Shown: positions 1 to 64,000 of the stretch, piece by piece
How the letters are laid out: each line of letters begins with the position of its first letter
How positions within the stretch are numbered: the first letter of the stretch is position 1
NCBI RefSeq assembly: GCF_041146345.1
Contig: NW_027191404.1
Location: 248,001 to 312,000, forward strand
Direction: 5' to 3'
DNA from: Neodothiora populina
Lineage: Eukaryota
DNA length: 64,000 nucleotides
Made by a program: the position numbers and the translations under genes
Notes under the pieces: generated by a model
Database searches by the model: none
The model's input: only the letters and a program-made list of their open reading frames with translations
Told to the model about the DNA's origin: nothing

Positions 1-1896
1 CGGACTCGATCGTCAGCTACGCAAATCCCCCTAGCACTTTGCTTACGACCAGTCTGACGACATTTACATTAACCGTACCTGGCAGCGGACGAGGTAAAAT
101 GTCAGGCCGCATGCACGCTACAATCTCCCTGCACGGAAGCAGATCGCTCCTTCCACCCTTAGGTGCCCTGGTGTATGTTGTACTGCGATCGTCGGGCCAC
201 GCAGCATTGTCGATGGCCATGTCGAAGCGCGTGCAGTGTATGCGAGATAGGCATGCGATTTCAGATCTTCAGCAAACGCACACGTAAATATAGACGAGAC
301 GGCCTCGGATTGTTTGACGGCGACAAGCAGTTGTGCAACTAAGGGCAAGGTATATATTAGCCGTACTGTATATACTTTTGTTTGCAACCTGACCTGACAC
401 TACGCGGCCGCAACATGTCCCTGACGTCGGTTATGCAGGTGAAATGAAAATGTAGCGGCAGAATTGAACAAGAGTTGTGAAGCGAAGAAGGCGCCCGCGG
501 ATATGATCCCCCCGCAAAGACGGCGTCTCACAGACCACACACTTTGATCACTCTGCAAGACATCCACAGATAGGGCCTGTAGATTTGTCACACATTTGGC
601 AGCATTGGCGATACCGACGGACTTGATCGGATGACGGAGGGAGAAGATCTGTTGCGCTAAGCCACTGCGCTGGGAACATGTACATCGTAGCTTTTGGAGT
701 AATTGCAGCCCCCTACTGCGCTCAATCTGCTCACATTTTCAGTGTAGCGGATCAAGGGATGTGATCAAATCGAAGTAGTACCCTCCGGCCTTTGTCGTTT
801 GCGTAAGCGGATCATGCGGTGCTCTCAAGGTTCAACGTTTCGTAGACAGTGGATTCTCTGGTTCCCACAACGGTGCCTGTTCCCTGCTGCCCCGACGCCA
901 TGGATCGATTGCGAAAAGAGAGCTTGTCGCTTGTGGTTGGTTCCTCGAGATCTACCGGTGCGCCCTGGCGTGACGAACCGCACGTTAGACTTTTCGAGGG
1001 CTGACCCGAACGGAGAGACTTGCAGGACGCGGTGGCTTGGACCCAACACCATGTCTATGGACTCACATAGGACTCGGCATCGCTTCGAGCATTGACAGCT
1101 ACCCAAGCTTGTTTAGGCACACTCTCCCTCGAATAGCCTCCTTGAGCATGGTCATGGCTGCTTTGAACGAAGCCTCAAACGACCGGATCAAACTCCCGCT
1201 CACTAGGCGGCACTCAATCTGGCAAGATCAAGGATTTCTGCTCTCGAGTGTACGTTACGAAGCGATATTGATCGATGGGGCCGTCTGCGGCATGAACCTT
1301 TCTTCGAATCTTATTTGACGCCCGAGTAGAAGGCTAGCCTCAAGCAGATCGAAATACTACCGACAACGGACATTGCATGGGTGTCTTCAGCTTGGCTGAG
1401 ATTGATATCGTGCAGGTATGATCGGCATGAATGGAGATTCCAAAAGATCTGTGACGATTTGAGATCCACGGAGGTCAATGATTTGCGAGTCCAGTCTTGA
1501 GTCTATCTATAAAGGTGCTTGTCCCAGACACGGTAAAGTCCCTTAGTCCTCACCATTCAAGCTGTATAAGTCTTTGGTTCCTGTCAAACTCTGTAGTTCC
1601 CTCGTCTAGCTCCAACTTTATTAGCGTCTACCGGTCAACCGAGAGAAGGCCCCACTGCCCTTTATATCTTACTCCGTTACCTCTTCACCACCAGCTATTC
1701 GAGTAAGACTGTCATTCTCCATTTCCACACTCTAGGGATATCACATCACCCTCGGCATTGCTACTATTTTCGAGGTATGTGCTTGAAGAGCGATTTGCTA
1801 CCCTGTTGCCCCCCTTGTACTTGGCATATCTTTGGTTTAGTAAAGGCTCAAGCTCTGTCCAGAGTGGCCTCCCCTTCCTCGACTTTCGAGAGTCAG

Positions 1897-2695
1897 ATGC
1901 CATCGAGGGGTAGATCGCGGACAGGGGGAAGCTCGAGCACCAGGGAGACGCCGTCGAGAGCCCGACGATATCAGGCTGACCAAGTACCGTCTGCAGTCAG
2001 GAGTTCAGACGCTTTTTTTAGCTCGTCGCAGATCACTTCGTATCGCTCAGCATCACGAGGACCGACTGCACGATCACGAAGCCGAGATCATATCAAACTT
2101 GCACGCAAACATGGCTGACATCGCTCGCCGCACGTACGCTCGCAACGACACCGGCCCCAGGGCCGTGGATACTCGGTACGCACACTTCGTATGTCCACCG
2201 TTGATCAAACTTACTAACCACGGCTTCAGAGTCAGCCGTCGCACTTCTGATACGCAACAGAGATGTCACTCTTCGGGAGTATCATTTGTGCTCGAAAGCC
2301 TTGGTTCTATGCTCCCGAGCAAGATGCAAACGGACGCTCGGATCAGTCTTCAGTTTGCTGTATCTGCGCGAACCCCCGGCCAGATGAGGCATGTCAATCC
2401 TCAGGCTCTCGTTGCAGTGGCAAGCTTGGTAGACGACCGGACCAGTGCTCCCACTCCAGCAGGTTATATTGCCCCTGCCACTGGCTCGGCGCGATCACGT
2501 CTTGTCCAGACGATCGCTCCCACCTTTGACGTCTCCTTCGAACAATTGGTGGTCAAACAGCCCGGCAAATTTCGGCTCAAGGTCACTCTTCTTCGTATGC
2601 CAGAAGCTTCAGCTGCAGGGGGCCAGGCTACTCATGTTGCAGAATGGGAGAGCGATACCATCCGGGTTCAAGCTCTGGCCAACGGCGCTTCATAG
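1897..2695 (+). CDS. Velvet-like domain protein (divergent), apparently frameshifted at a T7 run
   Basis: C-terminal 'SFEQLVVKQPGKFRLKVTLLRM...VAEWESDTIRV' resembles the velvet-domain pattern (F.DLSVR.EG.FRL.F.L...S..F.V). In-frame intron 2176-2229 (GTACGC..CTAAC..CAG). The ATG 1897 frame joins the long downstream frame if one T is removed from 2013-2019; alternative start ATG 2111. Probable 5'UTR intron 1775-1862. Confidence 0.55.
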
Positions 2696-4514
2696 CTTAG
2701 TGAGATTTGTCTGAAGGTGTTTGGTCACATGGGATTGGTGAATTGGCGTTCGTTGGCTTTGCACTTGGTCTCTCGGAGTAATGCGTCAGGGTGGGGGGGG
2801 GGAGTGTCCTAGCATTCTATTTGGCACATCGGCATCACAGGTGTTGGCGGATTATGACGATCAGAGAAATCATGGTCAAAACGGTCTAAAAGTTTCACGG
2901 CTCAAGCATATGAATATCTCCGATAGCTGGCTATCTTTTCTGAGACTTAGAGTATTAGCAATATAATTTCCACAACACGAGCTGGTCAATTGAGCTATAT
3001 TGTTCACACTTTCTAGAAGCATGTGGATACCGTGTACGATCAAACTCCATCACCCTAGATGGCGCCTCGCATATGCATCGTAGCATGTCGAATGTTCTCA
3101 GCCTCTAAGGCACCTCTTCCGTTGTCTCTTTCCTGCTAATGTCTGAAAATTGCCGTCGGGCCCACCACCTTTGCCCGAGTAAGTATATAACTAATATGGA
3201 TGTTCTCGTAGCTTAGAGACCATGTCTCGGGCGCCTTCCGTGTAGCTGCGACTCCCATCGTCAGCGAGCAAACAATCGAAGCGGAAGTCTTTCGGGTGTT
3301 GTTCCACGCATATATTATAATCTGACCAGTGAAAGGACCTGTCATTTTCCCGACTCAATTCGATACCATTAGCCAATCAGATCACTGGAATGTGGAACCG
3401 ATCTAATGCCTCGTAGATCATCCGGTCATCATAGATCTGTGACCACAACCTCTTCCAATGAGCAAGTGCCGAGAAGTTTATCTCTACGGCGGCACAAACC
3501 CGACTGAGCATTCAGTGTGAATCCAGTGGTTCTTTAGATCATTGTACTGGTGACACTTGTACATATCTGCAGGGCCGTTCCAGATGGCACGTTTTGTCTC
3601 GTGGTCGCTCCTGCCATTGATTCTGAAAGCATCTAGTGCTTCAGATGGTCACGGTTTGTATGCCGCTTGCATCTGCCAATCGTGCGCTATACCCTATACC
3701 AAGGCAATCTTTCGCCTCATCAGTCTGTATCACCAATGTCGTAAGCACAGGGTATGCGGCTCATCAACTCGATGCAAGATAATATCCCCATCCGCAGCTT
3801 GCTTGATGCATACGATGTGTCAAGCCAGACCGCCTCATCCTACCTCGATCTTGAGGTGCAAGCGGCCAACGCCGCGGATCTACCCTGAATGCCTAGTCGT
3901 GCTTTGCCCCATGGGAATCAAGCTTACTGCACCTGATTCATTTAGGTCTCGATACACAGCTAAGCCCTGGGGATCGTGGAATAGATGATATTGCGAAACT
4001 GCCATTGTGCATTATCGGCACTAGTTCTTTACAGATCATCATGGGCGATTTGAGGCTGTTGGTCTCTATATCGCACAGCCTACGGAGTGCGTTGCCGAAC
4101 ACCCCCACGCGTTCTATCTTTCGCGTTAACCTTGATGTTTGTCATACATTCACCCATTGACATGACTCAACAAAATCGCGTCGACCCCGAAACGACCTTG
4201 ATTTGGTCTATCACATCTTCGGACATTGAGGAATGCTTGTGACGTAAGATGTCATCAAGACACACTAAGATTGTACTGGGTCATGGAGCGGCAGCGGGGA
4301 GTGACACCCGCGTGCGCGGATAGTGCCTAGTCTTGGAATTTGCTCGAGCTCGAGCCCATGTTCACTGTAACGCTTCTCCTGCATGTTTACATGTGGGTGT
4401 GAAAGACTTCTTCATGGCGTGATTATGTGTCTCGCAGAGTGTTTTGACTGGAGAGATCGATCATAATGACTATCTCCCTGCGGTGTCACCCCTTTTCCCA
4501 CCCACCATCGCGTG

Positions 4515-5477
4515 TCAAGTATCGAATTGGATACCAACATCACCAGATACCACACTCCAATCAATTCCGGCAACACCTTGCGCTTCCTCAGCATAGGCCT
4601 TGATCCATTCTCCGCTCCTGTCTCGTTTGATCTCGGTCTGCAGTCCAATCAAATACTGAACTTCGATATATGCCCGCTCGAGCGCTCCCACTACTGTGGA
4701 CTTCCAATCGTGCTCGCGCCCGCGTCGCTGGATACAGGAAAGGTACTGCGTCAAAAACCATAGATGACTGCGCAAGACACCGGCTAGGATGTCAACCTTG
4801 GCCATGATAGGTGCGCTTACGACGCTGCTGCTTGGTTGAGTATGATCAGAAGTTCCGAGTCTATCCGCAACTTGCGTAGTGATGAGTTTTTCGAAATCAT
4901 GTACAAACATTTGTAGGTGTCTGTATACCCTCCTGAAGTCTTCATACGGCTTTTCAACGTCTTCGAGGGCACCCACTGGTAATTCCAGTGCTTTGCTTGC
5001 TATGGCTACAAGTTGAGCCACACGATTTAAGGTGTCCTCGTCAGCAGTGTCTCTGGAGGCAGGTTGAGTTGCCGGTGAGTTCACGAGTTTCTGCATCGGC
5101 CAGTGCGGAGTCAGTGGTGTCCGAGTAGAGGGAGTATCTAATGTTAAGCTCATCATCGACGCTTTCCTGGACATTCCCTCTGTACCACTTTCGTCAATTG
5201 CTTCGCCTTGTCCTCTTCCTATATCGTCGCTAGGACTCGGAAAACGAAAAGTCCTGGACCTGTCGAAGGTCTTATGCGGAGGACTAAGCGACTCATCTTC
5301 ACGAGAGATCCGCGATCTCTCTCGAAGCTTGCTTGTCTCGGCTTGAAACTCAACCTGACTTTCGCTGGTTCCGGTCGGAAGTGCTTGATGGATATTGCTC
5401 GCCACTGGCTTTGCTTTTCTCGTTGGCTTCTTGGCCTTCCTTGCAGTAAGACGTTTGGATTTACGACGAGGTGGCAT
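4515..5477 (-). CDS. Hypothetical protein (~320 aa), basic NLS-like N-terminus, helical C-terminal region
   Basis: Long single ORF; ATG 5477 begins MPPRRKSKRLTARKAKKP; no family recognised. Confidence 0.6.
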   Translation of the reverse strand: MPPRRKSKRLTARKAKKPTRKAKPVASNIHQALPTGTSESQVEFQAETSKLRERSRISREDESLSPPHKTFDRSRTFRFPSPSDDIGRGQGEAIDESGTEGMSRKASMMSLTLDTPSTRTPLTPHWPMQKLVNSPATQPASRDTADEDTLNRVAQLVAIASKALELPVGALEDVEKPYEDFRRVYRHLQMFVHDFEKLITTQVADRLGTSDHTQPSSSVVSAPIMAKVDILAGVLRSHLWFLTQYLSCIQRRGREHDWKSTVVGALERAYIEVQYLIGLQTEIKRDRSGEWIKAYAEEAQGVAGIDWSVVSGDVGIQFDT

Positions 5478-6430
5478 GGCTTTGAATGGTCGCGAAAGCT
5501 TTATAGGAACATCGAGCACAGAGAAGACTCTCGCAAGAGGACACCATGTTAGTAGATCTCACTAGGCTTCGCAGAGGAACAAAGAAGGTCCATTCGCCGG
5601 ATCCGGTCGATGGTACCGCCCACTCATGAAGGGCATGAAGCAGACTTTCGGTGTATCGCATACAACGAAAGAAGCACAACATCCATCCACACTGTCATAC
5701 TCTATTCCTTATCCGGCCAACCTTCGCTTTCAATACTCCATGGTAAATTTTTGACGGGGCATAATTGGTTCAAAGTGGAAGGACTCGAGTCAAAGAGCGA
5801 AGAACGAATGTAACATTGTCCGTTTGCGGCCACATTTCAGTCTTTCTGCATTCCTTATCGCTTCTGGGATCAACAAATCCGTAAGTACCTACTTGAGTTT
5901 CCTGTCTCCTTTGATCGTCGTCGCAGTGGCTAAATCCGCTTCTTCTTACTCATCGGCCATTAACCGCTGCTGCCAGTGCTTATGCTCAGCTATGCTGTGT
6001 CACAAAATTACTACAGAATCACATCTCACAACAAGGGTCTCAATGCGAGGCTTTACAATTGCATTTATATCTCAACGATACAATAAACCCATCCACACCT
6101 CAACACAGAAAGAGAAACAAGCGATATCACTGACAAACCCCCTTCTTCGAACCCCCTCCTGACTCCTCTTTCATCCTCTTTTTTTTTCGTGGTTTGCATT
6201 TATTCGATCTTCTGTAGTATGCATTGCTTGATGACTTGTTACAAGGATATAGACGACCCTATGTCTCAAGATTCACAAGACAGCCCTTCATCCCCTGGTC
6301 CAATACGTTTGTGCGACATCCAGTGATACAATGATAGTAGTAGTGTCATCGCGATGTCCGATACATGACAGTACGAGTCCCCGCTCATTGACGTTCTTGC
6401 CATTGATGTCGACAAAAGGAATCCTCCCCT

Positions 6431-6757
6431 TTAACCACAACTGTTCTCGCCGTTGCCATTGCAAGGAGCATCACCGCCGCCAGTGCATGTGACGCCGGCG
6501 CCATCGGCAGAGACAGTGCAAGGCGCGACGGCGTCCTTGTCCTTCTTCGCCTTCTTGGTCTTCTTGGTGGCAGCCTTAGTCTTGGGCTTAGTGGCTTTGA
6601 CTGCTTTGGTGACCTTGGCCTTGGTGGGCTTGGGCTTGGTGGCTTTGTTGATTTCGGCCACGGCGGCTTTCTTGCGCTGGGTGGTTCTGGTGTTGTGTGT
6701 GCCGTCTGGGTTCAGACCCGCGAGGCGCAAGGACGAGCGGAGTGGTTTTGCGGCCAT
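6431..6757 (-). CDS. Small Lys/Ala/Thr-rich basic protein (histone H1 tail-like) with Cys/Gly-rich C-terminus, 108 aa
   Basis: ATG in AAAAATGG context; strongly biased codons (AAG, GCC, ACC); KATKPK/KAKVTK repeats; four Cys in the last 30 aa. Confidence 0.7.
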   Translation of the reverse strand: MAAKPLRSSLRLAGLNPDGTHNTRTTQRKKAAVAEINKATKPKPTKAKVTKAVKATKPKTKAATKKTKKAKKDKDAVAPCTVSADGAGVTCTGGGDAPCNGNGENSCG

Positions 6758-8148
6758 TTTTGGGGTGCTTGATGTTCGAGTTTTGCTGCTGATGCTTGTT
6801 TGATTGAGTAGGAAGTAGCTGGTTGAGGAAAGAAGGAAGGAGAGAAACGAACGAGCAGGCGATACTTGAGGGAGGGGATCTCTGGTCGAGGGACGAGGAG
6901 GGGAACAAAGAGCTGACGCATCCGGTGATGCGACTGATGAAGAATAAAAATTTCGTGGTGGGAAACTTGCATCATCTGCTTTTCGCCTTTTTGTTGTTTA
7001 TGGACTTGTCTGGTTTTCTTGTTGATGTGCTGGGGAGGGCGTGGAATGAGAGATTTCATGCAAGGCACAAAGCATGGCCAACGCCGGAAAAGGACACAGG
7101 CTTGTCCCTATTGGTGGCAGTCTCATCAGACAAAGAACGATGTATTCGAAATAGAGCGACAAAGAGTATTGGATGCTGCTGGGCTGGTCGCCTGTGAGGC
7201 GCGATCGCTGATGATGGTATCCGTGACCAGGGAGCAGCAAAAGCATAATTTTAGTAGTACATTTCCCATCGGCCTCGAGGCTGCAATTGGGCATACTTCT
7301 GGGCACGCACCCCGTCCCCGTGGTAAGTGGAGAGCATACCGGTGTTTGAAGTGCCTTCGGATCAAGGCCACTCGCATACTCGAAACGTACTGAGACTAGC
7401 TCGGACAAGGTCATGATGACTTCGCCTCCAGACATCCCCCTCTGCTCACGAACTTGGCCTTGATGGTCCTTCTCAAACCAACATTCTCGGGATAAGCCTT
7501 GCGCAAAGGCTTACATCTTGTTGGCCCTTTGCTGTTGTGTTACAGTGATAGATTCTATCATCCTAAAGCTAAACGAATCTGCTAGGGAGTGTCCCGTGGG
7601 AAAGATAGTCATGATGGAAGTAGTTGAGGATCACTATTCCACTTCGAAGTTGACTAAAGTCTGACCAGTTGGTAAGGAAAGTATCACTACATGGCTCAGT
7701 GACGACTGATTAGACCGATGGTGGTATCGCGGGAGAGCAATAGTAAAGGCATAGTCAATCTGCGAAATGAGTCAGCTAGTCTGAGAGATAAGTGGACTTA
7801 CATGTCTACTGAGATTGTCCATTCGAATGAGATCCCCTTGGCTAAGGTCCCCGCGGATGACCTACAGATCACATCTCACGGCGGTCTGTGGCGGTGCATG
7901 GATACCACCGCCACAAAGAGTGGCGAAGCCACAACATCGGAGGTGAACTGAAGTTGACATTTCGCCACACGACTAACTAGTGCTTTCCTTCTTCACCTCA
8001 TTGAACTTCTTTCCCTTTACCACCAAATTCAACTCATCCATCATCCTTCATCAAAGGAAGGGTCGTCACTCGATATCATCTGACGACTGGATGAGCAGCA
8101 ACCTGCTTCAGCTGCTTTTTCCAGCTGCTGAGGCAGGTTGCCGCTCAT

Positions 8149-11100
8149 TCAAGTCGGACTCAGGGTGTCGTAACTAAATTGGTCACTGACTTCATCGTCC
8201 ATCATGTTGACTGGGACGTGGCTCAAGGCATCCTGATCCAGATCCACAAGTGACACCTCGGACATGTCGAAGGCGAGCATCTCTTCCACAAGATCCAGCT
8301 TACCACTAGCTGTGATCTTGTCTCCTTCGACATCATCATCGTGCGGGACGAGATTGAGTGATGGCACAGTCAAGCGTCTCCGAGGCATTCCGGTGACGCT
8401 TGCTGATGCGGCAGCACTGCGCACCTCTCTCACTTCAGAAGAAGGTGCAAGATGAGGCTGGCACTCACTGCACTTGCACAGCTCATTACAGCGACTGATA
8501 CAGGCATGACCACACACCAAGACTCTCTGGCATGACTTCTGACAAGACATTGAATCGTGAGGGCTCTCATGGCAATTGCGACCGCAGTTGTGACCACAGC
8601 TCAGCTTGGCGTTACAGACACGCTTGCATCCATGAGGCTTCTCGACAATGTCCTTCGCACTGAACATCAAGGTCTTCTCCGCGCCGCAACCGCAAAGGAG
8701 TGGAAGTCCTCTGCTGAGACACGACTGACCGCCTGAGGATGGGTCAACAATTGAAGAGTCTGCGCCTTCCAAGATCTCGAGCAAGTCCTTCCACAGGTGC
8801 CCGCCGTCCCTAGCCAACAGAGTACTGTTGCCAAAGACATAAAGACCATTCCTGGCTCTGGACAGCGCAACATTGACGCGGTTAGGATTGGCTATGAAGC
8901 CAACACTCGCACTTCTGGCCAGTGAGAGGATGACCACATCGTTCTCTTGTCCTTGGTACGAGTCTACTGTAGAGACACGAGGCTGATCATTACCTGCGAA
9001 GGCTTTGTGTTTTCGGAGACGACTCTTCAGGCAGATTCGCTGGCCATTGTAGAAAGTCAGAATTGTGATCGAGGCTGGAGCAACCCCGTTGCGGATCAAA
9101 TGTACTGCGAATTCAACAATGTAAGCAGCCTCATCCTCATTGAGAGTCGACCACTGGGCATTCTTTTTCTCTTGGAAGTCATGATCAGCGAAGAAGGAGT
9201 TGTGTGCGACACCAGGTACCGCAGGCCTATTGCCAACACATTCATGGTCCAGAAGATCGCCACCATATATCGGATCCAGCAGGCGAGAAATCTCCGGCCT
9301 CATACGACGCTGGTGCTGCAACATTCTCATCTCGACTCCCGCAAGAATGAGACGCTCGAAGAGAGAGATAACGAAGCCTGTATTGGCATACGCGGGGCTA
9401 TTTACATGTGGCGGGAGTTGTTTGTGGTCGCCCACTTGAATGACGTGTTCGACAGTAGGCATCAAAGCTGGGACAAGGGTACACTCCAGAGCTTCGGCTG
9501 CCTCTTCGATCATGACGACCTTGACACCGGCTGCTGCGATCATGGCTCTATACTTTCCGAGGCCAGTCGCGGTCATGCCTACTATCTTGTGGCGTTTGAG
9601 TATCGCAACATTTGGCTCAAAGTGGCCGAATCCTCGGAGCTTTGCCAGTCGATTGTACTGCGCTATGGCGGGTGCCACTTTAGCAGCGATCACCTCCTTG
9701 CATATGGCGAGCATCAGATTATACGCAGAACCACGGGCCCCATGGTTAGCTCGTGCCATATCGAGCTTGCGCACTCTGGCAGCTATGTTATCGATATTGG
9801 TGGCACTCGCGTTCGCGGTCCAATTTGAGCCGACCCAGTTCTGCTTTAAGAACATGGTACTACCCGATAATACCTCCATTCGTTGTTTCTTCAGGGTCTC
9901 TGCGGCATTCTCATCGATGAAATCATCTAGAAAATCATCTTCCAGTTCAGTCTCTCGCATGGGAAACATCAGCAACGCAGGAGTGATCGCTTCAAACAAG
10001 GGCATATCATTGCGCAGCCAAGAAGTAGTAGGCCCGACTGGTGGCGGAGTCCTCGACGAGGAGGGCAAGTTTTCGTACTCTTTGTGCTCGCGTTCTATGG
10101 CGTCGAACTGGGCCGGAGTGATGATGCCGTACTTGAGGAAGACTTGGTGGTCGAAGAAGCCAGCAAATGGCTTGAGCGGCTCAAAGAAGTCTCTAATGGT
10201 CGTCTCTAGACCCTGCAGTTCTCTCTGAGCCTGACGAAAAGTACGAGATTGAGAGCGGAGATCCAAGCTCTCTCTCATTTTCTGCAGCCCTTGACGCTCG
10301 ATGATACCGGTTTCATCAGTTGATTGAGCGCCCAAACGAACAAAATGAGGAGTCACATGTCTATTGACGAGCAAAAGGAGCTGATCAAGAGCGTGGTTTG
10401 TCTTACTGACGACCACAATAGGCGGGTCGCCACGCTTCATGCCTTGACACAACGCCTGCAGAGCTGCGACTGACGTGTGTGTCTTTCCGGTTCCGGGAGG
10501 CCCCTGTACGAGCGCCATTTCCTTGGTCAACATCTGCTTCAGAGCTTCCATTTGAGATTGGTCCAAACTTCTTGGCGGATGTTCCTTGGGCCAGTCTGAC
10601 ATCAGATTGACGACAGATGGGACACATGAGGATGGTGGTTCGAAGTTTGTAAGGGGTCCGCCGATGACATGGGACAGATCCAACTCAGGGTTCGAAACAA
10701 TATGAGGTGGATTGCCCACGATGTTATGAGTGGCCGGGTCGACAAGGTATCCTGCAAGAGGGAGGCTACAGGCTGTCAGTCCGGACATTGCTCGCGCATT
10801 CAAGGACGAACGACTTACTTTTCCAGGGTCATCTGCTGCAATGCCAGCATGGTGTGGCGGAAGCTCTCAAAGTACGACTGCGTCTCTTCGATGATGGTGT
10901 ATTTGATTGTGGGATCGAAGACGACATCATGGGGGAAGACAATGTCAATCTCGGGTGGCTTCTTGTTCAGAAGTGAAGTCTGCCTCGCAGCGATGATACC
11001 TGGAAGAAGGTGCTTCTTGAAGTTATCGCTGGAAGCACTGGCAATGATGAGTGAGCCAGTCTTCAGGCGTGGTGAATTGACCCAGTCAATAGAAACCTGA

Positions 11101-11601
11101 GTTCGATTGGTTGAGAAGGACAGCCGAGTGCAGAAGCCTTTGGCCGGAGAGAAGATCACGCCAAGGACGTGTGCCTGAAGTTGATGTCATTAGTCATCAC
11201 TCACATTGCATTCAGTACAGTCACTAACATTGTCATAGACACCTATTTTCTTGGAGGAGATCCTCAATTCTGGCTCGTTAGCCTGGGGGGCGTGCCTGAC
11301 GGCGTACAAAGCCCCCCGGATGGCAAAGCTTGCCTCTTCCCGGCAGAAGAGGTACTGCTCCTTCAAGTACTCCTCTGCGGTATGGAAGTTAGCAAGTACT
11401 CTAGGGAGACTAGGACATATACGAACCTTTTGAAGACGGCGTGCCGTGGTCGCTTTGCGCAGTGGTGGCTTGCTTCGCCAACTCCTCTGCCGTGGGTACT
11501 TCAGGGAAGGACCGCCAGTCGCCCAGGTGGAGCAGCTTCTCGGTGTCGCGCACATAGTTTTGCACTATGTGCCGTGGATTGACGTTCGATCGTTCTGCCA
11601 T
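8149..11601 (-). CDS. SF1 Upf1-like RNA helicase with NF-X1-type Zn fingers (Hrr1/SAD-3/ZNFX1 family), ~1097 aa, 4 exons
   Basis: Walker A QGPPGTGKT, EEAAE (motif II), VGDHKQL, SLFERL, TVDSYQGQE, RVNVALSRAR; CGHxC zinc fingers; N-terminal WRSFPEVPTAEEL. Introns 11375-11426, 11175-11228 and 10766-10818 (GT..AG with branch sites) join into one frame. Confidence 0.9.
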
Positions 11602-13387
11602 CTGAGAGAAGCGTCAGTGGAAGAGTTGTGCTCCTGGAAATACACAGTGGCTTACCTTGATTCTGTGTGTTGCAGAGAGAGGAAGATCGATGAGAGTGAA
11701 TGATGTGAAGAAAACATCGCACTTTCCACTTTGACTACAGGTACACATTGAGCTTCAGCGCTTGGGCCTTCCTCGCGCGCCATCTCACGTACAGTCTTAG
11801 GACCAGCGCCTCCAACGATCGAGCTTTTGACAGTACCTCAGGTATCCGAAGCCTTACTGTCCGGTCCACGTACACCTTTTCCCCGTCGCTTGCTAGCTAC
11901 AATCTACCATCTGTTCCTCAAGCCAGAATGGATCCATATCGCAGCGCATTATCGTTCCTTCCCTTGCTATAACATAGGTGCAGAAGAAAGTTGGGGAAAG
12001 CCCACCTACTCTGATCTCGTATCGAATAGCAGCTGTAAAGAGAATCACTTATGCGAGCAATTGACAGGGCTTACAGAGCAAAAGTACGGAATTGCTACCA
12101 CAGTCGTCCAAGCATTTGGTCAAGCCAGAGAGAGTTACTCAAGATATGAGAATGAGGTCGAGATGCCACCGGTATTGGTTCTGGGAGTTTGTCCTGCTGT
12201 TCTCGAGGTCTTCGTGGCGCAAGATAACTATGCGATGGCTTAGACTTTTATGAATAGCAGAGAAATGGAGTCACATACCGATCGCTATCTCGCTTTCCTC
12301 TATATCTACACTCTGTTCCTCTCACTATCCTCGAAGCGCCTGGTAAGATACCCACCATCACAGGTAAGTAGACCCAGTGATGGCTAGTGGTGACTACAAG
12401 CATGGTATCGTAGTGGACATTGCCTAGCACGATCTATGTCTAGACCACGGGGGGCTCCTCTCCAAGCACTCCAACGTCTGGCAGCTGGGAAACGAGAGAT
12501 GACAAACGACAGAGATTGCAAAGCTATCACCATATACAGGCAAGCAGACTACTGCAGCGAGAAGTAGAGCCCTGCCCACGGGTAGTGGCATCAATACTTG
12601 TTCTTTGCTTAGAGCAACGATTGCCGCTGTGCGCAAGGTCTCCCGGTCCTAGGGTAGACGTAGTTGAGACGCAAGCAATATCGCAAGATGCAAAAGTGTA
12701 TCCTTGTACGTAGTCGGGTCTCTACATAACTTGCTTCGTTCAAGTGCTGCTGGGCAGTGAAACGTCTAGGTAGGTATACCCATGCTGAGCAATATCTTTC
12801 GCGCGGCGAACAGTGCTCGCATTGGACGCGCATGGAATGCAACAAATCGAGGAGATATACATTGATATGACAAGGTGATCCATGTGATCGGTTTCATATA
12901 TGCATGTGTGAACATGGTCGGTAGCAGCCTGCAGCAAAGCAGTATGTAGGGCAATATAGCATACTGGTGGATTTCATCGAGTTTGCTCAGTATCTGTACG
13001 AGCTCGATGTAGAAGGCGGTGGCCCCAGGATTCGGAGGATTGACGACGCGAGAGTTCGGTCTTGGCAGCGCATCTCCGCCAGGGCGTTCTCATGTCAGTA
13101 TCACATGCGCATCAATAATAACACCTCTGGGCAGTGTTCATTCTCTACAGTTAACTTTGCATGACTATGTCCTCACTTCTCCCATAATCAACACGTGTAC
13201 ATGTTAGTCGTGCAAGCTAATTGGGGGCGCGATCGGGTTGACAGCGGTGTCGGGGAGCAGTCATCCTAGTCGTACTACAGTCGCTTGTCGTCTTTGTATC
13301 CTCTTCAAAGGACGTGATAGTTGCGATTGAGCAGTCGTATTGGTTTGCGCAATCGTACCTTTAGCAGATTACCATCTCTCAGTAAGA

Positions 13388-15633
13388 ATGGTGTCTTTCG
13401 AGGATGATGACGATCCCATAAATGGTAGACACCGTACTTTCTTACCTCATGTGCTTGCTCTGTACTAACACTCGCACGCGCAGGGTCTGAAGAGGAAAAT
13501 GAAGACGAGGACGAGAACTTGGAGGACGAAGGCGATGCAGAGGGAGAAGGAGACGACATGGATGCAGATGGCGATGATATGGATGCTGAAGGCGACAACG
13601 ATGATGAGGGCGATCAAGACAACGATGATAATGACGAGGAAGACGACGATCAAGACGAGAATGATAATGACAACGACAACGACAATGACAATGCAGGACA
13701 AGATGAACGAGACTCGGCCTCGCAGTCGCAGTCGCAGTCGCAGTCTCGACGTGGCAGTGGCAGTGGCAGTAGAACCACGGCGACAGTAGACTCGCGTCCT
13801 TCTGCGCCAAAGGTCACTCTTACATCACCCTCGCCACGACCATCAAATGCGCAATCGCCCTCCGGCCTTCCCAGCTCGTTCTGGCCAAAGACGCCGAGCT
13901 ACGCCTTGAATGCTTCCACCTACGATATTGTTCCGACAATGGCTGCGCCTCAAAATACATCCATCAACGCGCTTGCAGCTACTCCAGATATGCGCTGGGT
14001 GTTCAGTGGAGGCACCGATGGATACATCCGCATGTACAATTGGGTCGAGACTGCCAATGGCAAGGTTCCCTTGACCGTTGCGCAGAAACACAATTTCGTG
14101 GATAGTGTCATGAAAGGTGGCTCTTTAACAACTTATTGGGAGAACGAAGAGCCGTCGGTGCGAACACCACCCGCGCAGTCTGCCGATGAAGCCAAGGACA
14201 AGGAACTTAGTCCAGTCTACTCGCTCGCTACAAATCATCAAGCTCTGTGGCTTCTCTCTGGTCTCGAGTCTGGTGGTATCAACGTGCAGACGTGCCGCCA
14301 CCAGGCAGGAACACGCATAGCTACTCTGCGCGAACACACTTCTGCCGTGTCGGTGTTGAACCTTGCTCAAGACGAGCTGAGTTTTCTTTCAGGAAGTTGG
14401 GATAAGATCATCCACGATTGGGACCTCAATACCGGCAAAGTCAAGAGAAGCTACAGGGGGAGCGGTTCACAGATCAGTGCGATTGAGCGCAGACCAGAAA
14501 GCTCTATTCCTGTTCCAGCTATCAGCGAAGAGCAGGCCATCAGCAGCACGTTCTCTAGCAACAACGCCGACAAACCATCTCTCAATAGCGGGGCTCCTAC
14601 CACAAATGGCATTGTGGCCAAACAGGAAAGCAAGAACACGGAGAATGGTACAGACGATGCCGCTGGCTCTCCTGACGGGTCACTCTTTGGCGACGATGGC
14701 GGCAGCTTGTTCGGTGACAACGACGATTCGGGCAATGGTGCAAGCCGTAGCAACAACTTCGATGATGACGATGAGTTCAGCAAGGCCATCGCGAACGGTC
14801 TACAGCAGAACGAAGATGATGCCAATAATGGTGACGTCGAAATGGCGGACGCTACAATGTCTGGTGGACCAGTTCAGTCGCCAGCACCCACTGCAGAAGG
14901 CAACGATACATCGGCTCCAAGTGATGCTGATGCCGAGAAGGACGCATCAGCAACAACGAACGGCGATGGATCTCATGGAAATCCACATTCCGAAGATGTC
15001 GATGCTCTCGCTATGACACAAACCACCTCGGCCGACGACACCCCCGCGCAAACATCAGAATCCACATTCCTCGATGCTGCTATAGATGGCACTTTGCGCA
15101 TCTGGGATCGTCGCATGTCATCACCTATCGCTCGCATTATGCCACCACGAGGCACGCCGCCATGGTGCATGGCGGCTTGCTGGTCTCCGGATGGCAACTA
15201 TATATATGCAGGTCGGAGGAACCAAACAGTCGAAGAGTACAGCATACATAAGGGTTTTCAGATGGCGGCGCCTGAGCGGACTTTACGGTTCCCTGCCGAA
15301 AGTAAGGCGGTCAGTGCCGTGAAGATGATGCCTAATGGCCGACATATGGTCTGGTAAGTTGTTCTCGTTCCACTCTGGTAGTCCTCATACTGACGATTGT
15401 CCAGCGCTTCCAACGACATTCTTCGTCTATATGACCTGCGTCACAGCGAGACATCGAAATCAGCCAGCACGACCCCCTTCCTCATCATACCTGGCCATCG
15501 CACAGGTGTCGTCAGTGCCCTCCACATCGATCCATCTGCTCGCTTCATGATCAGTATCGCTGGCAATCGAGGATGGGAAGGTGGCTCGACGGAGACACTG
15601 CTAGGCTATGAGATTCACGTACCTTCATCCTAG
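13388..15633 (+). CDS. SPT8: SAGA complex subunit Spt8 (acidic N-terminus plus WD40 repeats)
   Basis: Acidic N-terminal tract; YDIVPTMAAPQ, LTVAQKH, SPVYSLA, LSGLESGGIN, SGSWDK, PPWCMAACWSPDGNYIYAGRRN, PFLIIPGHRTG; introns 13425-13483 and 15354-15404. Confidence 0.93.
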
Positions 15634-16664
15634 AATGATGTAAAGAGTACAGATATACAGGATACAGCCACAACGGGACAGACACCAGCCGGGCTTTTTG
15701 CATCATCAAAGCCCGCTCGCCCAAGGGTCCTGAGGATTCGTAGAAGTGCACATGCTTCAGTCGACATGAATCGTAGCATGCCGCGGAAGAAGCAGACTCA
15801 CTCCAGAAGACGGACGAGATAATTGTCGCGGGCTTCGTCGAAAAGATGGCACTCAGAGGCAGTTCAGAGTAAGCACACAACGAGCAAATACATTTAGAAG
15901 TTGGCATCTTCTCGGCATGTTAGGGTTGCCAAGGCCTTGTTGCTGCAGAAGGAAGGAACAGTCACCAGATCTTAATATCGTCACAGGTGATGGATCAATA
16001 CCACCCAGGTGCATGGCTGCCACAATGGATTTCGCCGTCATCTTGTGAGCAGTAATTGCTTCGGGACCTATTTGACCAGCCTTGCCTATGCATCAATCTT
16101 GATCCAATGCACAGCTTCAGCAGAGCTTTATTGGGTGCATGAGGAGCAGCAGATTTCCAGACTATCCCTTGGACGTCAAGATTTGGTGGAGCTGCTTCGT
16201 GGGCACGAGTCGAGGGAGTAGTGTGATCAAGAGCAGGTAGTGTAGTATAATGTATGAAAAGACTTATAAATACGCTGGCAGTAACGTCAGCTTGGCTGTA
16301 TACAGGCACAGAAATAGACGAGTTAGTTCTCAATCACAACCCCTCAGAGCCTGAGACGGGATAATCCAAGCCAACTGGAGAATTTAGTACGAGACCGGAC
16401 CACGGACTGCACCACTTCCACCAAAAGTTTTCCTGAAGCGTTGGAGAAAAAGGTATCATCCCGAGTCTGTCCTCGCTCACTGCCTCTTTTCCGCGCCGTT
16501 AAGGATCACATTAGTATACGTTGCTGCCTGGAAATTCCTATGGTAAGATAAGGTACTGGAGCTTATAAGGATGACGTCACGTGTTACTATTAAAAAGGTA
16601 GTCGTTCTAAGCTCTTTAAGAAGGTAGACCTCTATATCCAAATTCATGGACAGAGATAAGCGCA

Positions 16665-17145
16665 ATGTCACGCATCGATCTCACTCTACCCGAAAAAGTG
16701 CCGGAAATGGCAGAGTACCAGCACAAAGAGTGTCCCTTCAACCCCTTTGCACTCTACTCTCTGGTCGAATGTACCGAGATGCGACAAGACCTTCTCAAAG
16801 CAAGCAACTCGGAGTGTCCTGACGACGACTACGTCAAGCTTGCACCGCAGATGTCCGTTTTGAGCGGGTCCCTGAAGGAAGTCATTGCATATTATATCAA
16901 GCTAGTAGCAGAAGAAGACAATCTCAACTATCGATATTTCCTTGTTGTGACTACGGAAGACTGGCGGCGCAAGGGCATCGCCATGGTTACTCTTGATGAT
17001 GACGAATTGGAATGCAGACCGGATCCTTTTTTTTGTCAAGATTGAAGACTCTGGGGTGGTTTTGCTTAATCTGGATATCGCGAATACTGACTGGTTTGAG
17101 GCAAGAGATAGCTGTGAGTTTTTGGCTCCGGAAGAAGACACATGA
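16665..17145 (+). CDS. Small acidic hypothetical protein with frameshift at a T8 run (possible pseudogene or assembly error)
   Basis: 126-aa ORF stops just after T8 (17027-17034); removing one T continues FFVKIEDSGVVLLNLDIANTDWFEARDSCEFLAPEEDT* to 17145. Confidence 0.55.
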
Positions 17146-19049
17146 TTTGGATCCTGTCTGATTGCCTGCATGGCGCTTGTTTTATGTTCATCTTATGTTC
17201 CTTTTCCAGAATATGCAAGAAGGAGAGCGAGAGTGATCTGTCACCCCATAATCAGCGCTGCATCTGTGTTGATAAGGGCATAGTCACCTGATTATGCGTG
17301 CTGTGTTAAAGGCTGATACTCGAAAGCCTGCCTCCCAGAGCGTGAAGTCGGTTGTCGAGAAGATCGGAGAGTATTCCCTTACATCTGACTGTTTCCCTCT
17401 TAGATGCCGGAAGAGTATACGGACATGCAAATCGATGAAGGAACTAGTAATGTGCCTGGTCGCAGTGTTAACTTCTGAAATACGTCCATACAAAATCTTT
17501 GTGTAACTTCAAGTGCTGTATGGAGCCTGTGCAGTCTGACGCTTAGAACTGCTGTGGGACAATGGGACTGCTATGCTGTCCTACACACGCAAAAATACAT
17601 TTACCGTTGGAAATATTCTACCAATGCCACAATAACAACCAAACAGAAATGCCGAGACATCATCTTTCAAGTCTGCCTTGCCCATTTCGCGTATACGAGC
17701 TTGCCGCTATAAGACCAAGTGACCAAGAAGCCGACTGCTGCTCAGGGTGGAACCCGCATTTATTTCCACAAACCACCCGTATACAAAAGGACAGCAAAAC
17801 AGGTCAAGCTGAACTCAGACAACCAGGCAAAACACACCCAATATTCGAACCGAGAAACATCTCAGCCTCATTCTATACAGTACCCTACTCGTACAACACA
17901 ATATAGCACGCCTCATCTAGCAAGGCTACGCGAAGAAGCAGAACAGATCGTACCACCCGCTCAGGTCCATCTTTCGGTACGCACCTGAGACATTATATAA
18001 GACATCACCACGTGGGACAGCACTTACTCGCGACGAATGGTAAAAGCGCAAAAAGACGGTGCTTCCGACCGTTTTGACATGTTTCTCTTCCCCACGAGGC
18101 TGTCATGTGTGAGACATGTCAACGGCGAAGCCTAAAGATTCATGTAGAAGAAAAAGAAAATTCGAAAGAATGGTAGAGCAGGTGAGCGGACGTGACACGT
18201 GACTCTTAGAGTCAGTCTGTGTGCCTGATTCTCTGGATATGCTAGAGCTTGCTTGGGCCAGTTCCACCTCATTTCCCCGGTCGGTCAGCAGCACGTGGTG
18301 TTGAACATGCCAGCAGAAAACGTTGCGGACTTCTAACGTCCGAATATGCCTCGTGGTGGACCTGCGACGATCGTGCTTTTGGGAACCTCACGGCTGTTAG
18401 TCGTTTAATTGTTCGTTCAAGGTGACGTTTTCGTGACGACGATAGATTGATGCTCTTATGTTCGTCCGATGAGGCCATAAAACGTCGGATGAGTAAGTGC
18501 CTTACAGGTTTGAGCATTGTTAATAGTATACCTTACCTCGTGCTCTTATGCCATTGGAAGGTTGTATATGCATAACATGATCGTATCAAATCTTACGTGA
18601 AAAAAAATCCTTTGAAAAAGAAAAGGCGAGATAGTTACTAGATAATTTCAAGAGGGTGGAAATGGTATGTGCCAAAAGAATTATGTTGGTGTTCGAGTTA
18701 TTGAAGGCGAAGCAAGTCCGAGAAAAGTGTTCAAGGGAGAGTTATGAAGTCAAATATTTAATTCAAGTAAACTATATATAAGAAGCGAAAAAGGAAACCA
18801 TGCCTCTATTGAAGGCAATGAAGAACAAAACCGAAAAATCCCAATCCCAATCCGAACAAAACAATGAATAGTTCCCTCGTGGAGGCCAACCCCCATACGT
18901 AGATGGGTCCTCTATATATGCAAACCCTGACCGATTTTTCGAATACGCTTGGAGGCATATGCTATGTACATTCCAATCTCCGGACTTGCAAGCGTACAGA
19001 ACGATCTCCTAGTGTCGCTGATCGTGAAACAATGCTTCATAAGGTGCGT

Positions 19050-20105
19050 TTACTTCTGGCAACCCTGGAAGAGGGCAGGGTTGGTAGCATTGCTATAGCT
19101 GTAGCTGTGGCCGATGGTGTAGTGGTTGGTTCCGCGCCACTGTCCCTTGTTGGTGGCGTAGCTGGCGGGCCAGGTCTGGTTATACATGGCGCAGTACTGT
19201 CCAACAGGGCTGCCGTTCTTGAGGAGAAGATAAGTGTTGAAGAACTGGCAGGTTTGAGGGATGCCGACACTGAGGTCGTACACGGAAGTGGCAGTGCAGG
19301 CGGCGGCGCACTGAGAAGCATCAAAGGGACCCTTGGTGAAGATCTTGACACCCATGTAAGTGTCGTGCTTGTTGCAGTCAAGGGGGGCTTCAATCGCACC
19401 TGCACCAAGGTAAGTGGGCTGGGCGTAACCGTCGACAGGAGCGACGGTCTTGTTCATGTAGCCATTGCTGCCAGCGATGACGACGTGGAAGTCCTGCTGG
19501 TACTGGCCGTTGTTGACTGCGTTGCTGGGGTCAATTGGGCCACCCCAGTAGACACACTTAGTCAAAGTAGTGGAAGCGGGGTTGGGGTTGGCCTTGGTGG
19601 GCTGAGTGACGGGATCACGCTCGTAGTAGATGTTGAAAGAGGCACAGCCGTCAATGGCGTCGCATCTCTTGGAGCACTCAATAGTATCGTAGCTCTGCAG
19701 AATGCTGTATCCGAGGTATCCATAGGCGTTGTTAGAGGCCTGGAGGTTGTTGAATGTGGAGACGTAGCCATTAGGAGTCTGAGCGTTCGTAGCAGCATCG
19801 GAGAAGTCAGTGTTGGCAAGGAATGCCTCAGGAGTATCAGCAGCTATATCACGCTTGCTGAGCGAGGAAGAGGCGTCATCAGCACCGGCAAGACCGCTGG
19901 CAATGATGGCAGCGGCGACGGTGCTGGCAGCCGCGGAAGCCTCGTAGGCAATGGTGGTGACCTGAGCGGCAGCATCGACAACAGGAATGGTGGCAGTAGG
20001 GACGGGGTCAAGAGAGTCGACAAGATCCCAGTCAATCTCCTGAGGAGTGGGGTTGGCAACAGCCATAGCTGCAAAGGCAGCGGGGATGATGATAGAGGAA
20101 CGCAT
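19050..20105 (-). CDS. Secreted Cys-rich protein (351 aa) with two PAN/apple-like Cys modules; probable cell-wall or carbohydrate-binding protein
   Basis: Signal peptide MRSSIIIPAAFAAMAVA; Kex2-like LSKR site; Cys patterns CSKRCDAIDGCASFNIYYERDP and CAAACTA..CQFFNTY..YCAMY; strong codon bias. Confidence 0.85.
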   Translation of the reverse strand: MRSSIIIPAAFAAMAVANPTPQEIDWDLVDSLDPVPTATIPVVDAAAQVTTIAYEASAAASTVAAAIIASGLAGADDASSSLSKRDIAADTPEAFLANTDFSDAATNAQTPNGYVSTFNNLQASNNAYGYLGYSILQSYDTIECSKRCDAIDGCASFNIYYERDPVTQPTKANPNPASTTLTKCVYWGGPIDPSNAVNNGQYQQDFHVVIAGSNGYMNKTVAPVDGYAQPTYLGAGAIEAPLDCNKHDTYMGVKIFTKGPFDASQCAAACTATSVYDLSVGIPQTCQFFNTYLLLKNGSPVGQYCAMYNQTWPASYATNKGQWRGTNHYTIGHSYSYSNATNPALFQGCQK

Positions 20106-23100
20106 TTTCTGATTGTGAAGATAGAAAAGTGGATCAGAAAGTGATGATGCTAAAGCTGCTAGATGCTGGACGAATGTTGCTGTTGATGATCTGTTGGAAT
20201 AGGAGACAAGCACGATATACTTATACTCTAGAGGCTGAGAGAGGCTTTCATCCAACAGCACCCTGACTTACGAGTCTTCAGCCATTTCACACCCTGACTT
20301 CGAGCTTGTCAAGTGTTGGCGAGCCTGCTTCAGCGCTTCCAGGTCCAGACGGGTAAGGAGGCTTACCTCGCTGCCCGCACAGCTCAGCCACGTGAAGCAC
20401 GGTCATTCAGCGCAGTGAGTTTTGCTATCCTCAAGCAACCTGAAGTTTGAGAGCCGGATGGATCTGGGAAACAGCGAGATCGCGTCGCCAAGCGCATCGA
20501 GGAGAAAACGCATTGTCAGTGACAGGAACAGGTAAAACTAAAGCGCGCGTGGCGCAAATCAAGTCTACATTAAAGTTCGTAACTGTCAGTTTCGGGAAGA
20601 AGCACCTTGGCGACGGCCGAATCGGTAATGGTCTCTGCCGCGCACCCTAAGTTCCAAGGTTGGCAGCACTCTGGCGACATTGATTATGTGGTAGAGGGCA
20701 CCATGGAGGCGTTCGTAGTCCGCGAAGCACTGTTTATTGTGGCATTTAGGTGCTCTGACCACCGCAAGCGAATCGCTGGCAAGTCGTACCACCAGGCGAT
20801 GCTCAGGAATGGACTCTTACTATCACGTCAATGATTGGACGTCACGGCATTGTAGGTGTTGTTTGTCGTATCGGTCATAATGTACCGGTATGTAGCGAGC
20901 AGCGAAAGATGAACACCCCATGAGATGAGGTCGCAACAGCCTCAACGATGATCCGCAAGTGATCAACGAGTCTGCATGCTCTACGCTCCTTGCGTTTTAG
21001 TGGTGGTACGTGCACTCTTAGCCTAGGTAACGAAGAAGCGCTAAAGCCTGACGTGGTTCGCTGGCAACCGTCGCTTCCCTCCTTTCAACTACGACAGCCA
21101 CGGCCTGCTACCAAGCTTCTAGACCAGACTTGACAGTGGGCAGGGCAGGGGCTATCAATATTGGCTCCGTTGATGTACTGAGTTGCGGAGCAATAAGGCT
21201 AAACATCCCATACCAAGAGCAATTTCACGTGCTCCGACCTTCCGGTAGCTAGTGATGGGATGTCTCAGATCTGGAGCGCTGAATTGGACGAGACCGTCGG
21301 CGGGATAAACGAAGATCACTTCACAGCTGATGTTCTCGCCGCTAGGCTATCTTGCACTTTGACTCGTTACAGTTCCCAAGTCTCCTACTTCTGATGATGA
21401 GGCCGATGTTAAATGACTCATCCAATGAACGGCACCAGCAAACTATCCCACCTCTAATGCAGGCCGCCTGCGACCGAAGCGGAGAAGCGAGATGGTCTTT
21501 GCGCTCCATGCCTGTCAACTCTGAAATCCTCCGTATTGCTCAACAATTCTACGAGTACTGCCTGCCTATGTTTAGCTTTTCGTTCTGTTTGCATGGTTTG
21601 CGATCGGCCTGCGATGACTGGCATAGCGTTATTGGTACTGTTGGTCTGCACAAGCTACAAGAATCACAGACACCAGTATGAAGCATGAAGCTGGTGTCCG
21701 CCTGCGCGTGGACCCGTATTCGATGAGCCAAAACCTCCACATACTTACAAACAACCGCCATAGCGTTACTCTATCTCGACTTCGGGCTCACCGATAGTTT
21801 ATTCCGGAAGCCTGGCGGTCGACTTGGGGCGCATAACCCAAAACGTTGGCGAAGCTCGCCTTCACTTGCGACGAGCACAGACTTGCCTTTACCATTCTCT
21901 TACTATCGACATTGGCACAAGCCGAAAATAGTTGACCGTCACCTTATGGAGATGTATCTGTCCCGATACATAGGTGCCATTAAATCTTGGAGTATGCAAC
22001 TCATTACCGACATATGTTGCTGGTACTAAACATATCGAGCCTAAGCTCAGCTTGATGGTGTAACTCTGTGTCAAAGCAGTCATTGCGCTACTTTCCTCGG
22101 GGTAAGATGGTTTTGCTAAGCATCCTATAACAGTGTTGTACGCGTAGTGATGCGTATAGTCGCTGTTACGCGCGTAAAGGATTACACTGCGCTATGGAAC
22201 ACTGCGCTTCACGGGAACAATCAATGTCTCAGATCGTATGTCTAGACCGAGAGTCTTAGCTCAATCTTCAGGGCGATCCGGCCGTTGGTCACGCTCTCCT
22301 TTCCTTCACGTGGAGCGTCTGCTTGGCAACAAGTTGAGCATCGCAGGTTTAGTCGACTACTACACTAAGAATTATGCTTGTTCGATCACGCAACGTTCGG
22401 GCACTTTTACGCGCTGCCAGAGGTCAGCTGGAATGATACTGGATTGATATCGTACATCTAGTGTCATAGCTCAAAGTCTCAGCAGTGGTGCTGCAACTTG
22501 GTTCGACCAAGAAGGGAGTATGTACACAGACGGTGAATTGCTGTGGACCTTAAGTCACCAATGTACATTGAGCTTGCCGAACTTCGCAAGACGACGACCA
22601 ATGACGATGTCGAATGGCGTGGAAGTAGCGTGTGATTGAATCGACTGCGGGACAGGGAACAGCAAGCTGTGATGCGTCCACCCATTCTGATCATGGCGTA
22701 CCTGTATATTACCACGGTTAAATTTTGCTTCGAGTGATTCTATTTTTTCACCATCCTGCAGCACAACAGCATGAATCGCGTGATTAACAAGAGTAGCAAC
22801 TCACGCTAGACATGATTCTGTAACCTCCAGGGATTGTGATTGGACAAATGGTCTGGATTTGAGTTCAATGCGTAATTGGCCCTCCGCCCGCTGCAGGAAC
22901 ACCCCTTGATGCTGCAGCCTAATGACCCCTGCTACTGAACTTAGTTCCCAATCCGTCGGTTCTCTTCTCTCAGTAAGGACTACAACCCGCATTGATAGCG
23001 TACCTTATCCTTGTGCTGCATTATCCGGAGACTTCGAGTTCTCGATGCAATTGGCTAAGAATACACATTTATGCCGGCATACGTATTCGGTAGGAGATCG

Positions 23101-24966
23101 ACACTGTTCCCCCAACTCAACCTTGACTCCTATCAATTGCAAATCATCTTTTCAAGTCTATACGAACAGGAGAGTAATGAACGTTCAGGGAAATGTGTAG
23201 TATCAGATGATATCGACTGAAATCATATACTGTTGACCGATTCGGCGTTTCCGAGTTCTGCTGCCCGATATCAATGTTTAGTTCTCCGCAGGGCGCACTC
23301 ACTCAATGCGAGATCTTGATCGTAGGCTTAACCGGAGCATTCCCAAGCGCTAATCGGTTTCCCCCGAATCTTTCTTTAAGCTCAGGCACACACAAGCCAC
23401 GTGCAGTACTAGTTTCATGGAAACGACTTGCTAGGGCCGTATGTACAGCTGGGGACCCCATACCATTGTTTAATATTCCATGCATGACAATGACATGCTC
23501 AGCTGAAGAAATGGCTGTCGAGGCATGGGGCAGACCGAGACCCACTTGCGGCCGGCATACATCTCGATCCAGATCCTTTTGCCAGAGCGTTCATCTCGAT
23601 CAGATTGAGAGGCAAAGAGGCAGCCAAGATTGACTACGCGAGGGATACTCGGCCGCTGTGTGGTTCAGGTGAACACTCATCAGACCATGCAGAAATCAGT
23701 TCATTCTTTGCTGCGGATGCGTGGCGCCGATGACTTCCTGCCCGGCCACCAACCACGGCATCTCCTACTCTGTCACGACTCATGCAGAGGTTATAGTGCG
23801 ATGGCGCCTCCAAAGAAACTGTGCTTATCGCCGCCCGACCAAGTCTAAATGCATATGGGTTGCTCTACTACATGCGCCTGCGATAACGTCCCTACTCGGA
23901 CCCAACTGTCCATGGACACGAGCGTCCACAGACCTCCCAGCCATCACCACAAGAGCAGCAAATCAAGCATAGACATGCTGGCGTAGCCACATGCTGCAGA
24001 GAGCAAGCCCCCAAGCCAATGGGCTCACAGTATGAACAGCGGGAACGCCGAGAGGAAAGGTATGAAGCACGCTGATCGAGCCTAAGACATGACTCAGGCT
24101 GTACTTGTACGAGCAGACAGTAAATTACTGAAGAACGTCGAGAGTCGTATCATATCGTATAGAGCCACGAGGTCGGCAGTACCGCTGTGGAATCTTCTGC
24201 GAACCACATGGGATGATTCCATCCATCAATCGGGCTGGGGGTTTCGGGTGACTGACCTCTCAAAACCAGTTGGAAACCCGTTGTGGTGGTGGATTGGACT
24301 AGTGGGGTTCGCTAGAAGGGAAGGTAGGTGGGACGATGGCACAGTAGGTTGCGGTAGGTGACACGACGGCTTTTGCTTGCGCCTTGCGGACTCGTGTCCG
24401 TCGTCGTAGTCGTTGGTCGTCGGCAGCTCGGAATGCTACACATGGCTTTGGTGCCGTGTCTTATATTGTGGAGGCATCCGTATGGTGGTGGAGACACATG
24501 TGGGGACTACACGGGTGAAGTCAGCCCTCACATGTGGCATTAACAAAAGTCGTACATGAGACAATTGACAGGCGCAGAGACTGTACGACTAGGGCAACGC
24601 TTGCAGTTTTATCGAGATGTTCCAGGTCTTATTTGATCAATTTTCAATATTCTGTCTTTCTGTCTACCGGCCTCCTAATGGCACATGGTAACAAGGGAGC
24701 ATTCTAAAGCTCGTCTCTGAGATATATACAATAAAAACAAATATTCCTGCGCCTTGAGCCCATGAGAGAGCATTTTGCGCCGCGCTTTCCAAACAATGCA
24801 ATAAAAATCAACGAAATCAAAGTCAATAATGCGCCTCGTAAGTCATGCACATACCATGCTTATTCAGCCCTACAGGAGGCCGTTGTTTCATGCATTAGGC
24901 TATTCTTCCAATAATCCCTCAGATGCGCATCGATCATCAAAGGCGCGAAGGATGTTTGGTAGCGAG

Positions 24967-25909
24967 TCATGCGACGTTTTCCTCGACCGTCTTGAGGGCG
25001 TCGTAGAATTGATTCCAGTGGTACATGACGAACATGGCACCGCACTCTTCCGTGAGCATCTTGGCCATCTTGTCCATCTGTGCCTTGTCCTCGTAAGAAC
25101 CAACATAGCCGATGAGAGGGATCTTGGCGTTTTTGGCTGCAGTGGCGCCAGACTTGCTGTCCTCAACTGCCGCACACTCGCTGGGCTTGACGCCAATTTC
25201 CTTGCAGGCGTGGAGGTAGATGGCGGGGTCAGGCTTCGACGTGGGCTTCTCGAGAGATGTTGCTGCAGAGTATACGTGCTCAGGAGGGAAGTACTTGGCT
25301 TGGCCAACCTTCTTGATGGATGCTTGCACTCGGGAAAGTGCAGAAGATGAGACAACTGCGAGTCCGTACTTCTTCTCGTCGTAAAGCTTGGCAAGAACCT
25401 CCATGCTTCCCTCACATGGCTGGGCCTTCTTCTCCAAGGTCTCAACGACCTTGCCGAGTTCACGGTCGACGTAGGCATTGAACTCGTCTTCAGGAATAGT
25501 GAAACCGTACTTCTTCTGTAGCGATACCATCATGCCACGGAAGTTTTGGCCGACGAAATCATTGAGAAGTTCTGGGCCGGTATAACGTTCTGACTTGCCA
25601 TTCTTCTCAAGAATCTCATTTGCAAGTTCAGCACAGGCTTCAAATGCGAGCTCTTCACTCAGGACAAGAGTGTTGTCACAGTCGAAGAGAATTTGCTTAA
25701 TCTGATAAATTATTAGAGTTATGTTCATGCAGCGTGATGTATACGAGTGAAGCAAGCGGCACATGGTCGGAGCGCAGCACAGCCTCGAAGGACCCTGAAT
25801 AGGGTATTCATCGATTTAGGACAAACGACCCCAACATGGCGTTGCTTCGATATTCTCATTGAGGCCGAGCAATAGTGCCTCACTAATAGTAAGTACTTAC
25901 AGGAGACAT
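24967..25909 (-). CDS. HAD-superfamily phosphatase (subfamily IA, CbbY/YieH-like)
   Basis: Motif I FDCDNTL, motif II VVSSS, motif III KPDPAIY, motif IV VEDSKSG; 9-nt first exon (ATGTCTCCT) and intron 25702-25900 (GTAAGT..CTAAT..CAG). Confidence 0.92.
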
Positions 25910-27625
25910 CGTGGTGTTGTTTCGTTATAGTGCTATATAGAGCAGTTGACTCGTGCTGGTATATGACGGAGCTGCAAAGCGGGGATGCGGAGGACCGGGG
26001 AAGCAGCGAAAGTCTGAATTGATGCAGTAAGAGTCAATGGAAGAAGTCTATAAGACAAAGACAAAGAATTGGCCGAGAGTGTTGAATGGATGGTTGAGGA
26101 AAAAGTCGAGGCGGGAGGAAGGGGCAGTATTATTATAGGTACAGATACAGCGGGGATCGAAATTCGTAACGATCATTATTGGCATCTCGATGGCTGCACG
26201 CTCACCTCATGATAAGGTCCCACTGCCCGCCCATGTACAATGACTGCCCGTACTAAACGCAACCCCCTCTGCGACGTCATTAGGCCAAAGACATCGTCTC
26301 CCGTTGTGGGGTGGCTTTCTTATTGTCTTCGTCATCCAATCACAGCTCAGAATCCGGTGATGTGCCAAGAATATACGGATGAAGACATCTCACCAGGCAC
26401 AACACAATAGAATGGGGTACAGAGATCTGCACCCTCACACCTGTGCCTCGTGCTAGTCTAAGGTACTCAATCTGACTATTTGTAGCCTCATGATGACTTT
26501 CAACCCCATAAGATACCACTATTGTGCTCCTAGATGGGTAGGGCAACAGCAGCGCTGCTACTACTCGCGCCGATGCAAGGCTGGGTTTGCTCAACGTGCA
26601 ATCATTCCATCATCTTCCACAAGGGCGTGACACGGCCCACGCGGTGTTCCCAGCGTCAAACCCCACTGCTTTAGCGGACTTCTGCGGGATAACAGATGAG
26701 CCTCATAAGTTGCGCAAATCGAATGTTGCACGACGGTTGACACGCGATACAAGGTGAGACGAAGAGTCAGAACTACCGCATGTTGTGACTACTCTTGTTC
26801 CCGTCGCTGAGCTCACTTCCGCTTCAAGGAGGATCACTGTAGTCGAGCCTGATACACTGTGGGATCGGGAACTGACGTATATCAGGCGATGCTCTCAAAC
26901 ATGTTGTGCCCGACTCTTTGCTAGCGTTGCTACAATAGATAGGCTAATGGACTCGGGTACGTCACAACAACGATGTCTCGATATTGAAATGGCTTTGTCT
27001 TCCACTGGGTACTTGACCCCCTTCTGCCCGAAATTGCCCGCACCACAGTACGACATGTGCAATAGCCCATGTAGGTGATTCGTGGAAAAAGCAGGTTCAA
27101 CTACAAGACCTCTGTTAATCGAGTGCTGAGAAAGGCCTTACAACCTCTCTCTATAACCGCGACTCCACTTTATGTATTACCGTCCCCGCTTGAACTGATC
27201 CGTGATACTCTGTTATCATTGCATCTCGATGATTATGCGTCCACATTGCGGTCACTTGACTAGAACACAGTACAGTCCCCGCGGCATCTAATGTAGTATA
27301 TCGGCGATTAAGTAGGACGATGGTTATGCGCCTTGCTGATTATTCAGTAGTGTCTGATTGACACATCACAGTGCTTATACTTTGCGATTCGACGTCACCC
27401 CACGGGTCCCACTTTCTGGCATTGCACGGCAAGCAAAGTCAACTTGGGAAGACTGTTTGACACATGAAAGGTAGGTGTTTCTTGATCCCTACCTCGAAAT
27501 CTCCCTAGTCCATTCTCCCGTATTATCAACAGCTGCGTGGATATTCTCCTGGTCTCCGACAGGCATTTGATCAACATTATATCCAAGCAATCACATCCAT
27601 TGTAACATCTGCTCATCAAATCGTC

Positions 27626-28801
27626 CTAATGCTCTGGCTGTGAAGACACGACCAGGCTATCGCACCATGCCGAAGTCTCCTTGTCCAGCAGAACACTTCT
27701 CTTGTATGAAGGCATCTTGGGGTGCGTGGTTTTGAATCGAGGAACGAACCCAGCTTCTGTAATTGCCGGAGGATAGTCGTCCGTGGCCTCTTTGGAGGGC
27801 ACATAAGGGTACGATGGCCGGGAAAAAGTGCGGTAATCTTTCACACCTGGGAACCCTGTAGCTATGTTGAGCATTGGTCCGCCCTGCAAAGACTGCTCAA
27901 GCATTCTCTGGTTCATGCGTTCAACGAAGTGCTCCCAATATGCCAACTCAAGCCTCAAGCAGGCATTCAAGCTCTCCAAACCAAAGAAGTCATCACGAGC
28001 TGATTTATTGGACCGGATCGCCTTGGATCTGATGCCGTCAGGATGAGCAACCAGTTGATCGTCATCGCCATCACAGTTGGCGGCATCGCATTCTGCTGGA
28101 AGCCGACAGCTAATAAAGTCCAAGACTTCATGCAATTTCCTGACCTTGTCGACTGCTGGCGAACTGTACCAGACAATATAGTTCGGTCTCGTCTGCCCCA
28201 AGGCGTCGCCAGTCTCTCTACTGTACCACTTGCTCAATTCACTTACTCCCGTGAACTCTCGGTGTCTGACCCGACCCGCGCGACACCGACCAGCTTCGAT
28301 GACGCAACTAAAGTAAGCCATCTCCCGAAGGATTGTCCAGTGATACAGACTCAAAACGCCACCGCCATGAGCGTCAAATTTTTCACACGAGGCGACATAG
28401 TCCTCCGGCTCTTGCCACGGCTGATACCATTCCCGACCAGTCTTCCAGTGCTTGGCTATAAGTTGACCCCAAGTCAGTGACCTCTGCGCAAAGATTCCTT
28501 CGAAGAGGTGGCACCAATTCGTGCTGAAGAGTCCAAGAATGTCGAGGATGTCATGAATGAACAGTCTTTTATCCTCGAAGCAGTCGCCTGCAATGCGATC
28601 TCCGTGCTCAAATATTCCACTCAGAGGTTCAGTCCTCGATGTCGGAGCGTGAGTAAAGAGAAACACAAAGATGGTTTGAACAATCAGGTTTTCATACTGT
28701 AACATTTCTTTGCGGCAGTCGAGCAAGTCTTCGGTCGGCTCCATTGTGATATTACAGGGTGATTCGACGGTAAGTATTGGGTCTCCTGGCAATTGCGACA
28801 T
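27626..28801 (-). CDS. Hypothetical protein, 391 aa (possibly continuing past the TAG to 27395)
   Basis: Long single ORF with globular, Trp/Cys-containing composition; no family recognised. Confidence 0.65.
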   Translation of the reverse strand: MSQLPGDPILTVESPCNITMEPTEDLLDCRKEMLQYENLIVQTIFVFLFTHAPTSRTEPLSGIFEHGDRIAGDCFEDKRLFIHDILDILGLFSTNWCHLFEGIFAQRSLTWGQLIAKHWKTGREWYQPWQEPEDYVASCEKFDAHGGGVLSLYHWTILREMAYFSCVIEAGRCRAGRVRHREFTGVSELSKWYSRETGDALGQTRPNYIVWYSSPAVDKVRKLHEVLDFISCRLPAECDAANCDGDDDQLVAHPDGIRSKAIRSNKSARDDFFGLESLNACLRLELAYWEHFVERMNQRMLEQSLQGGPMLNIATGFPGVKDYRTFSRPSYPYVPSKEATDDYPPAITEAGFVPRFKTTHPKMPSYKRSVLLDKETSAWCDSLVVSSQPEH

Positions 28802-29354
28802 CGATACTCCAAGCGGATGTTCGAGTCGGCTCGATATTATGAGCGTGAGATCCCTCTAGTAAGTCACAAGAGTCTGTTTGTCGTTTCTTTATTCTTATGA
28901 TCATGTATTGCTTCACTGTCCTGGGTAGAGCCGTAATGTGTTTCCTAAGATGTTCAGGAAGATCATCGTGATTCCCAGTTGGATCCAACTTATGTATACA
29001 AGCACAAGGAGCAAAAGACTTTTATGGCTTCAACACGCTTTTGCTCTGGATATGTCTCACGGCGCCAGACGATTCGACGACATCCGGTGAGGCCCAAAGG
29101 CTTGTTGTAGTCTCACCGGACTCGAGGTGGACACATCTGCAGGCTTATTGCGAGGTCACTACAGCTTCTTGTGGGTGAAGGACAATCCCTACAACAAACC
29201 GCGGGCAAGATACACAAGTATATAATGATCTGTGTCGAGTCATTCATCATGGTGTTCGTATCATATATCATCGGCAAGTCCAAGTCTCCAATCGTACTCG
29301 GCAGGCATCAGAACATCACTATTACCACTTTATCACATCCAGCATATTCTGAAC

Positions 29355-30516
29355 ATGTCTCCTTCCGGCAATACCAGCAAATGCCACAACATGACAACAC
29401 GCTCCCCCGACAAACGCAAGGGCGTGTTTCCCAGCCGCCGCGAAACAGAAGACAACATGCCTGCACCCAAGAAGGCGCGCATCACTCTCCGCTTTAGCAA
29501 ACGCAAGTCTGCTGAGCTAAGCTCCCCTCCTCTCCCTGTTTCTTCTTCCTCTTCCTCTTCCGACCCCGCTCCTACTCCAGCTTCTGCCTCTGCCTCTGGG
29601 GCAGACAACAGCGAGCCAGTGCGCAAGAAGCAATGCACGAAACCAGGCCTGTCCGAAGAGACCCTCGAGGAAAGCCACAGCGTCGCAGCGAGCCTTACTC
29701 AGATGTCGAGAACTCTGACCGCCTACGACGCAGCGCAAGCCCACGCCATCAAAAGACATCCGCACGGCCTCCAGCCGCATCCAATCTCTGCGCTCAGCTG
29801 CTGCGACCAAGCAACCAGGAAGGCCCAGCCCGGAGAACGCCACTACGTCAGACCATCCCAGCAGGCCCTTCAACCTAGAGACAGACTCGCCCTACTCATG
29901 GTCTGCACCAGAGATCTCGCACGACACCTGGCCCGCGACCACAGGCGCCGCACGCGGAGGCAGCTACGTATGGGCAGACACGCAGACGACGCCCGAAGCC
30001 GGGGCATCCATCGCCACGCCCGCGCCACTCCCGAGTCATCTCGTCGGCTACCCTGGATATTGGACATGGAGCCTGACGCCGGCGCTGGGCTCGGTCTTCG
30101 CTCTGCCTGAAGCTAGTAGTTCGCCTCTGGGGCTGCAGAAGAAGGAGAAGGCGCCTAGAAATATCGATAATTGGGCGTTTCACCATAGGGATGTGGCTGC
30201 GGATGCGAAGGTCAGGGCGAGAGAGCAGAGGGAGTGGTTGCGCGAGGAGGCACAAGCCGGGCAGAGGAGAGCTGCTGACGAGGTGGAGCCTGCTGCACTT
30301 GCGTTGCTACATGCTGCTGGTGCTGGTGTTGCTCCTGGAAGCGGACGGTCAACGAGGAGGCGGATACGTGGCGAGGACAGGACGCCGCCGCAGAGTAAGG
30401 AAGAGGCAAAGGCGAAGGGGAAGCCGAAGCTGGTGGTGCATACTCAGCAGAGCGTTTTGGCTGGATTCTTGGGGCTTTCGGAGGCTGAGGTTAAGGAGCA
30501 GATGAGGGAGGTATGA
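29355..30516 (+). CDS. Hypothetical low-complexity, probably nuclear protein with an internal frameshift
   Basis: ATG 29355 frame has NLS-like PKKARI and RKKQ; the +1 frame is open from ~29720 to TGA 30516 and reads as protein. The junction is plausibly the A4 at 29751-29754. Confidence 0.5.
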
Positions 30517-30939
30517 GTTGAATGTATGGGTGCAATTGCCGACGGTATGATGGAGTAAAGCATAGGACTTCACTACTCACTGAGCGCCACGTATTTTTAT
30601 CCAGCGTGAAGTTTTAAACGACATTACGGATCCGAGCATATAAGCCCGACAGTATGTCTCAGTACACGTCTCTCCTCTAAGTGTTCCATTCATGATCATT
30701 ACTAGAACGAGCCCTGCTGTGCGTGTTCAATGATAGGAACTAAAGTGTTCGTCGGGAGTGGACAGGGTCCGCCTCGCGTCACCTACATGAAAGTGCAAGA
30801 TTGTGAAGAAGCACCTCACCGCACCACACGCAAAAGGCTGTCGTATTGTACAGTATCTTCATTCATCTCAAATGTTCGAAGGCTCAGACAAAAAACAGTG
30901 AACAAAAGGGAATCAGGCAAGCGATGTAATTGTAGGAAT

Positions 30940-31022
30940 AGCCGAAGGCGGGGCTCGAACCCGCGACCTTGAGGTTGTCTCTTCATAAGAGCCACACGCT
31001 CTACCGATTGAGCTACCCCGGC
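30940..31022 (-). tRNA. tRNA-Lys(CTT) with a 10-nt intron
   Basis: Reverse complement GCCGGGGTAGCTCAATCGGTAGAGCGTGTGGCTCTTA[TGAAGAGACA]ACCTCAAGGTCGCGGGTTCGAGCCCCGCCTTCGGCT: acceptor stem, D arm, CTT anticodon and GTTCGA T-loop. Confidence 0.93.
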
Positions 31023-32943
31023 AAGGTCTGATCAAGATAGTCGCTCTAAGAGGACTGGCTGCTTGCTTGATGACTCAGCGCTGGATTGTTGTGTATATAT
31101 ATGCTGCGATGGAGGCTTTGCAAAGACGAAGTCAATTCGATCAGCAAAGAGCAACAGCCCCAATTGGCCTATGATCGAGCCTGTCGCTGACATGGCGAAA
31201 GCAAGTACAGCCAGCTCATGAAGTGTACGTGCGTCTATCCGATCAGAACTGGTCGAATCTCGCCTTCATACATACCCTATGGGCATTAGCGTCTGTCACC
31301 TGAGGGTGACTCCAGCAGCTCTGTTGTGAGGAGGTTATCGCTACGCACGGATACGCGCGTGCAATCGTAGGAGTGATGCGCAGCTGTAAAATATCGGAAT
31401 CGCTTGAGTGTGGTGGGATGAACCAATTAAATGGATACAACGACGGGTCGAACCATCCATGGTGCTGGAAGGATGTTCAGCAGGGCCTGTTGATTCCTGC
31501 TTGCTCGACCGTGATTTGTCTCGAGTCGAGGGCCATTAGATGCCTTTATGGGTTTGCGACATCGCTGCTGAACGCTGCACCGCCATTTCTCGAGCTTCAA
31601 TTACCTGTTGGTTGTCCATCTAGCTGAAAGCCTCATAAACTTGTGTTGCGCACACGCCCCACAATCAATAAGTCTATGAGGCGTCCAAGTGTGCACCAGA
31701 AAGCGAGCTGTGACAGCTACGAAATAAAGCCACTGGCTGGTCTGGAGTCTATATATGCTAGAAACGTATGAAGGGGTAATTAGCTCATGATTGCACTTCG
31801 GAAACACATGATTCCGCATGTGGATTGTCACTGCTCAATACTGGGATCATGTGGGTCGTTCTCGACCTGGATCGGTCAAGGACTGGGCTGGTTATCATAC
31901 GATGGTTATCACACACCGCAGGGCGAGCTGGAGCAGCAAGCACTGCCGAGCAGTGGGTGGAAGTAGGTGCATTTCTGGGACAGTAGAGAATGGATCTGCA
32001 AGGGCACCCAATATATGAAGCTTGGCATATAAGAAGGGCGTGGGGGCCTTCTTGCTCGCGTTCGAGTACGAAAAGAGGCAGCGACAGAGGAAAGGAGGCT
32101 TTGTAGGATCGGTTTAGTACACCTGATGGCTTTCGGACAAAGGGTCGGCTGCATTTGTGTCGTTTGTGGGAGCGCCGACTTCGCATTCTAATTGACTCGA
32201 TTGAGATAATGCAAATGGCTCTCTTGTACGAGAATAATGGTACTGTACAGAGCGCAAAGAAGAGGAATGGAGACGGTACAAGCGAGCTCAGGCCAAGATG
32301 AGTGACGCGCGTGGGTCGATGCCACCGTTTCCGCAGCTTCCCCAGTGCACCCGGAGTTTGGATGGGAATCGTGGATGAGAATGGAAGGGGCTCCACTAAA
32401 CTTGTACTTGTACTTGTACAGCACCCCTCGACGTCATAGGTTGAGAGCTCCTGCGCTCCTGCAGGTGTTCGTTCGCGTCAAGTGAGGAAGGAACAAAAAG
32501 AAAACTCCTTTTGTCTCATCGCTTTCCTGAAAATCTTTCATCTCTCCTCACAAGTCCATATTCTAAACTCTATTGGAATTCAGGATCAATACCATTGGTA
32601 CGTTGTCATGAATTGGTGTTTTACCCAGTTGTTTTATTCCTGAAATTCTACTGTTTTCTGATTTGTGCTTGTTGTTCACTTTATCTGATTTCCAAAACAC
32701 CCTTGTATCAGCAAGTCTACCAGCATGACTAGCTGTGACAATACTGTACCTTTTGTCACCCTGACGTTTTTTCCTGTCACTAGTCATTTCACTTTTCATG
32801 CATTGTTAAAATCACCATTCACTTGAACTTCTTTGACAGCAAAAGGCGACTTTCAGGCGCTCCACAGACCACATACATAGACACGCCTGAGGCTTACAGA
32901 ACTCATCAGATCACACAGTAATCCATCAGACACAACCGCAGAA

Positions 32944-34203
32944 ATGTTCAAGACAAGCCTTCTCAAGCAGGCTTCCCGCGCCGCTACTGCAGCTCGCCCG
33001 GCCTCGATTGCCAGCCGCGCAATTCCCTCAGTTGTCTGCTCACGCGGACTCAGCACAAGCCAGGCTCTCCGCCGCACAGAGGACGAGAAGGATGATCTGC
33101 CACAAGAAAAGGGGGAGCACGTCGGAACTCACTCTCGAACGGATAACCGCATTGCGATCCCCTTCGATGAGGAGACGCAGCCTGAGCAGAAGCCCGTCCA
33201 GGGTCGCGGTGCCTTCCGTGAGTAGTCTCTGTAGCAACAGTGTACGAAACATCAACGCTGACCTCTTGCCAGACTTCAAGCGCACCCTCGCCTCTTTCTC
33301 GCTCGAGGGAAAGACGGGTATTGTCACTGGAGGTGCTCGCGGACTCGGACTCGTCATGTCCCAGGCACTGGTAGTCAGTGGTGCAAGCGTCGCCATTGTC
33401 GATCTCAACAGTATGTCTCCGGTACATGCAGCAGCTTCATCAGTAGACGTGAGCTGACCACAGGCGCGTAGAGGATGAGGCAGTCAAGCAGGCAGATATC
33501 CTCATGAAGCAGTTCCGCGACGAGAACCCCGGAGCCGAGAAGTCAGTAGTCTCCATGAATGCAACTTGACAACCAAGCCACTGACACAGAGAGCAGCGTC
33601 CCCCTTGTCACCGGTCACTACTGCAACGTCGCCGACCCCGATTCCGTCAACAGCGTCATCGAGGAAGTCATCGCCAAGCACGGAAAGATTGATAACCTCG
33701 TCACCTCTGCCGGATTCACCGAGAACTTCGATGCCATCGCCTACCCCTACGACCGCATAAAGAAGCTGTGGGGCGTCAACGTCGACGGCACCTACCTGTT
33801 CGCCACCGGCGTCGCCAGACATCTTATGGAGAGAAAGAGCCCCGGAAGCATGGTCTTCATTGGCAGCATGTCCGGTGCCATTGTCAACGTTCCCCAGCCT
33901 CAGGCACCCTACAACGCCTCCAAGGCCGCTGTCCGTCACCTCGGCCGCTCTTTCGCCGTTGAGTGGGCGCACGCAGGCATCCGTGTCAACTGCATCGAGC
34001 CTGGTTACATGCTGACTGCCCTCACTGAGCACATTCTCAACGAGAACCCCGAGCTCGGCCAGAAGTGGACCAGCCTGATCCCTCAGGGCAAGATGGGTCG
34101 TCCCTCTGACCTCATGGGCCCCGTTGCCTTCCTCTGCAGCGACGCTTCCGGCTACATGACCGGTGCAGAGCTCCGTGTTGACGGCGGCTACACTTGCACT
34201 TAG
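32944..34203 (+). CDS. Short-chain dehydrogenase/reductase, D-arabinitol 2-dehydrogenase/polyol dehydrogenase-like, with mitochondrial presequence
   Basis: TGGARGLG, LVTSAG, GSMSG, YNASK, VNCIEPG, VDGGY; Arg/Ser/Ala-rich N-terminus; introns 33218-33272, 33411-33471 and 33542-33596. Confidence 0.92.
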
Positions 34204-34985
34204 ATTTCGACACGGTGCAGATCTTAACGACAGAACGCTTCCATACATGAAGCGGACGATGTACTATACCACAAACATAGCATTTGGCGAGGGCCGGATA
34301 CCACATCTGCTTTACAACACGATAACGATGTCTCTGCTCAAGGCGTTTCAGCATCGCGGACAAAGCGCGTGGGGATACGCCGGTGCCATATGGCGGATTA
34401 CGTAGATTGGCTGAGATACCTTGCGACCAGCATAATGAATGATTTTTTCCAAGTTAGAAATTCCCACATTCTTCGGCTGTTGCCACGGCTCCATTGCAGC
34501 GCTGCATTCGCGTCCAGGAGAGCATCCTGAACAGAACCCTGGAGTGACTGCTGGAGTGCATGGAGTAATCGTGGAACTTTGCGGGAAGGTACGCGTACCC
34601 CGCGAGCATATTACTTCGAGGTACGTCTTGGTATACCTCTGTACATCTACCATGTCGAGCATGTATGCCTCAACCTCCTCCCCTGGACGGCGATGTCATG
34701 CTTCACGAGCTCTTGATCCATGTCAGGACAGGTGAGGTATTGGACCACAAGGGAGACTGTATGTGCTTGTGGCTCAGCGATCCTCCGTATGCTCTGGGCT
34801 CATCCCATGACATCTTCATGAAAATCAACCAAGTCCTTTTTCGGAAGCCATCCCTATCTGAAGCTATGACCTGAGAGACCTACTGCATACAGTATATGTG
34901 CTGCCATCTGCAAGCCTCTCCTTGAGCAAAGCTTAGGTAGCTACACCGATCATCTCTCCCAGCCTATGATATCAGAAGTCCAAAC

Positions 34986-35438
34986 ATGGACACTGCACAA
35001 TTACAGCCTGCTATGATTGACCACTCGTGTGTGCGCGTGTCGACGACTGAGGTAGATTCGCCTCCTCGCGCTGCAGTAGCATTGCAATCATCGCCATTGA
35101 AATCAATATCATCACCAACAACAACGCTAAAAACTATTCAGTTTCCGGCGATGAGCCTGTCACGAATGGAGACAACATCACTGCATGACACGGTCTCGAG
35201 CCAGAGAAGAAACAACGACAATGATACCTACACATCATCTTCACAAACTATCCTTCCGATAAAACCAGGAAAGATTAGTCCTCCATACCCTGATCGAGCT
35301 GAGTCGTTTGGCCAACGCTCACACCTGGGCAAGAGACGGCCGGCGTTGACATCAGAACAGAGGACCGGATCCGGCGTCATGAGGGACGTGGTGTTTTACG
35401 CTTTGGACGCCGAGGAGAGGGAGACTGGGTGGACGTGA
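34986..35438 (+). CDS. Possible hypothetical protein or exon (Ser/Thr/Pro-rich)
   Basis: 150-aa ATG ORF in AAACATGG context that ends on a GTGAGT donor-like site; no motifs. Confidence 0.3.
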   Translation: MDTAQLQPAMIDHSCVRVSTTEVDSPPRAAVALQSSPLKSISSPTTTLKTIQFPAMSLSRMETTSLHDTVSSQRRNNDNDTYTSSSQTILPIKPGKISPPYPDRAESFGQRSHLGKRRPALTSEQRTGSGVMRDVVFYALDAEERETGWT

Positions 35439-36508
35439 GTATTTGCAAGAGCTTATACGACGGTGTGCCTTGTTGCCAGCAGAGAGCGACAGTGGCTGTG
35501 TTTATCAGTTGACACAAGCTGGCTGGCTGGCTGTGGAGACCCGCAAACACATCAAGCACGAACATTTGTCAGTCTTGTGCAGTTTTTGTGTATCTAGGAA
35601 TGATGACGACAGCGGGATGTGACGTGTGTTTTTCTCTCGATTCCGACGAATGTCGAGCAGCGGGATTGAAGATATTGATTGCTTCCGAGATGCGTTGGCC
35701 ATCCTGTACCTGAACAAGTGCATAAATGTTGATCCCGAAATAGATCTATTGAGATAACTTCGCACGAGATATGTCGGGTCAAATGTACCCGGATAGCCTT
35801 CGACCTATGTGAGGTGAGGTAATTGAGCAAAAGAGATCGAGGAACAGACGGTCAGCTCGCTATAGAACAAATGATAGATTAGCGATCTCAACCTCCGTAT
35901 ATATATCCTCGAGGCGCAGTATGGACTTTGCATAGAGAGGTGGAGACGAGTATGGCCTACCCGTGTGCTGCACCTTGTTTGAGATTGGCTGAGACCTAAG
36001 CCGCCGCAACGTGCACGCCTTGGCGGGACAGATCTGCAGGCGGCAAGCGCCAAAGCGTGGCCTTGTCCAATCTGTTGATCGACACTGAAAGATTATTATT
36101 ATCTCCAAAACAGGTACGGACGGCTATCTGTACCTGGCAAACCACTTGACTCTGGCGTAGCGCTTTGCTCTCGATCTTTTTGTTTTCTTTGCGAAATCTC
36201 TCCCGTTTGCCCATCGCTTGCATTCACGATCGTTTCCAGTGTTCGATTCGTATTATGGCGTGCTGAAAGAACTTCAAAACCTTGTACATTTGATATTCTC
36301 CACCGTTGCGGCTGAAGTCTAATATTGATATTCCTCGATTCTCAACGAGTTTAATATTGGCTCGACTTTGTGTTCTCAAACACCTTTCGTATCCCGGAGA
36401 ATCGCGGCATATATTCTATTGCATGTTCTACGCTCGTTGATCCTTGCCACTTCTTATCCCACTACTTGCATTGTTTTTATCATCATCATCATCGTCTTTA
36501 TATTCCTC

Positions 36509-37761
36509 ATGATGCACTCCCTACATCTGGCACTGCTGTTGCCCGCAGTTGCAACCCTAGCGACTGCCGCGACTTCCTCTGGCTGCGGCAAAGTTTCACC
36601 GTACAAAATCGACAAATTGACCAACGATAACATCGAATCTGGGGGAGACAAGAGGACCTTTCTCATCAACTTGCCGAATGGTTATGATAGCAACACCGCT
36701 GCGCCCCTGATATTCTCGTTCCATGGAAATGGCGGGAACGCCTTGGCGCAGTCGAACACTGATTATTTCACCAATGAGACATGGAATCCAAACTCCATTG
36801 TTGTATATCCTGATGGAATAACCGTACGTATCGTCTCTATAAAATGTGCTATACGTCGACGCGTCCGCTCGCCGGCTGTTAGTGTATAAGTGGATATCGT
36901 GTATTGACATTTGATCTCTTCTCCTAGGGCTGGACTGGTGCTCCTTATCACAACGATAAATATGACGACGTTTTGTTCACGGCGGACATGCTCGACCAGC
37001 TATCGTCAGACCTCTGTATCGACACAAACCGAGTCTACTGCGCCGGAAAGTCCATAGGCGGCGGCTTTTGCAATGTGCTAGCATGTGACGACAAAATGTC
37101 CGCCTCCATTGCAGCAATCGCTCCAGTGTCCGGGGCCTTTTACACGACTCCCTCGGACAGCTCATTCAGCTCCAACTGCAAACCAGCTCATCAAATGCCC
37201 ATCCTCGAGTTCCACGGCCAAGACGACCCCATCATCCCCTACGACGGTGGCAAAATCAACGGCGTCGACCTGCCCGCGATCGGCGAATGGGCCCAGGACT
37301 GGACCCAAGCAGACGGCTGCGCCTCGAACCCCTCTCCCCAAAACGAGCATCTGAACAACAGCAAAGTCATGCTGGCCCAGTACTCGTGCAACGGCAGCAC
37401 CAACGTCGTCTCGCACTATTCCATCGACGGCCTCGGCCACACTTGGCCCAGCACGGAGTACAACCTCGAGAACTTCGGCGTCGGCACTTATCTCGATGCT
37501 TCGCCGCTTATCCTTGATTTCTTTAGCAAGTGGTCGTTGGAGGACAATGCTTCGAGCCCGTCGTCGTCGTCTTCGTCATCGTCGGCTTCGAGCACGGCGA
37601 CGGCGACCTCGTCTGGGTCTGGTGGATCGTCTTCGGCTTCGGCTTCGGCTTCGGCTACCTCGAGCGCTTCGAGTTCTTCTTCGAGCGGAGGCGCTGCGTC
37701 TGCTGCGACAGCGTTCCCTGGTCTTGTGGGAGCGCTCGCTTTTGGTGTAATATTGTTGTAG
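36509..37761 (+). CDS. Carbohydrate esterase family 1-type (feruloyl esterase-like) alpha/beta hydrolase with Ser-rich stalk and GPI-like tail
   Basis: Signal peptide; SSGCGK, PLIFSFHG, GKSIGGG nucleophile, FHGQDD, GHTWP; intron 36824-36927; C-terminus GGAASAATAFPGLVGALAFGVILL. Confidence 0.9.
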
Positions 37762-38292
37762 ATATCACCTCCTTCTCTTCTCTTGTTCTTTTTCCTCTCA
37801 CGTTGTCTTAGAAATTCATATACAACCGCCCATATAGACTGTCAGGTTCACTACGTATAAATAGAGACGGATTATAGAAACCTCTTCTTCTTTTTTCTAA
37901 CCCTTTGATTGCATTTCTATTTTAGTTTATTCGAAAACCTCCTTCTTGTGTGTGGTGTATAATCCAGATGTTTTCCCCATGCATAAAAAAAGAAAAGGGA
38001 AATAACAACAAATGAAACATTAAAACTAAGACATGGGGAAAAGGTGAAGAAGCTGGATATGACGAAAAGAAAAAGACCAGCAATTCATTCCCATCCCTCT
38101 GTCTCAGACGAGCCTTGTTTGGCAGAAGAACCTCCCCGTGACTTTCTGCACATTGAAACTGATACAGCCGAAGGAGAGTTCACAGTCCAGCCCTCACAGC
38201 CCTCGATCTGCAAATCCATACCCAGCCCAGACCCAGAGTCAGGACCAGACGACAACGGCAGGGAAGTATCGAATAGCCATTTTGCCTCCATC

Positions 38293-38395
38293 CAGTCGAG
38301 TCGAGTCCAGTTCGGTCCAGTCTAGTCGAGTCCAGGTCCGACGATATCATGTACGCCGAACGCACTGCACTGCAATGCGATGTACTGCAATGTGA
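38293..38395. repeat. Degenerate pentanucleotide microsatellites (AGTCG/AGTCC, then ACTGC/AATGC)
   Basis: agtcgagtcgagtccagttcggtccagtctagtcgagtccaggtccg followed by actgcactgcaatgcgatgtactgcaatgt. Confidence 0.7.
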
Positions 38396-39062
38396 TGGCC
38401 GTGCCAGCCACGGACGGTCTAAAACAGAGCCAGAGCCATCCGGGTCCAGCGAGCAGGAAAGGCCGGGCCGTACAGAACCAAGCCCTTTAATTCGGCCTCC
38501 GTCAGGTGCAAGACTTGGCTCGAAAAAAGGCCAAGCTTCGAAGATAGGTATGTAGAGCGAGAGAAGGCGTTCGGCAGGCGGCAGTTGCATTGCGGGGTGG
38601 GCGAGACGAGTACTGCGAGGAGCGAAGTGAGGATCGAGCATGGAGACAGGGGTCGCGCTCCAAGAGCCTGCTGGCTGACCGACTGGCTGGCTGGCTGGCT
38701 TTGTTGGGGTTCGAAGACGCGTAGTCCAAGGGCAAGGTATGCTTGCTTGCTCGCTGGCTTCGTGTGATTAGGAAAGGAAACTGCAGCGCGACGCAGCAGG
38801 CCGCGTCATGCACGTGCGTCTGCTTTTGGCGGTGCGATCCCCGGAGAGGCTTCGAACCCGTCTTTTTGTCTATCCATGACAGCCTGAGTTCCCCGGAGAT
38901 CATAGCTCGTATGATCAGAGAGGCTCATGCAGATTGGGAGGAGAAGACAAGGAAAGGAAAAAGAGAAAATTGAATCTGGCATGCCGCACCAGTCGATTTG
39001 TTTCCTTTTCTGCTTTTCCTCGTCTCTTCATGGCTTGGCCCTTCTCTTGAACCTTCGTTGCC

Positions 39063-40391
39063 TCAATCGGGACACATGGCTCTCTCGATGACTTTCATGG
39101 TGCGATTTGCCTTGACGAGTAGGAACCTTGCCATTTCGCCGTCGCCTTTGCCCGCATGGCTCCTCCGCGCGGCAATGGCAAGATAGTTCTTTCTTTCCTT
39201 TTCATCGCCGCCCATGGCCAATGCTATGCCGGCGTACTTTAGTAATATCACATTAAGGATGATCCTGCACATTCTGCCGTTGCCACTGAGGAAAGGATGG
39301 ATGTTGACAAAGTGCGCAGAGGCGCTGGCGGCAATGTAGAAGGGGTCGAGTTCTTGCATTTTCTCTGCTTGGCGAATAGTCCCATTGAAGAGTCTGATGA
39401 ATTTGCGCATCATTTTCTTGACTTTTTGGTGAGGTGGGAATTTGAATGTGTTTGCGTAAACGTCTTCTTTCCGGTAGATGCCTGCGAACGTGGAACTTTT
39501 GGTGTTTTCGTCATTGACGTACAATTTGTCAATGTCGCGACATAGTATTTTGTGCGTCGACTTGATCAGACCTTCCGATAGTTCCTGTCCTTCGCCGACA
39601 AACTTGTTGGCCATGTAGCAGAAAGCCGCCATGTGGTTCACCACTTCGCGCCGACGGCGATAACGGGACTCTTCTACTTCGCTGCGGACAATGTACTCGA
39701 GGTGAGATTTGTATTCGTCGCTTTTGGGTGAGATGCCGGAATATATCAATCGCTCGTTTGCAAGGACGGCCTGACACAAAGTCAAATTCTCCCGAAAATT
39801 ACAACCAGTCTTGTCGACCAGGTTCGAGCCATAGACTGCCATTGTCATGCCTCTGGCTATGAGGCCTTGCAATTTGGTTCCATATGCATTATCTCGAGTA
39901 TCATATAGGCGACTTCTGATCCGGCACAGGCACTGTACGGTATCTTCAAACACATTGCGTATGCTTTTTAGATGCGGTTCATTGTAGCCGGGAACATTAG
40001 GTTCAATTCTTAGATTGAAATGCAAAGGTTGTGGAGGTTCAATGCGATGGCCCACGACACAAAATCTACGACGATGGCGAAGTGTGTTCCATTGGGGCCA
40101 TTCGATTAATTCTGGTCGTCCCGGCTCCCGGGAGCGACTTCGTCTTCTGAGTTTCTTTTCCGACAGCGAGCTTGAAGTTTCTCGTTTCAGCCTTTTCTTT
40201 TCCTGTACCTGCACCTGTTTTGGCTGATCTTTGATTTCGATATTTTCTTTTGTTGGTGCAGCTGACGGTGGAGTGACTACGACGACATTTTCAACTGCGC
40301 CAGCAGGCTGCTGCTCCTGCTGCAGCTGGTCGGCCATCTTGGGATAGGTCGGAGTCTCACGTCGCGGGACTGACGCTGCAGCGGCCCCCAT
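39063..40391 (-). CDS. Fic/DOC (fido) domain protein
   Basis: HFVNIHPFLSGNGRMCRIILN matches the Fic motif HPFxxGNGRxxR; IKSTHKIL..AGIYR upstream elements; intronless; start at ATG 40391 or 40337. Confidence 0.88.
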   Translation of the reverse strand: MGAAAASVPRRETPTYPKMADQLQQEQQPAGAVENVVVVTPPSAAPTKENIEIKDQPKQVQVQEKKRLKRETSSSLSEKKLRRRSRSREPGRPELIEWPQWNTLRHRRRFCVVGHRIEPPQPLHFNLRIEPNVPGYNEPHLKSIRNVFEDTVQCLCRIRSRLYDTRDNAYGTKLQGLIARGMTMAVYGSNLVDKTGCNFRENLTLCQAVLANERLIYSGISPKSDEYKSHLEYIVRSEVEESRYRRRREVVNHMAAFCYMANKFVGEGQELSEGLIKSTHKILCRDIDKLYVNDENTKSSTFAGIYRKEDVYANTFKFPPHQKVKKMMRKFIRLFNGTIRQAEKMQELDPFYIAASASAHFVNIHPFLSGNGRMCRIILNVILLKYAGIALAMGGDEKERKNYLAIAARRSHAGKGDGEMARFLLVKANRTMKVIERAMCPD

Positions 40392-41731
40392 AAATACAAG
40401 CACAAGTAGGCGACAATCTTAAAGATCAACACCTCGCTTGATTCGTGTAGGAGGTAAGTGAATATGAATGAAGAGCAAGGAAATGAACGAAAGGCACGGA
40501 GTCTTTTCAGACCCGTGGTTTGTCACGACAAGACACGTCGGCATAGGTACGCATGACAAGGGGAGGGGGGATGGGTCAACCACACCGAACCACCCTATGA
40601 TGCATCCTCGCAGCAGGACGCATGCAGGCCCCCACGCTTATTACCTGCATAAGCCTCGCGCTTACTTTCTTTAACATCCCTACATGGCTTACAATAGCAA
40701 CTTATCCTGGGATCATTAGAAAGTGAGAATACGTCAGTCGGATCTTTGGCCGCGTATATTGGGCAAGAAAAAGACGGGACGCTTGGCGGTCCGAGAAAAG
40801 TTTGGCCAGCAAGTTGCGGGTATTATTCATGAGACGGATGAGATTGTAAGGTGCACCTTCGGCGTATCTTTGGGATCCTTGACATATTGTGTCGTGGGTA
40901 GGCTGCGAAAAGTATCTTACCTTACCTACGGCACGCGCGAGCCTTGTTGCGTATCCCAACTCCCGCACCATACAGAGGCAAGGGCCTCAAGTTGATGATT
41001 GGCTCGCGATCATCCTGCTACGGTTGGATCTACAATCTGACATTGCAGCAACATCCGCACTTCGCCGAACAGAGTTTTGTCCTAAATAGCAATTAGCATC
41101 CCTCGATGCCCTCCTCCCCTATCCCATCGCTCAAACTCTCCCCCGTTTTGCGGGGCCTTCCATACACGATCGTGGAGAGGCGGCGATGAAGCCAAGAATG
41201 GAAACATGAATGAGGTACGGATACGAGCGCCTAGGGCGTTGACCAAGTGAAAACGTCCGTTTCGGATTGCTCCCCGCGAAGGCGGCCACTACAACGGCTA
41301 CTTCGCGGTACCTTGCATCATTTTTCGCTTGTGAGTCCGCTCGGACACCGATGGATTGACACAAATCACTCCTTCACCAATTTCAGGTCGTATCGTGCTA
41401 ATCGCGCGTGTTCTTAGTTCTTATCTCTTCTTATCGATCAAATCCCCCGCTCTGTAAAGTGAAAAGCGGGGAGAGACGATATGCCGTTTCAATCCTTCCC
41501 AAGCCCAAGCCCATTCTTGAGACAGATACTGCACAGTTTACTGATAGGGCGTCTTGAGCGGCCGCCGGGCTGCTCAATGGGATAGATATGCTATGGGACT
41601 GCTATATAACCAAATTTATATGACCACTATCCCATGCGTATCTGCGATCAGTCCTACGTGTTTCACTTTGCACCGCCATTTGCCAACACACAAGCACATC
41701 ACTCTATAGTATCAGGGGACTAACCCGGAAC

Positions 41732-43129
41732 ATGCTGCTCCACTCATTTAGGGCCGTACAGCCCCTCAGGTATGGTCGTGTAGTTCGACGTACATATTCA
41801 GACCTCAACGCTCCGACAGCACAGAAGCTCCGAATCAACGGCGATCGACTATGGTGAGCGAATCTTCCGAAAACACATAACATCTGGATCGTATCTGAAC
41901 CGCGATGTAGGAACGATATTCACAAAACGGCGGAATGGTCAGGTCCTTCCCCTGGTGGCCTGTCCCGACTATCTGGTACCGAAGATGACCGTAAGGTCCG
42001 CGACTGGTTCCGAGAGCAAGTCCGATCGCTGGGTGCCAAAACTTACACTGTGAACGCAACGGGCTCCCAGTTTGCAACATTTGAAGGCGAGGATAACAGC
42101 ATTCCGCCTATCGCAATGGGCTCGCATCTCGATAGTGTGGCGACGGGCGGACGCTTTGATGGTCCACTCGGCGTCATTGGTGCATTGGAGGTTATGAGAA
42201 GCATGAAAGAGCAGGACATCAAAACTCGCGCGCCCATAGCGCTGATAAACTGGACGAACGAGGAGGGTGCTCGTTTCTTCCCCCCGCTCGGTTCCAGTTG
42301 CGTCTATGCCGGCCAAAGCTCAGTCGATGCTGCTCATATGTCAATGGCAAATAACGGGTCTGGCGAGACACTCGGCGCAGCTTTGCAAAGCATTGGATAT
42401 ATGGGAGATGGTCCTAACACAATCGAGGAGTTCCCAATATCAGCACACTTCGAAATCCATGTCGAGCAAGCAACATCTCTCGAGAAGGCTGGCAAGCCAG
42501 TAGGGTGGGTGGAAAACTGGCAAGGCATCTCTGTCTTTGAGTTGACCTTCAAAGGTGAGGACGGCCATGCAAACACTTACCCTATGCAGGGCCGCCAAGA
42601 CACGCTTGTTGGAGCTTCGAAACTCATCTGCGAGCTGGACCAACTAGCATACGATGCAGGCGGGTATACGACAGCAACAAACATCCAGTCGGGTCCCGTG
42701 GGCTGCTGCAATATCCAGAGTTGGACAAAGGTTGTGTTTTGCTTGATGCACCAGCAGCTTGCAGGTCTAGAAGGCATGGGTATCGTCATCGCTGGTAAAG
42801 CAAAGGACATTGCTGCTAAGCATGGTCTGGAGCTCGAGGTCAACAGGATCATGCACCTCGAGCCTGGCAATTTCTGGCCTGAAGCAATTGATTGCGTCAA
42901 GCGAGCATGTGGTGACAAGGGTATCGCGAGTCGGACTGACACAGCGCATGACTCGACGATGACTCGATTAGTCTGTCCTACAGCTATGGTGTTCGCCAGA
43001 GCAAAGGATGGCATCAGTCACTGCGCCAAAGAGTGGACGAGCAAAGAAGATTGCGCGGAGAGCGCGCTGGTTCTGGGCAAGGCTGTGCTGAACTACGACC
43101 AGCTACTCAAGGATCAGGCAGGCCTTTAG
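41732..43129 (+). CDS. Peptidase M20-family amidohydrolase (N-carbamoyl-L-amino acid hydrolase / beta-ureidopropionase / allantoate amidohydrolase-like)
   Basis: LRINGDRLW, GSHLDSVATGGRFDGPLGV, WTNEEGARF, FEIHVEQ, GHA, AHDS, GISHCAKE; intron 41854-41910; mitochondrial-like presequence. Confidence 0.92.
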
Positions 43130-44467
43130 GGACAACGTTCGAATCATGTTCCCCGTCTCTTTTGAAAGTGTAACTCACTGAGAGTCAAGAACATAGGCGC
43201 GTCGTCTTCTCGGTGAAACGGAGAATTGTGAACCAATGACTTATGAGGTTGGGAAAAAGACAGGGTGCAACAGCGCGAACAGCCCAAGTAAACCACTGAA
43301 TCATGATACCTTGAGTGCGTTACACTATCTTGCTATATAGCACATAGCACCGAGAGCAGCTCTGTAAGGGTACAGACCCAAGTTATCATACGTACCGAGG
43401 TTCATCGCAGCGACTCGTCGCGTCGAAGGTTGCTCACATGACCATCTGTGTTAAGAGTCGAATGCGCGGAAGTCCGCCCTAGAAGATGCGCTACGGGTAG
43501 CTAGTCGTCGACTTCAAGCTAATTCGAGCGACCCTGGACTCGTGTCTGTTCTTGAAACGGGCAGCTGCAGATGACTGGCGACGTGCAATGCGAAACAATA
43601 TCCCACTCTAGTTGCGCAGATCCTGTACACAAGTTGCAATGATACCCTCCTCTACGACTCGCTGAACTAACAGAAGCATACGGACATGATGAGGCAGCTG
43701 ATGGTCTAATATACCACCGTATACAGAGACCGGAGCGATCGTCACGAGCTATTCACTAGCACGCACCGACACTGAGGCACAGTATAGCCTTGGGTTTAGC
43801 CGGCACCAGTCCGAATATTAGCTGTCTTGCCTTACTCCGCCCATACATTTTCGGACTGCTTATGGGGGAGATCCGATGCATTTTGGCACAGCATCTAGGT
43901 AAACCATGGTAAGGTATGGATAGGGCGTCGACTATGCCGACGTGTTAATTTCCTTTGATTCACACACGGCGGAGTTTTGTCGCCATCTGAAAATCTCCCT
44001 TTCTTTACAATCATTTATTTCCTTTCGTTTGAACAATAGTGACATAAGAATCCTTTTCCACGTGGTTCATTCCCGAATCGTTGTTGGAAAACGCTCATCG
44101 TCTGAACCGTCGAAGTTCTGAAACTTAATTTCCGGATCTATACCAATAGCATGGCCCCTGAGTGAGATCGAGGAGTGACTCTGATGCTGCTGAAAGCTGG
44201 TGCAGGATCCCACGACATCTTATGGTGGGCATCTCGCGTTGTGTATCGCTCCCAAGACCATTGTCGGGCCTCGATTCGGTGTCGTTAGTCTTCCTGCAGG
44301 CTGCCAACGTTGCTGCAGCCTGGCGGCCGACAACCTCCAGTCCGAAATCGCAGTCTGGTTGTGCAGCGGAAGCGTGTGAAGATACTCTCCAATTAGACAA
44401 CAAGTTTGACGTCGGCATCCCTGTCAGCTAAACCCTGCAAAACAGGGTCGGATCCACGCGAACTCCA

Positions 44468-44751
44468 ATGGCAGCGTTCTCGTCTGATTTCTACGACACA
44501 GCTGTCACTCACAGTCATGGCTACAGTTTCGTTTCGCCCTTGATGTCTCGCGCCGAGTCTGTCGTGAGCGACGGCCGGTCCTCAATAGTATCTAGCATGA
44601 CAGCCAATGCACCCACTTACCTGACAAATGTCCGACCTCTGCCTGAATACATATCGCCTGTCAATGCATCGCAGGTTGCGACCGAGTCTCAATACTCACG
44701 TAGGGGCTCAGTGTCTGGAGACGAGGATGAGGACGAGAATGGTGTTGACGA

Positions 44752-44784
<33 letters not shown>

Positions 44785-47700
44785 AAATGCACTCGACCGG
44801 AATCGAGAAGGTCGCGTCGCCGTCGCCGAGGGCGCCATCTTACTCGTGAACGCGTTCTTAGACAAGCTCCTCTATGATTTTCTGGCAACCGCTCGGTCCA
44901 CAAGCTTATTAGCCCTAAGACCAGCTGTTGCAGATATATTAAAGAAGAATCTAGCTCGAGATGCCATCTCCCGCGCCGAAGCAAACCTCCAAGACCTGCT
45001 TGCGCTGCAGGACAGCGACGACGACGACAACGACGAATATGCAGAGCGACCGCAAACGCCGAAAGAGTCGGCGAGATGGAACTTGGAGTTTATCTGGAAA
45101 CGGACACGACTGCGCGTCATGATGCGCAGCGACAAGAGCGAGTTTGATATTGATGATGATGAGCGATACGTTTCAGAAGAAGGCTTATTACTCGGACGCC
45201 GCTCGTCTCAGACGACTGTTATCTCCTTATCTGCTGAGATCTTCCTTGCTGGCGTGCTTGACTTTGTTGCTGAGCAGCTGCTGTCATTTGCGTCAACTAG
45301 TGCAGCTGTGCGCACGCGGCGACAAGGCTTCAATGCGGGAGTTGACCATGCTCGGCACGCAGGAGGACACATCCTGATAGGGGAGTCTGATGTAGAAAAG
45401 GCTGCATTGAACTCTTCTATGGAGCGTCTCTGGCGAGGCTGGCGCAGATCCACTAGATCTCGAGGCCTCAGCACCGGTCGCCGCTCCTCCAGAAGCTTCA
45501 CTGGTAGTCCAATCGCAACTCGTCGCACGAGTCTTGGTGGACCCCTTACTGAAGGTGTCGCCACGCCGAGTATCCCAGACATGAACCATCCTGAGCATGT
45601 CATCGCGGCAAACATCCCGATTCCAACCTCGTCGAGGGAAACTGCCGAGATAGAGACACCATGGCTTGCGCGAGACCCGGATGAAAAAGTACCGCAGGAC
45701 CACGTCACAAACAATCGCGTGAACCATCGCCCAGTCAAAAGTCTGAACAATTTCTCCTACTTCAGGCCTGTCAGACCTCTTTCGAGCCATGCAACACGCC
45801 CTTCAACCTCTCCTCAATTTCCCTTGGGGACCCCGTTCGTCGACGCGCCCGGCGCGTGGCCTGCAGAAACACCAGGCGAGGTGTCGACTGATGGAACCTT
45901 TCTTTCCGACACCCAGGCACGCGGGTCACCCATACCCACCGTGGACCCTTCTCAACTCGAACTGCCAGCTCCAGAATCCGAAATTACCCCAAGAATGGAC
46001 AACCACATTTGGCAGAGACATGACCGAGACGGCCCTTTGCCGGATGGCGACTCGACTTCTGCGTCCACCAATTGTGCTTCTAGGCCAGCCAATGGAGCGG
46101 CATGTCAAGAACCCAGCGAGTCGATAGCCACACGAAACAACGCCAGAGAAGTACGTCTTTCGGAGGAATTCAGACGCAAATCCATCGGCGACATGAAGTC
46201 ATTCATGCTGGGTCAGGACACAAAACAAGAATCGGAGAATGATGAGGAGGCTACCAACAGCACGTTCCCCGACAAGAACGGTCCACTAGCCACTGACCAT
46301 AATGAACAACGCCCCGAATCAAAAGCAAGCGCGCATACAGCTCACTCCTATACGCTCAATGACCGGTCCACGACTCTTGTGTCCCAGCACCGAGCGACAC
46401 CCCAGCACATGCCTAATCACGACTCTAGGTTTGACGAGGATGACGGACGAGAAGCCGCTCCTAGCCCAGTGGTGAGACCAGCTTCGCGTGATTTCTCTGG
46501 CCGCCCTATGTTCGAGGTCCCCTATGAAGATGCTATAACGCCGCGCAGAGTCGATCGTCCGCCGAATTTGACACTAGCGTCCAAATATAGTCCAGCCCGC
46601 AGCACAAAAGCGGGTTCGCAGGGATCAACCAGCCCCAGAGACTTTTTGGCAAGCAGAAACCTATCACCTCCGTCTTCTCCGTCTACATACTCCCCAAAAG
46701 AGCATTCCGCAAAGTCATCGGACCCGGTGCCGAGCCAAGCTCAAACTGGTGCTACCCCAGCTGAAACAGCGAGGGTTGCAGACGCTCCACAACCTGTCGC
46801 GAACGACTCCCCCCTCGCTGTGCAAGGCCTGGGAATCTCTCAGCAGACATCTGATGAATTAAAAAATCACAACAAAGCTTCCCCCCGACTGTATCAGTCC
46901 ATAACGGAGGAGTATGTCCATAATCGCGGAGCATCAAAGGTTCTCGACTCGGAAAGCTCAACCTCGAGTAGTAGGAGAAACAGTCTCAAGATTATCCCAG
47001 TGGAGAACAGAGGCGATATGGACGAGCCTAGCAAGTCTTCTATCAGTCTGACCAGGCTAACCAGCCCGACGATCACATCGCCTGAGGATTTCGACATGTT
47101 GGTGCAAAGTAATGATACCATCAAATATACTTTGACGCCCGAGACTGCTCGTGATGTACCAGTAAGTCAAGTCAAGTCAAGACAAGAGAAGTCAAGCCCA
47201 CATCAATACTGACAGCTGTCCAAAGGGCTCCGCTTTCACGCCTCAGGTGAAAATTGTTGCTCGTCCGCGAGGCAACGGGTCAAGGGAAAATATCAACTCA
47301 GCTGGATCAGGGAGAAAAAATGCACCGCCAGCGATTGATACGGATCTTGTAGGACCAAGACCTAGCCGTGGCGCCATGAAATCACCTTCCTCAGCATCGC
47401 TTCCGAAGGACAAGCAGAAGCAAATATTGAATGCACGAAAATCACCTGTCATTCGACCAGTTCCGAAGAACGCAAAGCCCACTGCCTATGGCCAGCTCGC
47501 CAGGGAACCTCAAGTGCAGACTTCGTCGACACGTGATTTTGCAGACTATATACGATCCACCGGCCCCGATAAAGAGCCTAACCCTTTCAACCCACTTCTT
47601 GCCTCCAGGAGCACGCAATCTTTACGTTCTCGAGCCAATTCCCAAGCGAACAGTGTGTCCGGTTCTGGCACAGGACAAACATTCAATGGCAACGAGAACG

Positions 47701-48956
47701 TGCCCCCTGTGCCTGCTATGCCGACATCTGCTGCAGCACATGCGAAGAGGAGCAATTCTATGAGTACTCCTAGTATGAAACACTCTCCCGTGACTCGCTA
47801 TGCCGGAACGCCGCGCGAAGGAAAAGGTTCTGTCAGCGGAAGTAATAACGCTGAGCTTATTGACTTCATACGGAATGGTCCACCAAATAAAGATGGAAAT
47901 CGCATACCCCGCAATATCGCGCCGTTTCATGACACCACTGATGATGATGAGGTGAATTATAACGGGCAGAGCTTTGACGTTAGATCTGGGCCCAACGAGT
48001 CTACCTTCTCTGCTTCTGTGCAAAGCAACTCAGCTTCGAACGGACACCCAAGTTTTCGCCCAAATACGGGCGCCTCAGCCAGCTACTCGAGCCAGCCCCC
48101 TTCTGCAAGAAGTTCCACAAACTCGCAAGCCAGGTTGTTACCTAGCGGAAGTGGTAGCACAGCTACAGTAACAGCTCACCAACCCGCGCATCCTACTCAG
48201 CCCGCTCATCTGAATATTCCTGGCGGCGGAGGACCCATCGGCATGGTCGAACGCAAGCGCCATCGTAACAAGGACCCATATCACATCGACGATTCAGAGG
48301 ATGAAGATTATCTCACAGCGTTGCCTCGAGACCGACGTCCTGAGGAAAGCTTGATGGACTTCTTACGCAACAGCGAGCCTCCCTCCGACAACGCGCCTAA
48401 ACCTCTTGCAGCCGCTGGACAGTCACAAGCACGGGCAATGCTAAATAAAGCTCGCGCCGATTCAGTAAACAGCCTTCGTGCAGCAACAGCGCCCTCTGAA
48501 ACGACGACGCCTCAACAGCCCAACCACAAGGGCAAAGCTTCAGTGACATCTACCATGTCTCCAGTATCTCCAATAAGCCCAATAGACGAAGCGGGGAGTG
48601 TTTCGCCATCCCTTGAGTCACGCATCTCCAACACGACGATGAGACCAGCTCAGATAACATCACAGATTTCGTCTGCTGGTAGCATACCACGCAACCCAAA
48701 TCGTGCGAAGATGCAGGTACGTGAAGCAGGAGATTCACGCAAAACCGCACGACTCGGTGCTCAGGAGAATGGACGATCCGAGACTAGTGATTTGGCGGAC
48801 TTCTTTCGAAACTACGAGCCTCCCCAGAGCTCTGGCCCCAAACCTATCATTAATAACAGTGCGCCGGCGCCCGTTGTCGGTATGACTGGACAAAGAACCG
48901 AAAAGAGAAAGGGCATAAAATTCTGGAAGAAGAAGACTTACTTGGATATGCCTTGA
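44468..48956 (+). CDS. Large (~1474 aa) mostly disordered fungal protein with an N-terminal histone-fold-like helical region and four DFxR-PP repeats
   Basis: Two long ORFs joined in frame by intron 47162-47225 (GTAAGT..CTGAC..AAG). Confidence 0.85.
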
Positions 48957-51103
48957 GTCTCTTCCATCGCCCTAGCATCTCATGACATTTTACTTTTCAT
49001 CTGTCAGGAATTACTTTCATGTTCTCACAAATTTGATACAGATTTCAGCCATCAACTTTCTATCTATGTTTCGATTGCTTGTCTGATGGACCACAGATTC
49101 TTGAAAAAGCCTCAGCGTGTCTGTTCTACATACCCACACACTACCAGTGACTTTTCCTGTTCTCGCAGCTTTATCATAAATACACAGGCACATGGGCGCT
49201 TTCACATTTTCGTCAGGTATCATCATTATACTGCATTTCTTACAACACATTATTATATACTCCTAAAAGTTACATCATCTGCCATCATCGTTCTCTTGAC
49301 TCCCTTGCCTCACCTAATGCAGCCAGTGTAAAAGTTTCAGAAGAACCTCACTCAGGTTGCCTGTAATTGGCAGTGGACTCGCGATCTGTTGATACGAAGT
49401 GATAAATGAGCCTCGCTTCTTCAAAGCACAGACGCTGTCTCGATCGAGCGCCCACTCGTGCTCGTGCCCTTCGGATTCTCGATCTCTAAGACAACTTCCC
49501 CACAGCTGCTGCTTTTCTGTTCTTGATCTACCACAGAATCTGTTGATCGGTTATGGTACGCTCGAATTTATTCTTCGTTTTACCGAAGTCTTCATCGTAG
49601 TGCTTACAGGTCATCTCCCACACTTAAACCCATCCATATATCAGCATTGAGAGTACCACAGGTCAATACACAAGTCAAAAGGTCGTGCTCCTAAAATGAC
49701 ATGCGGATCGCGAACCAAAGCATGTACTGTAGCATCAACCTCGTAACTTGACCTAGCCGACAAAGCTGTTAAGCTACGTGCTCACACGTGGGTTCGATGC
49801 CTGTCCTGTCAGAGCATCAAACCTTGTTTGTGTCTTAGAAGGCGCGAGTCAGTCCTCAAACACTGGCGGCGTCGAAAAACCTCGTTGCCGTCCGGTAGGT
49901 TTCTGTATTCTTCCTCATTCTCCCAAATTTCCTCACAGCCCTGAAGTTTCTCATCTCTCTCTCTACTACGTCAACACATCGGTCCAAGCACAAGGTCATT
50001 GCTTCGGCAGCATTACGCATGCTGTCAAATGGTATCTCGTGTGATGAATAGGCTCAAGAGCTAAGATCCTGTTAATGCCCGGAGCAATGGAACCGATCCT
50101 CCTGGGTTTCTACTGCTCGTCTACTGTATAGGTTTTTTCGGGTAATTGCAAAGCACATCACGACAAATTAGCGATCGACGAGGAGCACCTATCGCGTAAT
50201 GGTAAACCTTCCAGAAAACCGGTTCATACTTCGTCACAGGAAAGCTCGCACCATGATGCTGTTCTACCACGTCTTGTTGACTTTTGCTCCATGGCTCGTC
50301 CCCACTCGTCGCAACTTATGCTTTGGACCTCTTGTCTGTCAGTGGCACGATTGGTGCATATCTACGTCACAAAGAGCGCATCCAGAGTGTCTTTGCGCCT
50401 ATTCGGGATTCAACGCAGCAGATGGACCGACTTGCCCCTGTCGTGCTGTGCAGAGGCTGGTAAACATGCATGGACAGGGACCTTTGACTCGACCAACATC
50501 CGTTGGCGGTACTTGACAAAGTTCGAAACAGCGACACAATCGTCTCCCGGGTTCGACACTCCTGCCGCGCGGACTGCCGTGTGCAGACAGTGTTCTTTGT
50601 ATAGATCCATCCCAAGCATTGGACCGAGCACAATAAACCGAAGAGATCCTACAGAGAGCCGTCCAGATATCTGACAAGGTACGACCGCTCGCTAAGATCG
50701 TCTCCCCAGCAGCGATGCGCTCGCCACTTGTAGGCTCGAGCAACGATTGTGATAGACCCATGGTATTGCGACAGCCCGATGACAATAGTGTGCATCGACC
50801 ATCAACACAAACAAGGTAGGTTATGTTTTAAGATAGATTCGCATCTGCGAATCGGTGCATTATTCCCTGTGCTCCAAAATTCAGTCTTGCCTCGCTACCC
50901 TCTACCTTCGTCACAGTCCCAACCGGCGTATCAAACCCTGTCTTCGACCTCGGAACAGGTATAAAACATTGCCCTATCTTTATCATATTGTAATCTCGTC
51001 AACACTACCATCCAGAGTGAGCACCGGAAGTACTAGACCAATTCATGCGTTCTGCTCCTGACATCTACTTGTGTACTCCGCCCTTGGACAAACCGACCCT
51101 GAT

Positions 51104-52826
51104 ATGTCAGGGAAGAGACCAATGTCACAGCATAGGCCATCGATCTCACAGGTACAGCAACCCAATATAGGCGCACCCTCACCACTAAGGATGCAACAAC
51201 TCCCGACCCCACCGAGTGCAGATCAGCGAATGCTTTCGAATAATACTGGAATCGCTATTGACAGACCAAATGAGGTTCAGACACCCTCCGGAACACAAAA
51301 TATCATGACGGCACCTACGCCCCCAGTCCCTGCTATGCCTACAGCAGACTCCTTACCTCCAAGACCTCCTGCGATCACACGTCTGTCTACCGACCAAGTG
51401 CCTTCATCGCCGTCACCTGTTCGGCGAATGGGCACGGGAGGAAATGAAATGACTTATTGGACCCCTCCAGCACCTCGTTATCAACCCTCGTACCAAGACA
51501 TGAATTACAGTGAGGCTCCTCATGCGATACCAACGACAGAGCATGTTTACGATGAACACTCGCAAATGATGTCAGGCGGCGTGCCTCAGAATCAGCCGTA
51601 TCAGCGGTGGCCAACTCATAAGCAGTCTTCCTCGATGCGCGGTCTTCGCTTTGACCCGAAGAGGAATTCATACCGTTTCGACGCGCTTTCGGACATCGAC
51701 AGCGTCAATGGGTCACCTTCGCGATCTGCTGTCCCACGTATGCGAGCACAAGGAGGAGGTGGAGGCGATTCGGTCCCACCAGATGAAATCCTGAGACTAC
51801 CTTTGACTTGGTGGATGAACTCGAGTGCGAAGAACCGTGAGTGCACATTGCTTGGCCCATGAGATCGGTGATATTATTGAAACAATGAGGGACGAAGGCT
51901 GACTTTACCGACTATGCGCATAGATTTCGTGGCCTTGCTTGGTGAATTCATTGGCACTACTATGTTTCTGTTCTTCGCCTTCGCTGGAACGCAAGTTGCT
52001 AACATTGATCAAAATGGATCTACTGCTACGAATAATGGATACAGTCCCATTGTACTTTTGTACATTTCTTCGGCTTTTGGTTTCTCACTAATGGTAAATG
52101 TTTGGATCTTCTTTCGAATCTCCGGAGGTATCTTTCATCTCATCCATCAATCGTGAAGTATTGTAATGTATGCTGACGTTATTGCCGCAAAGGTCTGTTC
52201 AATCCAGCAGTGACCCTAGGTATGTATCTGGTCCGCAGCATATCCATGTTCCGCGCGCTATTGCTCTTGATCGCACAGCTGTGTGGCTCCATGCTTGCAA
52301 CAGTATTACTACGCGCCCTGTTTCCGACCTCGCTCTCCGTGCGCACGACTCTCTCAGAAGACACCTCACTGGCGCGAGGCGTGTTTATCGAAGCAGTGCT
52401 TACTGCTGAACTTGTCTTTACAATCTTCATGCTAGCGAAGGAAAAACACAAGGCGACGTTCATGGCACCAATCGGAATAGGGTTCTCGTTATTCATCTCT
52501 GAGCTCGTCGGTGTCTACTACACTGGCGGATCCCTGAACCCAGCTCGGAGTTTTGGACCTTGCCTCGTCACTGGAGTTTGGGACAAAGAACATTGGATCT
52601 ACTGTGAGTTGTCTATGATATTTTCTACCAAAAGATACCGGCTGAGACTGACTTGCCGCACACAGGGTTGGGACCAGCAATGGGTGCTATATTGGCGGTT
52701 TGTTTCTACAAGCTGATCAAGATACTGGAGTACGAAGTGGCAAATCCTGGTCAAGATGCTAAGAACGAAGAGGAAACTACGCGTCCTGCTTTGCCTCGGC
52801 ACCGAAAGACGTCTTCTGAGGCCTGA
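51104..52826 (+). CDS. Aquaporin (MIP family, orthodox water-channel type), ~502 aa to the first stop
   Basis: HFVALLGEFIGT, GGLFNPAV, GGSLNPARSFGP, HWIYWLGP, YEVANPGQD; introns 51837-51923, 52128-52192 and 52604-52665; ~245-aa Pro-rich N-terminus. Confidence 0.95.
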
Positions 52827-53519
52827 CTAGCCGATAGTAATCGTGACAGCTTTATCAAGACCAGTCTGGAGAGGTGAGTGAGCTGCGCGACTTGACTCTT
52901 TGCATCGATTCAAAGACTCCCGAGGAGTTTTGTCGAAGCACTGGCAATAAAAGCATCAACTGATCGCAGACGTAACAGAGATTCAACATTCGAAGGCCAA
53001 GACGACCCCTCCTACGAATCGCTGAAAGCCACACAGCAACGACAACAACAACAATCCCAGGATTTACAAGCCCACCCGAACCTCACTGCCCAGAACCAGG
53101 CCCAGAACCGCAGATCCTGGACCCCGTCCATCCGCGACTACCAACCATCGCTGACTCATCTCCCTGTACGGAACCGCTCGACCTCGGCATCAATATCGCG
53201 GCCAACGGCAACTTCATGCCCTCCATACCGTCGCAGCCGCAATAGCGGCAGCACCGTGCAAACCCAGACCTGGAGCGCGACATGGAACACGATGAAACAA
53301 AGAATACTAGACAAAGCATGGGGCGCAGCCGAAGAAAAAGAAAAAGAGAAGGCGCGCCGCCGAGCTGCGGCAGCAATGAAGGAGAGGGCAAGTATTGAAG
53401 AAGAGGGTAGGAATGGTCCTCATGTCAATGCTCACATTTTGGAGGAAGGTGAGGGCTTTATTGGAAGTGGAGGTGGAGCAGAGGGGACCTCACGAAGGGC
53501 AGAGGACGGAGTGATATGA
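52824..53519 (+). CDS. Putative readthrough C-terminal extension of the aquaporin (two exons, intron 52874-52978)
   Basis: TGA-CTAG stop context, then a stop-free frame across a GTGAGT..CTGAT..CAG intron to TGA 53517-53519. Confidence 0.6.
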
Positions 53520-54539
53520 GTGAATGGACAGGAAAGTTGCCTGGGCACGGACATGATTGAGCATGAGATATTGCGAGAAAAACGAACGAAAAGAAAGACA
53601 AGAGTGATGATTGACTGACCACGTATGACTTCGCGACCGGCTGGACGTTGTCACGGTTTATGAAGGACAAGGGACCCAAATGAGCTTTGGATCACGAAAG
53701 TACGAACGCTGAGATGGGCTGGTACCATCTCATTGCATGTGTCTAGGACAGGAATGGATAGAGTGTCACGAGTGCACGCTGCTAGATCAGCGCCTCTGTT
53801 GGGACGTGATAAAAAGAAAAAGGAACATGGCGGGGCATGGATGGCATAAATTCGGTGATGTACAATATAAGATCTCAAGAGTTCAGGTAGTTAGGATGTT
53901 ATGTACGTATATATGTAGGCATGAATTTTCAAAATTGGATATACGAGGCTGCAGTACAGTAATTCGATAGTGCTACTATCGCTATCATTATGAGGCTTCG
54001 AATGAGGTACATCACTAACTTCGTCCGGAATGTCCCAGCTGTGGAGATATTCCCAGAGACTTCAACATGCCCACATCTCCTCATCGCTGGATCAGGTCAT
54101 CCACAAGTCAATCTGTGCTGTTGCAGTCAGATTTGCTCTTCGGTCTGTTGTAGCCCATGTCTAGTAACACTGGCGTACATAATAAGGACTGTGAGGTTCT
54201 ACTATAACATAAATGAGGATGGTATGGTATAGACGTATGAAGAAAGTGGAGTTCATGAGGCATCTGTAACGCTATGAACGACTATGCAGGAATGACTCAA
54301 CTCGAGGAGGAGCGATGGTATGACTCTTACTGTGCAAGATAAGGGAGGAAGAGAGAGCAACATCCACGACAGCCTCACCTCTGACTGAACAAAGATTGAA
54401 CAAAGATCAAACGAAAATAAATACCCACCTCCATCATAGACAGCACGACTCGTCCCCTTCAACCTCCCATTTCCCATTCTCCATCTCCCAAGAAAAAACA
54501 AAAACCCCTCCCCTGAACAGTACCAGAAAAACACAGGCA

Positions 54540-55265
54540 AAGAAAAAAAAGACCACGCCCTTCCACCTCCCCACCCCGCGCCTGTACATAAGCCACCTCG
54601 ACGCCAATAACGCGTCACACTGCACCTTCCTAGTAACGCTCTACAACACGCCGCAGTTCATCGCCTCAACAGGCGGAAAGCCCACCTCCATCACGACCCC
54701 AGAAGCAGCACACGACCTGCTCGCAGGGCGCTTCCGCGCCGAACACGCCAGGAACGGGTACGGGACATATCTCATCAGCCTCAAGACGCCTCGCGCAGCA
54801 GAGACGCAGAGCGGCGAAGAAGACGGGGATAGAGAGGGATTGTTAGCACGCAGCACGCCGATAGGTACAGTCTCGCTCATGCGCGGCGAGGCGCCGAATG
54901 CGTACTCTGTGCCTGATTTGGGGTTTGCGATCTTGCCGCAGTATACGCGGAAGGGATTCGCTAAGGAGGCGTGTGTGCACTTGCTTGCGTATGCGCGAGA
55001 GGAGCTGGGTGTGGGCGCTGTGCTGGGGCTGTTTGATCCCGCGAGTGAGGCGTCCAGGGGCGTGTTTCGGAGCTTGGGGTTTGAGGATCGAGGGGTTAGG
55101 GAGTTGAGGGTCTTTGGGGGCGTGATGGGGGGGGGGGGGGGAGGGGGGTTTGGGTTAGTCCCGGGGCGGGGGAGTTGGAGGGGTCTGGGTTTTGAGGGGG
55201 GTTGGGTTGGATTGTGGGAAGGGAGGTCCGAGGGAAGGGGAGGATTGATTTGTAGGTGTCAGTAG
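54540..55265 (+). CDS. GNAT N-acetyltransferase (RimJ/RimL-like); both termini uncertain
   Basis: FHLPTPRLYISHL, IGTVSL, PDLGFAILPQYTRKGFAKEA, ASRGVFRSLGF; no in-frame ATG visible upstream; G-run at ~55127-55141 disturbs the C-terminus. Confidence 0.8.
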   Translation, partial: KKKKTTPFHLPTPRLYISHLDANNASHCTFLVTLYNTPQFIASTGGKPTSITTPEAAHDLLAGRFRAEHARNGYGTYLISLKTPRAAETQSGEEDGDREGLLARSTPIGTVSLMRGEAPNAYSVPDLGFAILPQYTRKGFAKEACVHLLAYAREELGVGAVLGLFDPASEASRGVFRSLGFEDRGVRELRVFGGVMGGGGGGGFGLVPGRGSWRGLGFEGGWVGLWEGRSEGRGGLICRCQ

Positions 55266-55657
55266 GGGAAGGGTAACGATGACCATGGTTTGGAGTGCCA
55301 GGTATATAGACGACGTTGTATCCTTGCTTTCGTTGTTAGACACAGTATATTGGAAGTGACAAGGAATGCAGATGATAAGTGAGCAAGAGTAGGAGAAGGT
55401 GAGAAGAGAGGAACAGGCAAAGAATACGATGAGATTTGATTCATGCTTTTTTTTCGTCTGCTTTCTTAGGCTTTTCGGGATGAAAATAAAACCTCGAGAT
55501 CCTGGTATCTACCGATATAAACCTACCAGAACCATGATCCCGCCACGCTTGCCATGAATGTCCGTTGTTACGCCATTGGCCATAAGGATGCCTCTAAGCC
55601 CGTAAAACACTCCGTATCTCGACTCCGGACAAAAGAAGAGTCTAAGAAACAACAGCC

Positions 55658-58600
55658 TTAGTGTTCGAACATGGTGTCCTTTTCCACCTCCTCACTTCTC
55701 CTCTCGGGCTCCTTGCCTCTGGCCTTTTCGCTCTTCTGCTGTTGCTGGCCGTCCTCGCCTTTGCCATGCCCATCCAGATCGGCTCTCTGGACCTCGATCT
55801 TCGACTGTCCGACGCCTGCATCCGCTTCTGCACCCTCGAGTAAGTCGCCGCCGGCGTCGTGCTCTTCTTCGTCTTCGTCGTCGTCGTCTCCTGTGCCGCG
55901 AGTAACGGCGCCCTTGTCGAGCTCTTTCTGCGCTTCGTCCATTCGTCGTCGGACTTCTGCCGCCACTCGCATGCCGTCTGTCACGATGTTGTCTAGCATG
56001 CCTCTCAGTCCCTTGCCTGGGCCTACAACGCCTGCTCCAGGACCGCCGACTCCAGGTGCGAGTGTAGAGCTTCGGGAACGGCCTCCGTTGCTGCTCGAGA
56101 CAAGGTTCGCGACACCTGCTACGGTACTGAGATTCGACATGCTGGTAACAGTCGTCGAAGGCAGAGGTGCGTCTGCGAGATGGAAGGAGTTGGGGAAGCC
56201 AGAGTCGAAAAAGGACTCGAGAACTTCATCGGCCAGGACGAGCATACGGAATGTCGGCAGAGTAATGTGAAGAGGGTGGTTAGGGTCGAGTGCGAGGTTG
56301 GCTTTGACTGCATTGGGATTGGTCTTTGTTTGACCAAACGATAGGTCCTTCTCATCGCCAGGTGTCGTCTTCTCCGTTGCCTCCGGTTCTTGCGTAGCAG
56401 CGGTAGTCGCAGCCTTGGAGTTGTCGTCGTCGTCATCTACGAGGTCGAGCAGGTCCGCATCATCCCCGTCGTCATCTCCTATGCTGAAAGAGTTCATAGC
56501 GCCGTTCAGTTCTGTCTCTGTCTTTTCGTCGGCAGGGGTTTGGTCGGGATCCGCATACTCAAAGCAACGACGGATAAAAGCGGATATACTGCTGAGGAAC
56601 TGCTCATCTTTGGTCTCCTTCCTCACAGGTTGACCGTCAGGACCCATCTCAGCGAGGTTAGTCGACGACGAAGTGGTCGATAGTCCATCAGTAACGCCTC
56701 TTCGCGATAAGAAAAGCAGCGCTTCCGAGATGCGCAATATCCCTTCGCGGTCGACTTTGCCATCTTTGTCATCGTCGTAGAGCTCAAAGAAGTAGCTGAT
56801 GTTGCTCATGATGTCTCGAGGGCCCTTGATCTTGGCAAAGCCGGCCACGACATCGTGAAGTGAAAGCGCGCCGCTTTCCTCAGAATCCCACGACCTGAAA
56901 AGACGTTGCATGAACTCATGGTCGGTCGGCTCTGGTCCAGCGCCCCATGGAGATAAGACAACGCTACGGGATCGGGATATGCTGCCAAAGTAGCCATTGT
57001 TCTGTGGTTGCGACTGATCTCTGGCTGGTGAGCTTGGTGAGTCCGTGATGGCCCATTTCGCAATTCCTGTAGTGAATTAGCGCTTCAATCAAACCAAAAC
57101 AACGACGAAAACAAACCTGCAAGGAACTCCCTGAAGCAGTCGTAGTCCATCTGTGTAGGACTTGGTCCGAGGCCTACTCTTCCCTTCTCTGGGCCCTGAT
57201 TGACAGCGCCGGGGGAGAGCTCGGCTGCCCTCGCTCTCGAAGCTCTCCTCTTACGGTCTTGCTCCTGCTGGATCATCTGCATACGATTCTCGCGCTCGTA
57301 GAGTACTCCGTAGAACCTGTCGTAAAGCAGACCGAGGTCGTTCGCACTGAGCTTCTTGCTTTCAGGGCCAAGGTTTCGGATAGAGGTGCGCTTAGCGAAT
57401 GACTCAATGTTGTTCAGCACGGCGTCCTTGTGCTTCGCGCGTAAATCGGAGATGGTACTCTGTGTGATGCCAGAGAACTCCTTGAAAGCCACGACCATAA
57501 GTGCCTGAAAGTTAGTGACAGCACGAAGTTTGGGATTTTCCGATTTGGGGTGTGCCGAGTCGCCTAGGCGAGTGAAGTAGGATTTGAGAACAGAGATGAA
57601 GGTGCCATCATCGGCGGCGTCTAGCAATTCCTCGCCATTGATGCGCAGAATGGCCAGACCGACTTGGAATAGGACTTTCGGTCCCTCCAGGAAGAAGACA
57701 TCCAGCACGCGGAAAGCGTAGATGAGCGGCATGGAATTGATGTATAGTGAAAGAAACCATGGCAGGGAGACGACAGATAGTTGGACATCAGATTTTGCCA
57801 GGTGTTCGGACAGGATGGGAAGTGTTCGCTCGACAAGAGACTCGAAGACGCGCTGATCCAGCAGCGTGCCGTACATGGTAGTCGAATAGTAACCGGGTAG
57901 AAGTTGATCGCAAAGGACAGAGAGAATGTAGAAAGCTTGGGTTTCAGACAGGTAGCTACAGCACAAGAAAAGTTAGCGTTATTATCGACAATGGAGAGAA
58001 CTGTCGCGAGCATACATCAGCAGAGCGGCCACGACAATGTTCATGGCCTGGCAGTAGCCGACATCCGTATTCGTCCAGCTGTATGCTGTGAGTACCCTTC
58101 GTAATCGACCGATGCCATCATCACTCTGGAAACCCGGATATTCGGGCAAGCTGCGGTTGAGATCCTTTTCGATCTCGTCTATTGCTAGCGATTGCTTTCC
58201 GTCGTGTTTCGCAAGCGTCTCTTGGTACAATTTTGGTTGTTGCAGCCGCAGATAGAAAGATCCAGAGGTCAACTCCCACACCTCTCCTCTCAAGCGGTTC
58301 GGTAGACCGATGCGGACCAATCGAGGTAGATCGGGCTGTCGTACTAAAGTCACGTTCCTTCCATTTTCTGTCGTGCAGTGTCAGCCGGGTATGCAGCTCA
58401 CAAAACAGGCGATACTTTGCACTGACCTCGCAAATACTCGTACCAAAGCCTCATTTTGCCTTTGTCTCGTAGCTTCCTGGGATCGCCAGGATATCTGAAA
58501 ATACTGCCCAGACCAGAGTCTGGTGGTTTTTGAGCGTCTTCGCATTCTGCCTCTCCAGCATCGATGAGCTTTTCGGGTTTCTTCTCGTCCACTTCTCCTT

Positions 58601-59357
58601 CCTTTTCTTTCCTGGCTTTTTCTCTCCGCTTGGCCTCGGAAGCAAGCATAAATTCAGAGTAACAGCCACCAATGACCGCCCTCATGGCCTCGACCTCCCT
58701 CATGCCCTCTCGTAATCCTCTTTTCAAGCCATCGCAAAAGCGCTCACACTGCGCTCTGCTTCCAGCAAGTTGTATGATCAGCTTCGGGGCAGCAGGCGCC
58801 GTCTTGCCGCCGTGGCTCTGGAGCGACTTTGGATTCTTCTCGTCTGGTGCAGGGTAGCCGTTCCAGGTGGTGATTGCGAGGGCGAACATGTAGCTCTGGC
58901 TGTGTAGCCTCTCCACTCTCCTGACGGCACAAAGGGGCAGGGTGAAGCCATTGCCCGCGGGTCCAGCACCGTTGGTCTGGCCGGTGAAAGCGGTGCTCGA
59001 GGACGTCGAGGCGGTGCTGACGAAAGAGCTGTTGGTCGTGCTGAAGCAGAGAAACTGCTCGGACAAGTGCAGACGGCCTACGTAATGGTTGCCGCGATCA
59101 CGATCCCAGTTGTTCTTGTCCCACGACGGCCGTCCACCCTGGGCTTTGCTCGGTGATCTGCTGTCGAAACTGGTCTTTGCGGGCAGTGTGAGCTCTGCGG
59201 TGATCTCGTGTAGAGGATTCTGACTGTCCGGAAGGCGGAACTGCTGTCTAAAGAGCGATGCCTTGGATGGTTTGCGGTCGGAGGAGGTCGGGAGGGGCAG
59301 GTGAGGATCGATCAGAGAGTGGGCCTTTTGAACCAGATTCGTGAAATTGCTAAACAT
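55658..59357 (-). CDS. GYP2: Rab GTPase-activating protein Gyp2/Mdr1-like (GRAM + TBC + EF-hand)
   Basis: FRQQFRLP GRAM region; GLPNRLRGEVW, IEKDLNRS, GYCQAMN (TBC Arg/Gln fingers); YDDDKDGKVDRE EF-hand; introns 58368-58426, 57956-58015 and 57067-57116. Confidence 0.92.
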
Positions 59358-60217
59358 GATGGCAATTGCTTTCTTCTTTCGATTTTTCTTCTTTCCAGGA
59401 TGCCTCAATGGTCCAGAATGGATAAATCAAGTATGGCCCTTGAGTAGAAGCTCCCTGTACCTTTGATGAATGGAGCTACTACTATTACTGTATCTGAAGA
59501 AATACAATGGCTCGTTGGAGGGGGAAATCGTCTATATATTGTTCGTCATGTCGCGTACAGCCATCTGATCATCGCAGAATCATGCATGTGAGGGTTTCTG
59601 CCTCTCTAGTTTGATGGAATCGAGACAGCAATAGGGCGATGATGCACTATCGAGGGGTTGAGATTCATATCCTCCACCCTCCTGTCCGAGTCCCACACTC
59701 CCATGTCTGGCTGCACCTGGCTGCTTCTGACGTTGATTCTCCGGCTCTTTCCGCCCTGTCGATCACCTCCAACGGTGCAAAGGAGGAGATAAACTCCATC
59801 TTTCTCGTGCCAATACTCATCTACTGTTGCAATCGCAGAGCATACCGGGATAATATGTCAAGACAGGTGACATTGGCTCGGGAGATAATAGAGATGGCGA
59901 AACGTGATTGTTGCTGTTGCCGCTCCGTCAGCTCAAGGCGCAAAGCCCGCCGCGGCTTCTGCATGTTCAAGCATTACAATAACCAAAGCATCATAAAGGT
60001 ATGTCGGAATAACAAAGCTGCTAAAGTACAGGCAAGTCCGAAGGCTGCGCCCATCCGTTTGTATCACATAACCGTATCATCGAACCTTACTCAACCAAGT
60101 ATCCAACCATGGCTTTGTCCTGCACCTTGGTGTGGTCATGACTGGTCACCCCTCTTCTACACGAACTCCTTCCCTGATGATCCCCTTCTCCATCTCACTC
60201 GGCCAGCTATATGTCGC

Positions 60218-60778
60218 CTAGACATGGCTCGGTGCTCGTCCGGTGTGCAGAGTCCTGCCGTTCCGGCTGCGCCACCAGATCACGAGCCCACTGAGTAGAG
60301 TGACGAACCACAGCAGCATGTTGACCAGATCAACCCATACTGCGTTCTTCATGCGTCGCTGCCCATGTTGCTCGGGCGTCGGGTGAGCAGGGATATACAT
60401 GCTGCCGAAGAGGCCGAAGAGGGCTGTCCAAAGGACACTGTTGGAGCAAGTCTCGTCAGCGCAGAACGGCCAGATCGTATCCTACACTCATACTTACAAG
60501 AGTATGAAGTCTCCGACCACAAACCACCTCCAGTGGATAATATAGACAAATACCCAGACTGCGCTCAATCCAGCCACGACCTCGGCGAACACCCATTTGC
60601 CATCTGTGTATGCATGCGCCTTGGTCGCCGCATGCAAATCGACACCATAGAGACCGGCGACTGTAATCGCCAGCACAAATTGGAAGAATCGAAGGATCAG
60701 GCGTAGAAAGCTGTGCCAGCTATGCGGGTACGTTGATCCGTCATTCTGGATGTTGGCAGGAGTGGGTATCGCAAACAT
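60218..60778 (-). CDS. MARVEL-domain four-TM membrane protein
   Basis: LRFFQFVLAITVAGLYG, WVFAEVVAGLS, DFILFVLW, MKNAVWVDLVNMLLWF; intron 60438-60497. Confidence 0.85.
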
Positions 60779-62487
60779 GATGTCGTTATGATTTTAGAAA
60801 AACACGATGGGTGAAAGCGGCCCTTGTATGTTTCTTCGGTACAATCTTTTCGATAATCTTATTGTAGGTAGACTGATCGCTTGGTCAGAAAGAAAAACGT
60901 TGATTCAATAGCTGCGTTCCAGTCGCGCTAAGAGCAGTGCTCGAATACAGAATGAACTTTTAGTGTATGTATCTCTAACTGCGCGAGAAATACTTGTTGA
61001 GCAGAGACTTTTCGAGTGATAAAAACCAAGAAAAAGAGGACAGTGAACAACGACAGCACAGCAGGACATGCAAGCCATAGATATACTAAACTGATTGACC
61101 TTGTGACAGCAACCTGTCCACCTTCCACAAGGAAAACAAAACGGGCGCCCAGAAATACAGTTGCACGAAAGCGAGCATGTCTGCATGCAGCCACAGTAAA
61201 GTTTACCGCTACCCACGCGCCTACCCTGAGGCTCGAAAACGAAAGGGAAGCAAACAAAGAAAGAAACCAAAACAGACAGACAGACAGACGACTCACATTT
61301 TCCCTTGTCTCTGTTGCAAGCCCGTGTCTCGAGATATATAGAACAGCGATCCAGCGAGCGCTTAGCAGCAAGAACCGAACCCTCCAAGCGGCTATTTCGA
61401 TACACGGTGCGTGAAGATGATGAAACCGACTCGAAGTGTTTTGCCTGCACACGTCGGCGACTAAGATAAGGTAAGGTGAGGCAAGTTATGCTATGCGACA
61501 ATACAATTCATATATGTCTGTCCCTCCACTTCCACAAGGCCTAGAACATGGATACCTACAAACACACACCTACATCATTCACATCCCTCGGCCCCAGGCC
61601 CAAACCAAGGCAGAAAAGAAAAACCCCCTCGCCCCATGAAACGACGGAAACGACCAAGAACACCCACCTGACGAAAGGCGGCGCGTGATTAGGTCCAAGA
61701 TACCGCAGATCACTCCAGCGGTCTGTCCACCAGCAATCTTACCTTATCTCGTACATCCAGCCAGCAAGGAAAGGGTAAAGTAAAGTAACATACTGTACAT
61801 TAAAGCAAGGTAAACAATAATGACCTACCACTGTACCTGTCGCTAGGGGTCCGCGAACCTTGTTTTTCTTCTCTCGCACGCGCACAAGGGAGAGGTAGCG
61901 AGGGATTTCGTCAGTGGCTGGCGGGCCGGTCCCTTCTTTCTTACTGCTGGCGTCGCGGTAGAGGGAAACAAAAACCAAGGGTCAGGGTCGGGGGTGTCTT
62001 TTTGTGGGCGTGGGGTAAATTGAGGCTCTCGGTCTTGTAATTTTTATTCTGTCTTTATTGTCTCGAACAGAGTTGCTCTGACGCGCTGGTGACTTAGGTA
62101 GAGCTGTATGCCATGTCAAGGATAACGAGAGCTTACTGCGGTAAGATGATATCTGTAACTAGTACATCTGCGCAGGCTTCGTCATGAGCACCGGCTCCAG
62201 TCCTGGGCTGGGCAGGTACACTTCGAAATTTGTGGTTCGGGACGACATTTAGGCGGTCCAGTACAAATCGTGGAGATCAGATCCTACTTATCTTTACATG
62301 GTAACACGGAGCAGGTGAATGGTGTAGTTGGGCTTCAATCCCTACTGGTGAACCTTTCTTCAGCCCATACCATTCGTAGACCAAGGTATACACTACATAC
62401 AGAGCATGTCACTTTTCAACTTGTGATGTCTTCCTTATCATTATACACGTACTTCTGTAACTGCGCACGAACACTCAGAGCTGCTCG

Positions 62488-63971
62488 TCACTCTCTCTTG
62501 CGACCGCTCCTCGTTGTTTTCTTGAGTGGTTCAGCGGCCTTCTTGAGAGTTTCAGAGACCTTGCGCTGGCTACTCGCAGTTGGGGCAGCAAATCCTCCTC
62601 TCGCGTGCTTCACAGGCTTTTCTGCTACAGCTTCCGCAGCCGCAGCGGCTTTACGCTTACTCGATATTGGCTGATTGTGAGTCTGTTGATGTGCATCTAG
62701 ATTTCTCCCGTTCTTGTCATCCGAGTCTTGAGTAGTGGACTTTTCAGAACGTAGTTTAGCAGGCGGCGACGTATCGAGTTCGCCGCCAGCGGCAGGTTTC
62801 GCATTGTCGTCCTCGAGCTTCGCGCGTTTGCTGATAGATTGCGATGCTTCTTCTGAAGACTCCTCGTCTCCATCTGCTGTACTTCCTCTAATCTCGTGGG
62901 AAAGCATGGATCCTGTCTTCTTCCGTTTCCTTCCGGACTTCACTGTTGCCGGTTCTGCGACTTCCGAGACCTTTGCATGCGTTTGTGACGTAGGCTCAGA
63001 ATCCACAGTCGTGGAGGCATCATGCGCCTGTTCGTGGACTTCCAGATCTTCTGTCAAGTTTACCCCCTTCTGAGCCAGCCACTCTGTCATTGAAGGATCT
63101 CCGTCGCCGTCTGACACCTGGCCAAGCAAGGTGGAGGTAAGACTCTCTAACAGCTCCTCGCTAGGACCTCCGGCCCCTGACATCATCTGCATTATCGACT
63201 CCATGAATGCCCCTTGACTCGCGCCCCCTATGCCGCTTTCCGCCAGCTTCGCGGCTAAAAAGTCTTTCAGCAGGTCTGGAGGTAGATCACCGTCCGCAGC
63301 GGCTTCAATAGCTCCCTCCTCGTCGTCTTCCCAGTCGTCGTCAACATGCTGGTCATCGTCGCTGCTCGTTGTCGCATCACCATCAACAGACAGTGACAAA
63401 GCCGGCACCGTGAAGAATCCGCATGCATCTCTTAAGCGCTCCCTCCAGTCGGGTAGCAGAGCATATGAAGGAAGTGACTTGCTCGTCACAGGCCGGTCTT
63501 GCTCGATTTCGAAGTCGCGCGCATCTTTCGTCGATATCCAAAGGACTGGAGGAGCTCCTAGACTCTCGACCTTCCTCCGCTTGCCAAGTTTCGTACCGCC
63601 CTTGGTATCCTCTCTCTTTCGCTTGACACTCGCGTTCTGGATAGCGTCATCCAACACCACTTCTTGGTCGAAATAATCATCGTTGCCGTATTCGATGTCC
63701 TCAAAGTATTCGTATTTGTCGTAATCCCCCCAGAAATCGTCTAGAACCTCGTCAGGCCAAGCTGGCTGTGGCAACGCGTTACTGGCAAGTTCGTCCTGAT
63801 GATGTCTCGTCAGCATGAATGTGGATAGCTCATCGACGAGCGACAAAGGTCAGCTTGAATTGAAAGGAGAAGCTGCAAACTCACCGCGAGAGCCCAGCTC
63901 TCTTCCGCATATATGTAGTCCGGGTCTTCGTACATGAAATCATCATCGTCATAATCCCAGTCGTCGCCCAT
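62488..63971 (-). CDS. Conserved-looking acidic/basic hypothetical nuclear protein (~465 aa)
   Basis: Exon 1 MGDDWDYDDDDFMYEDPDYIYAEESWALA joined by intron 63796-63884 to DELASNALPQP; YFEDIEYGNDDY and YALLPDWRERL blocks; several NLS-like KRKR motifs. Confidence 0.8.
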
Positions 63972-64000
63972 CTTGCTCGTCGAGAAGAGATGAAAAAAGA

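Follow-up and report, generated by a model that had tools for sequence, protein, structure and literature searches.

The closest described system is mammalian AQP4, an aquaporin whose UGA stop codon lies directly before CUAG (PMC4132726) and whose readthrough isoform, AQP4ex, carries an extension of 29 amino acids (PMC6444679). This extension is contiguous and is conserved, along with the motif, across vertebrates (PMC4132726). Among human genes, 23 stops read UGA-CUAG, conserved extensions being reported for only 4 of them (PMC4132726). The UGA-CU(A)(G) stop context is described as leaky in Ustilago maydis as well as in human cells (PMC4207609), and the background invoked in the initial annotation of this locus, namely that UGA-CUA(G) is leaky in fungi and animals and that AQP4 has the same motif, therefore holds (PMC4207609, PMC4132726, PMC6444679). 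The fungal candidate considered here resembles AQP4ex in being an aquaporin with a UGA stop directly before CUAG and in that the proposed extension would form a cytosolic C-terminal tail. It differs in the length of this tail (196 codons), in the need for an intron to be removed, in the lack of any relative of the extension in our searches and in the motif being found in 0 of the 62 related loci with a callable stop. A link to AQP4ex, if any, would be one of convergence, not homology.

Other systems share single features with the locus. PTS1 is an SKL-like C-terminal tripeptide, and the PTS1 readthrough extensions of Stiebler et al. 2014 are reportedly short. Some Drosophila readthrough extensions span introns. 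The PTS1 cases of fungi and animals have the same short stop context, leaky in Ustilago maydis, and their known extensions end in a PTS1 signal (PMC4207609); here, by contrast, the protein is a membrane channel, not a metabolic enzyme, and no PTS1 was found at either candidate tail end (...SLER with the intron kept, ...EDGVI with the intron removed). The long Drosophila extensions, e.g. that of kelch, are similar in that readthrough of a stop opens a long second ORF (PMC3840789; bioRxiv 10.1101/2020.06.22.165522), but they were, according to the abstract, predicted phylogenetically from related genomes, whereas the fungal case is known from its own sequence. Finally, Sordariomycete proteins can gain disordered, lineage-specific tails past the annotated stop through A-to-I stop-loss editing, but this process concerns mainly UAG, occurs in sexual stages and gives tails of 11–27 aa in the three examples described (PMC13123824), whereas the stop here is UGA. 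As judged from titles and abstracts, our literature search found nothing on readthrough of a fungal aquaporin.

The window, i.e. the whole stretch of 64,000 nucleotides analysed, contains a MIP/aquaporin gene of four exons, whose spliced coding sequence of 1509 nt specifies 502 amino acids and has no internal stop:

51104..51836, + strand: aquaporin exon 1; ORF with its ATG at 51104, 244 whole codons, ending in ...ILRLPLTWWMNSSAKN
51924..52127, + strand: aquaporin exon 2, start of the MIP domain (Pfam PF00230 MIP, E 6.5e-06, 26.5 bits)
52193..52603, + strand: aquaporin exon 3, MIP core, containing both NPA motifs (PF00230, E 2.3e-35, 122.8 bits)
52666..52826, + strand: aquaporin exon 4, ending in ...LPRHRKTSSEA, then TGA

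Exons 2 and 3 both score above the PF00230 gathering cut-off of 25 bits, exon 3 is 75–81% identical to Dothideomycete aquaporin-like proteins, and the spliced product has two NPA motifs. Exon 1, a long N-terminal region, matched no family in a Pfam search; it shows 36% identity across 93% of its length to a protein of Dothideomycetes sp. NU459 (P0004, MBLNU459_g6325t1), which is an orthologue, as is P0005 (labelled Penicillium taxi). Intron 1 starts with the donor GTGAGT at 51837, and the intron that follows exon 2 (52128-52192) reads GTATCT..AAG. As the C-terminal motif KILEYEVANPGQD is common to the product and to fungal aquaporin-like orthologues, the gene is, to judge by sequence similarity, a fungal (Dothideomycete-like) MIP/aquaporin orthologous to these proteins.

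The orthologues also indicate where the protein ends. In an alignment with eight of them, the C-termini coincide within one or two residues and are of the acidic ...EEA type (...RKKDEEA*, ...RKMEEEGM*, ...GKEEAL*). Of 123 proteins compared, 82 have the NPGQD motif, and the tail that follows it is 8–108 aa long in these 82 and 27 aa long in the window's protein. The stop thus sits at the C-terminal position that is ancestral for these orthologues.

The region beyond the stop is laid out as follows:

52824..52830, + strand: stop TGA followed by CTAG, a leaky-termination context, read directly from the sequence
52827..52873, + strand: post-stop open stretch, LADSNRDSFIKTSLE plus 2 bases, translated with the TGA as X
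52874..52978, + strand: candidate intron of 105 nt (GTGAGT 52874-79, CTGAT 52960-64, CAG 52976-78)
52946..52951, + strand: AATAAA, a possible poly(A) signal, 120 nt 3' of the stop and inside the intron-like segment
52979..53519, + strand: downstream open frame in the aquaporin frame, 179 sense codons from 52980 and TGA at 53517-19, 13.6% T

The letters at the stop (GCC 52821-23, TGA 52824-26, CTA 52827-29, G 52830) are those reported in the initial annotation, GCC-TGA-CTA-G at 52821-52830. TGACTAG is found 4 times in the window, where 7.4 copies would be expected, so the motif by itself is at chance frequency; the chance of CTAG directly after a TGA is about 1 in 256. A search for RNA structure 3' of the stop (52824-52923) showed nothing unusual (z = -0.14).

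The TGA might not be a true stop, owing to an assembly error, a strain-specific nonsense mutation, A-to-I stop-loss editing (UGA to UGG) or selenocysteine incorporation. Stop-loss editing that adds disordered tails is described as common in Sordariomycetes, but fungal editing is UAG-biased and documented in that class (PMC13123824), whereas here the codon is UGA and Dothideomycetes are the closest relatives. Moreover, the orthologues stop at the same place, and selenocysteine cannot explain readthrough in the fungus studied in PMC4207609, according to that report. We therefore regard a TGA of this kind as highly improbable.

Past 52826 the frame meets just three more stops, TGA 52875, TGA 52893 and TGA 53517, and the first two both sit within the intron-like segment 52874-52978. 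Excision of this segment preserves the frame (AG|A) and gives access to 179 more sense codons (DSTFEG...EDGVI), so that readthrough together with removal of the candidate intron would yield a predicted product of 698 aa with an extension of 196 codons. The intron signals, the AG|A junction and the run of about 180 stop-free codons put forward in the initial annotation were thus all recovered, as were its two isoform lengths of about 502 and 698 aa, which the gene model gives as sequence-predicted sizes. An alternative acceptor, CAG 52967-69, is also in frame and would lead to 701 aa.

These elements, all present and mutually consistent, make up the case for programmed UGA-CUAG readthrough combined with excision of an intron (105 nt) located 48 nt past the stop, giving a minor 698-aa isoform, which we nevertheless consider rather unlikely. 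The donor of the segment, GTGAGT, is identical to those of introns 1 and 3, in favor of such an isoform; the acceptor is CAG, the branch-like sequence is CTGAT vs CTGAC in the gene's other three introns, and the length is 105 nt vs 62–87 nt in those introns. The analogy with U. maydis and human cells, in which the context is leaky, also speaks for it. On the other hand, the GTRAGT..CTRAY..YAG pattern is weakly enriched in the window (12 by script count vs 8.3 expected per 128 kb of strand), so that the intron pattern alone is weak evidence, no stimulating RNA structure was found around the stop, and an AATAAA lies within the proposed intron (AATAAA has 27 matches in the window vs 18.5 expected).

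The downstream frame could also be an alternative last exon, a splice donor 5' of the TGA (candidates GA|GTACGA 52730 and GAC|GTCTTC 52811) being used to skip the stop. Within exon 4, three GT sites would join in frame to the acceptors at 52970 and 52979, and fungi are said, in a title cited within PMC4207609, to add C-terminal signals by alternative splicing as well as readthrough. However, the candidate donors are weak, use of the 52730 donor would remove the highly conserved YEVANPGQD motif, and every orthologue protein seen ends at the canonical place; we judge this arrangement very unlikely.

The composition of the downstream frame sets it apart. Of 4232 segments of 537 nt taken from the window, only 0.17% have a T content as low as 13.6%, which makes the frame the most T-poor such segment, or nearly so, and none of 26 related 3' flanks has less than 18.6% T. 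Since its T content is thus far below that of the related flanks and of nearly all of the window, the downstream frame is unlike an ordinary 3' flank. This difference supports the 698-aa isoform, as does the location of two of the four other T-poor places of the window within long sense ORFs, of which one has an EF-hand match. At the local composition, an open frame of 179 codons has a probability of 0.4% per frame. Open frames of this kind can be found at related loci: a + strand frame of at least 186 codons starts within 300 nt of the stop in 4 of 26, two of which overlap long antisense frames that are gene-like by eye, while the other two have no such explanation. Moreover, about 105 codons stay open, without an ATG, in a T-poor and CA-rich stretch upstream of a neighbouring GNAT domain; open stretches beside genes therefore do occur in this genome. 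We rejected the idea that the frame is kept open by an antisense gene, since the minus-strand frames score from -0.17 to -0.31.

Codon usage gave an equivocal intrinsic coding signal for the extension. Its codon z is 1.5; the median over 25 coding pieces is 3.6, and four non-coding controls range from -2.4 to -0.2. The z is close to that of exon 1 (1.79), itself without a Pfam match, and in this respect argues for the 698-aa isoform; the codon score of the extension is attained by only 3.5% of simulated open frames of the same composition. By contrast, when the extension was scored in 40-codon windows, frame 0 was the best in only 4 of 7, vs 84% of 282 true coding windows, and the three successive windows covering 53040-53280 had a negative frame-0 score, with another frame better. 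In true coding windows with less than 14% T (n = 23), frame 0 is positive in 91%. The middle third of the extension is thus non-coding-like in its codon usage, which counts against the isoform. The first half can also be read in frame 2, where an 89-codon ORF (52976-53245) scores positively, but no workable splice path to it was seen by eye and it was treated as noise.

The positive frame-0 codon score is limited to about 53220-53519, a region that overlaps two further features:

53271..53411, + strand: predicted single long helix, extension residues 98-144 (AlphaFold2, single sequence)
53292..53519, + strand: longest ATG-started part, a possible separate small ORF of 75 codons behind a CA-rich leader

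This restriction is what would be seen if a separate small gene or transcript consisted of a CA-rich leader (about 52980-53290) followed by the 75-codon ORF from ATG 53292, a layout like that of the T-poor, CA-rich stretch upstream of the GNAT domain. We hold the existence of such a gene to be improbable. Its product would be a helical small protein rich in Glu, Lys, Ala and Arg, and the frame shared with the aquaporin accidental, a picture that we find equally doubtful. The predicted helix spans residues 98-144, in agreement with it, but begins ahead of ATG 53292; an out-of-frame ATG lies at 53281, 11 nt upstream of the proposed start; and a purine-rich non-coding frame just beyond the frame's own stop (53508-53627, with 3 stops) scores 0.24, as high as the last 80 codons, whose score is positive. 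Nor did the ORF have a relative or a Pfam family in our searches. A conserved small downstream gene had also been suggested by an IATP domain in P0095, a 696-aa Curvularia aquaporin model; the domain is N-terminal and the idea was dropped.

The extension itself was without a relative wherever we searched. Against 1.84 billion representative proteins it gave three matches, all of them multi-stretch matches to long repetitive proteins, and no relative was found among longer proteins or metagenome contigs. The initial annotation had looked to a tblastn comparison with related DNA for signs of conservation; no extension-like sequence was present in 80 distant loci, where tblastn and blastn at E <= 1 returned nothing except one 17-base blastn match, the best tblastn match having an E of 2.6. 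The extension, searched against Pfam whole and in two parts, matched no family at E up to 0.1 and 10. In the ESM Atlas, its best score was 0.78 and its recognition 1255, which is uninformative and low, given that a value of 2300 is reached by 91 of every 100 proteins from known families. These results all count against a 698-aa isoform. The AlphaFold2 model has a mean pLDDT of 60.1, with 85–93 at residues 101-130 and mostly low confidence elsewhere, and the long helix that it predicts would be in keeping with a real protein segment. We can thus picture the tail of a readthrough isoform as young, lineage-specific and mostly disordered, 196 residues long and cytosolic, with one long helix and a role in localisation, gating or stability, as in AQP4ex; this picture, too, seems to us on the unlikely side.

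That a long tail would be tolerated in the aquaporin family is suggested by a sister clade of fungal aquaporins with in-frame C-tails of comparable length. These are found at eight metagenome loci (L044, L048, L051, L053, L057, L063, L072 and L076), which belong to the same MIP subfamily and have the KILEYExANPGQD motif. The resemblance, which is a point in favor of the 698-aa isoform, stops at length: the tails of these loci are not preceded by a stop or an intron, have conserved ends (...RTPSSFA or ...TSSGV) and show no similarity to the window's extension.

The stop context is likewise without a counterpart. Orthologues that lack the motif, which the initial annotation had named as speaking against readthrough, are what we found among the distant ones examined: TGA-CTA occurs in 0 of the 62 related metagenome loci with a callable stop, and in 10 of these 62 a second stop directly follows the first, both observations standing against programmed readthrough. 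The available orthologues are distant, with at most 59% identity over the 52 residues of the last exon; the comparison therefore excludes an old, family-wide feature and allows a lineage-specific one.

The conjunction of features at a single stop also speaks for the 698-aa isoform. A strict intron donor within the short post-stop open stretch has a chance of about 0.3–0.5%, and multiplying the separate figures for the motif, the frame and the intron puts the three together at some 1e-8 to 1e-6 per gene, which is improbable. In addition, the candidate intron takes out exactly the only two in-frame stops while keeping the frame, which counts against a coincidence. Such a conjunction is not impossible by chance in a very large scan.

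Our analysis establishes how the gene is built, its stop motif and the open frame, as well as the missing relatives and the conserved stop position; the tail as a made or conserved product is conjectural. For this reason, the explanation that we favor, with roughly even confidence, is that of an ordinary gene followed by an open frame that is coincidental or non-functional. In its support are the ancestral stop, the motif's absence from all 62 loci, the lack of relatives, the codon usage in the middle of the frame, the AATAAA and the absence of RNA structure; weighing against it are the joint improbability of the features, the T-poverty and a codon score above that of non-coding controls.

If the gene is an ordinary one, its main product would be the protein of 502 aa, with ...RKTSSEA as its ancestral C-terminal end, and the TGA-CTAG context would be a chance occurrence of a heptamer no commoner than expected in the window. 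Given its leakiness in a fungus and in human cells, a small fraction of ribosomes would, by analogy, probably read through the stop at a low level. The resulting product would be an unselected by-product, presumably devoid of function. With the candidate intron retained, or with an mRNA ending near the AATAAA, it would carry a 17-residue tail ending at TGA 52875; were the intron spliced by happenstance, it would carry the long tail. The 179-codon frame itself would best be explained as T-poor, first CA- then AG-rich non-coding DNA, belonging to a 3' UTR, to intergenic DNA or to the leader of another transcript, and its openness would reflect the scarcity of T rather than the maintenance of a protein.

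The case shows that a known leaky motif and an open frame are insufficient, and that T-poor non-coding DNA readily stays open. If the long isoform does exist, it would, as far as the literature searched shows, be without precedent in fungi as a long readthrough extension that spans an intron; it would represent a striking convergence with AQP4ex and would offer a live example of a protein tail, or a new C-terminal domain, being born past a leaky stop.

The aquaporin gene, as read from the sequence, has four exons on the forward strand:

Aquaporin gene features
51104-51836, forward strand: exon 1 (spliced gene model)
87 nt, forward strand: intron 1, GTGAGT..TAG
51924-52127, forward strand: exon 2, Pfam MIP PF00230 (E 6.5e-06)
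65 nt, forward strand: intron 2, GTATCT..AAG
52193-52603, forward strand: exon 3, Pfam MIP PF00230 (E 2.3e-35)
62 nt, forward strand: intron 3, GTGAGT..CAG
52666-52826, forward strand: exon 4 (spliced gene model)

The spliced coding sequence (1509 nt) encodes 502 aa with two NPA motifs and no internal stop. Its core shares 75-81% identity with aquaporin-like proteins, which come almost entirely from Dothideomycetes (among them Aureobasidium, Venturia, Pleosporales and rock-inhabiting Capnodiales). The top match (81%) is a protein labelled Penicillium taxi (P0005), which may reflect a mislabelled or contaminated assembly, or gene transfer; the other top matches are nearly all from Dothideomycetes. 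The N-terminal region (51104-51836, forward strand; 244 residues) has no Pfam match and, with 36% identity, a single relative, the aquaporin P0004 from Dothideomycetes sp. NU459, which indicates that the collections searched hold no close sequenced relative of the organism. P0004 shares the end of this region (...EILRLPLTWWMNS.AKN) almost unchanged, against only 36% identity for the remainder, which suggests a short conserved motif immediately before the first membrane helix.

The gene ends in GCC TGA CTA G (52821-52830), as the initial annotation had stated. In an alignment with eight orthologues, the ending ...HRKTSSEA* is level with ...RKKDEEA* in the Aureobasidium group, ...SRKMEEEGM* in NU459 and ...PGKEEAL* in P0005. 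The tail after the conserved NPGQD motif is 27 aa long; 82 of 123 collected proteins contain the motif, and in these the tail spans 8-108 aa, mostly 25-33. The stop is real and old: its position in this alignment and the typical tail length make a fault in the assembly or a nonsense mutation of recent origin unlikely and mark the 502-aa protein as ancestral. As for editing of the stop, A-to-I stop-loss editing is described as documented for Sordariomycetes and as UAG-biased (PMC13123824); that this TGA is an error or is edited is highly improbable.

The initial annotation took UGA-CUA(G) to be a leaky context that gives AQP4 an extended isoform, and the literature supports both points. UGA followed by CU is reported to suffice for efficient readthrough in Ustilago maydis, in HeLa cells an A at +3 raises it further, a G at +4 is noted in many of the genes identified by the authors, and selenocysteine incorporation is said to be unable to explain readthrough in the fungus studied (PMC4207609). 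UGA-CUAG is reported in four mammalian genes, including AQP4 (PMC4132726), whose readthrough isoform AQP4ex carries a 29-aa extension (PMC6444679). Only 4 of 23 human UGA-CUAG stops are followed by a conserved coding signature (PMC4132726), so that the motif alone is a weak predictor. TGACTAG occurs four times in the window (7.4 expected).

Beyond the stop the aquaporin frame reads LADSNRDSFIKTSLE. The only in-frame stops past 52826 are TGA 52875, TGA 52893 and TGA 53517, and the first two lie within a 105-nt intron-like segment with GTGAGT from 52874, CTGAT at 52960-52964 and CAG at 52976-52978. With this segment taken out the frame is preserved and the product is 698 aa long; use of a second acceptor, at 52969, also preserves it (701 aa). 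The proposed frame, intron signals and frame-preserving removal were thus correct in every detail, and the sequence features of the readthrough arrangement are real. An alternative last exon reached by splicing is quite improbable. The intron-like segment also holds an AATAAA (52946-52951, 120 nt past the stop) which, if used, would end transcripts ahead of the extension. RNA structure past the stop is not unusual (z = -0.14). Neither candidate tail end (...SLER or ...EDGVI) has the form of a peroxisomal signal.

How readily could such an arrangement arise by chance? With the local base composition (13.6% T) taken into account, the probability that 179 codons stay open is 0.4% per frame. There are 12 occurrences of the strict intron pattern GTRAGT..CTRAY..YAG in the window, where simulated sequence predicts 8.3, so that a match is not strong intron evidence; the chance of one starting in the ~50 nt open after the stop is a few in a thousand. 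Combined with CTAG (~1/256), open frame and intron pattern give 1e-8 to 1e-6 per gene, depending on the strictness of definitions, which is small, yet the scan was very large and many variants would have been acceptable to the earlier reader. Among 26 related loci (de-duplicated, with at least 1 kb downstream), four have a forward-strand frame of at least 186 codons whose start is no more than 300 nt from the stop. Long antisense frames, gene-like by eye, overlap two of these; the other two are not explained in this way.

Conservation of the motif and of the extension in relatives had been proposed as a check, and neither was found in the sequences searched. Scanning metagenome contigs with the last exon yielded 80 related fungal loci with flanks, many of them near-duplicates. 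TGA-CTA is present in none of the 62 with a callable stop, and 10 of these have a tandem stop directly after the first; even the nearest locus shares no more than 59% identity in the last exon (52 residues). When the 80 distant loci were searched with the extension (tblastn) and with 52827-54300 (blastn), no match had an E-value under 2.6, except for one of 17 bases in the blastn search. No relative of the extension was found among 1.84 billion representative proteins (the three hits are multi-stretch matches to long repetitive proteins), the longer proteins of a word-indexed collection, the metagenome contigs or the Pfam families. With an ESM Atlas recognition of 1255, the extension falls far short of 2300, a value reached by 91 in 100 known-family proteins. 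These comparisons exclude an old, family-wide extension and are compatible with a lineage-specific one.

Long tails occur elsewhere in the family: a sister clade of fungal aquaporins (metagenome loci L044, L048, L051, L053, L057, L063, L072 and L076) has C-terminal tails directly in frame, downstream of a KILEYETANPGQD motif, that end in a conserved ...RTPSSFA or ...TSSGV and are unrelated to the extension. The Curvularia clavata aquaporin model P0095 (696 aa) carries IATP (PF04568) at residues 1-91, ahead of MIP at 353-577, and looks like two adjacent genes merged by the gene caller.

Coding character was assessed with a codon log-odds model trained on the window's own confident ORFs, 12-16 in number (seven with Pfam domains, four being the aquaporin exons, the others very long); the model is weak, for it gives a score close to zero to a piece of the neighbouring GNAT domain as well. 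The whole extension scores 0.124, the best of six frames and within the coding range (0.03-0.26), with z = 1.5 relative to simulations that share its first-order composition. Coding pieces of equal length have a median z of 3.6 (n=25; two at or below 1.6), aquaporin exon 1 has 1.79 and four non-coding controls range from -2.4 to -0.2; 3.5% of simulated frames that happen to be open reach the observed score. The signal is uneven: frame 0 scores negatively in the windows that start at 53040, 53100 and 53160, where another frame does better, and it is best in four of seven windows, versus 84% of 282 coding windows. Of 23 true coding windows that are similarly T-poor (<14% T), 91% have a positive frame-0 score. 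Just past the stop, a purine-rich frame interrupted by three stops scores 0.24, matching the positive score seen over the last 80 codons. The coding character is thus equivocal, and the middle part leans non-coding. Single-sequence AlphaFold2 (mean pLDDT 60) predicts one confident helix, at residues 98-144, in agreement with the helical stretch of the initial annotation; because the stretch is so rich in Ala, Glu, Lys and Arg, this would be weak evidence of a real protein.

The extension is among the most T-poor stretches of the window (a T content as low as 13.6% is found in only 0.17% of 4232 windows, each 537 nt long), and the 26 related 3' flanks all have at least 18.6%, so that it is not a usual 3' flank. 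This composition cuts both ways. Four other places in the window have at most 15% T: two lie inside same-strand long ORFs, one with an EF-hand match; the third is a CA-rich stretch upstream of a GNAT domain, open for ~105 codons without an ATG, which may well be a leader; the fourth has two overlapping frames. A separate small ORF or transcript downstream of the aquaporin is improbable.

Further ORFs were noted in the window. In the GNAT acetyltransferase ORF (54324-55265, forward strand), which the CA-rich stretch precedes, the Pfam domain covers residues 105-254 and no in-frame ATG lies ahead of it. At 29229-30516 (forward strand), a very T-poor stretch holds long ORFs of 293 and 265 codons that overlap; the better codon score switches frame near 29700, perhaps owing to an intron, frameshift or sequence error within a gene that lacks a Pfam match. 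Two adjoining very long ORFs at 44432-48956 (forward strand; 926 and 596 codons), with no Pfam family at E <= 0.001, are probably one large gene without known domain. A 450-codon ORF at 39063-40415 (reverse strand) has a Fic/DOC domain (E 2.9e-15).

A lineage-specific true readthrough isoform, a predicted functional protein of 698 aa, would be consistent with the leaky context and the open frame, and is rather unlikely given the sequence comparisons and the uneven codon signal. There is about an even chance that this is an ordinary aquaporin gene with a leaky context arisen by chance and a non-functional open stretch downstream, in which case some unselected readthrough would be likely.
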